This document shows, one piece after another, positions 1 to 64,000 of a stretch of DNA of 64,000 nt. The translations under genes and the position numbers were made by a program. The notes under the pieces were generated by a model, which saw nothing but the letters and a program-made list of their open reading frames with translations, was not told the DNA's origin and did no database searches. This DNA comes from Acidocella sp. (GTDB lineage: Bacteria > Pseudomonadota > Alphaproteobacteria > Acetobacterales > Acetobacteraceae). The stretch covers positions 534,328 through 598,327 of the forward strand of contig OZ240675.1 in assembly GCA_965198835.1 (NCBI GenBank), given 5' to 3'. Position 1 is the stretch's first letter. Each line of letters begins with the position of its first letter.

Positions 1-272
1 GGCTCGCCCGCATAAACATCCAAGTCGATCGCGGCCGATCTTGCCTGAGCGCCAGGCCGCGACAAGCGCCGCTCGATTATGGCAGCCATGCCAGCTCCCA
101 ACTTTCACGCATTATCGGAACTTCAGGCGTCCTCGAAGTCGCGAGCATTCGTTCTTCACCCGAGCTTGATCCAAATAAACAGGCTACTCACGCCTTATCC
201 GTTCTTGGCTTCACAACATCGCGGCGCCAGATAAACCCAAGCAGCCAAGTCGCGTCAGCTAGTGCAGCTGGA

Positions 273-1022
273 TCAGGCGACTTCCCGAGCGCTTTCCGCG
301 GTTGCCGGCAACGCCGGCTTCTGCGGTGCAAACGTGGCGGAATCCTGCCGATGGTCGATCACCATATAGCCACGCCCCCAATTGGTCTCGATAAAATCGT
401 CGACACCCATTGACTGCAGTTTTTTGCGGATTTTGCAGATGAAAACATCGATTATCTTAGGATTAGGCTCGTCAAGTCCGCCGTAAAGATGGTCAAGGAT
501 CGCCTCCTTGCTCAGGACCGCACCTTTGCGGAGGGCAAGAATTTCGGCAATTTGATATTCTTTCTTGGTCAGCGTAACAGGCTTGCCCTTCGCAAAAATC
601 TTCTTCGCATTCATGTTGATTTCGACAGAGCCGATACAGAGCGAATTGTCCTGAAAGCCGCGGCTGCGGCGGATCAGGTTCTGCATCTTCATAAACACCT
701 CTTCATGCGACAGCGCATTGACGATCAGATCGTCTGCGCCGGCCTGCAATATCCGCAGCCGGGCTGCCTCGGTCATCGATCGCGCGACCGCGACAATAGG
801 TGCTCGCACCTTTGCCAGGCGCAACTTGCGGATCAGCTCCACCTCACCCGGCCGATCTTCAGAAAGCCGCAATAAGATAGTATCATATTCGTAGAACTTG
901 ATGAGATCGAGCACTTCTTCGCCATCATTTGTCTCATCAACGATAGCGAGCCTCGACCGCAAGAAAGGCGTCAGTAAGTCCGTTTTATTGAGAAACGTCT
1001 CAAAAGATAAAATTTTCATCAC
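273..1022 (-). CDS. CtrA/OmpR-family winged-helix regulator with degenerate (pseudo) receiver domain
   Basis: 249-aa ORF. C-terminal half (LTKKEYQIAEILALRKG, KIIDVFICKIRKKL, WGRGYMV) closely resembles the CtrA DNA-binding domain. The N-terminal ~120 aa has receiver length and spacing but lacks the acidic pair, the acceptor Asp (ILLRLSEDRPG), the T/S and the K. Confidence 0.85.
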   Translation of the reverse strand: MMKILSFETFLNKTDLLTPFLRSRLAIVDETNDGEEVLDLIKFYEYDTILLRLSEDRPGEVELIRKLRLAKVRAPIVAVARSMTEAARLRILQAGADDLIVNALSHEEVFMKMQNLIRRSRGFQDNSLCIGSVEINMNAKKIFAKGKPVTLTKKEYQIAEILALRKGAVLSKEAILDHLYGGLDEPNPKIIDVFICKIRKKLQSMGVDDFIETNWGRGYMVIDHRQDSATFAPQKPALPATAESAREVA

Positions 1023-1065
1023 CTTACTCCTTTAGATTGTGCCAATCTACAACCACAAGAAGAAG

Positions 1066-1086
1066 TTGTCAATATTTTTGTCAATA
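1066..1086. promoter_or_regulatory. Direct repeat TTGTCAATA-N3-TTGTCAATA in AT-rich divergent promoter
   Basis: Two identical 9-mers at 1066-1074 and 1078-1086, 12 bp start to start. They sit in the only strongly AT-rich stretch between the divergent genes 273..1022(-) and 1240..2007(+). Confidence 0.3.
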
Positions 1087-1239
1087 AAATCATTATGCTG
1101 TCTAATAAACAAGACGGTATGTAACTATAAATACGTATTTCGGATCGTTATCTGGTCTCTGCTCATGCTTGTTTGACTGGACACCGATCCGGCGTGGATG
1201 CCACAATCCTTGCGACAAGTTGCTGGCTGGGAGTTGAGA

Positions 1240-2007
1240 ATGAAACACAACATCACCGGCACCACGATGCCCGTGCTGCAAATCGGACTTGACCCGGGGG
1301 AGAAAATCATCGCCGAGCCGGGGGAATTCTCCTGGATGAGCGACAACATTCAACTGCATACAACCACGCAAACCGCTGGCGCCCGCGGCCTCTTTGGTGC
1401 GATCGGCCGGGCGCTTTCAGGCGGCGGTCTGTTCATGACCGAGTATGTTGCATTGGGTGGCCCAGGCCTGGTCGCCTTCGCCGCAAAAGTTCCCGGCACC
1501 ATTCATCAGGTCGATGTTCCAGCCGGTCAAAGCTACATGATTCACAAACACGGCTTTCTCTGCGCAACCGAGGGTGTCAACCTCTCGATCGGCTTCCAGC
1601 GCCAGCTCGGCGCCGGCTTATTCGGCGGCAACGGTTTCATCATGCAGCGGCTCCAGGGGCCTTGCTCAGCCTTCATCGAGCTCGGCGGCGAAACCGTCAT
1701 CTACGATCTGCGCCCCGGCGAGTCGATTCAGGTACATCCCGGCCATATCGGCATGTTTCAAGATACAGTACATTTTGATATCGTACTGATGCGCGGCATC
1801 CGGAACGCGATTTTCGGCGCCGACGGGCTTTTCATTGGCCGGCTTACCGGGCCCGGCAAAGTATGGCTGCAAAGCATGACGATCCCCAACCTCGCCCACG
1901 CCCTATCGCCCTATCTCGGCGGCGAACAAGCCGTTTCAACGGCCACCGGCGTCACCGGCGGCATGGTTGCAGGCAGCATCTTTAACGATATCTTCGGCCG
2001 GAATTAA
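1240..2007 (+). CDS. TIGR00266/AIM24 (DUF124) family protein
   Basis: ORF 1198..2007 with the start moved to ATG 1240 (MKHNITG). Family-typical motifs LGAGLFGGNGFIMQRLQG and GLFIGRLTGPGKVWLQSM. Confidence 0.8.
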   Translation: MKHNITGTTMPVLQIGLDPGEKIIAEPGEFSWMSDNIQLHTTTQTAGARGLFGAIGRALSGGGLFMTEYVALGGPGLVAFAAKVPGTIHQVDVPAGQSYMIHKHGFLCATEGVNLSIGFQRQLGAGLFGGNGFIMQRLQGPCSAFIELGGETVIYDLRPGESIQVHPGHIGMFQDTVHFDIVLMRGIRNAIFGADGLFIGRLTGPGKVWLQSMTIPNLAHALSPYLGGEQAVSTATGVTGGMVAGSIFNDIFGRN

Positions 2008-2426
2008 GCCATTCCCAGCCGGGGCATCTCGATCGCCGGGCACCGGTCCATCACGACCGTCAGGCCGGCCGCCCGTGCAGCTTCCGCAACCTCTTCATTC
2101 ACCACGCCGAGCTGCATCCATATCGTCTTGGCGCCCAGCCGTAGCGCCTCCGCAACCGGCGGCCCAACATCCGCTGCGTTGCGGAACAGATCCACCATGT
2201 CCAACGGCCCTGCTTCCTGCAACGACGCCACCACAAGCCGGCCAAACAATTCCTGTCCTGCAAGCCCGGGATTAACCGGCACCACGTCAAAACCCTTCGC
2301 CAGCAGGAACCGCATCACGCCATAGGACGCGCGCCCCGGCTTGTTCGATGCACCAACCAGGGCAATGCGCTTGGTTGCCGTCAACACCTCTCTGATCCGC
2401 GCGTCGCTCAACCCGTCTTGGCTCAT
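2004..2426 (-). CDS. CoA-binding domain protein (YccU/YneT-like)
   Basis: 140 aa with KRIALVGASNKPGRASYGV, GFDVVPVNP and TIWMQLG. Its stop overlaps the convergent neighbour's stop within TTAA at 2004-2007. Confidence 0.8.
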   Translation of the reverse strand: MSQDGLSDARIREVLTATKRIALVGASNKPGRASYGVMRFLLAKGFDVVPVNPGLAGQELFGRLVVASLQEAGPLDMVDLFRNAADVGPPVAEALRLGAKTIWMQLGVVNEEVAEAARAAGLTVVMDRCPAIEMPRLGMA

Positions 2427-2473
2427 TTGGCGTCTCTCTTTCCCTTCGCCGCCTACCCGGTTAGACGCACTGC

Positions 2474-4057
2474 ATGAAAAAAGGTCTGTCCGCGTGCGCC
2501 GTTTTGAGTCTGCTCGGGTTGTTCATGTGGCACCTGCCAAACCAGCCGCAAGCCGCAGGCATCACCCTGCCAGGTGCCAAGTTCAACTCCTTGTCCTATG
2601 CCCCCTATCAAGCCTGGCAATCGCCGCTCTCGAAATCATATCCAACCGGCAAACAAGTCGCCGCCGACCTCAAGCTCATCGCCGGGCAAGCCAACGGCAT
2701 CCGGACCTATTCCTCGATCGAGGGCAATTACGACATCGGCGCGCTCGCCAAACAAGCTGACCTGAAAGTCTGGCTCGGGATCTGGCTCAGCGCCAACCCT
2801 GCCGATAATAGCAAGGAGATCGCCGCCGGCATTGCCGAGGCCAATGCCCATCCTGATACCATCACGCGCGTGATTGTCGGCAACGAGGTCCTGCTGCGCC
2901 GCGATCTTTCGGTCGATGCCCTCACGGCGGACATCGATTACGTCCGTGCTCGCGTCAAGCAACCGGTGGCCTATGCCGATGTCACCGACTTCTGGAAAAA
3001 ATTCCCGCAGGTCGCCCCCCATGTCGACATCGTTATGATCCATTTTCTGCCCTATTGGGAGGACAAGCCGCTCGACGTCGACGCGGCGATCGCCAATATC
3101 AAATCCACCACCGAAGGATTCAAAACCCTGTTTCCCGGCAAGACAATCTCGATCGGTGAAACCGGCTGGCCCTCGCGCGGCCGCTGGCGCAAAGCCGCCG
3201 CCCCTTCCCGCGTCAATGAAGCGGTTTTTCTCCGCCAATTCGTTACGTTGGCAGATCAGGAAGATGTCGACTACAACCTCATCGAAGCTTTCGATCAGCC
3301 CTGGAAATATGAAGACGAAGGCGTGGCGGGGGCGAACTGGGGCATATGGAACGACCACCGCGTGCAGAAATTTCCGTTGAACGGCGGCGTCGTCGAACAT
3401 CCGGATTGGCCGTGGTATGCCATCCTGGGCGCGCTCTCCGGCACATTGCTCTTTGCCAGCACCGGCTTTCGCAATATCCGGCTTGCCGTTCCATCCTTCA
3501 TGCTCGGCAACGGCTTTGCGATTGCCTGCGCCGGCACCCTGCCGATGCTCTATGATAACTGGCTTATCCTTGACGCCATCGTTAACCTGCCCTTGCAGGC
3601 GATTTTCGCTTTCCGCATCATCGCCCGCGCCGACGCGATTTTCGCCGGCAGAACGCTACCGGCCCACACGCCGGCGGCCACCACTTTCGCGGCGCTTCGG
3701 CGGGGCCGGCTCATGCTCAACTACGATTCGCTCTGGACCGTTTTCCTGACCGGCGCAGCGATCTTTCAAGTGATGCTGCTGTTTGACGGCCGCTATCGCG
3801 ACGCCCCGATGCCGGCCTTCATCATCCCCGTCATCGCCGCCGTTTTCCGCTTCTGGACCAAAGACAAACCATTGCCGCTGGCCTGGGAAGATCTGCTCGC
3901 CGCCAATGTTCTTGCCCCTGCCGCCCTTGCCAGCGCCATCGTGGAAGGCGCGAACAACCTGGATTTCATCACCTGGAGCGTCGCAGCCCTCATCCTGGCC
4001 GCTCCCATCCTCATCATTCAAGATCGCAGAACCCCTGGAAGAAGGCGGCTGCGTTAG
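2474..4057 (+). CDS. GH17-domain membrane protein (NdvC-like beta-(1-6) glucan synthase architecture)
   Basis: 527 aa. Signal-like N-terminus, glycoside hydrolase 17-like motifs (VIVGNEVLLRRD, ISIGETGWPS), then a C-terminal half made of hydrophobic helices. Confidence 0.7.
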   Translation: MKKGLSACAVLSLLGLFMWHLPNQPQAAGITLPGAKFNSLSYAPYQAWQSPLSKSYPTGKQVAADLKLIAGQANGIRTYSSIEGNYDIGALAKQADLKVWLGIWLSANPADNSKEIAAGIAEANAHPDTITRVIVGNEVLLRRDLSVDALTADIDYVRARVKQPVAYADVTDFWKKFPQVAPHVDIVMIHFLPYWEDKPLDVDAAIANIKSTTEGFKTLFPGKTISIGETGWPSRGRWRKAAAPSRVNEAVFLRQFVTLADQEDVDYNLIEAFDQPWKYEDEGVAGANWGIWNDHRVQKFPLNGGVVEHPDWPWYAILGALSGTLLFASTGFRNIRLAVPSFMLGNGFAIACAGTLPMLYDNWLILDAIVNLPLQAIFAFRIIARADAIFAGRTLPAHTPAATTFAALRRGRLMLNYDSLWTVFLTGAAIFQVMLLFDGRYRDAPMPAFIIPVIAAVFRFWTKDKPLPLAWEDLLAANVLAPAALASAIVEGANNLDFITWSVAALILAAPILIIQDRRTPGRRRLR

Positions 4058-4142
4058 GGCTGATCCGCCGACCGGAAACAGCCTGTGGATTGAGAGCCGC
4101 GCCGGGCGTGAGCGGAGTTGGCGGGACGCCCGACTATGCCGA

Positions 4143-4817
4143 CTACTCGGTCTCGAATACCGGCGCCAAAGCCTCGGCTGCTGGTGCCTGGCTTAGCATC
4201 TCGATCCGGCCGGTTATTTGGCCGCCATCTTCCACCTGCAGCCTGCGGCAGCGCGCGGTGCCCAGCACCCGGCCGGTTGCCCGGATGATCAGCGCGTTGC
4301 GGGCGGTCAGGGTGCCATCGATCGTTCCGGCCACCTCCGCTTCATCGACTTCAACTTCGCCCTTGAACACACCGCCATGGGCGATGGACAACTCCGCCAG
4401 ACCATTGATCATCGCAGCTTCCACGGTGCCTTCGACAACCAGACGCTCGGCATCCTGTACTGTGCCCTGCACACTGATACCGCGGCCGACGACTAGCGTC
4501 CTCCGCTCTCCGCCGTCACGCGCCGGCGCTTCACTTGAAGTTTGAATCCCGGCCACCGGCGGGCGCAGCACAGCGCTCGGAGAAGGCGGAATAGCGGGCG
4601 AGAACGGTGAACGAGCCATTAAAGTCTCCTTGTTGAAAGCTTGCGGCATTTGCGCGAATTCCGGCGGCGTCGGCCGGAACGGTGGTACATCAAGCCCGTT
4701 ATCCTCTGGCACTTCGCGATCAAGCGTGCCGGTCTGCGGGCTTGAGAAGTCGAGTCTTGCCTCACGCGGCTTCAGCTCAACCGATTTTTCATCATCAGGC
4801 TTGCGGCGATTGAACAC
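4143..4817 (-). CDS. Bactofilin family cytoskeletal protein with long Pro-rich N-terminal extension
   Basis: The C-terminal ~110 aa show the repetitive beta-helix pattern (VVGRGISVQGTV..LVVEGTVEA..GGVFKGEVEVDEAEVAGTIDGTL..ITGRIEM). The N-terminal ~110 aa are low complexity and P-rich. Confidence 0.75.
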   Translation of the reverse strand: MFNRRKPDDEKSVELKPREARLDFSSPQTGTLDREVPEDNGLDVPPFRPTPPEFAQMPQAFNKETLMARSPFSPAIPPSPSAVLRPPVAGIQTSSEAPARDGGERRTLVVGRGISVQGTVQDAERLVVEGTVEAAMINGLAELSIAHGGVFKGEVEVDEAEVAGTIDGTLTARNALIIRATGRVLGTARCRRLQVEDGGQITGRIEMLSQAPAAEALAPVFETE

Positions 4818-4954
4818 GCGACCCCCTATCTGTTAAGGCCATTCATTTTTCTCAAGGCGCGGGCCTAGCATGCTCCCAGAGGTCGGGACAATCCGGCCTT
4901 TGTAAAAATCCTGCCACGATGCTAACCCGCCCGCCGCAGCTTGAAGGATCCTCT

Positions 4955-5938
4955 ATGCTCGAACCGCGCTTCGATCTTACCGGCATCGGCAATGCCATTG
5001 TCGATCTGCTGGCGCTCACCGATGACAGTTTTCTCTCCCGCTACAACATGCCCAAAGGCGGCATGACGCTGATCGATGCCGACACCGCGACGCGCCTTAC
5101 CCTTGCAATGCAGGATGGGCAGACCGCCTCCGGCGGATCGGTCGCCAATAGTTGCGCCGTGGCCGCAGCACTCGGCGCCCGCGTGGCGTTTCTGGGAAAG
5201 GTGGCGCGGGATGCGCTGGGCGATGCATTCCGCCGCGACATCACCGGGCTGGGCGTGCATTATCCAACCGAACCATCGACAGCCGGCGTGCCGACTGCGC
5301 GCTGCCTCATCCTGGTCACGCCCGACGGCCAGCGTACCATGAACACCTATCTTGGCGCCGGTGGAGAATTTTCGCTGAACGATCTGGATGAGACGGTGAT
5401 CGCGGCCTCCGCCATCACTTATCTGGAAGGTTATCTTTTCGATCCGCCGGCCGCTCAGGCCGCTTTCGCGGAAGCCGCGAAAATAGCCCGTGCCGCCGGC
5501 CGTAAAACCGCCCTCTCGCTCTCCGACCCCTTTTGTGTCGACCGCCACCGTGACGGCTTCCGCCGGCTTATCGCCGAGGGGATCGACATTCTTTTCGCTA
5601 ACGAAGCGGAAATCTGCAGTCTCTACCAGCGCAACGATTTCAAGCAGGCGGCGCAGGATGCCGCGGCGGATGTTAAATTGGCGGTACTCACCAAAGGCGA
5701 GGAAGGCAGCCTAATCCTGCATGGCGGCCAGCAAATTGCGGTTCCGGCAGTTCCAGCCACCGTTCTCGATACCACCGGGGCCGGCGATGCCTATGCCGCA
5801 GGATTTCTCACCGCTTTCGCGCAAGGCGCCACGTTGGCAGCGGCAGGCCATCTCGGTGCAAACGCCGCCGCTCTGGCCATCGCACAGATCGGCGCCCGAC
5901 CCTCCGCCAGCGCAATTAAGGCACTAAACCACGCCTGA
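4955..5938 (+). CDS. Adenosine kinase / PfkB-family carbohydrate kinase
   Basis: FDLTGIGNAIVDLLA at the N-terminus, the C-terminal DTTGAGDAYAAGF motif and NEAE. Start set at ATG 4955 inside ORF 4919..5938. Confidence 0.8.
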   Translation: MLEPRFDLTGIGNAIVDLLALTDDSFLSRYNMPKGGMTLIDADTATRLTLAMQDGQTASGGSVANSCAVAAALGARVAFLGKVARDALGDAFRRDITGLGVHYPTEPSTAGVPTARCLILVTPDGQRTMNTYLGAGGEFSLNDLDETVIAASAITYLEGYLFDPPAAQAAFAEAAKIARAAGRKTALSLSDPFCVDRHRDGFRRLIAEGIDILFANEAEICSLYQRNDFKQAAQDAAADVKLAVLTKGEEGSLILHGGQQIAVPAVPATVLDTTGAGDAYAAGFLTAFAQGATLAAAGHLGANAAALAIAQIGARPSASAIKALNHA

Positions 5939-6249
5939 TGCGGCTGACCGAAATTGCACCGTCGGATGCCTCCCCGACTTGTCGCCATCCTGCGATTCGC
6001 CATCTCACTATAGGGCGGCTATTTGGCGTCGACTTGCTCCGCCGCATTGATGACACCGTGCTGCGGGTTGGCGTCATCATCATTGGCAGCCCATTGACCA
6101 TCGCGCTTTTCATGGAGTCCTGAGCGCTTTCAAGGCAAAGCAAGGGCTGCTTCTTCTGCAGAAAAAGCACCGGGCCGCCGATGCGGCGAAAAGACTTTCG
6201 TTAGTCTGCAGCTGAGGCCAGTCTTCTCCAGCAACCCAAGGCCGGTCAT

Positions 6250-6540
6250 TCAATCCGTCTCGTTAAATCCCGCCTCGATCAATGCAGCGATGGCATCCAG
6301 CGCTTCCTTGGCATCGAAACCCTCGGCACTCAACACAACAAAACTGCCGGGCGCCGCGCCCAGCATCATCAGGCCCATAATGGACCGTGCGGAGACGGAC
6401 TGGCCGTCTTTTGCAACATCGACGGAGGCGCTGAATTTCTCGGCGAGGGTCACCAGCTTCGCGGCTGCGCGCGCATGCAAGCCTCGCCGGTTAACGATCT
6501 CGACCTCGCGTGTGATGACGGCACCACCATCATCACTCAT
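6250..6540 (-). CDS. ptsH: HPr/NPr phosphocarrier protein
   Basis: 96 aa with VEIVNRRGLHARAAAKLV (His-15 region) and SARSIMGLMMLGA (Ser-46 region). Confidence 0.9.
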   Translation of the reverse strand: MSDDGGAVITREVEIVNRRGLHARAAAKLVTLAEKFSASVDVAKDGQSVSARSIMGLMMLGAAPGSFVVLSAEGFDAKEALDAIAALIEAGFNETD

Positions 6541-6550
6541 CGCTTGTTAT

Positions 6551-6988
6551 TCATCCGGCCGCGCAGCGCGGTCCTCCACCCGGCAAGGCCGCAGTCTGCT
6601 GCACTTCGTGCCCTGAACAAATATATTTGCGGCCGGCGGCTTCTGCGCACCGCACCGCCTCCGCCAGCCCATAGCTACCGCGTATCTTCGCGAGCTTTAC
6701 GAGCATCGGCAGGTTGACTCCGCCGATCACTTCCACATCCTTCTCCCGCAGCATCGACATCGCGAGGTTGCTTGGCGTTCCACCGAACATATCCGTCAGC
6801 AGAATAACGCCATCGCCGCTATCCACCTCCGCCATGCGCGCTGCAATTTCGGTGCGTTGGCCTTCAAACTCCGCATCCGATTCGATGCATACCGTGGCGA
6901 GCGCCTTTTGCTTGCCGACCACATGTTCCATTGCATCCCGCAATGCGAGGGCAAGTGCCCCATGGGTAACCAGAACCATCCCGATCAT
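6551..6988 (-). CDS. PTS EIIA component, mannose family
   Basis: 145 aa with MIGMVLVTHG (active-site His) and ILLTDMFGGTPSN. Lies between rapZ and npr, as in alphaproteobacterial regulatory PTS loci. Confidence 0.85.
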   Translation of the reverse strand: MIGMVLVTHGALALALRDAMEHVVGKQKALATVCIESDAEFEGQRTEIAARMAEVDSGDGVILLTDMFGGTPSNLAMSMLREKDVEVIGGVNLPMLVKLAKIRGSYGLAEAVRCAEAAGRKYICSGHEVQQTAALPGGGPRCAAG

Positions 6989-6998
6989 CTATTCACGC

Positions 6999-7922
6999 TC
7001 ACTTCGTTGCGCCGCTCATTGTCTTGGTCCGAACTCCATCACCCGTCAGCGCCCCGGCCTTTTCCTGCTCGCGATGGGTAACGCCCATTTGCCATCCAGA
7101 ATGCCGTAAATGCGCCGCCAGCTTCTCAATCATAAAAACCGATCGATGCCGGCCACCCGTACACCCAATTGCGATCGTTGCATATTTTTTGCCTTCTTGC
7201 ACGAAGTGCGGCAAGACGAAATCAACCATGCCCTTTATATGGGCAAAATACGGAAGATAATTAGGGTCGGCCTCGATGAAGGCGCCTACCCTCGCATCAA
7301 GGCCGGTAAGCGGTCGAAGCATGGCCTCGTAATGCGGGTTTTTCAGAAACCTGGCATCAAAAACAATGTCGGCCTCGCGCGGCAAGCCTGAGGGAAAGGC
7401 GAAAGAGACGAGCGAGATCGAAATACCTGGTGAACCGGCGCCATATCGTTGTTCGACCAATTGCCGTAGCGAAAACAACGGAAGCGTCGAGGTGTCCACC
7501 AGAAGATCTGCCGCCTGGCGCAACCTGTCCGTCAACAGGCGCTCCAGCGCGATGCCTTCCGCCACCTGCCCGGTTTGCGCCAGAGGATGACGTCGCCGCG
7601 TCTCCGTATAGCGCCGAAGTAGAAATTCATCCTCCGCCACCGCGTAAACCAGTTCGGGTTGCAATCCAGAGTTTAACTTCAGCCGCTCCATCGTCTGGAG
7701 CACGGTGTCAGCGTCGAAGCCGCGCGATCTGGCATCGATGCCGATTGCAAGATCGCGTTCGCCGCGCACCACCAATTCCTCCAGGCTATGCAAGGGCGGG
7801 TTGTCCATCGTCTCAAAATTCAGGTCTTCAAGCGCTCGAAGGATCGAGTTCTTTCCCGCGCCTGAGAGGCCGGTAACCAGAACCACTCGAAGCTGCCGTT
7901 CGGACTCATTCATCGCCTGCAT
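6999..7922 (-). CDS. rapZ: RNase adapter protein RapZ (YhbJ)
   Basis: Walker A LVTGLSGAGKNS and C-terminal IAIGCTGGRHRSV. ATG 7922 lies 1 nt after the hprK stop. The ORF could extend to 7973. Confidence 0.9.
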   Translation of the reverse strand: MQAMNESERQLRVVLVTGLSGAGKNSILRALEDLNFETMDNPPLHSLEELVVRGERDLAIGIDARSRGFDADTVLQTMERLKLNSGLQPELVYAVAEDEFLLRRYTETRRRHPLAQTGQVAEGIALERLLTDRLRQAADLLVDTSTLPLFSLRQLVEQRYGAGSPGISISLVSFAFPSGLPREADIVFDARFLKNPHYEAMLRPLTGLDARVGAFIEADPNYLPYFAHIKGMVDFVLPHFVQEGKKYATIAIGCTGGRHRSVFMIEKLAAHLRHSGWQMGVTHREQEKAGALTGDGVRTKTMSGATK

Positions 7923-7923
7923 T

Positions 7924-8358
7924 TCACGTCGCAAACGCCCCGGCGACCTGCGAAACGCGCCCGCAGGCCGCATCCATCGCCAAATTCAGGCGTTCCACCG
8001 CAGAGATGGCTCCGGCATCGATGCTAACAACAGGCAGATTCAAAACCTCGTCGCGCGCCGGATGAGGCAGTCTTTCAATCGGCACACCCAGGCGCACCAC
8101 CAGCCGAAGCCGCGCAGATTGCAGAAAAGGCAGCCGAAACAGGCCCAGGCCGCGAACCTCCAATACGCCTGCAAGGCGCGCCGGCGCTGCCGCAATGCCT
8201 GAGATTATGTCGACCTGATCGTCAGCCACCAGACCCCAGCCGGCATGCATCAACCGCAGCACCATGTCGGACTTTCCGGTGCCGCTCGCACCGGTCAGAA
8301 GCGCGGCATCGTAGCCATTCGGCCCAGGGCGGGCGGCACAGGAAGCATTGGAGCGCAT
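7924..8358 (-). CDS. hprK: HPr kinase/phosphorylase, short alphaproteobacterial form (C-terminal domain only)
   Basis: 144 aa with LLTGASGTGKSD (P-loop), LVADDQVDI and LEVRGLGLF. Confidence 0.85.
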   Translation of the reverse strand: MRSNASCAARPGPNGYDAALLTGASGTGKSDMVLRLMHAGWGLVADDQVDIISGIAAAPARLAGVLEVRGLGLFRLPFLQSARLRLVVRLGVPIERLPHPARDEVLNLPVVSIDAGAISAVERLNLAMDAACGRVSQVAGAFAT

Positions 8359-8466
8359 GACAGTCAGATTGTGACAAAGTTTTTAAGATAACGGAAGAAG
8401 TGTTTCATGACGTGCGAGGGGCAACGGCGAAGTGAGGTCAATTCAGCCCGCGAAGAAGTCCGGTGT

Positions 8467-9552
8467 TCAGCTTTCCAGGCGCTCACGACGCAGCGTATCC
8501 AGGGGAAGCAGTTTTCCGCTTCTTTCGAAATGCCAAAACGTCCACCCATTGCATGAAGGCGCATTCTGCACAGCGGCGCCAACTTTATGAATGGAACCGC
8601 GGTGCGCGCCGCAGATCAGGTTGCCATCGGCAGTGACTTCAGCGCCAACGCGGCGCAGCCGGTCGGTCAGCCTGGTCCCGGCCTTGATGGTGCCATTTTC
8701 GACAAAGCTGCCGAACGCGATGCGGGGCGCTTGGCGCCCCAGAGGCGGACCATGGACCGTATTTTTCGGTGCCGGGTCTTCCACCTGCAGCCGCCCCCAG
8801 GCGGCTTCGACATAAGCCGGGTGACGCTCGATGCCGATAAAATGCCGGTGCAGCCGCTTCGCGACTACCGCCGTCGTCCCTGTTCCCAAAAAGGGATCGA
8901 GAATGATGTCGCCCGGCGCTGTCGAGGCGAGTACGACCCTGTGCAGCAGCGCCTCCGGCTTTTGCGTCGGATGCAATTTCAGCCCGTGCGCGTTGCGTAG
9001 ACGCTCCGGCCCCGTACATAAAGCAATCGACCAGTCGCTGCGCATCTGCAGATCATCATTCAGCGACTTCATGCTCTGGTAGTTGAACTTGTAGCGCGAC
9101 TCCCGGCCTTTGGCCGCCCAGATCATCGTTTCATGCGCGTTCGTAAAACGGCGCCCCCGAAAATTAGGCATCGGGTTGGTCTTGCGCCATATGACGTCGT
9201 TCAGGACCCAGAACCCAAGATCCTGTAAAATAGCGCCGATGCGGAAGATATTATGGTAGCTGCCGATGACCCACAGCGTGCCGTCCTTGCGCAGCACCCG
9301 GCGGCATTCGCTCAGCCACTCCAGCGTGAATGCGTCATAGGCGGCGAAGTCGGTAAACTTGTCCCAGTCGTCATCAACCCCATCAACCAGGCTGTCGTCA
9401 GGCCGCCGCAGCTCGCCGCGCAGCTGCAGATTATATGGCGGATCGGCAAAGACGCAGTGGACCGAGGCATCCGGCAACATGCGCAGCATCTGGCCAGCGT
9501 CGCCCAGTAAAATCTGATCCAGCGGCAATTCGCGCGCAGCTTCCACGGTCAA
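8467..9552 (-). CDS. ccrM: Cell-cycle-regulated N6-adenine DNA methyltransferase CcrM (GANTC)
   Basis: 361 aa. Beta-class order with DPPYNL first and the SAM motif (ILDPFLGTGTT) later, plus the CcrM-typical C-terminal extension. Adjacent to rnhB. Confidence 0.9.
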   Translation of the reverse strand: MTVEAARELPLDQILLGDAGQMLRMLPDASVHCVFADPPYNLQLRGELRRPDDSLVDGVDDDWDKFTDFAAYDAFTLEWLSECRRVLRKDGTLWVIGSYHNIFRIGAILQDLGFWVLNDVIWRKTNPMPNFRGRRFTNAHETMIWAAKGRESRYKFNYQSMKSLNDDLQMRSDWSIALCTGPERLRNAHGLKLHPTQKPEALLHRVVLASTAPGDIILDPFLGTGTTAVVAKRLHRHFIGIERHPAYVEAAWGRLQVEDPAPKNTVHGPPLGRQAPRIAFGSFVENGTIKAGTRLTDRLRRVGAEVTADGNLICGAHRGSIHKVGAAVQNAPSCNGWTFWHFERSGKLLPLDTLRRERLES

Positions 9553-9649
9553 GACCAGCCCTCAACACAATCGTTCGGCAAACTGAAGGTGCTAACGTGT
9601 TCACGTCAATCGGCCCGGCTGCGGGAAATGGCCGGAAGCTCGACGCCGT

Positions 9650-10318
9650 CTAGTTGATAAAGGCTGCATCCTCCAGCAAACCCGCCTGCTGCCCTTGCGG
9701 TGCAAACAGCTGAACGGTTTGCAGGCCACGCAGCAACTCGCCGAACGCCATCCGGTGATGCGGCGTGGCCCCAAGCGCCAAAATGCCCTCACGATGCGCC
9801 GCCGCGGCGTAGCCTGCGTTGCTCCCCCAGCCATAGCCGGGATATCTGACGCCAAGCCGCAGCATCAGCCGATCCCGAACCACCTTCGCCGCGATCGAGG
9901 CCGCGGCGATGGAAAGACTGATCCCATCCCCGCCGATGATCGGCGTACAGGGCACCGGACATCCCGGGGCACGATTGCCATCCACCAAAATATGGTCCGG
10001 CATCAACGGCAGCCGGCGCACCGCCCGGCGCATGGCCAGCATGGCCGCGTGCAGAATATTCAGCTCGCCGATCTCGGCGACCGAAGCGGCGCCGAGGGCG
10101 ATTTCAGCGCCCGCTTTGCGCAACCCGAGCAGCGCGAGCTCACGCCGCTCCGCCGTCATCTTCTTGGAATCGTCAATGATATCGACCAGCCTGCGCGGCA
10201 GTTTTCGCGGCAGAATTACCGCGGCCGCGAGCACCGGGCCGGCCAAGGGTCCGCGGCCGACCTCATCCACCCCGGCGACGATGCCCCCTAGCCGTCTCTC
10301 ATGCTTTAAATCAGGCAT
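9650..10318 (-). CDS. rnhB: Ribonuclease HII
   Basis: [14 protein letters not shown] and DDSKK motifs. Start set at ATG 10318 (MPDLKHE) inside ORF 9650..10432. Confidence 0.9.
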
Positions 10319-10841
10319 CCCGCAACCGCTCAAAGAAGCTCTGTAATAGCGCAGCGCATTCCGAGTCGCGTACCCCGCCGATAATTTCCGGCCGATGATG
10401 CGTCGTCGCATGGCCAAATACCCGCGGCCCATGTTCTACCGCCCCGGATTTCGGATCATAGGCGCCGAAAACGAGCTTTCCCACGCGAAACGCCGCTATG
10501 GCTCCAGCGCACATCGCGCAAGGTTCCAAGGTGACCGTCAATATGCAATCAGACAGAAATCTACCTGTTCGCTGCCGGGCAGCCTCGCGCAAGACCAGCA
10601 TTTCCGCATGCGCGCATGCATCGTCCGTCGCCTCGACCTCATTGCCGCGCGCCGCAATGACTTCGCCAAATGCATCGGCGATTATCGCGCCGACAGGCAC
10701 CTCCCCCCTGCTCCCCGCGGCGCGAGCCTCAGCTAAAGCAGCATCCATGGCGAAGAGGTGCGGCTTTCCCATCGCCAATCCTTGCATCGCCTCCGCCCGC
10801 CGGTCTAGAGCATGTTCCGTTGGCGTTCGCTCACGAAACAT
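10311..10841 (-). CDS. tadA: tRNA adenosine(34) deaminase TadA
   Basis: [12 protein letters not shown] (HAE) and [12 protein letters not shown] (PCxxC) zinc motifs. The true start is probably one of the internal Met codons. Confidence 0.85.
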
Positions 10842-10916
10842 GCTCTTCTTTGTCTAGCGAGCAATTTTATCCGACCGAATGATTCCATTTTGTCGGATGT
10901 TGCTCTAGGTGCAGGC

Positions 10917-11630
10917 ATGACCAAGCGCCCCCTCATCGGCCTGACGCTCGATGCCGAACAGCCCGGCGGCTATTCGAAATACCCCTGGTACGCGCTCCGG
11001 CAAAACTACACCTCGGCGGTCGCCGCTGCCGGCGGCCTGGCCGTTGCCCTGCCGCATGATGCCGGTCTTGCGGAAGCCTATCTCGACCGGCTGGACGCGC
11101 TGATCATCACCGGCGGCGCTTTCGATGTCGATCCTGCGTTATACGGCGACGCGGAGCGGCATGACACGGTCGAGCTGAAATCCGGCCGTACCAGCGCGGA
11201 GCTGGCCATTCTGCAAGGCGCGCTCAACCGCGATCTGCCGGTTCTTGGCATTTGCGGGGGCGAGCAATTGCTGGCGGTGGCACTCGGCGGCACCCTGATC
11301 CAGCACATCCCGGATGCAATCACTGACGCCCTGCCGCACGAACAAACGACCTTGCATACCCAGCCCGGCCACGTCGTCAAAATCCTGCCGGGCACGCTGC
11401 TGGAGCGGATCACCGGCGGCAGGACGATGGCGGTGAACACGTCGCACCACCAGGCGGTGCGCAGCCCCGGCCAGGCGATCATCAACGCGCTCGCCCCGGA
11501 TGGCGTCATCGAGGGCATCGAGGACCCGTCCAAAAAATTCTGCCTCGGCGTGCAGTGGCATCCGGAATATCTTATCGACGCCGGGGATGCCCGCATCTTC
11601 GCAGCGTTGATCGCAGCGGCAAATGGTTAA
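10917..11630 (+). CDS. Class I glutamine amidotransferase, peptidase C26 / gamma-glutamyl-GABA hydrolase-like
   Basis: GICGGEQLL nucleophile elbow and QWHPE near the C-terminus. Start at ATG 10917 (MTKRPLIGL). Confidence 0.8.
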   Translation: MTKRPLIGLTLDAEQPGGYSKYPWYALRQNYTSAVAAAGGLAVALPHDAGLAEAYLDRLDALIITGGAFDVDPALYGDAERHDTVELKSGRTSAELAILQGALNRDLPVLGICGGEQLLAVALGGTLIQHIPDAITDALPHEQTTLHTQPGHVVKILPGTLLERITGGRTMAVNTSHHQAVRSPGQAIINALAPDGVIEGIEDPSKKFCLGVQWHPEYLIDAGDARIFAALIAAANG

Positions 11631-12396
11631 AGGGCCGGCAAACGGGGATTTCGCGGCAGAGCCGCCGGCGCGCGGTGAACGCATCGCTAAATACCTCTCG
11701 CGCGCCGGCATCTCCAGCCGGCGCGATGCCGAGGCGCTGATTGCCGCGGGCAAGGTTCGCATCAATAATCAGTCGGTCACGCATCCGGCCACCTTTGTGA
11801 CAGATGCCGATCTCATCGTGGTCGATGGCAAGGCGGTGAGCACTCCGGAGCGTACCCGGCTCTGGCGCTACCACAAGCCGGATGGCCTGGTGACGACGCA
11901 TAAGGATCCCGAAGGCCGTCCAACGGTTTTCGAAAAACTTCCCGAAAACCTGCCGCGCGTCATGAGCGTCGGCCGGCTCGACCTTACTTCCGAGGGCCTG
12001 CTGCTTTTAACGAATGACGGCGCGCTATCCCGCCAGCTCGAACTGCCCGCCATGGGCTGGCTGCGCCGTTATCGGGTACGGGTGCATGGCGGTGTCGATC
12101 CCGCCAAGCTTGAGCGCCTGGCCGACGGCATACGGATCGACGGTGAGCAATTCGGCCCGATTGAAGCCAAGGTCGATTCGCATCAGCGCGCCAATACCTG
12201 GCTCAGCGTCTCGCTGCGCGAGGGCAAGAACCGGGAAATCCGCCGTGTCATGGATCATCTGCTGCTGCCGGTCACCCGGCTGATCCGCATCGCCTATGGG
12301 CCGTTTCAGCTCGGCAATCTGCCGCGCGGCGCCGTCGAGGAAATCAACGGCAAAATCCTGCGCGAGCAGGTTCCTTCGCTCGATAAGAATTCTTGA
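11623..12396 (+). CDS. rRNA pseudouridine synthase (RluB/RsuA family) with S4 domain
   Basis: S4 domain ERIAKYLSRAGISSRRDAEALI and catalytic GRLDLTSEGLLLLTNDG. The start overlaps the upstream stop. Confidence 0.85.
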   Translation: MVKGPANGDFAAEPPARGERIAKYLSRAGISSRRDAEALIAAGKVRINNQSVTHPATFVTDADLIVVDGKAVSTPERTRLWRYHKPDGLVTTHKDPEGRPTVFEKLPENLPRVMSVGRLDLTSEGLLLLTNDGALSRQLELPAMGWLRRYRVRVHGGVDPAKLERLADGIRIDGEQFGPIEAKVDSHQRANTWLSVSLREGKNREIRRVMDHLLLPVTRLIRIAYGPFQLGNLPRGAVEEINGKILREQVPSLDKNS

Positions 12397-12405
12397 GATT
12401 GCCTG

Positions 12406-12969
12406 ATGGCCGGGTTGCGCATCATCGCCGGGCAATGGCGCGGTAAATCCCTCTCATCGGCCGCCGGCCAGTCTACCCGCCCGACCAATATCCGCGCCCG
12501 GCAGGCCGCTTTCGACATTCTGCTCCACGCCCCTTGGGCAGGATCCGCCTTCATCGAATCGGCCAATGTGTTGGACGTGTTTGCCGGCACCGGCGCCTAC
12601 GGGCTGGAGGCACTGTCCCGAGGCACGGTTGCCGCGACCTTTATCGAGAACAACCGCGACGCGCTGCGCGCCCTGGGCGCCAACATCGCCGCGTGCAAGG
12701 CTGAAAAACGATCGAAAATCATTGCGGCCGACGCCCTGCATCCACCACGCGGAATGCCGCACAAGCTGGTTTTTCTCGATCCACCTTACGCGCAAAACCT
12801 GATCCCGCAGGCCCTTGCAGCCCTTTCAAGCGCAAACTATTTCGATAAAGATACGATCTTCATGGCCGAGCTAGGTCCGACTGACGACCTCACACCGCCC
12901 TACCCGCTCGCTATCCGCAAACATGGCAAAGCGAGGCTGGTTTTCTGGCACAACACGCAACAGGACTGA
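12406..12969 (+). CDS. rsmD: 16S rRNA (guanine966-N2)-methyltransferase RsmD
   Basis: RIIAGQWRGKSL, DVFAGTGAYGLEALSRG and FLDPPY. Confidence 0.85.
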   Translation: MAGLRIIAGQWRGKSLSSAAGQSTRPTNIRARQAAFDILLHAPWAGSAFIESANVLDVFAGTGAYGLEALSRGTVAATFIENNRDALRALGANIAACKAEKRSKIIAADALHPPRGMPHKLVFLDPPYAQNLIPQALAALSSANYFDKDTIFMAELGPTDDLTPPYPLAIRKHGKARLVFWHNTQQD

Positions 12970-13030
12970 GAAGCAGCCGCTTTTGCGACCCCCAAGCCGG
13001 GCGTTTGCAACGCTAAAGGTTCGCAGTCAT

Positions 13031-13078
13031 AGAGGTGTTTTTGCTTCTTTTTCTTCAGATAAAGAAGTGCTTGCTTAG
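13031..13078. repeat. Palindromic intergenic repeat, family B copy (likely bidirectional terminator)
   Basis: agaggtgtttttgcttctttttcttcagataaagaagtgcttgcttag is 42/48 identical to 63598..63645. Lies between convergent rsmD and purH. Confidence 0.7.
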
Positions 13079-13081
13079 TCG

Positions 13082-14638
13082 CTAATGCCTGAAATGCCGC
13101 ATGCCGGTGAACACCATGGCGATACCCGCTGCATCGGCGGCGGCGATAACTTCCGCATCACGGATTGAGCCGCCCGGCTGGATCACAGCCGTGCCGCCCG
13201 CTGCGATGGCAGCCTGCAGACCATCGGCGAATGGGAAAAAAGCGTCTGAGGCGACAACGCAGTTCTTCGTATCCAACCCTGCGGCTTCCGCCTTCCAGGC
13301 GGCGATGCGGGCTGAAGTAACGCGCGACATCTGACCGGCCCCGATGCCGATTGTGGCGCCGGCCTTGGCGTAGACGATGGCGTTGGACTTCACATGTTTA
13401 CAAACCCGGAAGGCAAATAGCAGATCGGCCAGTTCGTCCTGCGACGGCGCGCGCCGGGTAACGGTTTTCAGGTCGGCAATGCCGATCCGGCCGCTATCCC
13501 GGCTCTGCAGCAAAAACCCGCCGGCAATGGATTTAAATGTCGTCCCCGCGCTGGCCGGGTCTGGTAGACCGCCCGCAAGTAGCAGCCGAAGATTCTTCTT
13601 TTTCGACAACACCGACTTCGCATCCTCAGTCGCGCCCGGCGCGATGATGACTTCAGTGAAAATCATGGAGATTTTCGACGCCGTCGCCGCATCCAGCGTG
13701 CGGTTCAGCGCAACGATCCCGCCAAACGCCGATTCCGGATCGCAAGCCAGCGCCCGGTCCCAGGCTTGCGCAAGCTCCGGGCCGGTGGCGACGCCGCAGG
13801 GGTTGGCGTGTTTGACGATCACCACAGCGGGTGCATCGAATTCCGCCAGGCATTCGAACGCGGCATCGGTATCGTTGAGATTATTGTAGGAGAGTTCCTT
13901 GCCCTGCATTTGCTGCGCCGTCGCCACGCCGAACCTTGGCTCGGTGGTGTAGAACGCCGCCGATTGATGCGGGTTTTCCCCATAGCGCAGGGTCTGCTTC
14001 AGTTTGCCTGCAAACGTGAAACCTGTCGGATATTGCTCGTCATTCTGTGCGGCAAACCACGTAGCGATGGCGGCATCATAGGCGCTGGTGCGGGCATAGG
14101 CACTGCCGGCCAGTATCTTGCGGGTCTTCAATGTCGTGCCGCCATGCGACTCCATCTCTGACAAGACACTGACGTAATGCTCGGGCGCCGTCAGAACCGC
14201 GACAAAATCATGGTTTTTGGCTGCGGCACGGATCAGCGCCGGCCCGCCGATATCGATATTCTCCACGCAATCTTCAAAGGCAGCGCCACGCGCAACCGTT
14301 GCCTCAAACGGATAGAGGTTCACCGCCACCAGATCGATCGGCGCAATGTTATGTTCGCGCATCTGCGCCTGATGCTCCGGCAGATCGCGCCGCCCCAAAA
14401 TGCCGCCATGGATCTGCGGCACCAGCGTTTTCACCCGGCCGTCAAGAATTTCCGGAAAGCCGGTGAAATCCGACACCTCGATCACCTCCAGGCCGGCTTC
14501 CCGCAGAACCTTTGCAGAGCCGCCCGTCGACAGGATCTCAACATTATGCACTGCCAGCGCTCGAGCGAGATTGACCAGACCGGTTTTATCAGAGACGGAA
14601 ATCAGCGCCCGCCGGACGGGCATGATATCGATGGTCAT
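13082..14638 (-). CDS. purH: Bifunctional AICAR transformylase / IMP cyclohydrolase PurH
   Basis: [12 protein letters not shown], full-length PurH-like sequence, C-terminal GMRHFRH. Start at ATG 14638. Confidence 0.95.
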
Positions 14639-14648
14639 GGAGGCTTCC

Positions 14649-15140
14649 TTAAGGCGCGTTACTGGCAGGACCGGCGGCATTAGCGACAACGGCGGAGACC
14701 GCATTGGCCGGCGAGCCGCTGATAATCTTCGTACTGATCAGCACGTAAATCAAAGTGTGGTTGGGCAGATCGACGAACCGGTTGAGAACGAAATGCTTGA
14801 CCAGAAAAGAAGCCGAAATCGCGCCAACCTGCTGGCGCTGCGGCAAATTCGCCGGAATGCTGACAGCGCCTGACGAGACGCAGGACAAGGCGAAATTGCT
14901 AGGGTTGGTCGCAAGGCCAAGGCCGCCGGAAACCCCGCCGGTTTGGGCGAAGGAAGCATAGCAAGCCACATTGGCCACGTCCGGATCGTCGAAGCGTTCG
15001 ACCACGACCTTGTCATTTGGCCCAAGCAGCCGGAAATTGGTGCTGACGCTGCCAATGGTCTGCTCGGCAAAAGCCGGCGCCGCCAAGCTGCAGGCGATGG
15101 CGACGGCGACGGCGACGGCGAGTATAGAAAGAAACTTCAT
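14649..15140 (-). CDS. CreA family protein (secreted)
   Basis: 163 aa with a signal peptide ending AFA and a [19 protein letters not shown] motif typical of CreA. Confidence 0.75.
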
Positions 15141-16285
15141 GGCGCACTCCTGTCGACAAGCGCTTCATACACCAAAAGCGTCTCGCGACAGATGATGGCA
15201 TCGGCAAAATACCGCTCGGCGCGCCGCCGCCCCGCCACTCCCATCCTGGCCCGCAGTTCAGGCGCGTTGATCAGCCTTGCGAGCGCTTCCGCCAGCGCTG
15301 CAGGATCAGAAGCGGGCACCAGCAGACCGGTCTCCTCGTGCACTATTGCCTCCCGGCAACCCGGGATGTCGGTTGCGACCAGCGGTTTGCCGGCGGCCAT
15401 CGCCTCAAGGGCCGATTTCGGCAAACCTTCGCGATAAGTCGAAGGCTGGCAGGCGATATGCGCCTCGCGCAGCAAAGCGGCGACGTCATTGCGCGGCCCC
15501 AGCCAGCGCACCAGGCCTTCCGCCTCCCAGGCGCGCAGTTCAGCCTCGGTAACCGTATTCGGGTTGCCGGCATCCGGCGCGCCAACCAGCAGAAAGACCG
15601 CTTCGAGCTTTCCGGCGCGCAAAATCCGCGCCGCCTCGACAAAATCGCCGATGCCTTTTTCCCGGATCATGCGGGCGATCAGTATCACCCGCACTGGCGT
15701 CGGCGGCTCCGGCGCCGGCGCGAATTCAACGATATCCACCCCTGCACCGCGAATGATCGTCGCAGCGCCGGGACGGACGATGCCGCGCCGGGCGAGCTCC
15801 GCAAGATCATCCGGATTTTCGAAGATAATTCGTGCGTTCCGCGGCGAGAGGGTGAGGCGGAGCATGAAACTGACGAATGGCTTCAGAATTTTCGCCAGCA
15901 CCCGATCGGAGGAGAACACAAATCCCAGCCCCACCGGCGCGTTGATAATCGCCGGAACGCCGGAAATGCGGGCCGCAAAGCCCCCGACCAGGATCGGTTT
16001 CAGGGCGATGTGATGGACCAGATCCGGCTTCAACCGCCGATAAAGGCGTGCCAGCTTAAGCACGAACAGCACTTCCGGAAACGGATTGATCCGCCGCCGG
16101 CTGAAATCAACCGGTACAACTTCGATACCGGCAGCTTCAATCGAAGCGCTGGCCGCGTCCGAATGCGCCACCATAATGACGTGCCAGCCTGCCGCCTTGG
16201 CCGCCAGCGCCCGTTTTAAAAAATGCGAGGCAAAGAACCAATCTTCGGTAATCAGGAAAACAAGGGTTTTTTTCCGAAGCATCAA
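15137..16285 (-). CDS. Glycosyltransferase family 4 (GT-B)
   Basis: 382 aa with the C-terminal EGLPKSALEAMAAGKPLVATD motif. ATGA overlap with creA. Confidence 0.8.
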   Translation of the reverse strand: MMLRKKTLVFLITEDWFFASHFLKRALAAKAAGWHVIMVAHSDAASASIEAAGIEVVPVDFSRRRINPFPEVLFVLKLARLYRRLKPDLVHHIALKPILVGGFAARISGVPAIINAPVGLGFVFSSDRVLAKILKPFVSFMLRLTLSPRNARIIFENPDDLAELARRGIVRPGAATIIRGAGVDIVEFAPAPEPPTPVRVILIARMIREKGIGDFVEAARILRAGKLEAVFLLVGAPDAGNPNTVTEAELRAWEAEGLVRWLGPRNDVAALLREAHIACQPSTYREGLPKSALEAMAAGKPLVATDIPGCREAIVHEETGLLVPASDPAALAEALARLINAPELRARMGVAGRRRAERYFADAIICRETLLVYEALVDRSAP

Positions 16286-16340
16286 ACTTCAAATTCGGGC
16301 GATGTCCGGCTCAGCTTTTGCCGATTCGCAGCAACATCTC

Positions 16341-17357
16341 TCAAACATCGTTTATGCCAGCGCGTTTTGCGTCCCAGTTCCAGGCGTCGCGGCACATATC
16401 CTTGATGTTCAGCTTGGCCTTCCAGCCCAGCAGCTTCTCCGCCGCAGTAGGATTGGCGAAATAGCTCGCGACATCACCCGGCCGGCGCGGCACAATCTCA
16501 AAGGGCACCTTGCGCTTCGTCGACTCTTCGAAGGCCTGCACAAACTCCAGCACCGAGATGCCGTTGCCCGTGCCAAGATTGACCGTATAGGCGATATCGT
16601 TTTCCAGCAGATACTCAACCGCCAAAGCATGCGCATTCGCCAGGTCCACCACATGGATGTAGTCGCGAATACCGGTGCCGTCCGGGGTATCGTAATCATT
16701 GCCGAACACCTGCAGGAACGGCCGTTGCCCGGTGGCAACCTGGCAGACATAGGGCATCAGGTTATTCGGCACCCCGGTCGGAGTTTCGCCGATTAGTCCG
16801 GAAGGATGCGCGCCCACGGGATTGAAGTAGCGTAGATTGGCGGCCCCGAGCAATTTGCCGGTGCGGGCGAGATCCGTGATCAGATCCTCCATCACCAGCT
16901 TGGTCCGGCCATAGATGTTCTGCACCCGGGTTGGGGCGTCTTCCAGAATCGGCGATGAGTCCGGCTGTCCGTAAACGGTTGCCGAGGATGAAAACACGAT
17001 GCGGCGAATATTGCGCGCCTGCATGGCTTCCAGCAGCCGGATGGTTCCGACAATATTCATATCATAATACAGCAGCGGATTGGCCTCACTTTCCCCGACA
17101 GCTTTCAGTGCGGCGAAATGGATCACGGCATCCACCGGAAATTCCGCCAGCGCCGCCGCAACACTTGCTGTATCGCGGATATCCGCTTCGATGATCGGCA
17201 AGCTCTTGCCGGTCAGGCAGCGCAGACGCTCAGGCACATCTCGCTCCGAGTTTCTGAAATTATCCAGGATCACGACCTGATGCCCGCGCTCCGTCAGAGC
17301 AACGGCGGTGTGGGAGCCGATATAGCCGTTGCCGCCGGTTAGAAGCACATGCGCCAT
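16341..17357 (-). CDS. galE: UDP-glucose 4-epimerase GalE
   Basis: MAHVLLTGGNGYIGSH, YGRTK and NLGTGNGISVLE. The upstream part of ORF 16341..17561 was judged non-coding. Confidence 0.9.
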   Translation of the reverse strand: MAHVLLTGGNGYIGSHTAVALTERGHQVVILDNFRNSERDVPERLRCLTGKSLPIIEADIRDTASVAAALAEFPVDAVIHFAALKAVGESEANPLLYYDMNIVGTIRLLEAMQARNIRRIVFSSSATVYGQPDSSPILEDAPTRVQNIYGRTKLVMEDLITDLARTGKLLGAANLRYFNPVGAHPSGLIGETPTGVPNNLMPYVCQVATGQRPFLQVFGNDYDTPDGTGIRDYIHVVDLANAHALAVEYLLENDIAYTVNLGTGNGISVLEFVQAFEESTKRKVPFEIVPRRPGDVASYFANPTAAEKLLGWKAKLNIKDMCRDAWNWDAKRAGINDV

Positions 17358-17373
17358 TATGTCAGGATCCTGT

Positions 17374-18984
17374 TTAACCGAGTTTCGTGATAGCCCATTT
17401 AACCGTCTGCGGTCCGTCCTGGTGGCCGCCAAGGACGATCTGTTCGGTTCGGCGCGGCTCAGCCGCACCAAAATACACGCTTTCTTCGATATTGATCTTG
17501 GTGCCGTCGGCGCGCAGGCGCCAGCCCTGCCCGGACGGCAGCCGCAGCAGAACGGCTTCATTGTCCTGCTGCAGACTTGCGATCACGTTCGGATGCAAAT
17601 GGAAACGAATAACATAGGGCTGCGGCTGTTCAGCTTCAATAAAATCCTCGCCGCGCAAATCCTCGCCGCTCTCGGAGAGATAGAGCCGGCGGTGATGGAT
17701 CGCGCCGAACGGCTTGGCCCAGCCATCATGGCTGGTTTCCAGCCAATGTGCTCCCGCCGCTGTCTGGTGTTGCGCATTGACCTGAACCGGTCGGCGCCCC
17801 AGACCTTGCCTGCGGATCTCGGAGGAGGAGACGCTGGCGATGATCAGCGTGGAATGCGCCGCCGTTGCCCGCAGCGCATCGCGCCAATCCTCACCGGAAG
17901 CGGCAGCGGCGCCGCAATTGACGATGAGCCGCTCCTTTCCGGCGGAGAACTCGAAGCTCAACGTTCCGGCATGCGCGAACCGGTCGAGACCCGGCGCTGC
18001 CGGAGCACCGGCATCGACAATCAGAACCGACTTGCTGGCGGCAAGCCGGTACAGACCGACGGCGCCGATCTCTGCCAGCGCCCGGCCCGAGCGGCCGGCT
18101 TGCGAAAGGACCAGATCGATCAGGCTAGGCAGATCCTCCCGCGTTCCATTGAGGAGCGCCAACCCGCCATCGCCATGGCGCAAAGCCCGAAGTGCCAGAG
18201 CCATGCGCTCGATCGCGGTAGGCAGTCCGGCCGGCGCTTCGACTTTAGCGCTCTGCAGCAATGCCCGTATCTCGGTCAGGTCCATCAGCACGGCCAGATG
18301 CGCTGCGGGACTGCGTTCGATATGACAGCCATCAGGCAAGACCTGCCGGGCAACTTCCTGCGGCAGGAAGCGCAAGGCGCGGGTCATGTGGGCGGCGTGC
18401 TCCGGCATCGCGACCGAAGCGGCGATCAAGCCCTTCAGCGCCTTGAAAGCGCGGCCGTCATGCTCCTCAGCCGGCAGCGCCGCCGCCAGATTACGGGCGT
18501 CGATCACCAGCCGGCTCATCAGACGCTGGCGGAAATCATCGTCGGCCGAAGCCGCAAAGAAATCATAATGCCCGAGCCAGGCGGTGATTCTGGCGCCTGA
18601 AACGTCAGGGCGATTCGCGATCGGATCCAGATCAGCCGTGTCCATGAAGTCCGAGACCAAAGCGCGGGCGCGGGCGCGGGCCGCATCGGTGCCCAGAGCA
18701 CGCAAATCGCGTAGCCAGGTAAAACCATGCGTATGCGAACGCATAACAGATGAGGCGCCGGCCGGATTGGCGAACACACCCGCACCAAGCGTACGAATGG
18801 CACCCATCAGCCCAAGCTCATCTTTAATCAGCCGCGCACCGCGACTTGGGTCGCCGGGCCAGGGATCACGAACCGCCAACGCCGGCGCATCAGGATAATT
18901 CGCGGTCCGCAGATTTTGAATTTTCGCGAACAGGCCGCGGGCGCTGCGGGAGAAGCTGCCGGCGCGCGGCGCGGAGTCGCTCAT
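17374..18984 (-). CDS. Heparinase II/III-like family protein
   Basis: 536 aa. Resembles the conserved alphaproteobacterial protein of this family that commonly neighbours rsmB/purH. Assignment from memory of the family, not from a motif. Confidence 0.6.
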   Translation of the reverse strand: MSDSAPRAGSFSRSARGLFAKIQNLRTANYPDAPALAVRDPWPGDPSRGARLIKDELGLMGAIRTLGAGVFANPAGASSVMRSHTHGFTWLRDLRALGTDAARARARALVSDFMDTADLDPIANRPDVSGARITAWLGHYDFFAASADDDFRQRLMSRLVIDARNLAAALPAEEHDGRAFKALKGLIAASVAMPEHAAHMTRALRFLPQEVARQVLPDGCHIERSPAAHLAVLMDLTEIRALLQSAKVEAPAGLPTAIERMALALRALRHGDGGLALLNGTREDLPSLIDLVLSQAGRSGRALAEIGAVGLYRLAASKSVLIVDAGAPAAPGLDRFAHAGTLSFEFSAGKERLIVNCGAAAASGEDWRDALRATAAHSTLIIASVSSSEIRRQGLGRRPVQVNAQHQTAAGAHWLETSHDGWAKPFGAIHHRRLYLSESGEDLRGEDFIEAEQPQPYVIRFHLHPNVIASLQQDNEAVLLRLPSGQGWRLRADGTKINIEESVYFGAAEPRRTEQIVLGGHQDGPQTVKWAITKLG

Positions 18985-19685
18985 CCGGCGTTGCGGGCGA
19001 AGCGTTGCGTTGCGCCAGGAAAGGCGGAGCGGATCGCTGCAATGGCATGCGAATAATTTCCGGCGCCAAAAATCGCAGTCCCGGCGATCAGGCAGTCCGC
19101 GCCGGCGGCCAGCACCCTGCCGGCCGTTGCCGGCGTGATCCCGCCATCGACCTGCAATCTGATCTGACGGCCGGACGCGTCGATCAACCGCCGGATTGCC
19201 GCAATTTTTTCCAGTTGGGAAGCAATGAAAGCCTGGCCGCCGAAGCCAGGATTTACCGTCATCACCATTATGAGATCGACCAGATCAAGCACATGCGCGA
19301 TCGCTTCAAGAGGTGTAGCGGGGTTCAGAACCACGCCGGCTTTTTTTCCATGGCTATGAATGAGTTGCAAGCTGCGATGCAAATGCGGCCCGGCTTCGGG
19401 ATGGACGCTGATGTGATCCGCGCCGGCCTCGGCAAAGGCGCCGATATAAGGGTCGGCGGGTGCGATCATCAGATGCACATCCAAAGGCAGTTTGGTATGC
19501 GGCCGCAGCGCTTTAACAATTAGCGGTCCAAAGGTGATATTCGGCACAAAATGGCCATCCATAACATCAAGGTGCAGCCAATCGGCGCCTGCACGCTCCA
19601 CCGCAACCGCTTCTTCCCCCAGCCGGGCGAAATCCGCGGCCAATAGGCTCGGCGCGATCACCAGACGGTTCGTTGCATCGGACAT
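18981..19685 (-). CDS. rpe: Ribulose-phosphate 3-epimerase
   Basis: IAPSLLAADFARLGEE, HLDVMDGHFVPN, DGGI. Start set at ATG 19685. Confidence 0.9.
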   Translation of the reverse strand: MSDATNRLVIAPSLLAADFARLGEEAVAVERAGADWLHLDVMDGHFVPNITFGPLIVKALRPHTKLPLDVHLMIAPADPYIGAFAEAGADHISVHPEAGPHLHRSLQLIHSHGKKAGVVLNPATPLEAIAHVLDLVDLIMVMTVNPGFGGQAFIASQLEKIAAIRRLIDASGRQIRLQVDGGITPATAGRVLAAGADCLIAGTAIFGAGNYSHAIAAIRSAFPGATQRFARNAG

Positions 19686-19776
19686 GTCTGACTGTACCTG
19701 AGCATTTGAAGCTTTAACAAGCGGTCGGAATCCGGCCGCCAGCCCCAAACCTTTTGTTCTGCTTGATGCCGGCCGA

Positions 19777-21018
19777 TCAATCCGGCCTAACAAGCCGGGC
19801 GATGAAGAAACCATCCAGGCCGCCGCGCTCCGGCCATAATCCCGGATGGGTTCTGATATCCTTTGCGGGCGTCACCGCTTCGGGTAGTGCGGCGAGATCC
19901 AGCGCCTCATGTTTAAGGCCCAGGCGACCGGCCGCGGCATCGACCCGTTCGGCGCCTTCCTGGGGCTGCAGAGAACAGACGGAATATATCAGCCTGCCGC
20001 CTGGGGCGAGAAAACCGGCGGCAGCTTCCAGCAACCGGTCCTGCAAGTGGACCAGGGCGCCGATGTCTCCTGGTTTGCGCAGGTGCAGCAAATCTGGATG
20101 ACGGCGGATGGTGCCGGTTGCGCTACAGGGCGCGTCCAGCAGGATTGCGGGAAACAGCTCGGCGGGACGCCACTGGGTGGCGTCAGCCAGGATCAGCTCA
20201 GCGGTTAGATTCAGGCGCTGCAGATTGCCTCGCAATGTCGCAAGGCGGGAGGCATCTCGGTCGACCGCCGCAACGATCCCGCCCGCCGCCGCCAATTGCG
20301 CGGTTTTGCCGCCGGGCGCTGCGCACAGATCCAGCACGCGTTCGCCCGGCACAAGGTTCAAAAACCGCGCCGGCAGGGCAGCCGCGGCATCCTGTACCCA
20401 AAAATTCCCTTCGGCGAAACCAGGCAGGCTCGCAACATGGGTTCCAGCGGCAAACCGGTAGGAGCCGGTCGGCAGTCTTTCGTGCCCGATGACACCCTGC
20501 GGCGGGATATCACTTGATTTCATCGTGATATCCAGCGGCGCCTCGTGTTGATGGGCGGTGGCGATCGCTCTGGCATCCTTGCCCCAGCTTGCCCAGGCCC
20601 AGGCAGGCGTATCCAGGCGCGGCATGTCCAGCGTGTCCAGCAGGGCCGGACCGGCCGTCGCGACTTTTCGCAAAACCGCGTTGATCAAGCCGCTAAACGG
20701 GTTGAGCTTCCTGGTTTTCGCCAGTTCCACGGCGGTTGTGACAGCGGCGTGCGGTGGCGCCTGCAGGAACAGGCTGGCGGCTGCGCCGAGCCATAGAATA
20801 TAGCGCACCGGCGGCGGCGGTTCCCTCGGCAGATAATTCTCCAGCACCGCATTCAGCGTGCCGGCATGCCGCAAGACGGTCGCAGCCAGCCGGTGTGCCG
20901 CACCCTTGTCGCGTGCATCGATCTGCGGGAGCGCATCGAGCGCGGCATCGAGCGAGGTATGGCGGCTCAGTACAGCAGTGAGCAAGGCGAACGCCGCTTC
21001 GCGAGTCGGGTCAGCCAT
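19777..21018 (-). CDS. rsmB: 16S rRNA (cytosine967-C5)-methyltransferase RsmB
   Basis: VLDLCAAPGGKT, DAPCSATGTIRRHPD and YSVCSLQPQE. Start at ATG 21018, because the longer ORF runs into the tRNA. Confidence 0.85.
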   Translation of the reverse strand: MADPTREAAFALLTAVLSRHTSLDAALDALPQIDARDKGAAHRLAATVLRHAGTLNAVLENYLPREPPPPVRYILWLGAAASLFLQAPPHAAVTTAVELAKTRKLNPFSGLINAVLRKVATAGPALLDTLDMPRLDTPAWAWASWGKDARAIATAHQHEAPLDITMKSSDIPPQGVIGHERLPTGSYRFAAGTHVASLPGFAEGNFWVQDAAAALPARFLNLVPGERVLDLCAAPGGKTAQLAAAGGIVAAVDRDASRLATLRGNLQRLNLTAELILADATQWRPAELFPAILLDAPCSATGTIRRHPDLLHLRKPGDIGALVHLQDRLLEAAAGFLAPGGRLIYSVCSLQPQEGAERVDAAAGRLGLKHEALDLAALPEAVTPAKDIRTHPGLWPERGGLDGFFIARLVRPD

Positions 21019-21030
21019 CAGACGGAGTTC

Positions 21031-21106
<76 letters not shown>

Positions 21107-21265
21107 GATCTGAATCTGCCTCGGAACAGGGTCCATCCGGTGGGCGGCTTCGCGCATCGGCGTCGCCAAGTCAAGCCGCTGGCCGGATTGGGCCAAGGAT
21201 TTGCTATCCCCAGCTTGGATGGCTACTCAAGCCGGCAACGCATTTGGACATGGGGATGGCTTGAT

Positions 21266-21574
21266 ATGCTCGGCGCGGTGTTCTGGTTATTAAGCGAGAT
21301 TATTCATCTATATATTCTTGCGATCATCATCGCAGTGGTGATCAGCATGCTGATTTCGTTCGGCGTCGTAAACGCCCATAGCCGTTTCGTTTACACTATT
21401 GCGGACTTCTTGAACCGGGTGACCGAGCCGGTGCTGGCACCCATTCGCCGGTTTTTGCCCAATTTCGGCGGCATCGATATCAGCCCGCTCGTTGCCATTC
21501 TCCTGCTGGAGTTCCTCGATCGCTTGCTCGCCTCTCTATATATTCATCTGGTCCTATCCGGCGCCACCTTCTGA
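21266..21574 (+). CDS. YggT family membrane protein
   Basis: 102 aa with two hydrophobic segments and RVTEPVLAPIRRFLPNFGGIDISPLV. The upstream part of ORF 20858..21574 crosses the tRNA and rsmB. Confidence 0.8.
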   Translation: MLGAVFWLLSEIIHLYILAIIIAVVISMLISFGVVNAHSRFVYTIADFLNRVTEPVLAPIRRFLPNFGGIDISPLVAILLLEFLDRLLASLYIHLVLSGATF

Positions 21575-21640
21575 TTGCTGACCTCAGCCTTATGTCAGCC
21601 GCCAACAAACAACATTTGAGAAAACAACGAAAGGCAGAGA

Positions 21641-24238
21641 TTGCTTAGTTCCATTGTTCGAATGGCCGCCTTCTCGCAGCGCCGGGCCGGGCTCGTCGTT
21701 GTCGTGGCGGTACTGGTTGCCGTTCTCGGCTTGCACTACAGCGCAAATCACCTGTCGGTCGATGCCGATACCGACCATTTGTTTGCAGCCTCGCTACCCT
21801 GGCGGCAAAGCCAGATCGCGGACGAGAAGAATTTCCCGCAATTCAACAAGCTCATCGTTGCAGTCGTGCGCGCAAAAACCCCGGAAGAGGCAACTGAGAC
21901 GGCAGCGGCCCTGAACGTCGCGTTGAACGCGGACAAGGCCAACTTCACCGACGCCGAGTATCCTGCAAACGCGCCGTTCTATAGCAATAACGGCCTGTTG
22001 CTGCTGCCGGTAAATAAACTTGCGAAATTGCTGGGCTCCATTGTAGCCGCGCAGCCTTTTTTGGGGCAGCTGGCGGCCGACCCATCGGCTCGCGGCCTGT
22101 TTACCGGGATCACGTTGATCGCGCAGGGCGTGCAGTTGGGGCAGGCCGCTCTTACACCTTATAATGGCCCCCTTAGCGGCGTTGCCAGAAATCTTCAGTC
22201 TGCCGCCGCCGGCGAGCCTGTGCCTTTATCTTGGCAAGGCCTGATTGGCGGTGACCTTGGAGACAACGCGGAATTCGTTTTGGCGCATCCGGTGCTGGAC
22301 CGGCAGAGCATTCAGCCTGGGGGCACCGCAACCGGCGCATTGCGAAAACTTGCCGCCACTCTGCAGGATGTCAAGGCCGGCCGCGCCACGGTCGATTATA
22401 CCGGGCAAATCCCGCTCTCGGATGAGCAGTTCGCATCCTTGACCAACGGCCTGTTGCTTGGCGGCATCATCAGCGTATTATTGATTGCGCTCTGGCTGTT
22501 CCTCGCCTTGCGCTCCTGGCGGCTGATCGTCCCGATCCTGTTGACCTTGGTTTTGGGCCTGTCGCTGACGATAACGTTTGCGGCGATTGCCATCAGCGAC
22601 CTGAATCTTATTTCGGTTGCCTTCGCTATTCTGTTTATTGGGCTGGCGGTCGATTTCGGCATACAATTTTCCGTCCGGCTGCGCGATGTCCGGCATGGCG
22701 TTGGTGATCTTGCCTTGGCCATCTCCGAAACCGCTCGCCAGGCCGGCGGCCAAATCGCGCTCGCCGCCGCGGCGACTGCCTGTGGGTTCCTGGCTTTTTC
22801 GCCAACGCCATTTGTCGGCGTCGCCGAGCTTGGCACCATCGCCGGCGCCGGCATGCTAATCGCCTTTCTCTGTACCATCACCTTCCTGCCGGCTGCGCTG
22901 TGGCTATTTGCGCCCAGGCCGGAATCCATCCCCATCGGCCTGCCATTCGGTGAGCAGGTGGACAGCTTCGTGTTCCATCACCGCCGCGCGACACTACTTG
23001 TTTTCGGGGTACTGGCGATCGCCGGCGCCATCGCCGCGTTAACGGTGGGGTTCGATGCCAATCCGCTGGATACGAAAGATCCGCATACGGAGAGTATGCG
23101 AACCCTGAACGGCTTGCTGAACGATCCGGCAACCAATCCTTTCTATGCTGAAGTGCTGACGGCAAATCTTGCGGCAGCCAAATCCATGGCAGCCAAACTT
23201 TCCGCCCTTCCGGAAGTCTCCGGCGTGATTTCCGGCGCGACCTTCGTTCCTGATGATCAGAACATAAAACTGGCGATGCTAGCGCAAGCACAAACCATTT
23301 TGGCGCCCACCCTTCAAACCACTTCGATAACCCAGTCAGGCGCCCGCGCTGCCGTTACGGTGCAGGATATCCGGATCTCCATGTCGATGGCGCGGGATGC
23401 GATATTAAAAGCCAAAACGCAGTTGCCCGCCAATTCACCGCTGTTGAGCATCGCGGACGCGCTGAACAAGCTGCTGACGAAAGACGACGCGCAGGTCATG
23501 GCGATGAATGACGCCGTCACCCGTTTTCTGCCAGCCGAACTGACTCGGCTGAACGAATCGCTCAACGCGAAGACCATTACCCAGGCGACCTTGCCGCCGG
23601 AGATCGCCCGAAACTGGTTCTTGCCGGATGGACGGGTGCGGGTCGAAGCCCTGCCGACGGCCGCGGCTCAACATACAAAAGGCCTGAGAGAATTTGCCGG
23701 CGCCGTGGTCTCGGTAGCGCCGAATGCCGGCGGACCGGCGATTTCCACGATTGCCACCGCACAAACCATCCTCGACTCGTTCCGGGAAGCTGCCTTTCTG
23801 GCCGCGCTGGCTATTGCGGTGATCTTGTTCATCGTGTTCCGGAATTTTCGGGATGCGCTGCTGGTGCTGTCCACACTCACGCTGTCTGCCCTGCTGACCG
23901 CGCTGTTTGCGAAAATCTACGGGCTGCAGATCAACTATGCCAATATTATCGCCTTGCCGCTGCTGCTGGGTGTCGGCGTATCGTTCAACGTCTACTTCGT
24001 GATGAATTTTCGGGCCGGGATGCGCCGGTTCCTGCATTCCGCAACGGCCCATGCAGTCTTGTTTTCAGCGCTGACCACCGGTACGGCCTTCGGCACCCTG
24101 GCCGCATCGCATGACAGGGGCACCTCCAGCATGGGCGTCCTGCTTCTGCTCAGCCTGCTTGCCGTACTGATCGCCACCTTTCTTTATTTGCCTGCGCTGC
24201 TCTACATTTTGCCGGAGTCCGATGCTCGAGAAACGTAG
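21641..24238 (+). CDS. MMPL/RND-superfamily membrane transporter (HpnN-like)
   Basis: 865 aa. Two blocks of about 6 TM helices, each preceded by a large soluble loop. TTG at 21641, first ATG at 21662. Confidence 0.75.
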   Translation: MLSSIVRMAAFSQRRAGLVVVVAVLVAVLGLHYSANHLSVDADTDHLFAASLPWRQSQIADEKNFPQFNKLIVAVVRAKTPEEATETAAALNVALNADKANFTDAEYPANAPFYSNNGLLLLPVNKLAKLLGSIVAAQPFLGQLAADPSARGLFTGITLIAQGVQLGQAALTPYNGPLSGVARNLQSAAAGEPVPLSWQGLIGGDLGDNAEFVLAHPVLDRQSIQPGGTATGALRKLAATLQDVKAGRATVDYTGQIPLSDEQFASLTNGLLLGGIISVLLIALWLFLALRSWRLIVPILLTLVLGLSLTITFAAIAISDLNLISVAFAILFIGLAVDFGIQFSVRLRDVRHGVGDLALAISETARQAGGQIALAAAATACGFLAFSPTPFVGVAELGTIAGAGMLIAFLCTITFLPAALWLFAPRPESIPIGLPFGEQVDSFVFHHRRATLLVFGVLAIAGAIAALTVGFDANPLDTKDPHTESMRTLNGLLNDPATNPFYAEVLTANLAAAKSMAAKLSALPEVSGVISGATFVPDDQNIKLAMLAQAQTILAPTLQTTSITQSGARAAVTVQDIRISMSMARDAILKAKTQLPANSPLLSIADALNKLLTKDDAQVMAMNDAVTRFLPAELTRLNESLNAKTITQATLPPEIARNWFLPDGRVRVEALPTAAAQHTKGLREFAGAVVSVAPNAGGPAISTIATAQTILDSFREAAFLAALAIAVILFIVFRNFRDALLVLSTLTLSALLTALFAKIYGLQINYANIIALPLLLGVGVSFNVYFVMNFRAGMRRFLHSATAHAVLFSALTTGTAFGTLAASHDRGTSSMGVLLLLSLLAVLIATFLYLPALLYILPESDARET

Positions 24239-24422
24239 CCTCAGCCTTTCCGGCCACCGCACCAGCATCGCCCTGGAACCGGAGTTCTGGGCCGCCCTTG
24301 AAGATATTGCCAAAGCCGACCGCTATACTTTGTCCTCCCTCATCGGCCGTATCGATAGCGAACGGGACGCCGAGCAGCCTTTAGCCTCAGCATTGCGGAT
24401 TTTCGCGCTAAGCAGGCGATAG
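24222..24422 (+). CDS. Small ribbon-helix-helix domain protein
   Basis: 66 aa. RSLSLSGHRTSIALEPEFWAALEDIA matches the RHH pattern seen in small alphaproteobacterial proteins. Overlaps the transporter's end by 17 nt. Confidence 0.6.
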   Translation: MLEKRSLSLSGHRTSIALEPEFWAALEDIAKADRYTLSSLIGRIDSERDAEQPLASALRIFALSRR

Positions 24423-24426
24423 CCGC

Positions 24427-26886
24427 TCAGGCCCGCAAAACGCCCCCCGTTGCCTTTTGCACGGCGCTAACCACTTTGGCCGACACCGCATCGATCTCTG
24501 CTTCCGTCAGCGAGGTTTCAAGCGGTTGCAGGGTGACGGCAATCGCCAGCGAAATCTGCCCGGAAGGTAGATTATGCCCGGTATAACGATCAAACAGCGT
24601 CACCGCGCTGATAAGTTTACGGTCGGCGCCTCTGGCGGCTCGAAGCACCGCATCCGCCGGCGTCGCCTCCGGCACCAGAAATGCAAAATCTCGGCGTAAT
24701 GGCTGAAAGGCTGATAATATCGGAGCAGCTCTTTTACGCCGTTTTGGTTCAGCGATCGCATCAAGCAGCAGTTCGAACGCCACCGTGCCAACCGGTAGAT
24801 CCAGCTTGTCGCAAATGTTCGGGTGCAGCGTGCCGAAATGGCCGAGCGTGACGCCGGGCCCCTGGCGGAGCACGCCGGACTGGCCAGGGTGAAAAAAGGC
24901 CGGCGCGTCGCCTGTCACCGATACTGCATCCACGGGAACGCTCAGCGCAGCAAGCACCGCCAGAGCGTCTGCTTTGGCATCCATGGCATCGAATTTTCGC
25001 GTCGGCGCCAGCGCACTGAGCGGCGTCTCGCCTAAGCGCAGACCGGCGGCGGCGAGCATTTGATGATCTGCCGCCCGGTACACAGGACCGATCTCAAATA
25101 AAGCAAGATCGGCATAACCTTTGGCCGTGTTTCGGGACGCAGCTTTGGCCAAAGTGGCGATAGAGCTTGGACGCATCTGATCGAGATCGGCGGCGATCGG
25201 ATTAGCCAGGCGAAGCGCTTCATTCGTCCCGCCAAACAGTTCTGCGGTAAAGTGATCCACGAAACTGAATGTGACACATTCCATCATGCCACGAGCGGCC
25301 AAGACGCGTCGCGCGACCGCCGTGCGCCTCTGTTTCGGCGTTAGATTGGGAACGGGTACGGCAGCCGTCACGGCCAGGGATATGGGAACAATCGCATCCA
25401 AACCCCGCAGCCGCAGTACTTCCTCGATCAAATCAACTTCCGGCTCAATCTCCGCCGCCCCAAAGGCCGCCTCGTTGGCAAGGACCATGTCCAAGCTGAG
25501 TGACTGATCCAGAGCGGAGCTTTGCGAGATGTCATTACGCCAAGACGGAACATCCATCACCACGTGATCGCCATCGCGCCGGTAAATCGAGAAACCCAAC
25601 CTCTCCAAGGCCGCCACTGCCTCATCAGGAGCGATCTCGGCGCCCCCAAAGCTTTTCAGCCGGGCAAAGCGCAGGCTCGCTCTGCGCCGCCAATGCGGCT
25701 CTACTCCGGCTTGGGTTACGGCACTGGCCTGACCGCCACATAATTGCAGGATCATCGCAGTGGCCGCATCCAACGCAGATGGAAGCAACGCGGGATCGAT
25801 GCCGCGTTCAAAACGCTGCCGCGCGTCGGAATGGATCGCGTGACGCTGTCCAGTCTGAGCGATATGTACCCTGTCGAAAAGCGCGCATTCGACAAACACC
25901 GCTTTGGTTGATTGATTACAACCCGTCGCCTCGCCACCGACGATTCCGGCCAGCGACTGCACGCCGTTCGCATCGGCAATGACGCAGTCTGCGGCCGCGG
26001 CCGTCAGCTGCTTGCCATGCAAACCCATAAAGCTTTCGCCGTTCCCGCGGCGCAACGTCAGGATATTGCCGGCTATCTTATCCGCATCGAAGACATGCAG
26101 CGGGCGACCAAGATCAACCGTGAAAAAATTCGTGATATCCACCAACGCGTTGATTGGACGCAGGCCAACCGAAATCAGGCGAGCTTTCAGCCAATCCGGA
26201 CTTTCACCATTTTTCAATCCAAAGACCACTCGGCCCAATACCCATGGACACGCTTCCGTATAGACATTCCGCCAAGTGATTCTACTGGCACCGCATTGGA
26301 TTATCGGAGCCGGCTGGAATGGTTTAAGACAACCCTTACCGGCAGCCGCGAGATCGCGTGCAATGCCGCGCACGCTCAGCGCATCACCGCGATTTGGCGT
26401 CACGGAGATCTCGATGATCGGTTCATCAAGCCCCGCCCAAGCCGCATAGACGGCACCAACCGGTGCGTCGGCAGGCAGTTCGATAATCCCGTCATGGTCT
26501 TCACCGAGATTTAACTCCCGCTTCGAAACCAGCATGCCTTCGGATTTAACGCCGCGGATTTCACCGACCTTAAGCGTGATACCGGTTCCGGGAACAAAGG
26601 CGCCTGGCGGCGCAAATACCGCCTTCATGCCACTGCGCGCATTGGGCGCGCCGCAGACGACCGAGCGCTCAGCGGCGCCTATATTAACCCTGCAAGCCCG
26701 CAACCGATCTGCATTCGGGTGCGGAACTGCTTCAATGATTTCGGCAATCACGAACGGCGCCAAAGTATCGGCGGCATTTTCCACATGCTCGACCTCAAGC
26801 CCGATCGCGGAGAGCGTTGCGGTGATATCTGCAAGTGTCGCCTCGGTCTCAAGCCAGGTTTTCAACCAGGAGAGCGTGAACTTCAT
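24427..26886 (-). CDS. pheT: Phenylalanine--tRNA ligase beta subunit
   Basis: 819 aa. MKFTLSWLK N-terminus, tRNA-binding, B3/4 and B5 regions recognisable. Overlaps the pheS stop. Confidence 0.95.
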   Translation of the reverse strand: MKFTLSWLKTWLETEATLADITATLSAIGLEVEHVENAADTLAPFVIAEIIEAVPHPNADRLRACRVNIGAAERSVVCGAPNARSGMKAVFAPPGAFVPGTGITLKVGEIRGVKSEGMLVSKRELNLGEDHDGIIELPADAPVGAVYAAWAGLDEPIIEISVTPNRGDALSVRGIARDLAAAGKGCLKPFQPAPIIQCGASRITWRNVYTEACPWVLGRVVFGLKNGESPDWLKARLISVGLRPINALVDITNFFTVDLGRPLHVFDADKIAGNILTLRRGNGESFMGLHGKQLTAAAADCVIADANGVQSLAGIVGGEATGCNQSTKAVFVECALFDRVHIAQTGQRHAIHSDARQRFERGIDPALLPSALDAATAMILQLCGGQASAVTQAGVEPHWRRRASLRFARLKSFGGAEIAPDEAVAALERLGFSIYRRDGDHVVMDVPSWRNDISQSSALDQSLSLDMVLANEAAFGAAEIEPEVDLIEEVLRLRGLDAIVPISLAVTAAVPVPNLTPKQRRTAVARRVLAARGMMECVTFSFVDHFTAELFGGTNEALRLANPIAADLDQMRPSSIATLAKAASRNTAKGYADLALFEIGPVYRAADHQMLAAAGLRLGETPLSALAPTRKFDAMDAKADALAVLAALSVPVDAVSVTGDAPAFFHPGQSGVLRQGPGVTLGHFGTLHPNICDKLDLPVGTVAFELLLDAIAEPKRRKRAAPILSAFQPLRRDFAFLVPEATPADAVLRAARGADRKLISAVTLFDRYTGHNLPSGQISLAIAVTLQPLETSLTEAEIDAVSAKVVSAVQKATGGVLRA

Positions 26887-28019
26887 CGCCCGATCCCTTC
26901 GTGCAGATTGGCTGGGGCAAGGGGTGAGAAACCGTAATGCCGCAGCCAGCGCACATCGTTCTCATAGAACAGCCTTAGGTCGGCAATCCCATGTTTCAGC
27001 ATGGTGATACGCTCGATGCCGACGCCGAAGGCAAAGCCCTGGTAGCGGCGGGGATCGATGCCGCAGTTTGCCAGGACGTTCGGATGCACCATGCCTGAAC
27101 CCGCAATCTCCAGCCAGTCCGATCCAATGCCGATCTCGCCGGTTCTTCTGCTCCAGGCGATATCCACTTCCATCGAGGGTTCTGTGAACGGGAAGTAGCT
27201 CGCGCGGAAGCGCGTGGGCAGGTCGGGCATACTGAAATAGGCGCGCAGAAAATCGACGAGACAGCCCTTCAGATGCGCCAGCGTAATGTCGCGGCCAATC
27301 ACCAGCCCTTCGGTCTGGTGAAACATGGGCGAATGGGTCGCGTCATGATCCGCGCGGAAGGTTCGGCCGGGCACAATGATCCTGATCGGTGACGGCTCGG
27401 ACCCGCTTGCTGTCTCCTTTGCCCAGTCGAGCATCGTGCGGATTTGTACCGGCGAGGTATGGGTGCGTAAAACCGCCGGCCGGTTGCCCAACGAAGCGTT
27501 TAGGTAAAAGCTGTCCATCATCGCACGCGCGGGATGATGGACCGGGATATTCAGCGCTCCGAAATTATGCCAATCGTCCTCGATATCAGGACCTTCCTTC
27601 AGCGCAAAACCCATGGCGCCAAAAATCGCGGCGATCTCTTCCATCGTCCGGCTGATCGGGTGTATCGTGCCTTGCAGCTCCGGCCGCGGCGGCGCCGTAA
27701 TATCGATCCGTTCGGCTGCCAAACGCTCGGTTAGAGCCGCCTCTTCCAGTTGGCGGCGCCGCGCTTCCAATTCTGCCGTAACTACACCCTTCAACTTGTT
27801 ACGCAGTTCTGCCCGCACCGGGCGTTCCGCAGCCGGCAGGCTTCCCACAGCCTTTAACAAACCGGTCAGCATCCCGGATTTGCCGAGCAGCTCTACGCGA
27901 CACGCTCCCAGGCTTCTAAGATCGCCTGTATTTGCGAGAAGAAGCGACGCCTGCAACGCATAGGGCTCCAAAAAACGCCGCTCATCGCTTTCAATTATGG
28001 ATCGGTCAGTTTCGGACAT
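26883..28019 (-). CDS. pheS: Phenylalanine--tRNA ligase alpha subunit
   Basis: HPARAMMDSFY, FRADHDATHSPMFHQTEG and GFAFGVGIERI class II motifs. ATG at 28019 (the ORF extends to 28034). Confidence 0.95.
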   Translation of the reverse strand: MSETDRSIIESDERRFLEPYALQASLLLANTGDLRSLGACRVELLGKSGMLTGLLKAVGSLPAAERPVRAELRNKLKGVVTAELEARRRQLEEAALTERLAAERIDITAPPRPELQGTIHPISRTMEEIAAIFGAMGFALKEGPDIEDDWHNFGALNIPVHHPARAMMDSFYLNASLGNRPAVLRTHTSPVQIRTMLDWAKETASGSEPSPIRIIVPGRTFRADHDATHSPMFHQTEGLVIGRDITLAHLKGCLVDFLRAYFSMPDLPTRFRASYFPFTEPSMEVDIAWSRRTGEIGIGSDWLEIAGSGMVHPNVLANCGIDPRRYQGFAFGVGIERITMLKHGIADLRLFYENDVRWLRHYGFSPLAPANLHEGIGR

Positions 28020-28286
28020 GCGCTGGGGAGACAATCCCGGCGTCGAAAAGTCAAGCCAGCGACGATCTTAACGGCAGCTTGCCAAGTGTTACATTTTATC
28101 AACAGTTTTGACTTTCTACGGTTAACTGGGTGAAATCAGACCCTGGAGACCCAAAATCCAAGGTTCAGATGCTTGACCCGTAACGGTTGAGCGCGCTAAG
28201 GCCCAACGGTATTTGCAGCCATAGTGGTTGCGAAAGCGCAGCTATGTCATTTTTCTCACTCATTACGGACAGGGACGGTTTTAGGT

Positions 28287-28781
28287 ATGAAATTCAAAGC
28301 ATTGGGCGCTATCGCCGGCCTTGCCCTGCTGGCAGCCTGCTCTCACTCGACGCCTCCCGCGGCAACTTCCACCATGGGTTCGGGCGCCGGCGCCACCGGC
28401 GCCGCTCCGGGCAGCGAACAGGATCTGGTCGCCAACGTGGGTGACCGGGTTTTCTATGCCTTCAACCAGTCGACCCTGAGTTCGGACGCTGATGCGACCC
28501 TCGGCCGCCAGTCTGCCTGGCTTGCAAAATATCCCAGCGTCAACATTCAGGTTGCCGGCAACTCGGATGAGCGCGGCACGGAGACCTACAACCTCGCCCT
28601 CGGCCAGAAGCGTGCCGATGCGGCTCGGGATTATCTGGTTTCCCAGGGTGTCGCGACTGCCCGCATCCAAACCATATCTTACGGCAAGGACAAGCCTGTT
28701 GCGTCCGGCAATGATGAAGCTTCCTATCAGCAGAACCGTAATGCGATCACCTCGGTTCAGGGTTCCGATCCACAGAGCTGA
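28287..28781 (+). CDS. pal: Peptidoglycan-associated lipoprotein Pal
   Basis: Lipobox LLAAC. OmpA-like domain with NSDERGTETYNLALGQKRA and NRNA. Confidence 0.9.
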   Translation: MKFKALGAIAGLALLAACSHSTPPAATSTMGSGAGATGAAPGSEQDLVANVGDRVFYAFNQSTLSSDADATLGRQSAWLAKYPSVNIQVAGNSDERGTETYNLALGQKRADAARDYLVSQGVATARIQTISYGKDKPVASGNDEASYQQNRNAITSVQGSDPQS

Positions 28782-28921
28782 TTATCTGCATCCGGGTATC
28801 CCCCGGATTGCGTGAGGCATAACAAGCCGGCGGTTCTCGTGATCGAGAAGCTGCCGGTTTTTTTTGCGCCCATCTTTTCATCGCCCGGCCGCGGCGTTAG
28901 ACGCATTTTGAATTTGGATTG

Positions 28922-29848
28922 ATGCCGATGCGCCGAAATAGTTTTGCAATTGCCGCCTTCGCCGCCCTGCTGCCGTTTGGCGCCGCCGCCCAACCGCTGG
29001 TGCAAAGCCAGGAGGGCATCGCACTGGAGAACCAGATCCTGCAATTGCAGAACCAGGTCCAGCAGCTGCAGTCATCAGGTGGTTCCAATTTGGGCACCGC
29101 GCCGCAGCCCCTTGCGCCTGCCCCGAGCACGGGCGCATCCGGACCGGCGCCTTCCAGCGACATTGTCGGCAACCTGCTCAACCAGGTATCGCAGCTGCAG
29201 GCGCAGGTGCAGCAGCTGAACGGCCGGGTTGATACGCTGCAAAATCAGGTCGATACGCAACATGCCGCCACTGAAAAAGAAATCGCTGACCTCAACTTCA
29301 AACTCGGCGGCGGCGCTCCGTCCACCGCAGGCGCGGCTGGAATGCCGGCGCAAGCGCAGGCGCCACAGGGCCCCGGCGCGCCGCAGAGCCTGACGGACGA
29401 CGCACTTGACACCTCACCCGGCGCACCCCCTTTGCCGCCCCCTCCAGGTTCCGGCACCTCCGCCTCGCCGCAAGCCGCCCTTGCCGCTGCCCAGGCAGCC
29501 CTTGCCCGACAAGATTACGCTGCCGCCGAAGCCAAGGCGCAAACGGTTCTTGCGAATGCCAAATCCAGCCCAGATGGATACAAGGCCCAGTACATCCTGG
29601 CCCAGGCGCTCTACGGCGAGGGCAAGCCGCAAGATGCCGCCATTGCCTATGACGACGCCTATAATCGCGATCGCACCGGAACCTACGCCCCAGGCTCGCT
29701 ATTAGGCCTTGCGAACTCGCTCACCGACATCCAGCAGCAATCGGCGGCTTGCGACACACTTTCTTCCCTAAACAGCCAGTTTCCTGCGCCGCCTGCCGGC
29801 ATGGGCCCGCGCATCCAGGCGGCTGAAGAACGCGCAAAATGCAATTAA
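28922..29848 (+). CDS. cpoB: Tol-Pal system protein YbgF/CpoB
   Basis: Signal peptide, Q-rich coiled coil (LENQILQLQNQVQQLQ), C-terminal TPR-like region. Follows pal. Confidence 0.85.
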   Translation: MPMRRNSFAIAAFAALLPFGAAAQPLVQSQEGIALENQILQLQNQVQQLQSSGGSNLGTAPQPLAPAPSTGASGPAPSSDIVGNLLNQVSQLQAQVQQLNGRVDTLQNQVDTQHAATEKEIADLNFKLGGGAPSTAGAAGMPAQAQAPQGPGAPQSLTDDALDTSPGAPPLPPPPGSGTSASPQAALAAAQAALARQDYAAAEAKAQTVLANAKSSPDGYKAQYILAQALYGEGKPQDAAIAYDDAYNRDRTGTYAPGSLLGLANSLTDIQQQSAACDTLSSLNSQFPAPPAGMGPRIQAAEERAKCN

Positions 29849-30008
29849 GACCCATCAAGTGAGTCCCATCAAGCTTGGTCCGGCCCGCACGCTTCGCCTG
29901 TTAAACATAAAGCGTCCAGGTTCTGCCTTGACATTGTAGCCGGCTGCGGATGCCAAGCTTCGATGGCCTTGTTCCAGATCAGTAGTAGAAGAAGCGCTTG
30001 CCGTAATA

Positions 30009-31274
30009 ATGACCAGCCTGCTTAGAGCAGAATTTGCTGCCGCCATGATGCGCTTTGGACCGCTTCCCGCGCGGCCGCGCTTGGCAGTGGGCGTCTCGGG
30101 CGGCGCGGACAGTACGGCGCTTGCATTGCTTGCACAGCATTGGGCGGTTGAGCGCCAAGGCGATATTCTCGCACTGATCGTGGACCACGGCCTGCGACGT
30201 GGCTCAGACGATGAGGCAGGGATAGCGCGGCAACGGCTCGAAGCGCGCGGCATCGCCACGCGCGTCATTACGCTCTCAGGACTTGGGGGTCTAAAATTGC
30301 AGGAGCGGGCGCGCGGTGCCCGTCATGTCGCCCTGGCCAAGGCAACCCGGGAGAGCGGAGCGATCTTTCTTCTCCTCGGCCATCACGCGGCCGACCAGTC
30401 CGAGACAGTTGCAATGCGGGCCGAGCGTGGCAACGGCGGCCTGGAAGGGATGGCGGAATGCACAGCCAGGAACGACGTCGTGCTGCTGCGGCCCTTGCTG
30501 GCTATTGAACCGCTGCGCCTAAGGGAGTTTTTGCAGCTTGAGAACATGCTTTGGGTGGAAGATCCATCCAACCATGACCCGCGATTCGAGCGGGCCCGTT
30601 TGCGGCTGGCGGGCATCGCTGCGGTGCCTCGACCGCCGCTGGCGCGCCATCAAGCGGAAACCTCGGCCGCTTTGTTTCTTTCGCGCCATGTGATCATCCG
30701 CCCTGAAGGCTTTGCCGTTATAGATGCAGACGCAGCGCCCCAAGCTGCGCTTGCCGCCCTGCTGCGTATCGTCGGCGGCGCGCAATACGCGCCAAGGCGG
30801 GAGGCTGTAGCAGAATTGGCGCGTCAATTGCGGCCGGCGACTTTGGGCGGCGTTCGCATGATGCCGGCGGGTAGAATAGGCCCCGGCTGGTTGCTGGCGC
30901 GCGAGGCTTGGGCATGCGGCCCGGCAATTCCGGTAAGGCGTGGAACCGTCTGGGACGACAGGTTCCGCCTGCTGGAAGACGTTGAGGACGCGACCTGCTC
31001 CGCCTTGGGCGCCGACACGCCGATGTTTCGGAATGTCAGCAATCTTCCAGCCGCCGTGCTGGCCGGGCTGGCCTGCATTCGCCGCCCCGACGATCTCTCT
31101 GCTAAGCCGCGGTTGGCAAAGGCTTTTTTCGCGCCCCCGGCGCCGGCGGCGGCACACCCCTTCACTGCCCCTGAAGCCGAGCGGCCCAAGGCTAGACGCA
31201 ATTTATTTGTGGAAGGATGCCAAATAGGTGCAGAATACCCATGTAAAACTCCGAATGGTTTGAATGAGGCGTGA
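30009..31274 (+). CDS. tilS: tRNA(Ile)-lysidine synthase TilS
   Basis: PP-loop VGVSGGADSTALALL followed by HHAADQSETV. Confidence 0.85.
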   Translation: MTSLLRAEFAAAMMRFGPLPARPRLAVGVSGGADSTALALLAQHWAVERQGDILALIVDHGLRRGSDDEAGIARQRLEARGIATRVITLSGLGGLKLQERARGARHVALAKATRESGAIFLLLGHHAADQSETVAMRAERGNGGLEGMAECTARNDVVLLRPLLAIEPLRLREFLQLENMLWVEDPSNHDPRFERARLRLAGIAAVPRPPLARHQAETSAALFLSRHVIIRPEGFAVIDADAAPQAALAALLRIVGGAQYAPRREAVAELARQLRPATLGGVRMMPAGRIGPGWLLAREAWACGPAIPVRRGTVWDDRFRLLEDVEDATCSALGADTPMFRNVSNLPAAVLAGLACIRRPDDLSAKPRLAKAFFAPPAPAAAHPFTAPEAERPKARRNLFVEGCQIGAEYPCKTPNGLNEA

Positions 31275-31376
31275 CCTCCTCGGCTGTCAGGCCTTTCCAG
31301 GGCCAGATCGGAAATGGTTGAACGGGGCCACACGGGTCGTGGCGGCGGTTGGATTTAACGAATTGGACAAGGCTAG

Positions 31377-33299
31377 ATGAATAATCTCGGTCGAAATATT
31401 GCACTTTGGGTCGTTGTTGCGCTGTTTTTGGTGGTGTTGTTCAACGTCTTTCAACCTTCCACCTCCTCCAACAACGCGACCGAGGTGGCTTATTCCAGCT
31501 TCCTGGACGACGTGAACAGCGGCCTGGTCCAAAATGTCACCATCTCCGGCCATGACGTTACCGGCGCCACCAAGGACGGAAAGAGCTTCGAGACCTATAC
31601 GCCGGATGATCCAGCGCTGGTCAGCAAGCTGATCGCCGCAGGCGTGCATGTCGATGCGAAGCCGCAGGGCGATAATATGAACCCGATCCTGAAAATTCTC
31701 ATCTCGTGGGCGCCGATGCTGCTGCTTATCGGTGTCTGGATATTCTTTATGCGCCAGATGCAGTCCGGCGGCGGCCGTGCGATGGGCTTTGGCAAATCCC
31801 GCGCGCGCCTGCTTACCGAGAAACAGGGGCGGGTAACCTTCGAAGATGTCGCAGGCATCGATGAGGCGAAGAGCGAATTGCAGGAAATCGTCGAGTTCCT
31901 GCGCGATCCTCAAAAATTTCAGCGGTTGGGCGGCAAGATCCCCAAGGGCTGCTTGCTCGTTGGACCGCCTGGCACAGGCAAAACCTTGCTCGCCCGCGCC
32001 ATTGCCGGCGAAGCCAATGTTCCGTTTTTCACCATCTCCGGCTCGGATTTCGTCGAGATGTTCGTCGGCGTCGGCGCGTCGCGCGTGCGCGACATGTTCG
32101 AGCAGGGCAAGAAGAATGCCCCGTGCATCATTTTTATCGATGAAATTGACGCGGTCGGCCGACACCGCGGCGCCGGTCTCGGCGGCGGCAATGACGAGCG
32201 CGAACAGACGCTCAACCAGATGCTGGTCGAAATGGACGGGTTTGAGAGCAATGAGGGCGTGATCTTGATCGCCGCCACCAACCGACCCGATGTGCTTGAC
32301 CCGGCTTTGCTTCGTCCTGGCCGCTTCGACCGGCAGGTCGTGGTTCCCAACCCGGACGTGATGGGCCGCGAGAAGATTTTGAAAGTCCATATGCGTAAGG
32401 TGCCGCTGGCATCGGATGTGGATCCGAAGACCATCGCCCGCGGCACGCCCGGCTTCTCCGGCGCCGACCTGGCCAATCTGGTGAACGAGGCGGCGCTGCT
32501 CGCGGCGCGCATCGGCAAACGTGTGGTCGCCATGGCCGAATTCGAGCATGCCAAGGATAAGGTGATGATGGGCGCCGAGCGCCGCAGCCTGGTGATGAGC
32601 GATGATGAGAAAAAAATGACCGCTTATCATGAGGGCGGTCACGCCATCTGCTCGATAACGCTCCCCGAATGCGATCCGGTGCACAAGGCCACGATCATCC
32701 CGCGCGGCCGCGCGCTTGGCATGGTGATGAGCCTGCCGGAGGGCGATCGTTATTCCACCAGCAAGGTAAAACTCCTGCAGCAATTGATCATGGCAATGGG
32801 CGGCCGCGCCGCTGAGGAGATCATCTTCGGCGCGGAACGTGTTTCGAACGGCGCATCCGGAGACATCAAAATGGCGACCGACCAGACTCGCCGCATGGTC
32901 ACCGAATGGGGCATGTCTGAAAAGCTAGGAATGATTTCTTACGGAGATAACGGCCAGGAACTGTTTCTTGGGCATTCCGTGACCCAACATAAGAACGTAT
33001 CGGAAGCGACGGCTCGGGAAATCGACAATGAAATCAAGTCGATCATCGATCATGCGTACTCGGAGGCCAAACGCATTTTGACCGAAAGGCTGGCGGATTT
33101 AAACGCATTGGCCAAAGGCCTGCTGGAGTATGAGACCCTTTCCGGCGAGGAAATCCGGATGGTGATCAACGGCGAGAAGATTATCCGCAAGGTAGTGGAC
33201 GATCCAATGCCGGATCAGCGCCGAGCCTCCGTTCCCACGGCCAGCGCCAAACCTGATATGCCGACAGGCGGTATGGGTCCCTTGCCGGCGCCCGGCTAG
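31377..33299 (+). CDS. ftsH: ATP-dependent zinc metalloprotease FtsH
   Basis: Walker [12 protein letters not shown] region [20 protein letters not shown], zinc site HEGGHA. Confidence 0.97.
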
Positions 33300-33363
33300 T
33301 CACGTTCAGCCCGTGCGATGCGTTGCTCATTGCTGCATGGGTTCGCAGGCCATCTTGCACGCC

Positions 33364-33400
33364 AAAGCATGGGACGCTGAAGCATGGGACGCTGAAGCAT
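33364..33400. repeat. Short tandem repeat, about 2.5 x 15 bp (gaagcatgggacgct)
   Basis: aaagcatgggacgct / gaagcatgggacgct / gaagcat, in the convergent spacer after ftsH. Confidence 0.6.
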
Positions 33401-33470
33401 TAGCCGCATCGGCTATATTTTATCCGCGATGCCCACACCGCGTCGGCCGGCTAAAGCGCGGGATGAATAA

Positions 33471-33710
33471 TTATTCTATCACATCTGCTTCGGGACGATC
33501 GCTTCCTTCGGCGAGTTCCGTGACCCAATCACCCGCCTCGTTCTGATACTCGATGGCGGCGGTCTCACCCGGCACGTTCTGTTCCTGCGCAACCCGATGC
33601 GCTGCGGCTAGAGCCGCAGCGCGGGTCGGAAAGGGTTCCGAGAACACGTCGTCGAGCTTGTAAGCCCAGCCGCCATCATGTTCTGCGATTCGATAGTTAA
33701 CTTTTGTCAT
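33471..33710 (-). CDS. DUF2188-like small protein
   Basis: 79 aa from ATG 33710. YRIAEHDGGWAYKLDD...AAALAAAHRVAQEQ resembles the DUF2188 pattern. Confidence 0.55.
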   Translation of the reverse strand: MTKVNYRIAEHDGGWAYKLDDVFSEPFPTRAAALAAAHRVAQEQNVPGETAAIEYQNEAGDWVTELAEGSDRPEADVIE

Positions 33711-33780
33711 GCCATGGCTCCTAGCTTCTGGATATGTGCATTGCCGGCGCAAAAATAACGGTGGTACGCAAGCATTTAAT

Positions 33781-34088
33781 CGCTGACGGATAAGTGGGGG
33801 GCTTCTGTTGCCCGGTGCCCCCCGAACCGCGCTTGTTACTGCTTATTAGGCAGCGACAGCGAATGCCTCATGGTTATCATTGGCATCTGTAAAATAGCCC
33901 GATAACGGCGGTACAATGCCGAGCGAAAGACGAGCCTTTACCACGCGTGTCGAGCCTATTTCGCCCCCAAGGTCTGATCTCCAGCCGGCAAAGCCGACCG
34001 GTAACTACCAGAAGATGGTGGAGGCGCCGGGTACCGCCCCCGGGTCCACAACGTTTATTCCACGCGCCGTTTATCGCCGTAGCCGGAA
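33781..34088 (-). ncRNA. ssrA: Two-piece (circularly permuted) alphaproteobacterial tmRNA
   Basis: On the minus strand the acceptor piece ends CGCCTCCACCA (CCA end at 34016). An intervening segment follows, then a coding piece starting GGGGGCG at 33968 that pairs with it, including G3:U70. Tag ORF GCC AAT GAT AAC CAT GAG GCA TTC GCT GVC-type codons read ANDNHEAFAVAA plus TAA TAA at 33884..33843. Outer ends are approximate, +/-15 nt. Confidence 0.85.
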
Positions 34089-34101
34089 AACCAGCGCGAT
34101 T

Positions 34102-34129
34102 GCTATAGGCCATTTTAAGCTGAGGTGAA
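34102..34129 (-). promoter_or_regulatory. Candidate sigma70-type promoter of ssrA
   Basis: Minus strand reads TTCACC-16 nt-TATAGC just upstream of the inferred 5' end of the acceptor piece. Confidence 0.35.
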
Positions 34130-34282
34130 AGGGGTATGCCTGTTTCAGCACTTCAGCTTATGCCGCGTTAATGTGCCTTTGAGAGGTAGAAGCAACAAAA
34201 ATGCTGCTGAGGGGCATTGTAAAAAGCAAAAAAAGACGACATCAAGGAACAAAGCAAAGTCGAAATAATAAGGGAGCAAATA

Positions 34283-35956
34283 ATGTCCAAGGAAATGAAC
34301 AACGTTCATCGGTTGAAGAATCGTAAGCTAAAGGCATTGGCGCTGGGGGCGATTGCGCTTGGTCTGCCAGCCGGCGGATTAGTGCTGGCTGCGGCGCCGG
34401 CACTCGCCATGCAACTCTATGACGGCACGACGCAAGGCAATAACTGGGAAGTCAGCCTGGACACCACCCTTTCCTATACCGGCATGTACCGAATTGGCGA
34501 GCCTTCGACAGTGCTGGAAAACGGCGTGATCAATGGCGAAGCCAATATCAACGGCAATGATGGCGACGCCAATTTCCGCCACGGCATCGTCGCCAATCTG
34601 TTCGAAATCCTGCCGGTTCTGGATATCAAGAACAGCGATTTCGGCATGCATTTCAGCGGCGAGTATTTCGTCAACACCGTCTATCTCCAGCACAACCAGA
34701 ACAACCAGCCAGGCTACACCATCAATTCCTATACCTCCTGCCGCACCTGCTTCAATCCCGCCTCGGCCGCGGCGGAAGGCCATAACGGGCGCATGCTCGA
34801 TGCCTTCGTCTATAACAGCTGGCATTTCGGCAACGATCAGGAAATTACGCTCAAGGCCGGCAAGCAGACCCTGTTCTGGGGCCAGAGCCTGTTCTTCGGC
34901 AGCGACGGCATCTCCGGCGGCCAGGCCCCCATCGATGCCGTATCGGCCCAGAACATCGTGAATGCGCAGAGTCAGCAGACCTATCTACCGGTCGGCCAGG
35001 TCGTCGCCACCTACAAGCCGAACCTGACCTACACGCTGCAGGCCTATTACCAGTTCGAGTGGGAGCCGGATTCGCTGCAGGGTGTCGGCTCCTTCTTCAG
35101 CGGCTCGGATCTGACCGGGCCAGGCGCCAACCTGTTCATCCCGCCGCCTTTTGGGGTTTTCGGCATCGCCTTGCCGCGTTTGAAGGCGCTGACGCCGGAA
35201 TCTCAAAACGGCCAGTTCGGCGTGTCCGTACAGGCGCAATACGGCAATTACGATCTCGGCTTGTTCGTCCTGCGCTTCGATTCAAAGACGCCGACCCCGC
35301 AATTTTTTACCAATGGAAGCGGCTTTCGCTATATCTTCCCGCGTGACATCTGGATCTACGGCGGCAGCCTTGGCACCACCGTCGGCGCCACCCAGATCGG
35401 CGCGGAACTTAGCCTGCATTCCCATACGCCGCTGGTCGGCAATGGCGCCGTCATCAGCGGCGATGCCAACAGCAATCCGGGCTACCCGGTCGGCGACGCG
35501 CTGGTCGGGCTGGTCAACTTCATCTACGGCTCACCCTCGCTGCCGTTCGATCCGGGCGGCATCACCGCGGTGGGCGAGCTTTGCTATACCAACACCTTCC
35601 ACGTTACGCGCAACCCGCAAGATCTGCAGCCCGGCCGCTCGCGCGAATCGCTCTCCATGGGCGGCGATCTGATCCCGACCTATAACGAGGTGCTGCCCTT
35701 CCTGCAGCTTACCTTCCCCGTCGGCCTGATCGGCTACACCGCCGCCGGCAACTCGGAGTTCGACTCCACCCTCAACCACGGCACCGCGACCGAGTTCGAC
35801 GTCGGCATCGGTGCCACCTATCGCAGCGTCTGGACCGCCAGCCTGACCTATGTCGCGCCGTTCGGTAAGGTCACCGCCAATTCCACCCTGCCGGAATCCG
35901 GCTCCGGCACCGTCGATCGCAAATATCTGGAACTGAATATCCAACGGACATTTTAA
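34283..35956 (+). CDS. DUF1302-family outer-membrane beta-barrel protein
   Basis: 557 aa. Signal peptide ending ALA, alternating beta-strand pattern, KAGKQTLFWGQSLFFG motif, C-terminal Phe (NIQRTF). Confidence 0.7.
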   Translation: MSKEMNNVHRLKNRKLKALALGAIALGLPAGGLVLAAAPALAMQLYDGTTQGNNWEVSLDTTLSYTGMYRIGEPSTVLENGVINGEANINGNDGDANFRHGIVANLFEILPVLDIKNSDFGMHFSGEYFVNTVYLQHNQNNQPGYTINSYTSCRTCFNPASAAAEGHNGRMLDAFVYNSWHFGNDQEITLKAGKQTLFWGQSLFFGSDGISGGQAPIDAVSAQNIVNAQSQQTYLPVGQVVATYKPNLTYTLQAYYQFEWEPDSLQGVGSFFSGSDLTGPGANLFIPPPFGVFGIALPRLKALTPESQNGQFGVSVQAQYGNYDLGLFVLRFDSKTPTPQFFTNGSGFRYIFPRDIWIYGGSLGTTVGATQIGAELSLHSHTPLVGNGAVISGDANSNPGYPVGDALVGLVNFIYGSPSLPFDPGGITAVGELCYTNTFHVTRNPQDLQPGRSRESLSMGGDLIPTYNEVLPFLQLTFPVGLIGYTAAGNSEFDSTLNHGTATEFDVGIGATYRSVWTASLTYVAPFGKVTANSTLPESGSGTVDRKYLELNIQRTF

Positions 35957-36049
35957 GGCCGCTCTCGACCGGCAGGTGAGACCTGCCGGTCGAGAGCAGA
36001 CGCTCGACAAGATGAACGGCTAAACCCAGCCTTATCACATCTCCAGCAC

Positions 36050-37207
36050 TCAGCTTGATTTGGATAGGCTTGAAGTATCAGCCCAAGCTCTGCTGGCATC
36101 GGAACCATAAAAGGCCGCGACCAGGCCTTGGACTTCCGCCGCTCTGGCAAAGCTGGGAAGCGGCTCGCCCTGGCCATGGATCGCGTCGATAAAGCGCTCG
36201 AAGAGCCTGGCCAGCGAGACACGCTGTCCGCCATTCATCAGATCCGCAGGTCCATGTTCGACAACGCGTCCGCCGACGGTCATCAGCCGCTCGGGCACCG
36301 GTACTTCAGCACCGGATGGCATATGGTTTCGGCTGTTTTTCGCGGCATATAGCTTCGCTGTATCCACGCTCGGGTAGCGCAAGGCGGAAAGCCGCAGGCG
36401 GCCTTTGCTGCCGAACGCTTCGATGGTAAAGCCGGGACTGTCCGCTGCCGTCCAGGAAGTGGTCAAGGTTCCCATCGCGCCGCTCTCGAAACTTAGAAGC
36501 GCATGGCAGGTGTCATCGGTTTCCACGTCCAGCACTTCGCCATCCGGCAGCTTCCATGTCTTCAGCTGGGTCTTGAGGTGGGCAGCGGTTGCGGTGATGG
36601 GACCGAATAAATGCCGCAGCGCATGCAGCATATGCGAGCCGTTATTGCGCGACACGCTCACCCCAAGCCCGGATTTTCCGAACCAGGTGTATGGAAACCC
36701 CGGGGATATTTCGAGGAAGAAGGACATTTGCCAGTCGCATTGCACCTGAAAAACCTGGCCTATTTCCCCCGCGTCGATCATCTCCTTCATCAGCCAAAGA
36801 TGCGGCAGGCCCAGTAGCGAGGTCGCCGCGCCGCCCATCACGCCTTTTGCGGCCCGCAGTGCCTCCAGCCTGGCCGCGACTTCATAGGACTCAGCGAAGG
36901 GCATCTGGTTGATCACATGCTTGCCGGCGTTCAGCGCCGCCGTGACCATTTTCGCCCGCAGTACAGGATTGGTGCCGACATCAATGATATCGATCTCCGG
37001 ATCGGTGCACATGGCTTCGAAGCTCCAGAACGGCCGCGCGACACCGAATTGCTTCGCCGCCGCTTCGGCCGTTTCCTGCCGCGACGTGCAGATGGCGGTA
37101 ACCTCAACATCGTCAGGCAGCGTGCGCCACGCCGGAAGATGGGCAGCCGCGCCCCAGTTTGCGCTGATAATCCCGACCTTGAGCTTACCCGTTCCTGCTC
37201 CCGCCAT
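36050..37207 (-). CDS. Gfo/Idh/MocA family oxidoreductase
   Basis: KVGIISANWGAAAHLPAW Rossmann N-terminus from ATG 37207. The longer ORF to 37396 reads through the 16-bp repeat array. Confidence 0.85.
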   Translation of the reverse strand: MAGAGTGKLKVGIISANWGAAAHLPAWRTLPDDVEVTAICTSRQETAEAAAKQFGVARPFWSFEAMCTDPEIDIIDVGTNPVLRAKMVTAALNAGKHVINQMPFAESYEVAARLEALRAAKGVMGGAATSLLGLPHLWLMKEMIDAGEIGQVFQVQCDWQMSFFLEISPGFPYTWFGKSGLGVSVSRNNGSHMLHALRHLFGPITATAAHLKTQLKTWKLPDGEVLDVETDDTCHALLSFESGAMGTLTTSWTAADSPGFTIEAFGSKGRLRLSALRYPSVDTAKLYAAKNSRNHMPSGAEVPVPERLMTVGGRVVEHGPADLMNGGQRVSLARLFERFIDAIHGQGEPLPSFARAAEVQGLVAAFYGSDASRAWADTSSLSKSS

Positions 37208-37256
37208 GTCCAATCCTCCAGCGTTTTCTTGTTCAGCGCGTTGTGCAGCACGCCGG

Positions 37257-37352
37257 CCGATTGCATGAATCGCCGATTGCAACAATCGCCGATTGCAAGA
37301 ATCGTTGATTGCAAGAATCGCCGATTGCGAGAATCGCCGATTGCAACAATCA
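37257..37352. repeat. Tandem array of six 16-bp units (consensus CCGATTGCAAGAATCG) in a divergent promoter
   Basis: Units start at 37257, 37273, 37289, 37305, 37321 and 37337. Each has CGATT-N5-AATCG inverted arms and a central TTGCAA. Four units contain GAATC (GANTC). A degenerate copy lies at 37364..37379. Confidence 0.9.
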
Positions 37353-37496
37353 AGGCTAGCCGACCGATCCGCAATATCGCCAAGCGTCTGCAACATCGCC
37401 AGGGCGATAGAAGGCGTATTGCGTCAAAGTTCTAGTCAATGTCATGTCTGCGCGCTAGTAACGCATAAGCTTCAACAAAATCGGGGATAGGAAAAG

Positions 37497-38243
37497 ATGG
37501 CCGGCAAAATAATCGTCATCACCGGGGCGAATGGTGGTCTGGGGCGTACGCTGGCCAAAAGATTTGCCGATGACGGCGAGAAGCTGGTGCTTCTCGGGCG
37601 GAATATCGCCAAGGTGGAACAAGTTGCCCAAACGGTTGGCGGCGGAGCTATCGCCATCGCTTGCGACGTCGCTTCGCCGGACTCCGTGCGGGCCGCCTTT
37701 GCAAAAATAGCCGAGACCTATTCGAAGATCGACGTGCTGATCAACAATGCCGCCGTCTTCCAGCCCTTCCTGGTGCAGGAAGCCTCCGACGCGCAGATCA
37801 TGGGCTCGCTGCTCACCAACCTGGCCGGACCTATCCTTTGTGCGCGCTCTGCCATCCCCCTGATCAACCGCGGCGGCCATATCATCAACCTGACATCGGA
37901 GTCGATCGTCGAGCCCTTCCCGCATCTGACATTGTACCAATCCTCCAAAGCAGGGCTGGAATCCTTCTCGCTGCATCTAAAGAAGGAACTGGATGATTTA
38001 GGCACCGGCATTCGGGTCACGATCGTTCGCGCTGGACAGATGTATGGGCCGGATAGTACGATCGAGATGGAACCGGTCGCGGCGCAGCGCTTTCAGGAGG
38101 CTTCCTTGAAGCGAGGCCTGAATTTCATGGCGCGCGGGGTCACGCAATACAGTTCTACTGTGGACATCTTCCGGCTGCTGCTCGACCTGCCGCAGGATGT
38201 TCAGGTCGGCGCGATCATGTTCGAAAGCCGCGTACCTACCTAA
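37497..38243 (+). CDS. SDR family oxidoreductase
   Basis: VITGANGGLGRTLA glycine motif, NNAA, YQSSK catalytic motif. Confidence 0.85.
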   Translation: MAGKIIVITGANGGLGRTLAKRFADDGEKLVLLGRNIAKVEQVAQTVGGGAIAIACDVASPDSVRAAFAKIAETYSKIDVLINNAAVFQPFLVQEASDAQIMGSLLTNLAGPILCARSAIPLINRGGHIINLTSESIVEPFPHLTLYQSSKAGLESFSLHLKKELDDLGTGIRVTIVRAGQMYGPDSTIEMEPVAAQRFQEASLKRGLNFMARGVTQYSSTVDIFRLLLDLPQDVQVGAIMFESRVPT

Positions 38244-38300
38244 TAACGCGTTGCCTAAAACCGGCGAGCCGCAAAGGCTCCAAGAGGAGAGGAAGTTCAA

Positions 38301-39767
38301 ATGATATTCGAGGATGGCAAACTTTATATAGACGGCAAACTTCGGGAAGCGGCCAATAGCGCCAAATATCCGGATATCGACCCCTGGACGGGCGAGATTG
38401 CAGGTTATGCGGCCGATGCCTCTACGGAGGACATGGACGAGGCGATCGTCGCCGCCCGGCGGGCTTTCGATACCACCGATTGGGCCACCAACCACACGCT
38501 GCGCCGGGAACTGGTGGTTAAGCTGGGTGAGAAACTGCGCGCCAACCGGGAACGACTGGTAGAGATTGCAAGGCACGAAGCCGGCGCCCCGATGGGCGCT
38601 GTATTCAGTGCCCAGGTCGATGGCCCGCTTAGCTTCTTCGAGGATTTGCTGAAAATCTTCGACGCGCTGGAATGGGAAAAGCCGATGGGCGAGCGCGAGG
38701 GTTATGGTTCGCTCAGCTCGCGTCTGCTGGTCAAGGAACCGGCCGGCGTGGTTGGCGCCATCACGCCTTGGAACGTCCCGCTCTACATCACCGTGGGCAA
38801 AGTCATCCCAGCCCTGCTGGCCGGCTGCACGGTGATTATCAAACCGGCACCGGACACACCGCTCTTCAGCACGATCCTCGGCGAGCTTGCCCATGAGATC
38901 GGATTTCCACCCGGCGTCCTTAATGTCGTCTCCGGCAGCGATCCCGTGACTTTGGGCGAGATGCTGGTCACTGACAAACGCGTTGACGTGATTTCCTTCA
39001 CCGGTTCGACGGGTGTCGGACGGCGCATCATGGAAAAAGGCGCACCCACGCTAAAACGGCTCTTCCTCGAGCTCGGCGGTAAATCTGCGGCCATCTTCCT
39101 GGATGACGCGCCGTATTTCGCGGAGACGGTGGCACAGATGATGTGCGTCTATCACGCCGGCCAGGGCTGCGCGAACCTGACGCGGCTATTGGTGCCGGAG
39201 AGCCGCTATGCCGAAGCGGTGGCGAGCCTGGAGGCGGCCTATGCCGGCTTCAGCCAAACCTGGGGCGGCTTCGATGAGCCCAGCAACGTCATGGGACCGG
39301 TGATCTCCGCGCGCCAGCGCGACCGGGTGATGAGCTATATCGAAATCGGCAAAGCCGAGGGCGCGAAGCTGATCGCCGGCGGCAACATCGCAACCGACAA
39401 AGGCAACGGCTTTTTTGTCGAGCCTACCTGCTTCGTCGACGTAACGAACGACATGCGGATTGCGCGCGAGGAAATCTTTGGCCCGGTACAGGTGCTCATC
39501 CCCTTCAAGGACGACGAAGACGCAATTCGCATCGCCAATGACAGCGACTACGGCCTCTCCGGCATGATTTTCTCAGGCGATAGCGAACGCGCAACGAAAA
39601 TTGCCAAGCGCATCCGCACCGGCACCATCGGCGTGAATGGCGGCATGTCCATCACCGTCGATCTGCCCTTCGGCGGCTACAAGCAGAGCGGCATCGGCAA
39701 GGAATGGGGATTGGAAGGTTTCGAAGAGTATCTCGAGACGAAAGTGATCGCTACCAGGGCGCAATGA
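38301..39767 (+). CDS. NAD(P)-dependent aldehyde dehydrogenase
   Basis: 488 aa with FTGSTGVGRRI, ELGGKSA, the catalytic Cys region GQGCAN and EEIFGPV. Confidence 0.9.
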   Translation: MIFEDGKLYIDGKLREAANSAKYPDIDPWTGEIAGYAADASTEDMDEAIVAARRAFDTTDWATNHTLRRELVVKLGEKLRANRERLVEIARHEAGAPMGAVFSAQVDGPLSFFEDLLKIFDALEWEKPMGEREGYGSLSSRLLVKEPAGVVGAITPWNVPLYITVGKVIPALLAGCTVIIKPAPDTPLFSTILGELAHEIGFPPGVLNVVSGSDPVTLGEMLVTDKRVDVISFTGSTGVGRRIMEKGAPTLKRLFLELGGKSAAIFLDDAPYFAETVAQMMCVYHAGQGCANLTRLLVPESRYAEAVASLEAAYAGFSQTWGGFDEPSNVMGPVISARQRDRVMSYIEIGKAEGAKLIAGGNIATDKGNGFFVEPTCFVDVTNDMRIAREEIFGPVQVLIPFKDDEDAIRIANDSDYGLSGMIFSGDSERATKIAKRIRTGTIGVNGGMSITVDLPFGGYKQSGIGKEWGLEGFEEYLETKVIATRAQ

Positions 39768-40513
39768 GCTCCTCCGGCGCAGCACTCGCCAAACAGGCTA
39801 CCCAACCCGCCAATCGGGGCCTGCCCAAGGTGAGTCATAACCTGTTCGGCCAGCGACTGGGCCGGAAAGGACAGGAAACACGGGAGCGCATCCTCGCGAC
39901 CGCGTTGCGGCTGATCGAAGTCTCTCACGGGCTGCCACTGACCTTGTCGGCTGTCGCCCGTGAGGCTTCGGTCGGCATGACTACCCTGTATTTATACTTC
40001 CCCGATTTGAGCGACTTGATGCTGGCAGTGCTTACCCGCGTCACCAGCGACGTGGATGCCGCCTTCGAGGCGCAGTTGGGCTCAAGATGGCCGGATGGGA
40101 CGCTGCAGAAAAGCTGCATCGATTTCCTGCGCGCCTATTACGAGTTTTGGGGCCGCCATGCCCAGGTACTACACATGCGCAACCGTTACGCGGATGCAGG
40201 GGATAACCGCTTTCTCGAATACCGTACGCGCGCTTGCCGTCCTTTGATCACGGCGCTGATGCGCCAGATGGATACGGCTATCAAGGACCGCGACACCGCT
40301 TCCGGTGGCATGGCGACGATCATGATGATCAGCTTCGAGAGATTGGCGACTATCATCAACAGCCCAAGCTTTCTCGCCGCCATCAAGGAAGACGCCATCC
40401 ATGACGAAAGCCGGTTCATCGAGCGGCTGATCTGGTCCGAGGCCGAAATGATGACACTGGTCATCCGCCAGCAGCGCGGTGCATTGGCAAAGGCGGAGGA
40501 AGCAGGCGCATAG
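39764..40513 (+). CDS. TetR/AcrR family transcriptional regulator
   Basis: HTH region ILATALRLIEVSHGLPLTLSAVAREASVGMTTLYLYFPD. ATG 39764 overlaps the ALDH stop (ATGA). Confidence 0.8.
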   Translation: MSSSGAALAKQATQPANRGLPKVSHNLFGQRLGRKGQETRERILATALRLIEVSHGLPLTLSAVAREASVGMTTLYLYFPDLSDLMLAVLTRVTSDVDAAFEAQLGSRWPDGTLQKSCIDFLRAYYEFWGRHAQVLHMRNRYADAGDNRFLEYRTRACRPLITALMRQMDTAIKDRDTASGGMATIMMISFERLATIINSPSFLAAIKEDAIHDESRFIERLIWSEAEMMTLVIRQQRGALAKAEEAGA

Positions 40514-40754
40514 ACGCGTCCTCACTCAAACTCAACTCTGGCTATTTTCCAACTCGTTCAAAATTAGCTCAAACTCGACCGCTTTTGGAAATCCCTGGAA
40601 CACCGCGAACTGCAATAACTGCAATACGAAATCCTGCGCGGCCTGCGTCAGCGGCGAAGCTGGCGCCCTGGGCTTAACCCCCAGTATCGCGGCCAGTATA
40701 GCCTCAGTATCGCGCGATAGGTTTCGCGCCCGCGCGCGACCCGCGCGTCCTCCA

Positions 40755-41567
40755 TCAACTGCTACCCTGCGGTTTTTTGCCGATGGTTGTGAGGTGGCGT
40801 TTCATGCCTTCGGCATAATCGGGCGAGAGCATCAACGTGCTGTTCGCCATACGCTCGACATGACGCGCCATGTCGAGGCCGACATCGCGCGCCATCTCAA
40901 TGGCGATTTTGGCTGTTCCCATTTGTTCAAGGCTGTTCCCGGCCAAATGCCGGCAAAACGCCAGCGCCTTGTCCTGAAAACCCTCATCGGGCCATACTTC
41001 GTGCACCAGTCCCATCACATAGGCTTTATCGGAATCAACCGGTAGGTTTCCCATGATGAGATAGCGCGCCCAATGGGTGCCTACGATGCGCGTCAGGCGG
41101 CTGACGCCGTTGGAGGCGGGCAGCGAGCCGAATTTGCTTTCCGGGAAAGCGTAGCTGGCACTTTTGGCGGCCAGGCGGAAATCGCAGGACAGCGAAAGTT
41201 CCAAACCGCCGCCAACGCAAGCGGCATGATGCGCCACCACGATCGGCTTTTCGATATGCTCCATCTCATCGTAAATGCGGTGCATGCCGTTGAGATGCAG
41301 CCGATGATTCTCGCGTATGCCCGAACCGGTATTTGGCATTTCCCGGATCGGACCACTTTGCTTCAGATCGGCGCCGGCGCAGAAATAACGACCGGTCGCC
41401 TTGATCAGCATCACCCGCAATTCCGGCGTGTCGCGAAAATGGTGTAGCGTCGTCTCGAAAATCTCCAGTGTCTCCCGATCCAGCGCGTTCAGTTTCTCGG
41501 GCCGGTTCAGGGTGCAGATGATGATCGGACCATCTTCATCGACGAGCATATGCGGAGCTTCGGACAT
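40755..41567 (-). CDS. Enoyl-CoA hydratase/isomerase (crotonase) family protein
   Basis: 270 aa with ICTLNRPEKLNAL, FCAGADL and ACVGGGLELSLSCD. Confidence 0.85.
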   Translation of the reverse strand: MSEAPHMLVDEDGPIIICTLNRPEKLNALDRETLEIFETTLHHFRDTPELRVMLIKATGRYFCAGADLKQSGPIREMPNTGSGIRENHRLHLNGMHRIYDEMEHIEKPIVVAHHAACVGGGLELSLSCDFRLAAKSASYAFPESKFGSLPASNGVSRLTRIVGTHWARYLIMGNLPVDSDKAYVMGLVHEVWPDEGFQDKALAFCRHLAGNSLEQMGTAKIAIEMARDVGLDMARHVERMANSTLMLSPDYAEGMKRHLTTIGKKPQGSS

Positions 41568-42074
41568 AGATCATTTCCTTGTTGCGCGCGTCTGTCGCGC
41601 TTTGGTTAAGGCCGTTGTGACGGCCGCCATTCCGCAGCTTCCGCCCGCCGCTCTTTTTGAAGCCTTATAAGCGTCGGCAGAGGCAGTTTCACGGTTCCAT
41701 TAAAACAGGCAGAAGGAAATCCGTCCATTCGAGCATCATGACGCGACTTTGCCGCCCCGTAATGGTGCCCAGCCGCCGCTTGCGCTTGGGCTGCTTGATC
41801 CGGCGGCCAAGGCGGCGGATGCCGGCGCTATGAAATCCCTCATGAACCGAGGCATTGCCCGGTGCAGTCCACACTGGGAGATTGACCACCCTTTCCTTGG
41901 GGATGCGCTTCGGATGACCGTCTGATCGCATCGCGACCGCTCTAGCGGGGCCTAATCGGAGCTTAATCATTGAGACAGGCATGGACGGCGCGCCGAACCG
42001 ATTGCAGGATGGCGCCAGCGGCGTGAACAGTATGGCGAGGTGATGCAAAGCGCCCGCAACCATAGCCAGAGGAG

Positions 42075-42752
42075 ATGAGCATGAGCGTTGTTGTCGTTAC
42101 CGGTGCATTCGGCGCGCTAGGTCGGGTCGTCGTGGCGGAACTGGCAAAGCAAGGCTTTAGCGTTGCGGCGGTCGATGTCGCGCCGGCGCCGGCGCAGGGC
42201 GATGCGGTACTTGCCTTGGGTGGCGTGGATCTGGCCGATGAACCTGCGGTGGTTGCTGCCTACGCGGAAGTTGCGGAAAAGCTGGGCAGTCTTGATGCGC
42301 TGGTTAATATCGCCGGCGGTTTTACCTGGGAGCCGATAGAAACCGGGTCGATCGAAAGCTGGGACAGCATGTACCGCATAAATTTGCGCACCGCCGCCGC
42401 CTCATGCCGCGCCGCGCTGCCGCATTTGCTGAAAAACGGCGGCGCCATCGTCAATGTGGGCGCCGCGGGGGCGATACAGCCAGCCGCCGGCATGGCGCCC
42501 TATGCTGCTTCAAAAGCCGGGGTGCGGGCGCTGACCGAAAGCCTGGCTGAAGAAATGCGAACCAAGAACATCCGTGTCAATGCGATTCTGCCAACCATCA
42601 TGGATACGCCTGCCAACCGGTCCAGCATGCCGGACGCCGACACCTCCGCCTGGGTCCGCCCCGAGGCCGCCGCGAAGGTTATTGCGTTTCTGCTCTCCGC
42701 GGAATCAGGGGCCGTAACCGGCGCCAGCGTACCGCTTTCACTCGCCGGCTGA
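42075..42752 (+). CDS. SDR family oxidoreductase
   Basis: VVVTGAFGALGRVV, NIAGG, YAASKAG. Confidence 0.85.
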   Translation: MSMSVVVVTGAFGALGRVVVAELAKQGFSVAAVDVAPAPAQGDAVLALGGVDLADEPAVVAAYAEVAEKLGSLDALVNIAGGFTWEPIETGSIESWDSMYRINLRTAAASCRAALPHLLKNGGAIVNVGAAGAIQPAAGMAPYAASKAGVRALTESLAEEMRTKNIRVNAILPTIMDTPANRSSMPDADTSAWVRPEAAAKVIAFLLSAESGAVTGASVPLSLAG

Positions 42753-42936
42753 AAAGCGGCCGTTGCTTAGCATCCAACTTCGCTCAATCTTCTAAAAATG
42801 CCATCCGCTGGCGGCCGAAGCTGTAATGTGGCCTGATCCATAAGAACGCGGCATTGACCGCAGAATATGAACCGGTGAATGCTCGGTCCGCGCAAGGGTA
42901 AACGATCCGACCCGTTAACGAGGAAGCAAGCCGACC

Positions 42937-43374
42937 ATGGATACCCATGTTGCAAGGCCCGTGACGGCAAGACCGGCCCATGCGCCGGAACAGGCCTTCT
43001 ATGATTCTGCCATGTATCTTGATCCCGAACTGCTTCAGGAACCGCATTAGCGCGTGCGACAGATCGTGCGCGAAGCGCCAACGGTGTTCTGTACGCCGCG
43101 AATGGCGGCCGTTGGGTCGCCATCGGCCATGGAGACAACAACGCGCTGTCGCGCAGAGCCTGAGATATTCACCAGCGCGATCATCCGGGTTGCATTCGCC
43201 GCGGCCATCTGCTCGCAATTGCCGGCGGGTTCCGGCCATGTTCCGGATCCGACGCCGAGCAACCTCGACCGGCCTGCCCACGCGTGTTCCGCGCCGCTGC
43301 AGGGCGCCTTCCCGCCCAAGGCCCATCTCGGTAACATCATCGCTATTGGTTCTCCTCCGCCACTTTGGGATTAA
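42937..43374 (+). pseudogene. Decayed N-terminal remnant of a CYP101-like cytochrome P450
   Basis: HAPEQAFYDSAMYLDPELLQEPH, an in-frame TAG at 43048..43050, then RVRQIVREAPTVFCTP. The NGGRWVAIGHG motif is readable only in another frame (about 43101..43160). The frame then returns with EPEIFTSA...LDRPAHACSAPLQGAFPPKA (DPPxH-like). It is cut off by the DUF35 gene after about 140 codons. Confidence 0.5.
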
Positions 43375-43376
43375 GC

Positions 43377-43778
43377 ATGTCAAACCGTCCGCTGCCGCGC
43401 CTCGATTCCGATAACCGCTTCTTCTGGACCAGCGGCGCCGATGGCGTATTGCGGTTTCTGCAATGCGAGGAATGCGCGACCTTTGTTCATCCGCCGCGCC
43501 CGGTTTGCCCGCATTGCCTGTCGGAGGCCGTAACGCCTGCCGCCGTTCCGGGAACCGGCATCATCGACACGTTCACGATCAACCACCAGAAATGGCGCCC
43601 CGACCTTGAGGTGCCGTTCGTCATCGCACGGGTTGCGATCGATGGCGCGCCGGGCGTGATCCTCACCACCAATATCGTCGGCTGCGCGCCCGATCAGGTA
43701 GAGTTCGGCGATAAGGTCAAGGTCACCTTCGAGCAGCAGGACGATGTGTGGATTCCGCTTTTTGAGAAAGTAGCCTGA
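43377..43778 (+). CDS. Zn-ribbon/OB-fold DUF35 protein
   Basis: FWTSGADGVLRFLQCEECATFVHPPRPVCPHC (4-Cys ribbon) followed by an OB-fold. Immediately precedes the thiolase-like gene. Confidence 0.85.
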   Translation: MSNRPLPRLDSDNRFFWTSGADGVLRFLQCEECATFVHPPRPVCPHCLSEAVTPAAVPGTGIIDTFTINHQKWRPDLEVPFVIARVAIDGAPGVILTTNIVGCAPDQVEFGDKVKVTFEQQDDVWIPLFEKVA

Positions 43779-43779
43779 G

Positions 43780-44940
43780 ATGGCGCTACCCGACGCATTC
43801 ATCACGGGCATAGGCCAATCGCAGATCGGCGCCAGACTGACACGCCATCCCCTGTTGCTAACGCTGGATGCAATTCGCGAGGCGCTGGACGAATCGGGAC
43901 TGACCATCGCCGATATCGACGGCATCTCCACCTATCCCGGCAAAGCCGCCGGGTATCTTGGGTTCTCGCCGGTCGGCTCTGAAGACTTGATCGACGCGCT
44001 GCGGATGACAATCCACTGGTATGCCGGCGGGTTCGAAACCTCCTCGCAGCTTGGCGCCGTGGTTGCCGCGGCCAACGCCGTGCGCGCCGGCCAGGCCCGG
44101 CATGTGATCTGCTTTCGCACTGTCTATGAGGCCGCGGCGATGGCGCGGCCCGAAGCCTATCCCGCACCCAGAGGCGATCGCGCCGAGGGCGGCTCGCAAT
44201 GGACCATGCCGTTCAACGCATATTCGGCGGCGACCTGGGTGGCGCAATACGCGATGCGGCACGTCAAGCGCTATGGCTTGAAGCGCGAGCAGCTGGCGCA
44301 GATTGCCCTGACGGATCGTAAACACGCTTTGCTCAACCCGCGCGCCATGGTGCGCGAGGAGCTGACCATGGACCAATACATGAATGCGCGGATGATCGCC
44401 GATCCGCTCTGCCTCTACGATTGCGACCGTTTCAGCGATGCCTCGACCGTGCTGATCGTCTCCGCCGCGGAGGCGATCGGCGAGGTTAAATGCACCCCTA
44501 TCCGCATCGCCGCCGGCGCCTATGCGACCGAGCGCCATAGCTGGGATCAGTCTGAGTGGATGGCGGCCTATTCCACCGGCGCGCAGCTTTGGAAATATAC
44601 CGACTACAAGCCCAAGGACGTCGATACCGTCCAGCTTTATGACGGGTTCGCCTTCCTTTCTTTGACCTGGCTGGAAGGCCTTGGTTTTTGCGGTGTGGGT
44701 GAGGCCGGCCGTTTCATCGAAGGCGGTCAACGCCTGGCCTTGGATGGCGAGCTGCCCTTCAACACCTTCGGCGGCCAGATCGGCGCCGGGCGCCTGCACG
44801 GCTTTGGGTTTGCGCATGAGGCGGTGACGCAGCTGCGCGGGCTTGGCGGCGACCGCCAGATACCCGGCGATCCGCGCGTCGCGGTCGCCGCTTCCGGCGG
44901 CGGACCGCTGGCGACGGCATTGCTGTTGGCTCGAGACTAG
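43780..44940 (+). CDS. SCP2/lipid-transfer-type thiolase-like protein (DUF35 partner)
   Basis: 386 aa. Thiolase-fold pattern with LYDCDRFSDAS, VQLYDGFAF and FNTFGGQIGAGRLHGF. Lies 1 nt after the DUF35 stop. Confidence 0.8.
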   Translation: MALPDAFITGIGQSQIGARLTRHPLLLTLDAIREALDESGLTIADIDGISTYPGKAAGYLGFSPVGSEDLIDALRMTIHWYAGGFETSSQLGAVVAAANAVRAGQARHVICFRTVYEAAAMARPEAYPAPRGDRAEGGSQWTMPFNAYSAATWVAQYAMRHVKRYGLKREQLAQIALTDRKHALLNPRAMVREELTMDQYMNARMIADPLCLYDCDRFSDASTVLIVSAAEAIGEVKCTPIRIAAGAYATERHSWDQSEWMAAYSTGAQLWKYTDYKPKDVDTVQLYDGFAFLSLTWLEGLGFCGVGEAGRFIEGGQRLALDGELPFNTFGGQIGAGRLHGFGFAHEAVTQLRGLGGDRQIPGDPRVAVAASGGGPLATALLLARD

Positions 44941-44943
44941 AAC

Positions 44944-45654
44944 ATGCAGCCCGGCTATCGCCGCCGTATCCTTATCGAACCCGGCCCGGCCCGGGTGACC
45001 GCCGAGCTGGAGGATGACTATCACCGGATGGTTGTCACGCTGACACATGAGGATGGCATCGTCACCGAAGTTTCCAGCGAAATGAAACGCTCGCCCTGGA
45101 CGCTTTGCCCGGGCGCCATGGCGCAGCTTGCGGCTACCTTTACCGGCGTGCCGCTTGCCGGTTTTCCTAAGCGTGGCGAGAAAAGTCAGAACTGCACGCA
45201 TCTGCACGATCTGGCGTTGTTCGCTGCGGCACACGCGAACGAAACAGCTTCGGTGGCGTATGATATCATTGTAACCGATCCGGTGAACGGCGACCGGCAG
45301 GCGCAGCTGAAGCGAAATGGTGAGCTGTTACTGAACTGGCAGCTGCAGGGTGATCTTTTTCTCGAGCCCACCGCCCTGCAGGGCATCCGCCTGACGGAGA
45401 TGAACCCCTGGATAGGCAGCCTGGATAAAGCCGGCGCCGAAATGGCGCGCATTTTGCGCTGGGCCTCCTTTATCGCCTCCGGCCGCGCACGGGAGATGCC
45501 TGCGGGAATGCCGGCAACCGCCTTCCCCGGCAGCGCCTGCTATAATTTTCAGCCTGAAAGGGCAGTCTACTCCACCCGCCGTCCGGCCGCGGATATCGAT
45601 TTCAGCCGCCCTTACGCTGAGCCGATGGCGGACAGATCGGCGGCCTTCGCCTGA
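44944..45654 (+). CDS. DUF2889 domain protein
   Basis: ELEDDYHRMVVTLTHEDGIVTEV....RSPWTLCPGA matches the DUF2889 signature. Confidence 0.7.
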   Translation: MQPGYRRRILIEPGPARVTAELEDDYHRMVVTLTHEDGIVTEVSSEMKRSPWTLCPGAMAQLAATFTGVPLAGFPKRGEKSQNCTHLHDLALFAAAHANETASVAYDIIVTDPVNGDRQAQLKRNGELLLNWQLQGDLFLEPTALQGIRLTEMNPWIGSLDKAGAEMARILRWASFIASGRAREMPAGMPATAFPGSACYNFQPERAVYSTRRPAADIDFSRPYAEPMADRSAAFA

Positions 45655-45745
45655 GATTACGCTTATTTGTTCAACACAAGCCGTGCTACGTGCTAATGTC
45701 CAATGACAAAAGAACTGCCACTTTAATGGTTTACGGAGGAATATA

Positions 45746-47077
45746 ATGAAAGTCGAAGACCTCATCATCGTCAGCGTCGATGACCACATCGTCGAGCCGC
45801 CCAACATGTATGACAATCACCTCACCGGGCCGCAAAAGGCCTTTGCGCCGGAAATGCGCAAAGATGAAAACGGCATCGATTTCTGGCTCTATGAAGGTCA
45901 GCGCCGCGGCTCGATCGGACTCAATGCGGTGGTCGGCCGCCTGAAGGAGGAATATGGCTGCGAGCCGGTTTCCCTGCAGCAGATGCGCAAAGGCGCCTGG
46001 GACATCCATTCGCGCATCGAGGATATGAACGCCAACGGCATTCTCTCCTCGCTGAATTTTCCGAGCGTCATCGGCTTTGACGGCGATCTGTTCCATAAAT
46101 TCGAGAACAAGCAGAACGCGCTGGTCATCCTGCGCGCCTATAACGACTGGCATATCGATGAATGGTGCGGCCTCTACCCCGGCCGCAATATTCCAAACGC
46201 GGTTCTACCCTACTGGGACATCAAGGAGTTGGTTGCGGAAATCAAACGGGTTGCCGCCAAAGGCTGCCACAACCTTTCCTTTACCGACAATCCGGCAACC
46301 AAAGGCTTCCCCAGCATTCATAACCCCTATTGGGAGCCGATGTGGAAGGCCTGCGCCGAGAACGACATGGTTATCAATATCCATATCGGCTCAGGCGTTT
46401 CCGCCCCTCACGCTTCGATGGAATCACCGATCGGTGCCTGGATCACCACGATGCCGATCGCCATCGTCAACTCGGCATCGGATTGGCTGCATCTGGAGGC
46501 GCTGCAGCGTTATCCGCTGAAAATCTCGCTTTCCGAAGGCGGGATCGGCTGGATACCCTATTTCACGGAGCGTGCCGACTTTTCATTTGGCCAGCATAAC
46601 GCCTGGACGCATCAAAGCTTCGGGCAAGGGCGCAAGCCAAGCGACGTGTTCAAGGAACATTTCCTGACCTGCTTCATCGACGACAAATTCGGCCTGGCCA
46701 ATGTCGACGCCATCGGCGAGGACAACATCGCCTATGAATGCGACTACCCGCATTCCGACTGCCTGTGGCCGGAAGCGCCGGAACTGCTGCATGCAAGCCT
46801 GAAGCATCTTTCCGACCGCGTGATCGACAAAATCAGCCACCTGAACTCGCTTAGCCGCTTTAACTTCGATGCTTTCGCCATGATGGGCGGCCGCGAAAAC
46901 TGCACGGTCGGTGCGCTTCGCAAACTTGCCTCGCACGTCGATACCAGGCCGAAATCCTTCGGCGGCCCTGCGCCCTTGCCGCCGGGCGAGAAGCCCCGCC
47001 TTGTCACGTCCGGCGATATTGCCAAGATGTTCATGGGCGTCACCAAAGCGGACGGAAAGGTCAAGGAATCCGCCTGA
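45746..47077 (+). CDS. Amidohydrolase-2 (ACMSD/LigW-like) family metal-dependent hydrolase/decarboxylase
   Basis: 443 aa with the N-terminal VSVDDHIVEPP motif, NIHIGSG and ECDYPHSD. Confidence 0.75.
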   Translation: MKVEDLIIVSVDDHIVEPPNMYDNHLTGPQKAFAPEMRKDENGIDFWLYEGQRRGSIGLNAVVGRLKEEYGCEPVSLQQMRKGAWDIHSRIEDMNANGILSSLNFPSVIGFDGDLFHKFENKQNALVILRAYNDWHIDEWCGLYPGRNIPNAVLPYWDIKELVAEIKRVAAKGCHNLSFTDNPATKGFPSIHNPYWEPMWKACAENDMVINIHIGSGVSAPHASMESPIGAWITTMPIAIVNSASDWLHLEALQRYPLKISLSEGGIGWIPYFTERADFSFGQHNAWTHQSFGQGRKPSDVFKEHFLTCFIDDKFGLANVDAIGEDNIAYECDYPHSDCLWPEAPELLHASLKHLSDRVIDKISHLNSLSRFNFDAFAMMGGRENCTVGALRKLASHVDTRPKSFGGPAPLPPGEKPRLVTSGDIAKMFMGVTKADGKVKESA

Positions 47078-47158
47078 AGATTTCTAACTTGGGCGGCTGG
47101 GCAATGTGCCTGGCTGCCGATAGGCAAAGGAAGAAGCCGGTTTCGAGGAAAATCGGCG

Positions 47159-47545
47159 CTAAAAACTTCGACTCTGAGCCTGGGGCGCCGGCATGAAGAC
47201 GGCCCCGACCCAGACCCAGACCCAGACCCAGAAAGTCTTTTCTGAGGTGGACGGCCAGCCTTCGTCTGCTTCCGGAAAAAGCACTGCTTTCTTCTTAATG
47301 TTGCGTTGGAACAGTCCGAATACGTGCCGCCGTGTCTCGATGGTGAACGGCTTGCTAAGGACATGCATCCCGAGCCGCAGATGACCGAAAACCGCGCTCT
47401 CGGCCTGGCCCGTGATGAAAAGCACCTTCTGTTCAGGCCGTAGCGCCAAAGCGGCATCTGCAAGCTGGCGGCCATCGATGCCATCCGGAAGGCCGACATC
47501 GGTCACCAGCAGATCGACCCGGCTCCTGCCCTGCAGATGTTTCAA
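47159..47545 (-). pseudogene. 5'-truncated response-regulator receiver remnant
   Basis: DLLVTDVGLPDGIDG, KVLFITGQAE and LSKPF are present, but beta1/alpha1 with the acidic pair is absent. The frame upstream runs straight into the MFS stop codon. The only start is a TTG. Confidence 0.5.
47207..47232. repeat. Hexanucleotide microsatellite (GACCCA)4
   Basis: gacccagacccagacccagacccaga. Translates as WVWVWVWV in the remnant ORF. Confidence 0.9.
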
Positions 47546-47605
47546 TCCGGTTGATGATGCATTTAGCGTGCGATGACCGGTCTCTGGCCCGCGGCGAAGC
47601 GGATT

Positions 47606-49312
47606 TCAGGGATCGTTGTGCACATAGCGGCGGCCCCGGGTCCAGGAGGCCGCGGCCGCCACGGCGCATGCCGCGGCGGCAAAGATAAACGCCTCGGTCA
47701 GGCCGGCATGAAACGGCGCGGCGATAAGATCGGGGAAGAAGTGCTGGCCGGTCAGCACCTGAGCATCGGCGGCCGGCAAGCTGCTGAGCACCTTGCCGCC
47801 GATCATGCTCTGGATCGGGTTATAGCCGAGAAAGGCGGCGAACAGGATGGAGACCGGCGGCAACTGCGCGACCGCCTGCGCCTGCGCGGCCGGGACACCA
47901 TGCTGCATCAGCCCCTGAACGAGGGTGGTGGAAAGGGTGCCCGAAAGGCCGTTGAGGATGAGGGTGAAGAAAATGCCGATCGAGAACACCTGCGCGGAGT
48001 TCTGGAAGGTGCTGTTCATGCCGCCGCCGGCGCCGCGATCGTCCGGCGGCAGGCTGTTCATGATGGCGGCCCGATTGGGCGCCGCAAACGCGCCCATCGC
48101 CATGCCGTTGATCAGCAGAATGGCGGCGAAGATTCCGTAGTTGAAATCAACCGGCAGGAAAATCAGCAGCAGGAAACTGAACGCCGCCGCCAGCATGCCG
48201 CCGGTGGTGAAATAGCGCGCGCCCACCCGGTCTGACAGAAATCCGGAGACCGGGCCGGCCAGCAGAAACCCCAGCGTCATCGGCAGCATCAGGATGCCGG
48301 CCCAGAGCGGCGTTTGCTCGAAACTGTAGCCGTGCAGCGGCAGCCAGATGCCCTGCAGCCAGACGATCAGCATGAACATCAGACCGCCGCGGCCGATCGA
48401 GGAGAGGAAGGTGGAAAGCGTGCCGAAGGTAAAAGCCCGGATCTTGAACAAAGGCAGGCGGAACATGGGGTTTTCAACGCGCGACTCGATCCCGACAAAG
48501 ACGATAAGCAGCAAGGTTCCGCCGCCCAGCAAAGCCAGGACGGTTGGGCTGGTCCAGGCCATGGCGTGACCGTCCGCAGGCTCGATGCCATAGGTGATGC
48601 CGATCATCAGTGCGACCAGCCCGACGCCGAACGTGGCGTTGCCGGCCCAATCGATGGAGGTGGATTGGCGACGGCCGATTTCCTTTAGCGCGAGAAACGA
48701 CCAGATTGTGCCGACAATCCCGAATGGCACCGAGACCAGGAAAACCAGCCGCCAGTTGATGGCCGCCAGCACGCCGCCCAGCACCAGGCCGAAAAACGAG
48801 CCGCTGATGCCGGCGATGTTGCTGATGCCAAGGGCCAAGCCGCGCTGGTTGGAAGGAAACACATCGGTGAGGATGGCGCTGGAATTGCCGGTGATGAAGG
48901 CGGCGCCGACGCCCTGGAAGATGCGGCCGACGACAAGCCACATGGCGCCCGCCTGGGCCGAGAGCGGATCGACCGCCAGCACCAGGGAGAAGACGGTGTA
49001 GACCAAATAGCCGAAATTATACATTTTAACGCGGCCGAACATGTCGCCGAGCCGGCCGAAGCTGACCACCAACACGCTGCTGACAATGATGTAGCCCAGG
49101 ATCATCCAGAGCAAATAGAAGGTATTGCGCGCTTGCAGCGGGTTGAGGCCGATGCCGCGGAAGATCTGCGGCAGGGCGATCAGCATGATCGAGGAATCGA
49201 TCGTTGCCAGCAGCACCCCGACCGTGGTGTTGCCGAGCACGAGCCATTTGTAGCGCGGCGAGCCTGTCTGCTCGACCGTCTCCGGGCCCGGTTTGGAAAT
49301 GGAAATGCTCAT
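47606..49312 (-). CDS. MFS transporter, DHA2 (14-TMS, EmrB/QacA-like) family
   Basis: About 568 aa from ATG 49312. 14 hydrophobic segments with GRLGDMFGR and LGISNIAGISG motifs. Confidence 0.85.
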   Translation of the reverse strand: MSISISKPGPETVEQTGSPRYKWLVLGNTTVGVLLATIDSSIMLIALPQIFRGIGLNPLQARNTFYLLWMILGYIIVSSVLVVSFGRLGDMFGRVKMYNFGYLVYTVFSLVLAVDPLSAQAGAMWLVVGRIFQGVGAAFITGNSSAILTDVFPSNQRGLALGISNIAGISGSFFGLVLGGVLAAINWRLVFLVSVPFGIVGTIWSFLALKEIGRRQSTSIDWAGNATFGVGLVALMIGITYGIEPADGHAMAWTSPTVLALLGGGTLLLIVFVGIESRVENPMFRLPLFKIRAFTFGTLSTFLSSIGRGGLMFMLIVWLQGIWLPLHGYSFEQTPLWAGILMLPMTLGFLLAGPVSGFLSDRVGARYFTTGGMLAAAFSFLLLIFLPVDFNYGIFAAILLINGMAMGAFAAPNRAAIMNSLPPDDRGAGGGMNSTFQNSAQVFSIGIFFTLILNGLSGTLSTTLVQGLMQHGVPAAQAQAVAQLPPVSILFAAFLGYNPIQSMIGGKVLSSLPAADAQVLTGQHFFPDLIAAPFHAGLTEAFIFAAAACAVAAAASWTRGRRYVHNDP

Positions 49313-49489
49313 GCTTGCACAAATCCTGGCTTGCACGCGGTTTTTCTGGCCAGGCGGAATTCAGGCGCCAATCTCATTCTCCCCTTGTCCAAGGTACAGC
49401 AACCGGCGCGCGCATCAAGCGCGCAGCGACGCGCGGACCGGCGCGCGGACTGGCGCGCGGAGCTGTGAACTGCTTGCAAGGCGCTTACG

Positions 49490-50215
49490 TCAAGATGGCG
49501 TTTGCTTGCGGGCGAGTGATACGCTCTCCGGCGGCCCGAGCTGCGGATCGATCAGCCAAGGGTTCTGGATGGTCAGATGCAGATACTCCAGCGTGCGCGC
49601 CACATGCTCCAGCGGCACCGCTGCCTCCGGCTGCGCCAGCCACCAGGCCAGGGTTTCAAAGATCAGGCTGACCGAGCAATTCACCGCCAATTCGACCGGC
49701 AGCCAGTTGGTCTTGGGCGCGCGGTCCACGGCAACTTCGCGGGAGATACGCAACAACTCGCCGCGCATCGCCTCCGCCGCGCCGCCGGTCAGCAACGCCG
49801 CCCAAAGCGTGCGATGCGCCTGGACATATTCACATAACGCCATGAACGCCGTTGGGCTGTCGGTGCGGTCCAGCACCGGGACCGTGAGCGTCACCAGCCG
49901 GTCGATCTGCGCCGCGGCGAGATGATCGAGCAGCGCTTCCTTGGTCGGGTGGTGGCGAAAGAAGGTGGCATAATGCACCCCGGCTTCGGCGGCGATTTCG
50001 CGCACCGTCACCTGCTCCAGCGGCTTGCGCTCGATCAGCGCCAGAAGCGCATTGCCGAGCGCCTGCGCCGAGCGAACCGCGCGCGCATCGCGCAGGCTTG
50101 CCGGGGCCGTGGCTTCGACGCTACGCGACAAGGCATCGCCTAAACTGCCGCTGACGCTCTCAGGCTTTTTCCTCGCCAAACGAAACCCCTTCACTTCGCC
50201 GACCGGTCCTTGCAT
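49490..50215 (-). CDS. TetR/AcrR family transcriptional regulator
   Basis: HTH VTVREIAAEAGVHYATFFRHHPTKEALL. Upstream of and co-oriented with the MFS gene. Confidence 0.8.
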   Translation of the reverse strand: MQGPVGEVKGFRLARKKPESVSGSLGDALSRSVEATAPASLRDARAVRSAQALGNALLALIERKPLEQVTVREIAAEAGVHYATFFRHHPTKEALLDHLAAAQIDRLVTLTVPVLDRTDSPTAFMALCEYVQAHRTLWAALLTGGAAEAMRGELLRISREVAVDRAPKTNWLPVELAVNCSVSLIFETLAWWLAQPEAAVPLEHVARTLEYLHLTIQNPWLIDPQLGPPESVSLARKQTPS

Positions 50216-50478
50216 AGAACGAGATTAAAAGCATTCCCAAACTCATTGTGACGACACGCGCAGGCGAAAGCCGGAGCGTCGGATCCGGCGCCAATCTCAG
50301 CTTGATGGAGGCGATCCGAAATGGCGGATTTGACGAGCTGCTCGCAGTTTGCGGCGGCGTTCGCCCGGGCTTACGATCGCCCCTGAGGATCTGCGCCACG
50401 GGCGCCCGAAACTCCCGGCTGCAGATCCACAAAACTTTGCGCCGCTTCTTTTGAAAAAGCGGCTGCTTCCTCGCCTTG

Positions 50479-50940
50479 CTACAGGCCGCCCATCTGCTTC
50501 CAGCGTTCGTCCGTCATCCAGGTATATTCCAAATAATGGCCAAGGAAGGGCCGGGCATCGAGATAAAGGAAGCGCAGGTGTTCGGTGCCGCCTTCCAGCA
50601 CTACGGGGAAGGGCTGTCTATCGACGCGGGCGCGGAAATCGTCCCAGTCCGGGATGCGCATGCAGATATGGTGGAATTTCAGCGCGTCGCCGGCAGGGAG
50701 CTCGTCGGCGTACAGCTCGACATCGCCGGCGACCGGCTGGATCAGCTCGTATTGCATGTCGCCGACCCATAGAAATGCGAGCTTGCTGGTCTGCGTGACC
50801 GTGCCGTTGACGGTGTTGACGGTGGTCGTGCCTTCGAAAGCAAGGTGGCGGTCTACTTTCGCCTTGGTGCCGAATTCCTTGATCCATTTGTCGATGTCGC
50901 GGGTGACGTAGGCATTCTGGTAGTGGTGGCCCTCAATCAT
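50479..50940 (-). CDS. VOC (glyoxalase/bleomycin resistance/dioxygenase) family protein
   Basis: 153 aa with paired beta-alpha-beta-beta-beta modules and HHICMRIPD. Confidence 0.7.
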   Translation of the reverse strand: MIEGHHYQNAYVTRDIDKWIKEFGTKAKVDRHLAFEGTTTVNTVNGTVTQTSKLAFLWVGDMQYELIQPVAGDVELYADELPAGDALKFHHICMRIPDWDDFRARVDRQPFPVVLEGGTEHLRFLYLDARPFLGHYLEYTWMTDERWKQMGGL

Positions 50941-50966
50941 GCTGTTTCCTCTGCTTATCTTTTAAG

Positions 50967-51764
50967 TCAGGTCGAGCGGATGATGCAGCCGCCATCGAGG
51001 ATGAGAATGTCGCCGCTGTGGAAAGACGACGCATCCGAGGCGAGATAGGCTGCGGGACCTTCGATATCGGTGATCTGGCCGACCCGGCCGAGCGGAGTCT
51101 GGCTCGCGAAATGCTCGATCACGCCGGCCATCTGCGCTTCCGGCGAGCCTTCCGAGAAGCCGCTGATGACGAAGCCCGGCGCGATCATGTTGGCGCGCAC
51201 GCCGTAAGGGCCCATCTCCACGGCGATGCTCTTGATCATGGCGGCGAGCGCGCCCTTGGCGGCGGCGTAGTGCTCCATGCCGACAATGCCGTGGAAGATG
51301 GAGAGGCTGCCGCAGGCGACGATCGAGCCGCCGGGATCGCCGGCCTTGGCGCGCTCCGTCATGTGCCGGCAGGCGGCGCGCAGGGTGAAGAAGGCGCCGT
51401 GCTGGTTGACGTTGATCAGCTCCATATAGGTTTGCGTGGTCATCTCTGCCAGCGAGGGCGCACGCGAGGTGAAGCCGGCATTGGCGAAGACGCAATCGAC
51501 CCGGCCCATGACCGCGAGCGTGGAGGCGAAGGCGGCGTCCACCGCGGTCTCGTCGGAGACGTCTACCTCCTCGGCGTGTATCCGGCCGGCGCCTAAAGCC
51601 TTGAGGGTTTCGAGGGCCTTGGCGTTGCGGTCGGCGCGCCGGCCCCAGACGACGACGTCCGCGCCCTGCTTGGCGCAGCCCTGCAGGAAGCCGAGCCCGA
51701 TGCCGCTATTGGCGCCGGTGGCCAGAACCACCTTGCCCGTAAGATCGAATAAACCGCGCGCCAT
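50967..51764 (-). CDS. SDR family oxidoreductase
   Basis: VVLATGANSGIGLG, NAGF, YAAAKGA. Confidence 0.85.
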   Translation of the reverse strand: MARGLFDLTGKVVLATGANSGIGLGFLQGCAKQGADVVVWGRRADRNAKALETLKALGAGRIHAEEVDVSDETAVDAAFASTLAVMGRVDCVFANAGFTSRAPSLAEMTTQTYMELINVNQHGAFFTLRAACRHMTERAKAGDPGGSIVACGSLSIFHGIVGMEHYAAAKGALAAMIKSIAVEMGPYGVRANMIAPGFVISGFSEGSPEAQMAGVIEHFASQTPLGRVGQITDIEGPAAYLASDASSFHSGDILILDGGCIIRST

Positions 51765-52390
51765 TTAGAATCCTCCCCTGTTCTTACGCCCAACCGGGCG
51801 CCGCAAAGATAGCGCCTAATCCCGGCTAATGGGGTTAAAAGTCAATCGTCGGCGGCCGGGACGGCAAAAGCCCGGCGCCAGTTCATGTCCTGAAAGGCAA
51901 ACATGGCTGGGACAAGCAACGCGGCGGGGCGAATCGGCGTGTATGGCGTATCGCGCTGGGTTTTCCGGTGTCGCACGAAGCGCTTGCAGCCTGGCCCCCC
52001 GGTTATTCGGGCCTATTACAGCAAATCGAAACATCTGCCAAGTTGTAACGAATGGAACCGTCGGGATGACACAGGCTGTCAGCAAGTTACATGTCAACAA
52101 ACCTACCGGCTCAACAAAGCTACCGGCGCAGCCGGCCGGCGATTACCGTGCCGGACCATTTCAGTTCGAGATCGCATCGGGCGCGTTTGTTGCGATAACA
52201 GGACTGGCTGGTAGCGATGACCCTGCTGCCGGCGCTTGCGCGCTTCCTGCTCGCTGCATGACTGTTTGCTACAAGAAAGCCGCATTTTAAAAGAGCGGCG
52301 CAAAAACTTCTGATATTTCGGGCCATGGGCGTTTTGCCGTCAGCGCCCATGACCCGGATTCAGATCGTCTTTTCGCCGCACCGGCGGCGC

Positions 52391-52428
52391 GGTTCTTTTT
52401 CTTCAGGAAAAAAGCGCTTCCTTTCGCC
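52391..52428. repeat. Palindromic intergenic repeat, family B copy
   Basis: ggttctttttcttcaggaaaaaagcgcttcctttcgcc. Compare 63609..63645. Directly downstream of the RR stop. Confidence 0.55.
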
Positions 52429-52430
52429 GC

Positions 52431-52802
52431 TTAAAGCGCCGCGAGTTTGGAAATTAGCGTTGAAAAGTTGAAGGGTTTTTCGCAGCGCGGGTGGCGCTGG
52501 TATTTCTCGTCCAGCACGTTGCCGCCGTAACCCGTGGCGAAGACGAAGCCGATCCGGCGGGCGACAAGGGCGTCGGCGATAGGATAGGATCGCTTGCCGT
52601 GCAGGTTCACGTCCAGCAGTGCGGCATCGAAGGGTTGCGCGCCGCCTTCTATGAAGGCGATGGCCTCGTCCACCGAGCCGATCGGCCCCAGCACGCTCGC
52701 CCCGGCATCCTCCAGCAGATCGACAAGGACCATCGCCACCAGGTAGTCATCCTCGACAACCAGAATGCGCCGCCCCGACAGATTTGTGGTGCGCAAGCTC
52801 AT
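52431..52802 (-). CDS. Single-domain response regulator
   Basis: RILVVEDDYLV, ALLDVNLHG, FATGYG. ATGA overlap with the kinase stop. Confidence 0.85.
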   Translation of the reverse strand: MSLRTTNLSGRRILVVEDDYLVAMVLVDLLEDAGASVLGPIGSVDEAIAFIEGGAQPFDAALLDVNLHGKRSYPIADALVARRIGFVFATGYGGNVLDEKYQRHPRCEKPFNFSTLISKLAAL

Positions 52803-55800
52803 AGTGCTTGCACTGTCTCCTCGCGCTCACGCAATGCTACAAGCTCGCCCGCCGTCTTAGGCAGGGGAAGCTCGATACGGCAGGAGACGCCCTCGTTGCC
52901 GAAGCGCAGACTGGTCTTGGCGCGCAGCGTAAATTCCAGCGCCCGCTCGATCAGGTCGCGACCAAAACCGCGGCGTACGGGTTTGCGCAAATCGTCCACT
53001 CCCTCCTCCACCCAGTCCAGCACAAGGACCCAGTCATCCTCCGCATTGTGCTGGACGCGCCAAGAAATCGTCAGCCGGCCATTATCCTTTTTAAGGGCAC
53101 CATATTTCACCGCATTGGTCGCAAGTTCATGCAAGGCGAGCGCGAATGGCTGGACGAGATCGGAGCCCAACGGGACCGGCGGACCCGAGATCGAGATTTT
53201 GCCATCGGTTGCTCCATGCGCCTGTAGTTCCAGCCGAACCACTTCCTGCAGGTCGATGTGGCCCTCCATCGTGCCGCCGACAAGGTTCTGGACACGGCTC
53301 AAGGCCGCAAGACGTTCGAAGAAACCCTCCAGCGTACCGCCTTTCCCGAGAGTTTGTTGCGCAATCGACTGCACTACCGCGAGCAGGTTGCGGGTGCGGT
53401 GCTGCAGCTCCGCGATTAGAACCTGCTGCCGCTCTTCCGATCGCGCCAGAGTGGTAACGTCGACGAACGTCACGACCACACCTTCGATACCTTGATCCAG
53501 CCTGCGGTAGGGCACGAATCGCACGAGGTAATTGCTCGTGCGATCACTGGCGGCCAAGCGCCGCTCCAGCGAGAAGCCGCCCTCAAAGACTTTGCCGATA
53601 TCGTCGGCAAAGCCGGTAAGATCAAGCTTGCTTGAAAGATCCGTGATCGGCCGGCCGCGATCGGTCGGCAGGATGCTGAATACTTTGACGACCGCCGGCG
53701 TGAAGCTGCGAATGACGAGCTTTGCATCCAGGAAGACGGTTGCGACATCGGTGCTTTCAAACAGATTTTGCAGGTCGCTGTTAACGCGGTCCAACGCCTC
53801 AATCTTGGTCGAAAGCTCGATGTTGACGGTGTGCAGCTCTTCATTGACCGATTGCAGCTCTTCCTTGGAAGCCTCCAGCTCCTCGTTGGTGGACTGCATC
53901 TCCTCGTTGACGGAGACGAGTTCCTCGTTGGAGGATTTCAATTCTTCGAGCGCGGTTTCGTATTCTTCGATGGTTGATTGCAGGCGATCGCGGGTTTCGC
54001 GCAGCTCGCGCTCGGTATCGGCGGCGACGCCGTTCGTGCTGGCTTCTGCGCGGCTCAGCGCCTCTTCGCGGCTGAGTATCGGCCCCTGATCGGCGAACAG
54101 CACCAGGAAGAGCGGCTCGCCAGAAGCGCGGTCGCCCATCGGCTCGATCGTCAGGCTGACCAGCTGCACGCGGCCGTCATCGCCTTCCACCGGAATCGCA
54201 TCGCGGGTGGCGGAAAGGCCGGATTCCACCGCCTCGCGAAACAGCGTCCGCAGATCGAGGCGCAGGCTCTTGCGTGCCATGGTGAGAAACTGCCGGGTCG
54301 GCGCGCCGGGCGGCGGCTCAAGATATTTGCCGGTGCGGGTGGAGTAGTAGACGACGTCGCCATCTTGGTTGATGACGACATGCGGCGGCGAGAAGCGTTC
54401 CAGCACCTGAACATCGACCGCCTGGCGCAAGGCGCTTCCGGCCAGCGGCCCGCGGCGCTGCTGCATTTCCGGCAGCTGGCCGGCGCGCATGCCATGCAGC
54501 ATCAACGGCATACGAAACGCGCCTGACGTATCGGAACGCTTGCGGAAGATCTTATGCCGCTTATCGAGCGGCGTGAACAAATCGTCGAAATGCGAGATGT
54601 TCTCGGCAAGCCCGAGGAAAAGATAACCATCGGGACGCAGCGCGTAGTGAAAGGTGGGGATGACCTGGTTCTGCACATCCGCGCCGAAATAGATCAGCAG
54701 GTTGCGGCAGGAGATCAGGTCGATGCGCGAGAAGGGCGGGTCGCGGATGACGCTGTGCGGCGAGAAGATGCAGAGCTCGCGTACATCTTTTGAGACCACG
54801 TAGCTGGCGCCGTCGGCGATGAAGAAGCGCTGGCGGCGCGCCGGCGAAACCGAATCGAGCAGCGGCCCCGGATAGCGCGCCGCGCGGGCGATGCCGAGCG
54901 AGCGCTCATCGATGTCGGTTGCGAAAATCTGCACGCGGGGAAGGATTTTCAGCCCGTCCATATGCTCGCGCATCAGGATGGCGATGGAGAAAACCTCCTC
55001 GCCGGTGGAACAGCCCGGCACCCAGATGCGCAACGTATCCTCGGCGCCGAGGCCTTCGAACAGCTTCGTGATGACCTCGTTCGCCAGCGTCTCGAACGCA
55101 TCCGCATCGCGGAAGAAATTGGTGACGTTGATCAGCAGGTCGCGAAACAGCGCGCCCACCTCCTGCGGCTCTTGCCGGAGCCGTTCCACATAGGCTTCGA
55201 CCGTGGTGAGTTGGGCGACCTGCATCCGGCGCTGCACCCGGCGCATGAAGGTCTTGGCCTTATAGCCGCTGAAATCATGGCCGATCTGATTGCGCAGGAT
55301 GCTGTAGATTTCCGGCAAAACCAGTTCAAAGCCTGGCTCCTGCGGTTGCTTTTCGGTGCCGTCGTCCATTACATCGAGCAGCGCGACATTACGAGCGAAT
55401 TCGGCGAGCTTAGCGCCCATCTCGTCGGCCGGGATGGCAAAATCCACGAGTCCCGAGGAGATCGCGGCATTCGGCATGTCCGAATGCTGCGGCCCGTACC
55501 CGTCGCTCACCTGCGCCAGCGTTATGCCGCCACGTTCCTTGATCGCCTTGATGCCAAGCGCCCCGTCCGTGTCGCTGCCGGAGAGGATGATGCCGCCTGC
55601 CAGTTCTCCGACATCGACCGCAAGAGCGCTCAGGAAGAAGTCGATCGGCTTGCGTTCCCGCCGGCCGAAATTCTTCTGCAGCTGAAGTTGGCGATTTTCA
55701 ATGCCGATGATCACATCGGACGGCATCACGTAGACCTGGTTAGCCGCCACCTCCATGCCGTCTTTGGCAACATGTACCGGCAGGAGAGTGTAACGCGAAA

Positions 55801-56008
55801 CGATGTCGTGCAGCAGGCTCTCCCGATCGGGGCTCAGATGCGTAACAATGACGAGCGCGATGCCAGGTTCGGATGGCAGGCCGTGCAGCAGGCCCTCCAA
55901 CGCCTCGATTCCGCCGGCTGAAGCGCCGACACCGATTATGGGAAAGTCCGACTCGCGGCTCACGGCCGCGCATTTCCCGAGCGGGGCGGCCAGCCGGTTC
56001 GGGGACAA
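52799..56008 (-). CDS. CheB methylesterase - CheR methyltransferase - PAS - coiled coil - PAS - HWE/HisKA_2 histidine kinase fusion
   Basis: 1069 aa. IIGVGASAGGIEAL (CheB), FFRD...IWVPGCSTGEEVFS (CheR), a heptad-rich EEL(K/Q)S.NEEL segment, and LIAELQHRTRNLL (HWE H-box). TTG start, so the N-terminus is uncertain. Confidence 0.85.
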   Translation of the reverse strand: MSPNRLAAPLGKCAAVSRESDFPIIGVGASAGGIEALEGLLHGLPSEPGIALVIVTHLSPDRESLLHDIVSRYTLLPVHVAKDGMEVAANQVYVMPSDVIIGIENRQLQLQKNFGRRERKPIDFFLSALAVDVGELAGGIILSGSDTDGALGIKAIKERGGITLAQVSDGYGPQHSDMPNAAISSGLVDFAIPADEMGAKLAEFARNVALLDVMDDGTEKQPQEPGFELVLPEIYSILRNQIGHDFSGYKAKTFMRRVQRRMQVAQLTTVEAYVERLRQEPQEVGALFRDLLINVTNFFRDADAFETLANEVITKLFEGLGAEDTLRIWVPGCSTGEEVFSIAILMREHMDGLKILPRVQIFATDIDERSLGIARAARYPGPLLDSVSPARRQRFFIADGASYVVSKDVRELCIFSPHSVIRDPPFSRIDLISCRNLLIYFGADVQNQVIPTFHYALRPDGYLFLGLAENISHFDDLFTPLDKRHKIFRKRSDTSGAFRMPLMLHGMRAGQLPEMQQRRGPLAGSALRQAVDVQVLERFSPPHVVINQDGDVVYYSTRTGKYLEPPPGAPTRQFLTMARKSLRLDLRTLFREAVESGLSATRDAIPVEGDDGRVQLVSLTIEPMGDRASGEPLFLVLFADQGPILSREEALSRAEASTNGVAADTERELRETRDRLQSTIEEYETALEELKSSNEELVSVNEEMQSTNEELEASKEELQSVNEELHTVNIELSTKIEALDRVNSDLQNLFESTDVATVFLDAKLVIRSFTPAVVKVFSILPTDRGRPITDLSSKLDLTGFADDIGKVFEGGFSLERRLAASDRTSNYLVRFVPYRRLDQGIEGVVVTFVDVTTLARSEERQQVLIAELQHRTRNLLAVVQSIAQQTLGKGGTLEGFFERLAALSRVQNLVGGTMEGHIDLQEVVRLELQAHGATDGKISISGPPVPLGSDLVQPFALALHELATNAVKYGALKKDNGRLTISWRVQHNAEDDWVLVLDWVEEGVDDLRKPVRRGFGRDLIERALEFTLRAKTSLRFGNEGVSCRIELPLPKTAGELVALREREETVQAL

Positions 56009-56232
56009 TGCGAAGTGTTCTGCGTGGCTTCACCGCAATGCGCCGGCCCGGGGGAGATTTTAAGCACGATTCTGCTCGGCATCTCTAATTCCCAGGGCGT
56101 TGTTGGCCGATGATCCTCAATCGCGACACGCCGAGGCTATGACATGGGGATACTGCAAGGGCAATTCGCGAAATGTTGCATTAACTTCACCTTGCCTAAA
56201 GGTTCGGTGGGCGCGGCTCCAACCCGTTTGCG

Positions 56233-56244
56233 ATTGTTGACAAT
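56233..56244. promoter_or_regulatory. Palindromic GntR-type box ATTGTTGACAAT
   Basis: ATTGT-N2-ACAAT palindrome fitting the T.GT-N-AC.A GntR/FadR operator pattern, upstream of the GntR gene. Confidence 0.4.
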
Positions 56245-56295
56245 ATGGCAGCAGAAGTATAGGAAATACGCTTCTGATCGGCTCGGTATCCTGAC

Positions 56296-56307
56296 ATTGT
56301 CAACAAT
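56296..56307. promoter_or_regulatory. Second palindromic GntR-type box ATTGTCAACAAT overlapping the GntR start codon
   Basis: Reverse complement of the first box, differing only at the 2-nt centre. Its last two bases are the AT of ATG 56306. Confidence 0.4.
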
Positions 56308-57004
56308 GATAGAAGCGCCTAGATTTCCACCGGAAGCTGCGTTCGCTGGGGAAACGCGCGGCGACCACGTATTGCGGCGGTTGCAATCGGCTATCGTCAA
56401 AGGCGAGATCGCGCCGGGAAGCAAAATCTCCGAACCGGAGCTGGCGCGCGCTTACGGCATCAGCCGCGGGCCGCTACGCGAGGCGCTGCACCGGCTGGAG
56501 GGCCAGAAGCTGCTGGTGCGCATCCCGCATGTCGGCGCCCGCGTCGTGTCCTTGAGCCGGGCGGAGCTGAGCGAGCTCTACCAGATACGGGAGTCGCTGG
56601 AGGGCCTGGCCTGCCGGCTGGCGGCGGAGCGCATGCAGCCGGAGCAGATCGAGGCGCTGCGCGAGGTGCTGCGCGAGCATGAACGCGACGAAGCGTTCCA
56701 GGCTGGGCGCGGATATTATTTGCAGGAAGGCGATTTTGACTTTCACTACCGCATCGTGCAGGCGAGCGAGAACGGCATGCTGATCCGCCTGCTTTGCGAC
56801 GAGCTTTACCAGCTGGCGCGCATGTACCGGGTGCAGCATTCCGGCGGACCGAACCGGCCGGCGCAGGCCTTTGCCGAGCATCACCGGATACTGGATGCCA
56901 TCGCCGAAGGGGATGGGCCGCTGGCGGAAATGCTGATGCACCGGCATATCCGCACATCCCGGCTGAATATCGCCCGGCTGAATATCAAACGACAGATTGC
57001 TTAG
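56306..57004 (+). CDS. GntR-family (FCD domain) transcriptional regulator, likely methylcitrate-pathway regulator
   Basis: PGSKISEPELARAYGISRGPLREALHRLEG followed by an FCD-like helical domain. Immediately upstream of acnD. Confidence 0.8.
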   Translation: MIEAPRFPPEAAFAGETRGDHVLRRLQSAIVKGEIAPGSKISEPELARAYGISRGPLREALHRLEGQKLLVRIPHVGARVVSLSRAELSELYQIRESLEGLACRLAAERMQPEQIEALREVLREHERDEAFQAGRGYYLQEGDFDFHYRIVQASENGMLIRLLCDELYQLARMYRVQHSGGPNRPAQAFAEHHRILDAIAEGDGPLAEMLMHRHIRTSRLNIARLNIKRQIA

Positions 57005-57016
57005 AGGAACCAGCAC

Positions 57017-59620
57017 ATGAACAAAGAATACCGCAAGAAGCTTCCAGGCTCGGAACTGGATTATTTCGATGCGCGGGCTGCCGTGGAGGCGATCAAGCCG
57101 GGCGCCTATCAAGGGCTGCCTTACACCTCCCGCGTGCTGGCGGAAAACCTGGTGCGGCGCTGCGACCCGGCGCTGCTGCATGACGCCCTGACGCAGCTGA
57201 TCGAGCGCAAGCGCGATATCGACTTTCCCTGGTATCCGGCGCGTGTGGTTTGCCATGACATTCTGGGGCAGACGGCGCTGGTGGATCTTGCGGGCCTGCG
57301 CGATGCGATCGCCGATATGGGCGGCGATCCGGCCAAGGTGAACCCGGTGGTGCCGGTGCAGCTGATCGTCGATCACAGCCTGGCGGTGGAGCATGGCGGG
57401 TTCGAGAAGGACGCGTTCGCCAAAAACCGCGCCATCGAGGACCGCCGCAACGAAGACCGCTTTCATTTCATCGACTGGACGAAGGAAGCCTTCGAGAATA
57501 TCGAAATCGTCCCGCCAGGCAACGGCATCATGCACCAGATCAACCTGGAGCGGATGTCGCCGGTGATCTACAGCAAGGACGGCGTCGCCTTCCCCGACAC
57601 GCTGGTCGGCACCGACAGCCATACGCCGCATGTCGATGCGCTGGGCGTGGTCGCCATCGGTGTCGGCGGGCTGGAGGCCGAGAACGTCATGCTGGGCCGC
57701 GCTTCCTGGATGCGGCTGCCGGATATCATCGGCGTGGAGCTTTCGGGCAAGCGGCAGCCGGGCATTACCGCCACCGATATCGTGCTGACGCTAACGGCGT
57801 TTTTGCGGAGTCAGAAAGTCGTCGGCGCCTATCTGGAATTCTACGGCGAGGGTGCGTCCAGCCTGACCCTGGGCGACCGCGCCACCATCTCCAACATGGC
57901 GCCGGAATATGGCGCGACGGCGGCGATGTTCTCGATCGATGCGCAGACCATCGAATATCTGCGGCTCACCGGACGCGAGGATTCGCAGCTCAAGCTGGTG
58001 GAGAACTACGCTAAGGTGACCGGGCTGTGGTCCGATGCGCTGAAGACCGCGGAATACGAGCGGGTGCTGAAATTCGACCTTTCCACCGTGGTGCGCACCA
58101 TGGCCGGCCCATCCAACCCGCATAAGCAGCTGCCGGTTTCCGACCTGGCGGCGCGTGGGATTTCCGGCGCCTGGACCAAGGAAGAAGGGCTGATGCCGGA
58201 TGGCGCGGTGATCATCGCCGCCATCACCAGCTGCACCAATACCTCCAACCCGCGCAACGTGATCGCCGCCGGGCTGCTGGCGCGCAACGCCAACCGCGCC
58301 GGGCTTGCGCGCAAGCCCTGGGTGAAATCCTCGCTGGCGCCGGGCTCGAAAACCGTGGCTTTGTATCTGGACGAGGCGGGGCTGACCGCGGAGCTGGAAA
58401 AACTCGGCTTTGGCATCGTCGCCTTTGCCTGCACCACCTGCAACGGCATGTCCGGCGCGCTCGACCCGGTGATCCAGCAGGAAATTATCGACCGCGATCT
58501 GTACGCAACCGCCGTGCTCTCCGGCAACCGCAATTTCGACGGCCGGATTCACCCCTACGCCAAGCAGGCTTTTTTGGCCTCGCCGCCGCTGGTCGTGGCC
58601 TATGCGATCGCCGGAACCATCCGCTTCGATATTGAACAGGACGTACTGGGCATCTCGGACGGCAAGGAAATCCGCCTGAAGGATATCTGGCCGAGCGATG
58701 AGGAGATCGACGCGGTCGCGGCCTCCGCGGTCAAGCCGGAACAGTTCCGCAACGTCTATGCGCCGATGTTCGGCAAAAGCGGGGCGCGCAAAAAAGTCAG
58801 CCCGCTTTACGACTGGCGTCCCGCCAGCACCTATATCCGCCGGCCGCCCTATTGGGAGGGCGCGCTGGCCGGCGAACGCACGCTGACCGGCATGCGGCCT
58901 TTGGCCGTACTGGGCGACAATATCACCACCGACCATCTCTCCCCTTCCAATGCCATCATGGGGAACAGCGCCGCCGGTGAATATTTGCAGAAAATGGGCC
59001 TGCCGGAGGAAGACTATAACTCCTACGCCACCCATCGCGGCGACCACTTAACGGCGCAGCGCGCCACCTTCGCCAACCCGACCTTGCTGAACGAAATGGT
59101 GCGCAACGAAGATGGCAGCGTGAGAAACGGCTCTCTCGCCCGGGTCGAGCCGGAAGGCCGGACCCTGCGTATGTGGGAAGCGATCGAAACCTATATGGAC
59201 CGCAAGCAGCCGTTGATCATCATTGCCGGCGCCGACTACGGCCAGGGCTCTTCCCGCGACTGGGCCGCCAAAGGCGTGCGCCTGGCAGGGGTGGAAGCGA
59301 TCGTGGCGGAAGGCTTCGAGCGCATCCACCGCACCAACCTGATCGGCATGGGCGTGCTGCCGCTGGAATTCAAACCGGGCATCAATCGCCTGACATTGGC
59401 GCTGGACGGCACCGAAACCTACGACGTGACCGGCGAACGCAAACCCCGCCGGGACCTGACGCTGGTGATCCACCGCAAGGACGGCAGCAGGCAAGAAGTT
59501 CCCGTCACCTGCCGCCTGGACACCGAAGAAGAAATCTCCGTCTACGCCGCCGGCGGCGTACTGCAACGCTTCGCCCAGGATTTTCTGGAAGCGACGGCAG
59601 AAGGAAAGAAGGCAAGTTAA
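57017..59620 (+). CDS. acnD: Fe/S-dependent 2-methylcitrate dehydratase AcnD (aconitase family)
   Basis: 867 aa. The N-terminus MNKEYRKKLPGSELDYFDARAAVEAIKPGAY..LPYTSRVLAENLVRRC is AcnD-specific. Aconitase Cys ligand regions are present. Followed by prpF. Confidence 0.9.
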   Translation: MNKEYRKKLPGSELDYFDARAAVEAIKPGAYQGLPYTSRVLAENLVRRCDPALLHDALTQLIERKRDIDFPWYPARVVCHDILGQTALVDLAGLRDAIADMGGDPAKVNPVVPVQLIVDHSLAVEHGGFEKDAFAKNRAIEDRRNEDRFHFIDWTKEAFENIEIVPPGNGIMHQINLERMSPVIYSKDGVAFPDTLVGTDSHTPHVDALGVVAIGVGGLEAENVMLGRASWMRLPDIIGVELSGKRQPGITATDIVLTLTAFLRSQKVVGAYLEFYGEGASSLTLGDRATISNMAPEYGATAAMFSIDAQTIEYLRLTGREDSQLKLVENYAKVTGLWSDALKTAEYERVLKFDLSTVVRTMAGPSNPHKQLPVSDLAARGISGAWTKEEGLMPDGAVIIAAITSCTNTSNPRNVIAAGLLARNANRAGLARKPWVKSSLAPGSKTVALYLDEAGLTAELEKLGFGIVAFACTTCNGMSGALDPVIQQEIIDRDLYATAVLSGNRNFDGRIHPYAKQAFLASPPLVVAYAIAGTIRFDIEQDVLGISDGKEIRLKDIWPSDEEIDAVAASAVKPEQFRNVYAPMFGKSGARKKVSPLYDWRPASTYIRRPPYWEGALAGERTLTGMRPLAVLGDNITTDHLSPSNAIMGNSAAGEYLQKMGLPEEDYNSYATHRGDHLTAQRATFANPTLLNEMVRNEDGSVRNGSLARVEPEGRTLRMWEAIETYMDRKQPLIIIAGADYGQGSSRDWAAKGVRLAGVEAIVAEGFERIHRTNLIGMGVLPLEFKPGINRLTLALDGTETYDVTGERKPRRDLTLVIHRKDGSRQEVPVTCRLDTEEEISVYAAGGVLQRFAQDFLEATAEGKKAS

Positions 59621-59623
59621 GCA

Positions 59624-59647
59624 GCCGCTTTTTTGCAAAAAAGCGGC
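59624..59647 (+). terminator. Perfect 24-nt palindrome GCCGCTTTTTTG/CAAAAAAGCGGC after acnD
   Basis: Begins 4 nt after the acnD stop. Related to the repeat at 50441..50479. Acts as attenuator, terminator or mRNA-stabilising hairpin. Confidence 0.5.
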
Positions 59648-59707
59648 GCAGGAAACGTTTGCAAATCTGTAGCCGGGCGTTTTCAGCGCCCCCGGACCAA
59701 CCCCTAA

Positions 59708-59733
59708 CCACGTCATGCCGGCGCAGGCCGGCA
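59708..59733. repeat. REP-like palindromic repeat, family A (CCACGTCATGCCGGCGCAGGCCGGCA)
   Basis: 26-mer identical to the reverse complement of 63440..63465. Contains the 8-bp stem ATGCCGGC/GCCGGCAT with a GCAG loop. Confidence 0.8.
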
Positions 59734-59760
59734 TCCAAGACTTACTTTGTGAGGTGCCCA

Positions 59761-60942
59761 ATGTCCCCTGCCCCCCAGATAAAAATCCCCGCCACCTATA
59801 TGCGTGGAGGCACCAGCAAAGGCGTTTTCTTCGCCCTGGACGATCTGCCGGAAGCAGCACGCGTTCCCGGCCCAGCCCGCGACCAACTGCTGCTGCGGGT
59901 CATCGGCAGCCCCGATCCCTACGGCAAGCAGATCGACGGCATGGGCGCCGCAACCTCCTCCACCAGCAAAACCGTGATCCTCAGCCGGAGCAAAAAACCG
60001 GATCACGATGTAGATTATCTGTTCGGGCAGGTCTCCATCGACACGGCGTTTGTCGACTGGAGCGGCAATTGCGGAAACCTTTCCGCCGCAGTTGGACCGT
60101 TTGCCATCCGCAACCGGTTGGTGGATGCCAGCCGGCTGCCGCAAGACGGAGTCGCGACCATCCGCATCTGGCAGGCGAATATCGGCAAGACGATCATTGC
60201 GCATGTGGCGATGACCAATGGCGAGGTGCAGGAGACCGGCGGTTTCGAGCTGGATGGGGTGACGTTTCCGGCCGCCGAGGTGCAGCTGGAATTTCTCGAT
60301 CCCGCCGAGGAAGGCGATGGCGGCGCGCTGTTCCCGACCGGCAAGCTGGTCGATACGCTGGAAGTGCCCGGCATCGGCGCGTTCCAGGCGACGATGATCA
60401 ATGCCGGCATCCCGACGATTTTCCTGCAGGCGGATGCGCTAGGCTATACCGGCACGGAGCTGCAGGAGGCGATCAACGGCGATCCGGCGGCCTTGAGAAA
60501 ACTGGAGACGATACGCGCCTATGGGGCGGTGAAAATGGGACTGATCGCAGCACCCGAGCAGGCGGCCGGGCGGCAGCATACGCCGAAGATCGCCTGGGTC
60601 GCGGCACCGCAGGCCTATACGGCGTCATCCGGCAAGAAGATCGGCGCCGGCGACGTGGATCTGCTGGTGCGCGCTATGTCCATGGGCAAGCTGCATCACG
60701 CGATGATGGGCACGGCCTCGGTCGCGATCGCCACCGCGGCCGCGGTGACCGGCACGCTGGTGAACCAGGCGGCCGGCGGCGGCGCGCCGGAGGCCATTTC
60801 TTTTGGCCACCCTTCCGGCACGCTTCGGGTCGGCTCCAAGGCCGAGCTGAAGGACGGCGAGTGGCTGGTGAGCAAGGCAATCATGAGCCGCAGCGCCCGC
60901 GTGCTGATGCAGGGCTGGGTCTGGGTGCCGTTCGAGGCGTGA
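59761..60942 (+). CDS. prpF: 2-methylaconitate cis-trans isomerase PrpF
   Basis: KIPATYMRGGTSKGVFF and NCGNLSAAVGPFA. Start at ATG 59761 within the longer ORF 59173..60942. Confidence 0.9.
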   Translation: MSPAPQIKIPATYMRGGTSKGVFFALDDLPEAARVPGPARDQLLLRVIGSPDPYGKQIDGMGAATSSTSKTVILSRSKKPDHDVDYLFGQVSIDTAFVDWSGNCGNLSAAVGPFAIRNRLVDASRLPQDGVATIRIWQANIGKTIIAHVAMTNGEVQETGGFELDGVTFPAAEVQLEFLDPAEEGDGGALFPTGKLVDTLEVPGIGAFQATMINAGIPTIFLQADALGYTGTELQEAINGDPAALRKLETIRAYGAVKMGLIAAPEQAAGRQHTPKIAWVAAPQAYTASSGKKIGAGDVDLLVRAMSMGKLHHAMMGTASVAIATAAAVTGTLVNQAAGGGAPEAISFGHPSGTLRVGSKAELKDGEWLVSKAIMSRSARVLMQGWVWVPFEA

Positions 60943-60953
60943 AGCGGCCGGCC

Positions 60954-61451
60954 TCAGCTGAGATGCGCGCCATGATGCAGCATTGCCGCCACGCCCGGCA
61001 GGGTGCCGGTGAAGCCCGGTAGCGGCGCCAGCGCGCTTGCATGGGTTTGCGATGTGGCGGGCCGCATCGTGACGGCGCCGGTCTGGCTGAACAGCGCCGA
61101 TGTCAGCCCGATATCCGGGGCAAACATCGCACGATCGAAGCCGCCGGGTGCCTGGTCAGCGGCGCTCTGGAACAAGGCGGCGTCGCCATTGATCCGCGAG
61201 ATGAATTGCATTGTGCCGGCGATGGAAGCCGGGATCGCGATGCCAAGTCTCGCTGCTGCCAAGGCCGCAGCTATCGCCGGCGTTGACCTGCAGGGTCAGG
61301 CTCGCCGCGGTGCGGGCGCCGTGCCGGAGAAGGGCAGGGTCGTGGCGTTGGAGCTGAGCCAGGAGGGCAGCTTCCCGCCATTGGCCAGGCTGGCGATGTA
61401 GGCCATGCTGCCGCCCTGCGGGTCCTCGGATCCGGAGGTTTTCGCCGTCAT
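60954..61451 (-). other. Ambiguous locus: about 165-codon reading frame interrupted by one in-frame TGA, shadowed by an intact antisense 132-codon ORF (61003..61401 +)
   Basis: The minus frame is continuous from ATG 61451 to the stop at 60954 except for TGA at 61296..61298. Both frames share third codon positions and have high GC3. No family recognised. Confidence 0.25.
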
Positions 61452-61591
61452 GTGCGGGGTGCATCTCGGCCTCACGAGGCGGCCGCAATCAACACTTTGT
61501 GTAGCGCTGCGCCTGGAAGGCAGGAGCGATGGCCACACGGGCGCTACTTAGGGCGCTTCTGTTGCCATCGGGTTAATGGATAAAATAATCA

Positions 61592-62497
61592 TCAGGGCGC
61601 GACGCAGCTGCTTTGCGCATAAAGCCGCATCTCCGCCGCCAGATGATCGAAGGTCAGGCGGATGCGGCGGTTGCCGCGCAGATCGGGATGCATCGTCAGC
61701 CAGACCTCCATGGAAAACAGCAGCTCGGCGTGCAGCACCGGGATGAGGTTTTTGTCTTTACCGGCGATGCCCAGCTGGCAGGCGCCGATACCAATGCCGG
61801 CGCGTAAGGCCGCCAGCTGGGCAAGGTCGCTGTCGGAGCGGAAGGCGAACGCCTCGCGCGGGATTGTGCCCATCTTTTCGAGCATGCGGGCGAAGGCCGG
61901 GTCGCGGTCATAGCCGATCAAGGCGTGTTGCCGCAGATCACCCAGGCTGCGTGGCGCAAGCTTGGCTTTCAGATAGCGCCGGTGGGCGTAGAGGCCGACA
62001 TCAATCCGGCCGATGCGTTTGGCGACCAGCGCGGTTTGGGTGGGGCGGACCATGCGCACAGCGATATCCGCGTCGCCGCGCAGCAGGTCTTCGTTGCGGT
62101 TGGATAATGCAAGCTCGATGGCGATCCCGCCTTGTTGCGCGTGCAGATCCGCGAGTATGGCGGGCAGCACTTCGCCGCCGATGATTTCGCTGGCGGTGAT
62201 GCGCACGATGCCGCTTAGCGCATCAGCCTGACCGGATGTTGCGCGCTGCGCTGCCTCGGCGGCGGCCGCCATCGCCTGTGCCGCGGGGAGCAGGCGCAGG
62301 CCGGCTTCCGTCGGCGCCAGGCCATCTAAAGAGCGGGTGAAGAGTTTTTGCCGAAGTGCGGCCTCGAGCGCCGCCACCTGGCGGCCCATGGTGGGCTGGG
62401 TGGTGCCCAGCGCGCGGGCAGCGCGCGACAGGCTGCCTTCCCGCACCACCGCGAGGAAGGCGCGGAACAAATGCCAATCCGGTGGTTGGGCGGCCAT
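61592..62497 (-). CDS. LysR family transcriptional regulator
   Basis: FRAFLAVVREGSLSRAARALGTTQPTMGRQVAALE HTH plus the substrate-binding domain. Confidence 0.85.
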   Translation of the reverse strand: MAAQPPDWHLFRAFLAVVREGSLSRAARALGTTQPTMGRQVAALEAALRQKLFTRSLDGLAPTEAGLRLLPAAQAMAAAAEAAQRATSGQADALSGIVRITASEIIGGEVLPAILADLHAQQGGIAIELALSNRNEDLLRGDADIAVRMVRPTQTALVAKRIGRIDVGLYAHRRYLKAKLAPRSLGDLRQHALIGYDRDPAFARMLEKMGTIPREAFAFRSDSDLAQLAALRAGIGIGACQLGIAGKDKNLIPVLHAELLFSMEVWLTMHPDLRGNRRIRLTFDHLAAEMRLYAQSSCVAP

Positions 62498-62577
62498 GCA
62501 TTGTTGTATGCTTAATGTACGGAACTACGCAATTTATGTTTACCCGGCGGCGGCCTAGATCAGGGTCTGGTTCACAG

Positions 62578-63402
62578 ATGGAGACTTCCATGGCCGAAAC
62601 ACTGACGCGATTTCTGGACGTTGCGGGCGGACGGATGGCCTATGATGACACGGGTTCCGGCCGGCTGATCCTGGCGATCCCGGGGATGGGCGATCTGCGC
62701 TCCGAGTACCGGCTGTTGCGGCCGATGCTGGTGGCCGCGGGCTACCGGATGGTGACGATGGATGTGCGCGGGTTCGGTGAAAGCTCGGCACGCTGGGATG
62801 ATTATTCGGCGCATGCGGTCGGCCGCGATGCGCTGGCCTTGCTCGAATTTCTGGATGCGGGGCCGGCGGTGATCCTCGGCAATTCCTTCGCCGCCGGCTC
62901 GGCACTTTGGGCCGCGCATGACGCGCCGGCGCGCGTTGCCGGCGTGGTGCTGCTGGGGCCGATCGTGCGGGATTTGAAAGTTGGTTGGCTGCAAAAGCTG
63001 GCGCTGCGGATCGGCTTTGCGGGGCCGTGGCGGGGCTGGTTCTGGACCACCTACTGGAACAGCCTGTTCCCGACGCACAAGCCGGCGGACCAGGTGCAGG
63101 TGAAGGCCGCGATCGCAGCAAATTTGCAAGAACCGGGGCGGATGGCGGCACTTGTTGCGATGCTGGGGCTTTCCAAGGCGGATACCGCTGCGATGCTACC
63201 GGCAAGCCGGGTGCCGGCGCTGGTGGTGATGGGATCGAAGGATCCGGATTTTCCGGATGCGGGTGCGGAGGCGGCGTGGCTGGTGGGGGAGATTGGGGCT
63301 GAGCGCCTGGTTGTCGAGGGGGCGGGGCATTATCCGCATGTTGAGATGGCGGAGCGGGTTGCGGGCAAGGTGCAAGCCTTTATCGGGCGGGTGTGGGGTT
63401 AA
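62578..63402 (+). CDS. Alpha/beta hydrolase fold protein
   Basis: LAIPGMGD, nucleophile elbow GNSFAAG, C-terminal GAGHYPH. Start at ATG 62578 (or 62590) within ORF 62356..63402. Confidence 0.8.
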   Translation: METSMAETLTRFLDVAGGRMAYDDTGSGRLILAIPGMGDLRSEYRLLRPMLVAAGYRMVTMDVRGFGESSARWDDYSAHAVGRDALALLEFLDAGPAVILGNSFAAGSALWAAHDAPARVAGVVLLGPIVRDLKVGWLQKLALRIGFAGPWRGWFWTTYWNSLFPTHKPADQVQVKAAIAANLQEPGRMAALVAMLGLSKADTAAMLPASRVPALVVMGSKDPDFPDAGAEAAWLVGEIGAERLVVEGAGHYPHVEMAERVAGKVQAFIGRVWG

Positions 63403-63439
63403 ACGAAGCACTCGCCTGATGCGCCAGATTAAGCCGTGG

Positions 63440-63465
63440 TGCCGGCCTGCGCCGGCATGACGTGG
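63440..63465. repeat. REP-like palindromic repeat, family A (inverted copy)
   Basis: tgccggcctgcgccggcatgacgtgg is the exact reverse complement of 59708..59733. Confidence 0.8.
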
Positions 63466-63522
63466 GGCGGGTGAGTGCTGAAATAGGTGGGTTGGTTTGT
63501 TGTTCTGGTGAAGGAAAGTCGT

Positions 63523-63550
63523 GGATCCCCCGTCTTCGCGGGGGATGACG
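63523..63550. repeat. REP-like palindrome related to family A (GGATCCCCCG-TCTTCG-CGGGGGATGACG)
   Basis: 8-bp stem ATCCCCCG/CGGGGGAT flanked by GATGACG, with the same ...CATGACG/GATGACG edge as family A. Confidence 0.55.
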
Positions 63551-63597
63551 CGGCGGCGGCGGGGGTGCCGGTGGTAGCGCCCGTGGGCCAGGTTGAC

Positions 63598-63645
63598 AGA
63601 GGTGTTTTTGGTTCTTTTTCTTCAGAAAAAGAACTGCTTCCTTGC
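63598..63645. repeat. Palindromic intergenic repeat, family B copy with perfect 10-bp stem (63611..63634)
   Basis: GTTCTTTTTC-TTCA-GAAAAAGAAC. 42/48 identical to 13031..13078. Lies between the convergent hydrolase and ppc genes, so probably a bidirectional terminator. Confidence 0.75.
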
Positions 63646-63646
63646 C

Positions 63647-64000
63647 CTACCCGCTATTTCGCAGCGCTGCAGCAATGCCATTGATGCTGATGTGGACGCC
63701 GCGGCGGACGCGGTCGCTGGCTTCCTGCGGGCTACCTTGCGCGCTGCGGTAGCGGCGCAGCATTTCGACTTGGACGTGGTTCAGGGGGTCAAGATAGGGG
63801 AAGCGGTTGGTGATGGAGCGGCGGAGCAAGGGGTTGCGGTCCAATAAAGCGCGCTGGCCGGTGATGGTCAGGAGGTGTTGGCGGGTCAGGTCGTATTCGC
63901 ACCTGATGCGGGGGAAGATGGCGTTGCGTAGGGCTTCATCCTTGACGAGGCCGGCGTAGCGCTCGGCGATGCGCATGTCGGCCTTAGCCAGCACCATGTC
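63647..64000 (-). CDS. ppc: Phosphoenolpyruvate carboxylase, C-terminal part (gene continues beyond the window)
   Basis: [21 protein letters not shown] and the terminal [12 protein letters not shown] match the conserved PEPC C-terminus. Confidence 0.85.

Follow-up and report, generated by a model that had tools for sequence, protein, structure and literature searches.

On the minus strand of the window, the 64-kb stretch of Acidocella DNA analyzed here, positions 273..1022 hold a single open reading frame (ORF), which encodes a CtrA-like regulator with a pseudo-receiver. The ORF list opens this frame at a GTG (1020-1022), which is probably wrong: homologs start at the ATG at 1017-1019 and begin MKIL, and a suitably spaced Shine-Dalgarno sequence, AAGGAG (1027..1032, minus strand), lies 7 nt 5′ of that ATG in the sequence and in the alignment of upstream regions. 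The ATG is most likely the true start, giving a gene at 273..1019 (minus strand, stop codon at 273-275) and a protein of 248 amino acids with the N terminus MKILSFET; residue numbers below refer to this protein. A look-up of its exact sequence gave no identical record. Alignment of upstream regions also predicts a sigma-70-type promoter, TTGACA-N17-TAGATT (1044..1072, minus strand), 53 nt 5′ of the ATG, and this motif recurs at -53/-54 in six loci, including L004 and Acidiphilium L085. In contrast to ctrA, neither a CtrA box nor a conserved GANTC occurs in the aligned promoters; TTAA-N7-TTAA is absent from the promoter of the gene. Across the 64-kb window there are no perfect TTAA-N7-TTAA boxes, against 0.23 expected by chance, and five sites with one mismatch, against 4.3 expected.

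The surrounding genes encode AIM24, a CoA-binding protein, GH17, bactofilin, and PfkB, and no kinase gene adjoins the CtrA-like gene. The sole kinase in the window, a CheB-CheR-PAS-HWE fusion, is 52 kb distant; CckA, ChpT, and DivL are not encoded within the window, and a phmmer scan of all its ORFs turned up no other gene of the OmpR or receiver type. With no kinase gene alongside and with different neighbors in other genera, the protein is an orphan regulator. The position of its gene also differs from that of ctrA, whose ancestral place in Acetobacteraceae/Rhodospirillales is divergent from fliI: a FliI-type ATPase gene adjoins ctrA in at least 12 loci of the Asp and Glu types (D/E-type) and in no locus of the type with Arg at the acceptor site (R-type), and the only neighbor shared by R-type and two Glu-type loci is a nearby 2-hydroxyacid dehydrogenase gene. 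The sequence-only reading had drawn attention to a ccrM gene 7.5 kb away. A CcrM-type methylase gene (N6_N4_Mtase + RAMA) does lie at 8467-9552, but the distance is not kept even among relatives with 89% identity. The proximity is therefore without meaning, and we rejected a functional link to ccrM.

Two halves of a CtrA-like protein

The protein has the same two-domain architecture and length as CtrA (NF045991, K13584), the cell-cycle and motility response regulator of Alphaproteobacteria such as Caulobacter, Brucella, and Rhodobacter, with which it aligns ungapped. Its winged-helix DNA-binding domain (aa 125-223; 351..647, minus strand) matches Trans_reg_C in Pfam at 8e-19 and is 54-57% identical to those of canonical CtrAs (MAFFT). 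The recognition helix, KIIDVFICKIRKKL against KIIDVFICKLRKKL in CtrA in the MAFFT alignment, and the wing around TNWGRGY, ETNWGRGY against ETVWGRGY, are nearly identical, which upholds the earlier description of this half as very CtrA-like. Among NCBIfam models, the CtrA equivalog NF045991 scores highest (210.4 bits, a full-length match over 2-223 of 224), ahead of the second model, PhoP (95 bits), by more than 115 bits, but it falls short of its own cutoff of 350, a difference from CtrA. Homologs are annotated as K13584 CtrA by JGI. Together, these sequence comparisons support placing the protein within the CtrA clade.

The N-terminal half (aa 1-120; 660..1019, minus strand) is receiver-like by its Response_reg match, alignments, AlphaFold2, and Foldseek, but it has diverged much further. 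Response_reg (PF00072) scores 29.7 bits, just below the Pfam gathering score of 30.2, and identity to canonical CtrA receivers is only 25-31% (MAFFT). The key sites were placed by two agreeing alignments, one by phmmer to DrrD (1kgs) and one by MAFFT with 17 canonical or variant CtrAs, the latter gap-free over residues 1-124. In both, Arg51, encoded by the CGG codon at 867..869 (minus strand), replaces the phospho-acceptor Asp51 of CtrA; A79 replaces the beta4 Ser/Thr; L98 replaces the switch Tyr; N101-A102 replaces the beta5 Lys-Pro; and E7-T8-F9 occupies the place of CtrA's E-D-D. The sequence-only reading had held that the phosphorylation residues are lost, as R51, T8, A79, and N101-A102 bear out, and that all four receiver sites are changed; this stands for the acceptor, the beta4 residue, and the beta5 pair, but at beta1 the first acidic residue, E7, is retained. 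The Asp of SEDRPG was considered as a substitute acceptor and rejected: it lies 4 residues beyond the end of beta3, and its column is variable across the family (D48/E33/N11/S11), whereas Arg51 is found in 119 of 121 members. With the acceptor and Mg2+-binding Asp residues gone, along with the Ser/Thr, Lys, and switch Tyr, no His-Asp phosphotransfer is possible, and the sequence indicates that the canonical site is not phosphorylatable.

The fold appears to have outlasted the chemistry. AlphaFold2 predicts a (beta-alpha)5 fold of five strand-helix units, from b1 at 2-7 to a5 at 105-119, with block pLDDT values of 76-93. In Foldseek, the predicted domain fits the CtrA receiver of Brucella (4qpj_C) with a TM of 0.84; the matches are OmpR/PhoB regulators and this receiver, 2hqr and 8hih among them. 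The fold is retained in prediction, and the replacements affect the switch Tyr and four of the five residues that are conserved; the domain thus qualifies as a pseudo-receiver.

A C-terminal tail (aa 224-248; 276..350, minus strand) completes the protein. It is predicted to be disordered (pLDDT below 50 for residues 225-248), is only 27% identical across the family, and ends in ..EVA. Most homologs (102 of 120) end in VA, IA, or MA, whereas Acidiphilium members lack this hydrophobic-Ala end and finish in ..RVGT or ..IAG. A disordered tail closing with a small hydrophobic pair is a likeness to CtrA, the degron of which ends in ..AA. The stability determinant of CtrA is its last three residues (PMC12186491). 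The conserved end is a candidate C-terminal degron like that of CtrA.

The R-type family and its CtrA relatives

The replacements at the receiver sites are conserved in more than 150 homologs from Acidocella and Acidiphilium. At residue 51, the family column reads Arg in 119 of 121 members and His in the other 2. The sequence-only reading had suggested surveying the distribution of the Asp-to-Arg variant; among named sequences, the R-type proved confined to these two genera. It had also known of no characterized member, in agreement with our searches: the literature on CtrA in Acetobacteraceae, pseudo-receivers, and atypical regulators yielded no description of the R-type variant, and nothing was found under the locus tags GOX1693 and Acry_1830 and its neighbors.

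Conservation within the family is uneven, with mean pairwise identities of 91% for the DNA-binding domain and 75% for the receiver. The receiver contains a near-invariant stretch, RLRvLQaGADDLIV.ALSHEE.FmK.QNL.RRsRGF, and conservation is strongest on the alpha4-beta5-alpha5 face. E54, R56, S104, H105, and E106 are invariant residues specific to the family; in the family alignment, the receiver has neither a conserved Cys nor a ligand motif that can be recognized. More than 150 sequence clusters carry the ORF intact, and both domains have a pN much lower than pS (0.06-0.13 against ∼0.7 in the receiver). Such strong purifying selection, together with the predicted receiver fold, indicates a functional pseudo-receiver rather than decay.

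Other Acetobacteraceae have canonical CtrA or partly degenerate forms, in which the receiver site is lost by degrees: Asp becomes Glu, Asp becomes Gly, or the acidic pocket is gone. The Glu versions, found in Acetobacter, Asaia, Lichenicola, and several metagenome-assembled genomes, are natural "phosphomimetics" comparable to the laboratory CtrA(D51E), and in them, as in the window protein, a change at residue 51 uncouples activity from phosphotransfer. However, the natural Glu variants keep the acidic pocket, the Ser, the Lys, and the ancestral fliI-adjacent locus, whereas the window protein has Arg51 and has lost the pocket. Its identity to all other CtrAs, those of Acetobacteraceae included, is 40-46%. 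Neighbor-joining trees built from the full-length sequence, from the DNA-binding domain alone, and from the receiver alone put the R/H/Q clade, in which the R-type is joined by divergent H/Q-type relatives, on one long branch whose attachment is inconsistent. Viral contigs bear CtrA-like genes, none of them R-type, so a phage origin of the window gene is not supported.

Paralog or sole CtrA-family factor

Does the R-type protein work beside a canonical CtrA or in its place? The sequence-only reading took it for a paralog that could compete with CtrA or substitute for it. In a reading of this kind, a phosphorylation-blind paralog would modulate a canonical, phosphorelay-run CtrA through competition for its boxes or through heterodimers. 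The long separate branch, with only 40-46% identity to all other CtrAs, and the position of the gene away from the fliI-adjacent ctrA site are both compatible with this, as are the many CtrA-like proteins with degenerate receivers in metagenomes and viral contigs, which show that duplication or transfer occurs. Genome content argues otherwise. In published Proteinortho tables, each of two closed Acidiphilium genomes has a single CtrA gene, of 753 nt, and lacks CckA, ChpT, and DivL (PMC8116508 supplement). The R-type gene of Acidiphilium is likewise 753 nt, and by gene length and genus Acry_1830 is a candidate R-type gene. On the complete 2.9-Mb Acidocella-like chromosome OY968826.1, the R-type gene is the only KIIDVFIC locus among the matches listed; two other R-type-bearing genomes likewise show no second KIIDVFIC locus among the matches listed. 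In separate searches, no Mb-scale contig is common to the R-type and D/E-type matches listed. The 120 proteins closest to a D/E-type CtrA from Acetobacteraceae include none named as Acidocella or Acidiphilium, and the window itself has no second OmpR-type gene. We therefore regard a paralog operating alongside a canonical CtrA as unlikely.

The term paralog is thus probably wrong: in Acidocella and Acidiphilium, the CtrA-like gene is the R-type, and it is plausible that its product substitutes for CtrA. The probable lack of canonical CtrA, CckA, and ChpT in the organism of the window is here based on the Acidiphilium literature and on the KIIDVFIC scan among the matches listed. The wider family agrees with the absence of the relay: closed Acetobacteraceae genomes have CckA=0, ChpT=0, and DivL=0 (PMC8116508 supplement), the same loss of CckA, ChpT, and DivL was reported by Brilli in 2010 (PMC2877005), and some Acetobacteraceae are without ctrA altogether (PMC2877005; PMC8116508 supplement). 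In this, the lineage of the window protein differs from those in which CtrA has its cognate CckA-ChpT relay. The R-type gene may be an ortholog or an ancient paralog of ctrA, given its long branch and its non-fliI-adjacent position.

Possible modes of control

CtrA is the textbook case of control by both phosphorylation and proteolysis. The receiver described here is unphosphorylatable, so a kind of regulator that usually depends on a phosphorelay seems to do without one in this lineage. The reading that we favor, and consider rather probable, is that the R-type protein is the sole CtrA-family factor of Acidocella and Acidiphilium and that it binds DNA independently of phosphorylation, probably as a dimer, under control of its abundance. 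The alpha4-beta5-alpha5 face would serve as a permanent dimerization (or partner-binding) module, as in phosphorylation-independent OmpR/PhoB regulators, and the protein would bind direct-repeat sites resembling CtrA boxes. Output would be set by the amount of protein, through transcription from the conserved sigma-70 promoter and, in Acidocella, possibly also through degradation of the ClpXP type that acts on the conserved hydrophobic-Ala at the C terminus. The R-type may have arisen once the CckA-ChpT relay was gone in Acetobacteraceae. Arg51 and the Asp, Asn, or Glu at the beta5 Lys site may make a charge-swapped contact that mimics the pairing of phospho-Asp with Lys in the active state.

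There are precedents for such a regulator. Known pseudo-receiver proteins of the OmpR family are constitutive dimers, mostly via alpha4-beta5-alpha5 (PMC12632262). Among them, HP1043/HsrA of Helicobacter pylori, ChxR of Chlamydia, and GlnR of actinomycetes bind direct repeats, and their activity follows expression level (PMC12632262). Like the window protein, they are orphans with a receiver-like fold and an incomplete catalytic set; unlike it, they belong to unrelated OmpR-family lineages (∼20-24% identity), none derived from CtrA, and while they do dimerize, dimerization of the window protein is suggested by its near-invariant alpha4-beta5-alpha5 region. Rem and FtcR, flagellar regulators of Rhizobiales, are also alphaproteobacterial OmpR-type pseudo-receivers and are tied to motility control, but they belong to another subfamily and coexist with canonical CtrA. 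To our knowledge, FtcR lacks the KIIDVFICK recognition helix. Rem is controlled by an anti-activator, not by phosphorylation (PMC12632262).

This last case suggests a different role for the pseudo-receiver, as a sensor whose activity is switched by a partner protein (a MirA/SciP-like anti-activator) or a small ligand instead of being constitutive. MirA inhibits the pseudo-receiver regulator Rem (PMC12632262), and the surface-facing stretches of the R-type receiver are strongly conserved, including all five family-specific invariant residues. However, the conserved stretch is the one that usually forms the dimer face, Acidocella, the L004 lineage, and Acidiphilium have no conserved neighboring gene in common, and a conserved Cys or ligand motif is missing from the receiver, so we give the sensor only a small chance. 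Phosphorylation at a non-canonical residue (e.g., D46, E54/D55, or a Ser/Thr) by an unrecognized kinase is more doubtful still. Ser/Thr kinases do control some atypical regulators, and D46 and E54 are conserved, but D46 belongs to the "YD" that opens beta3 in all CtrAs and is not an acceptor, D55 is variable, and the Mg2+ pocket, Lys, and Ser/Thr that Asp phosphorylation chemistry needs are missing. Least credible of all is that the gene is a functionless, decaying ctrA relic. A Response_reg score under the Pfam threshold and the complete loss of ctrA in some Acetobacteraceae might hint at decay, but the pattern of conservation refutes it: the reading frame is widely intact, both domains are under constraint, the DNA-binding domain is nearly uniform across the family, and the promoter and Shine-Dalgarno sequence are conserved.

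If the favored reading, a phosphorylation-independent and abundance-controlled CtrA, is taken further, it may extend to the family as a whole. More tentatively, and with somewhat less than even confidence, we suggest that CtrA in Acetobacteraceae repeatedly escaped two-component control after the loss of CckA-ChpT, in some lineages by changing Asp51 to Glu and in Acidocella and Acidiphilium by remodeling the whole site, possibly into a charge-swapped lock on the active dimer. In such a lock, Arg51 would pair with the acidic or amide residue that has taken over the beta5 Lys site. If true, proteolysis and transcription would be the sole remaining controls.

A CtrA without phosphorylation chemistry that is under selection across a lineage would demonstrate that signaling input can be given up and the DNA-binding output retained, a point made sharper by the reported absence of the cognate relay in Acetobacteraceae. 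It would also account for the puzzle of "CtrA without CckA/ChpT" in comparative studies of this family. The natural series from canonical receivers through Asp-to-Glu and Asp-to-Gly to Asp-to-Arg/His/Gln offers material on how receivers turn constitutive. The annotation "cell cycle response regulator CtrA" calls for caution, as it implies regulation that may not transfer. For acidophiles and acetic acid bacteria, the R-type protein offers a candidate regulator of genes for motility, division, or the envelope, and the proposed escape from two-component control, if true, would be a natural experiment in rewiring the output of an essential phosphorelay.

Catalytic positions and descent of the window protein

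The regulator is encoded by the only ORF at window 273..1022 (-). Because its homologues start at the ORF's second codon (MKIL...) and a Shine-Dalgarno AAGGAG lies 7 nt upstream of that ATG, we place the gene at 273-1019, with a product of 248 aa; residue numbers refer to this form and coincide with CtrA numbering. The protein was aligned by phmmer to the OmpR/PhoB structure DrrD, and by MAFFT with canonical CtrAs of Caulobacterales, Rhizobiales-like, Rhodobacterales, Rhodospirillales, and Acetobacteraceae (gapless over residues 1-124). The two alignments agree on the residues at the catalytic positions: the beta1 acidic residues E-D-D of CtrA are E7-T8-F9, the acceptor Asp51 is R51, the beta4 Ser/Thr is A79, the switch Tyr is L98, and the beta5 Lys-Pro is N101-A102. 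These alignments confirm the receiver-site changes reported in the sequence-only reading and bear out its view of a phosphorylation-blind protein. Its claim that all sites were lost holds for the acceptor, beta4, beta5, and the rest of the acidic set, but the first acidic residue, E7, survives, alone. The Asp of SEDRPG is ruled out as the true acceptor, as it lies four positions past beta3 in a family-variable column; the acceptor column itself holds R51 in 119 of 121 family sequences and His in 2. At the beta5 Lys position the family has Asp, Asn, or Glu (78/31/11). Since the Arg acceptor is thus paired with an acidic or amide residue, it is tempting to speculate that a charge-swapped contact replaces the phospho-Asp/Lys contact.

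In Pfam, the window protein matches Trans_reg_C at 8e-19, and Response_reg falls just below the gathering score (29.7 versus 30.2 bits). The best NCBIfam model by far is the CtrA equivalog NF045991 (210 bits, full-length; PhoP is next at 95 bits), though the score is below the curated cutoff of 350. In the MAFFT alignment the DNA-binding half reads KIIDVFICKIRKKL and ETNWGRGY, and its CtrA counterpart KIIDVFICKLRKKL and ETVWGRGY. The protein belongs to the CtrA clade by descent and would act like an atypical OmpR/PhoB regulator. Unlike CtrA, it lacks acceptor chemistry, a score above the curated cutoff, and positional orthology, and the label "cell cycle response regulator CtrA," with the phosphorelay control that it implies, should not be given to it.

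A functional pseudo-receiver in an ordinary chromosomal setting

The substitutions could reflect decay of the receiver, but the predicted fold, high receiver identity, low non-synonymous divergence, and conserved promoter all argue against this. In the AlphaFold2 model (134-sequence alignment; mean pLDDT, 81.8), five strand-helix units run from b1 (2-7) to a5 (105-119), a winged helix follows, and residues 225-248 are a disordered tail. Foldseek matches of this model are OmpR/PhoB regulators, with the best whole-chain superpositions on DNA-bound PmrA and CosR (TM 0.72-0.84), and the Brucella CtrA receiver superposes on it at TM 0.84. The 106 full-length homologues compared share on average 75% pairwise identity in the receiver, 91% in the DNA-binding domain, and 27% in the tail, and the alpha4-beta5-alpha5 stretch is near-invariant. 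Of 120 homologues, 102 have [VIM]-Ala as the last two residues of the tail. Receiver non-synonymous divergence from orthologues is 0.06-0.13, with synonymous sites saturated (∼0.7). A sigma-70-type promoter, TTGACA-N17-TAGATT (window 1044-1072), is kept at -53/-54 across three sub-lineages (six loci). We conclude that the window receiver is a functional pseudo-receiver.

The upstream regions compared hold neither a CtrA box nor a conserved GANTC, and there are zero CtrA boxes in the 64-kb window. The -35 element is doubled at window 1067-1090 (TTGACAAAAATATTGACAAC, two TTGACA 12 nt apart) in the window only; the upstream copy is not kept in relatives. The chromosomal setting is unremarkable: the window (G+C, 60.8%) carries purH, pheS, tilS, ftsH, rsmB, rnhB, and ccrM. 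The ccrM gene noted 7.5 kb away is real, but the linkage is missing even in relatives 89% identical. The regulator is an orphan; the sole kinase gene seen in the window encodes a 1069-aa fusion (52799-56008, -) of CheB methylesterase, CheR methyltransferase, PAS, and HWE histidine kinase. A bactofilin gene (4143-4817, -; <4 kb from the regulator) and a GH17-like glucan-related gene (2474-4057, +; within 4 kb) are syntenic with the regulator in its closest relatives (L001-L003) and not at other Acidocella/Acidiphilium loci. A 458-aa ORF (43858-45234, -) has a coding-like GC3 of 0.66 and no Pfam match at E <= 1e-5.

Sole CtrA of the lineage or paralogue

The best 120 database matches are at least 67% identical to the window protein, and the named ones are Acidocella. 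A search seeded with a 67%-identical member added many named Acidiphilium proteins (e.g., Acidiphilium sp. C61, A. iwatense, and "MULTISPECIES Acidiphilium"), all with Arg at the acceptor (R-type). At the same position, relatives at a greater distance (46-52% identity) carry His or Gln. The survey of the Asp-to-Arg variant thus gives Acidocella and Acidiphilium as its named carriers.

The gene was previously read as a paralogue that might compete with CtrA; this is probably not the case. In Acetobacteraceae-type Rhodospirillales, the CckA-ChpT-CtrA relay is reported to be missing "to different degrees," with CcrM retained (PMC2877005). Proteinortho tables for closed genomes of Acetobacter, Asaia, Gluconobacter, Komagataeibacter, and Acidiphilium give CckA=0, ChpT=0, and DivL=0, with CtrA=1 and a gene length of 753 nt for both A. 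cryptum JF-5 (Acry_1830) and A. multivorum (ACMV_20710) (PMC8116508 supplement). The R-type gene of an Acidiphilium assembly is 753 nt as well. As for a canonical ctrA elsewhere, the R-type locus is the only one among the matches listed for three Acidocella-like genomes, one of them a complete chromosome of 2.9 Mb (one genome per species, best 600 matches, within which a canonical copy would rank); this is supportive, not conclusive. No Mb-scale contig is common to the R-type and Asp/Glu-type match lists among the matches listed. On the other side, the canonical and Glu-type ctrA of other Acetobacteraceae lie divergently beside a FliI-type ATPase, which the R-type gene lacks; R-type and Glu-type genes have a single positional link, a 2-hydroxyacid dehydrogenase that is next to the gene in Acidocella and 7 kb off in two Glu-type MAGs; and in trees the R-type clade forms a long branch that attaches differently according to the domain used. 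With the ortholog tables, scan, and contig lists set against the fliI, synteny, and long-branch evidence, we consider it fairly likely that the window gene is the sole CtrA-family gene of the lineage. It could be either an orthologue that moved and evolved fast or an ancient paralogue that persisted after the original was lost.

The divergent pairs (L008-L010, L013, L015, L018, L023, L029, L030, L047, L053, L061, L064) come from Acetobacteraceae and one Rhodospirillales MAG, with ctrA canonical or Asp-to-Glu and FliI at about 8.4-9.9 kb in each locus (ATP-synt_ab plus T3SS_ATPase_C; flagellar T3SS ATPase). This adjacency is consistent with CtrA and motility having been linked ancestrally.

Graded receiver loss and a proposed mode of action

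Other Acetobacteraceae show a graded series of receiver states: fully canonical in Falsiroseomonas, Acidisphaera, and several MAGs; Glu at position 51 in Acetobacter musti, Asaia sp., Lichenicola, and three MAGs; Gly at that position in one MAG; and Asp retained with the acidic pocket and Lys lost in Komagataeibacter intermedius (L042). The natural Glu-type CtrAs (L012, L015, L017, L023, L061, L064; ctrA at about 10001-10740 where not listed otherwise) carry the same substitution as CtrA(D51E), the classical laboratory phosphomimetic allele (PMC12186491). Among the best 120 relatives of one Glu-type protein (clusters P0278-P0397), the acceptor is Glu in 40 and Gly in 3. Many CtrA-like proteins with the KIIDVF[IV]CK helix carry degenerate receivers: in the best 150 50%-identity representatives (P0121-P0270), the acceptor Asp is missing in 73 of 140 alignable sequences, a count skewed towards divergent singletons, and only 30 have all five catalytic residues.

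Predicted viral contigs in IMG/VR (L087-L096) also carry full-length CtrA-like genes (match at about 6001-6660), with acceptor Asn or Glu in L087, L088, L091, and L096; no R-type was found among the IMG/VR CtrA-like genes. Eight other viral contigs (L100-L107; six of 38-41 kb, two of 11 and 28 kb) stop within the last ∼50 codons of canonical ctrA (match about 6001-6156, where the contig ends), which could mark a prophage attachment site at the ctrA 3' end or a prophage-boundary artefact.

The alignments and predicted structure show that the window protein has the fold of a receiver but not its phosphotransfer chemistry, that its alpha4-beta5-alpha5 face is conserved and its recognition helix of the CtrA type, and that its putatively disordered tail ends in [VIM]-Ala. 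Such a protein would bind DNA independently of phosphorylation, probably as a constitutive dimer, and HP1043, ChxR, and GlnR may serve as models (PMC12632262). Its targets would be CtrA-like direct repeats, and its output would be set by abundance. The C-terminus conserved in Acidocella may be a ClpXP-type degron, by likeness to the last residues of CtrA (PMC12186491); this step is weak because Acidiphilium members end differently.

Overall, the observation made in the sequence-only reading is confirmed and its interpretation partly supported. That reading knew of no characterised member, and our literature search found no description, whether for Acidocella, Acidiphilium, or Acetobacteraceae, of a CtrA that lacks its phosphorylation site; comparative studies remarked on the missing relay only (PMC2877005, PMC8116508). 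The finding is relevant to alphaproteobacterial cell-cycle control and to the evolution of receiver domains.

Follow-up and report, generated by a model that had tools for sequence, protein, structure and literature searches.

Bacterial intergenic minisatellites of the VNTR type, among them the MLVA loci, the MIRU-VNTR of Mycobacterium and the octamers of Brucella, are non-coding and consist of short units that abut head-to-tail without spacers. They belong to one lineage, with a single copy or nothing at all in relatives, their units are moderately diverged, and they originate from slippage or unequal recombination. The repeat array described here resembles them in each of these observable respects and probably in its origin as well. 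It differs in that its unit holds a short inverted repeat, and it is known here from one genome of its species.

Other known systems share single traits with the array. Contingency promoter tracts, such as the TAAA repeat of nadA in Neisseria and the TA repeat of hif in Haemophilus, are highly mutable runs of perfect 1-7 bp units in host-adapted pathogens. As in these tracts, the array lies between a gene and upstream regulatory sites, and its copy number could shift their spacing; its units, in contrast, are 16 bp long, 13% diverged and part of an environmental catabolic locus. TetR-family regulators can occupy operators as several dimers, for example QacR at IR1 and EthR at its 55-bp operator. 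Repeated or extended dyads in the promoter region of a TetR-encoding operon are common to these cases and to ours, but a known operator is retained wherever its regulator is, whereas the array is absent from nine of nine loci with an orthologous TetR, most of which keep another dyad. Iterons and plasmid centromeres (parC, sopC) are tandem protein-binding repeats near rep or par genes on plasmids, helix-phased at ~11 or 22 bp. The array has in common with them tandem direct repeats, often with internal dyad symmetry, but it is chromosomal and catabolic in context, has a 16-bp period, no adjacent rep or par gene and no plasmid match. REP and BIME elements and the rhizobial RIME likewise place short palindromic units in intergenic DNA; those elements, however, are dispersed in tens to hundreds of copies per genome, while the unit of the array occupies one place in 64 kb and the array was found in none of the public collections scanned.

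A last comparison concerns DNA methylation. The Caulobacter promoters that depend on CcrM and GcrA (ctrA P1, ftsZ, mipZ) carry one or two GANTC sites at fixed promoter-relative positions in front of cell-cycle genes (PMC3973325, PMC3667746). Here, too, GANTC occurs in a promoter region of an alphaproteobacterium that encodes CcrM, but the four sites of the array appear to be products of amplification, are not conserved and adjoin catabolic genes.

We analyzed the array within a stretch of 64,000 nucleotides of an Acidocella contig, referred to as the window. The original prediction had suggested a designed regulatory element. Our comparison with related loci favours an ordinary bacterial minisatellite as the most likely reading of the array, over a new kind of regulatory element.

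A tandem array between divergent genes

The array is made of six 16-bp units with the consensus CCGATTGCAAGAATCG, arranged head-to-tail and without spacers, and the letters are exactly those originally reported. Tandem Repeats Finder (TRF) calls it at 37256-37351 with period 16, 6.0 copies, 87% matches, zero indels and a score of 150, the highest of any TRF array in the window (runner-up 72). Scanning the window for the consensus with up to three mismatches returned six matches, all of them in-register units of the array; dinucleotide-preserving shuffles gave a mean of 1.16 matches, and six were reached in 0 of 100. The locus thus consists of abutting head-to-tail copies of one unit, above chance expectation. 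It is not a CRISPR, as had been noted before, since the units abut directly and there are no unique spacers between them. From the first to the sixth, the units deviate from the consensus by 1, 1, 0, 2, 1 and 2 changes, or seven substitutions in 96 bp.

Several details of the symmetry had been drawn too neatly. Every unit had been credited with CGATT-N5-AATCG arms around TTGCAA; the arms are perfect in four of the six units, and TTGCAA, also present in four of six, sits off-centre relative to them. The description of the whole array as nearly self-complementary was an overstatement: self-complementarity reaches 63% in the best register, and the inverted-repeat arms are 71-73% complementary. 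Nor is the palindrome AATCG-C-CGATT at the unit junctions an independent design feature, because it follows automatically when a unit that starts with CGATT and ends with AATCG is repeated. A seventh, decayed copy had been proposed at 37364-37379; it matches 10 of 16 positions, lies 11 bp out of register and has 287 equally good counterparts in the window, which puts it at chance level. Two of the seven substitutions fall on arm positions, of which there are 10 per unit (one-sided p ~0.07, hand count from the unit table), and most of the seven are central. This arm retention is a weak, non-significant trend in the direction of a constrained dyad, and to that small extent it counts against a minisatellite.

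Gene calls and Pfam assignments place the array in the intergenic region between a Gfo/Idh/MocA oxidoreductase gene (Gfo) and a divergent SDR-ALDH-TetR operon, in agreement with the original prediction (Table 1). It begins 49 bp from the Gfo start and ends 144 bp from the SDR ATG at 37497. Homologues of the Gfo protein are 379-385 residues long, cover 97-98% of the query and align from the ATG at 37207, and a Shine-Dalgarno sequence, GGAGG, lies at 37215-37219, 7 nt upstream of this start. In the operon, the ALDH frame ends 4 bp into TetR, and homologues of the regulator carry the label AcrR/TetR in the source databases. Genes for a DUF1302 protein and ECH complete the neighbourhood.

Table 1. 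Positions of the array, its flanking genes and related features in the window
Feature	Position	Strand	Basis
CcrM-type N6-adenine DNA methyltransferase homologue	8470..9561 (open frame)	-	NF050803, DPPY motif
Gfo/Idh/MocA oxidoreductase, 385 aa	36050..37207	-	Pfam PF01408, PF02894, PF22725; gene call on the source contig
Tandem array, 6x16 bp	37257..37352	.	TRF and in-register consensus matches
Four GANTC sites (37267, 37299, 37315, 37331)	37267..37335		GAATC in units 1, 3, 4 and 5
Dyad ATCGC-N4-GCGAT, candidate operator of the SDR-ALDH-TetR operon	37395..37408	+	Exact copies in relatives
Box GTCAATGTCATGTCTGCGCGCTAGTAAC, promoter-like (putative role)	37435..37462	+	Seven-locus alignment
Short-chain dehydrogenase (SDR), first gene of the operon	37497..38243	+	Pfam PF00106; gene call
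Aldehyde dehydrogenase (ALDH)	38301..39767	+	Pfam PF00171; best NCBIfam TIGR04284, under cut-off
TetR/AcrR-family regulator, 249 aa	39764..40513	+	Pfam PF00440, 24.1 bits, barely over cut-off; gene call

The window also encodes a CcrM homologue, as had been stated. It matches NCBIfam model NF050803 over essentially its full length (positions 2-349 of 350, E 2.9e-178), with a score of 592 bits that falls below the equivalog cut-off of 830 bits. An alpha-type tmRNA at 33793-34134 confirms that the DNA comes from an alphaproteobacterium.

A mechanical open reading frame on the minus strand (36050-37396) crosses the entire array without a stop codon, and it stays open because the 96 bp of the array equal 32 codons. 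The earlier case against a coding repeat, which held that frames change across the array, therefore fails, yet its conclusion stands on other grounds: homologues start at 37207, the Shine-Dalgarno sequence belongs to that start, and orthologous loci lack the array. We accordingly rejected a coding repeat. Consensus scans found no sigma-70-like promoter or terminator within or beside the array; the sigma-70 scan is insensitive in this organism, since it also missed the conserved promoter-like box at 37435-37462 upstream of SDR.

Related loci and the origin of the array

Relatives of the locus were collected through homologue searches with the Gfo and TetR proteins, contig look-ups and one protein-based metagenome scan that used an SDR alignment. 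The scan contributed two further relatives, L020 and L021, the latter of which lacks the conserved upstream module and was left out. None of the nine related SDR-ALDH-TetR loci compared (L014, L015, L016, L020, L028, L029, L030, L031 and L033), whose TetR proteins are 52 to 78% identical to that of the window, contains the array. The closest are L014 and L015, which derive from two independent samples and have identical spacers, with Gfo 86% and TetR 78% identical and Gfo divergent as in the window. Gfo is also divergent in L016 and in L020. Of L028, L029 and L030 (TetR 72-74% identical), the first two have another gene upstream and L030 a partial one, and the most distant members, L031 and L033, have TetR proteins 52-56% identical; L033 is from Acidocella aquatica.

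Reducing the array to a single unit makes the spacer of the window collinear with that of L014, and at the collinear position L014 and L015 have a single degenerate proto-unit, CCGATTGCCGATAGAAC, which in L014 is followed by the same flank as in the window, GAG.C.AGCCGAC.CCGA. L016 and L020 have no such unit. The homologous position is thus single-copy or empty in relatives, and the collinear L014 spacer with its one degenerate unit implies that the array was amplified after the split from the L014 lineage.

The unit is just as restricted beyond these loci. No further copy of it exists elsewhere in the 64-kb window. A two-unit pattern, GATTGCNNNAATCGCCGATTGC, with 19 specified bases was scanned over one genome per species for 185,579 species and gave 11 single matches in unrelated phyla, where ~4 were estimated by chance (~1.2e12 positions). 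None of the 11 match loci contains an array, and isolated hits in unrelated taxa at a number close to the estimate are consistent with chance. A two-unit pattern with 24 specified bases had no match in the JGI metagenomes, and viral contigs gave none. Within the window and these collections the unit is therefore not a dispersed repeat; a common dispersed repeat with no link to promoters had been named in advance as a finding that would speak against the original prediction. With no second copy in the window and no array in genomes, metagenomes or viral contigs, a family of the REP or RIME kind was discarded, and so was a plasmid or mobile origin, for which neither a megablast of 36000-40600 nor a blastn of the spacer returned a match among 72,556 plasmids.

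Taken together, we think it probable that the array is a lineage-specific, non-coding minisatellite of the VNTR type that arose by tandem duplication or slippage. The starting point would have been a single stretch of 16 bp that carried short inverted arms (CGATT...AATCG) and lay on the side of the spacer nearer to Gfo. Tandem duplication of this stretch and further growth through replication slippage or unequal recombination may have raised the number of copies to six, and the seven point substitutions would have gathered in the copies after the expansion. The apparent design needs no further explanation, because a short inverted repeat that is duplicated in tandem always yields both the unit palindromes and the junction palindromes; for this reason, and in view of the nine relatives that do without the array, the idea of a designed regulatory element is not supported. 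The array lengthens the distance between the Gfo start and the conserved module described below by ~80 bp and adds four CcrM target sites. Any effect on Gfo expression would be incidental and stem from this spacing, a changed 5' leader or the additional methylation sites, and we infer that the array has no dedicated function and is not a dedicated protein-binding device.

As one more lineage-specific, non-coding tandem repeat, the array matters little as such. Given conspecific genomes, its locus could become a strain-typing marker or a natural experiment on how much variation in spacing a divergent promoter tolerates.

A conserved dyad and box outside the array

The part of the spacer that is conserved lies elsewhere. 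When the 130 bp next to SDR were aligned for seven loci, two conserved features emerged: a dyad, ATCGC-N4-GCGAT, followed by ATTGC, and further downstream the promoter-like box (Table 1). The dyad has one exact copy in the window. Exact copies occur upstream of SDR in seven of the nine relatives (L014, L015, L016, L020, L028, L031 and L033), L029 has one with a single mismatch, and the dyad of L030 is degenerate. Its distance to the SDR ATG is 88-92 bp in close relatives and 75-76 bp in distant ones, while anything from 64 to 187 bp separates it from the upstream gene, depending on the locus. The array sits in this length-tolerant half of the spacer, outside the module of dyad and box. Being kept in relatives at a fixed distance from SDR, the dyad is a better candidate for the TetR operator than the array, and it may be the site that this TetR binds.

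Could the array be a regulatory element?

The original prediction proposed, as one possible role, that the array is a multi-site operator for the TetR of the operon. In its present form this proposal describes a newly evolved operator or decoy, to which TetR or some other dimeric regulator would bind cooperatively at the repeated dyads (CGATT-N5-AATCG or AATCG-C-CGATT), so as to control Gfo, the SDR operon or the two together. The unit dyads lie at least 144 bp upstream of the SDR ATG. Each unit does carry a 5+5 dyad, the divergent promoter region that contains the array adjoins an operon ending in a TetR gene, and the 5-mers ATCGC and ATTGC are common to the unit and the conserved operator region. 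The shared words were set aside as evidence for TetR binding, however, as they are common 5-mers that occur in one orientation and at the wrong spacing: all ATyGC words in the array run in the same direction and are nowhere inverted with the spacing of the operator. The half-sites are also spaced differently, with ATCG-N1-CGAT at the array junctions against the ATCG-N6-CGAT that most relatives keep, and with a period of 16 bp, neighbouring sites point to opposite sides of the helix. Nine of nine loci with an orthologous TetR lack the array, and because these relatives mostly keep another dyad together with the box (the exact ATCGC-N4-GCGAT in seven of nine), a multi-site TetR operator is contradicted as a conserved feature of the locus. 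Even as a recent invention we consider such an operator unlikely.

Less likely again is a structured 5' leader, another of the roles first suggested, in which the Gfo transcript has a long 5' UTR that takes in the array, and the repeated short hairpins of the array affect the stability or translation of the mRNA. The 49 bp between array and start codon leave little room for a promoter, and no promoter-like site was found there. For the minus-strand RNA of 37208-37400 the folding energy is -73.3 kcal/mol, where shuffled sequences average -64.1 (z = -2.25), and single-stranded DNA of the region behaves similarly (z = -2.29 versus shuffled sequence). This better-than-shuffled folding of the array strand counts to a modest degree against a minisatellite. 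The z-score itself is also modest, though, the stems have 5 bp, and many folds compete, with the minimum free energy structure at a frequency of 0.01 in the ensemble of the minus-strand RNA. A search of Rfam assigned no family, its sole match being a chance one of 17.8 bits (E 0.89) to a miRNA model with a gathering threshold of 99 bits, and relatives do without the structure altogether. The proposed hairpin run thus depends on a presumed transcription start and on a small folding excess, and it has no positive support here.

The four methylation sites deserve separate consideration. GAATC is present at each of the positions at which the original prediction had placed it, whereas units 2 and 6 read CAATC through a G-to-C change. 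GANTC is depleted 2.7-fold in the window, with 97 sites against 265 +/- 16 expected, a pattern described for CcrM-bearing Alphaproteobacteria, in which intergenic sites are tolerated or enriched (PMC3973325). Against this background the array forms the densest cluster of four GANTC sites in the window, 69 bp long compared with 315 bp for the next, and this concentration despite window-wide depletion counts against a minisatellite. A further possibility is co-option: after amplification, the six phased dyads, four of them with a CcrM site at the same unit position, might have become a new multi-site platform for a methylation-sensitive or cooperatively binding protein, with copy number, post-replicative hemimethylation or both setting the expression of Gfo/Idh/MocA. 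We give this scenario a slimmer chance than the leader; if it held, a catabolic gene of a free-living alphaproteobacterium would have acquired, only recently, a switch of the epigenetic or contingency kind.

A dedicated CcrM-dependent switch, epigenetic or tied to the cell cycle, is more doubtful still. According to this reading, GcrA or another factor that senses methylation recognizes the four sites, or a bound protein shields them and keeps them hypomethylated, and transcription of the flanking catabolic genes is gated in this way; it would make the array a regulatory site born by amplification. The CcrM homologue, the depletion of GANTC across the window and the tight cluster would all fit. 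Yet the four sites are not independent, because they are copies of one repeated site, so that the cluster is one site multiplied. Two of the seven substitutions hit the four specified GANTC positions of the unit, where 1.75 were expected (hand count), and this loss at chance rate in units 2 and 6 gives no sign of selection on methylation sites. Orthologous spacers hold zero or one GANTC each, at non-homologous positions, so no site is conserved in relatives; intergenic sites are tolerated or enriched in any case (PMC3973325), and the genes on either side are catabolic rather than cell-cycle genes. The methylation-sensitive or cell-cycle-gated switch that had been suggested is accordingly unsupported.

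It is also quite improbable, more so than any of the preceding possibilities, that the array acts as a copy-number-variable contingency tract, in which the gain or loss of units alters the spacing between the Gfo promoter and the conserved module and so produces heritable expression variants. Its position, with a gene on one side and the nearest conserved regulatory module on the other, would suit such a role, and the Gfo-side spacer does vary among relatives over the range given above. With units of this length and divergence, however, slippage should be rare compared with the classical perfect tracts, and an environmental alphaproteobacterium with catabolic genes is not the usual setting. 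An artefact of the lone long-read assembly is practically negligible: proteins identical to those flanking the array come from the source contig only (ENA ERZ25067513 contig_1, 3.65 Mb, two records), so that the sequence is known from one assembly, but the units differ from each other at defined positions, the register is exact with zero indels, the flanking DNA is collinear with that of relatives assembled independently, and six diverged copies are not what an artefact normally produces.

The conserved dyad as a lead

The conserved dyad of the TetR/SDR/ALDH module is a more useful lead than the array. ATCGC-N4-GCGAT is a candidate for the operator of an uncharacterised family of TetR proteins whose genes accompany SDR and ALDH genes. 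Additional exact copies of the dyad are found at other intergenic sites of the related clusters, at 4693-4706 in L014, 2025-2038 in L016 and 5303-5316 in L029.

A candidate operator upstream of the SDR-ALDH-TetR operons

Upstream of the SDR-ALDH-TetR operons, an ATCGC-N4-GCGAT dyad is followed by ATTGC and then by a GTCAAT...TGCGCGCTAGTAA box, an arrangement kept across TetR identities of 52-100%. The dyad lies at a constant distance from the SDR start, and related catabolic clusters carry further copies in other intergenic spacers. We consider the conserved dyad a candidate regulon operator, and we infer that TetR is the protein that binds it. The operon is probably controlled by this regulator, which gives weak matches to KstR, FadR and AcrR. 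Because the ALDH stop codon and the TetR start codon overlap by 4 bp (ATGA), translation of the regulator is suggested to be coupled to the operon.

Features of the window and of related SDR-ALDH-TetR loci (L numbers; locus-internal coordinates)
Feature	Location	Strand	Detail
15-bp tandem duplication AAGCATGGGACGCTG	window 33365-33400		perfect; 2.4 copies, 100% identity
Two-piece (permuted) tmRNA gene, alphaproteobacterial	window 33793-34134	-	RF01849, 262 bits
Catabolic neighbourhood	window 34283-35956 and 40755-49336		DUF1302, enoyl-CoA hydratase, SDR, ChsH2-like zinc-ribbon/OB protein, thiolase-like protein, Amidohydro_2 protein, MFS transporter
Extended Gfo/Idh/MocA frame	window 36050-37396	-
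Dyad	window 37395-37408
ATTGC	window 37418-37422
GTCAAT...TGCGCGCTAGTAA box	window 37435-37462
ALDH/TetR overlap	window 39764-39767
Dyad upstream of SDR	L014 3386-3399
Dyad upstream of SDR	L016 703-716
Dyad upstream of SDR	L020 847-860
Dyad upstream of SDR	L028 2127-2140
Dyad upstream of SDR	L031 2085-2098
Dyad upstream of SDR	L033 753-766
Dyad, other intergenic site	L014 4693-4706
Dyad, other intergenic site	L016 2025-2038
Dyad, other intergenic site	L029 5303-5316

Genomic context of the array

The surrounding cluster opens with a DUF1302 outer-membrane gene, and relatives add DUF1329, Rieske oxygenase, SnoaL and IclR genes; it looks like a putative pathway for steroid-side-chain-like or other hydrophobic-substrate catabolism. 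On the divergent side, the Gfo/Idh/MocA reading frame can be extended 63 codons upstream without a stop, through the whole array, so that automatic gene callers could mis-annotate a repeat-bearing N-terminal extension on this oxidoreductase. One homologue, P0005 (441 aa), may be similarly over-extended.

GANTC sites are strongly depleted in the whole window (97 observed, where shuffles that preserve dinucleotide composition predict 265 ± 16), a scarcity that fits a CcrM-bearing alphaproteobacterium.

The tmRNA gene has a DUF2188 gene on one side and, on the other, the DUF1302 outer-membrane gene. In the spacer separating the 3' ends of ftsH and the DUF2188 gene sits the 15-bp duplication, a second short tandem duplication in the non-coding DNA of this genome, younger than the 16-bp array.
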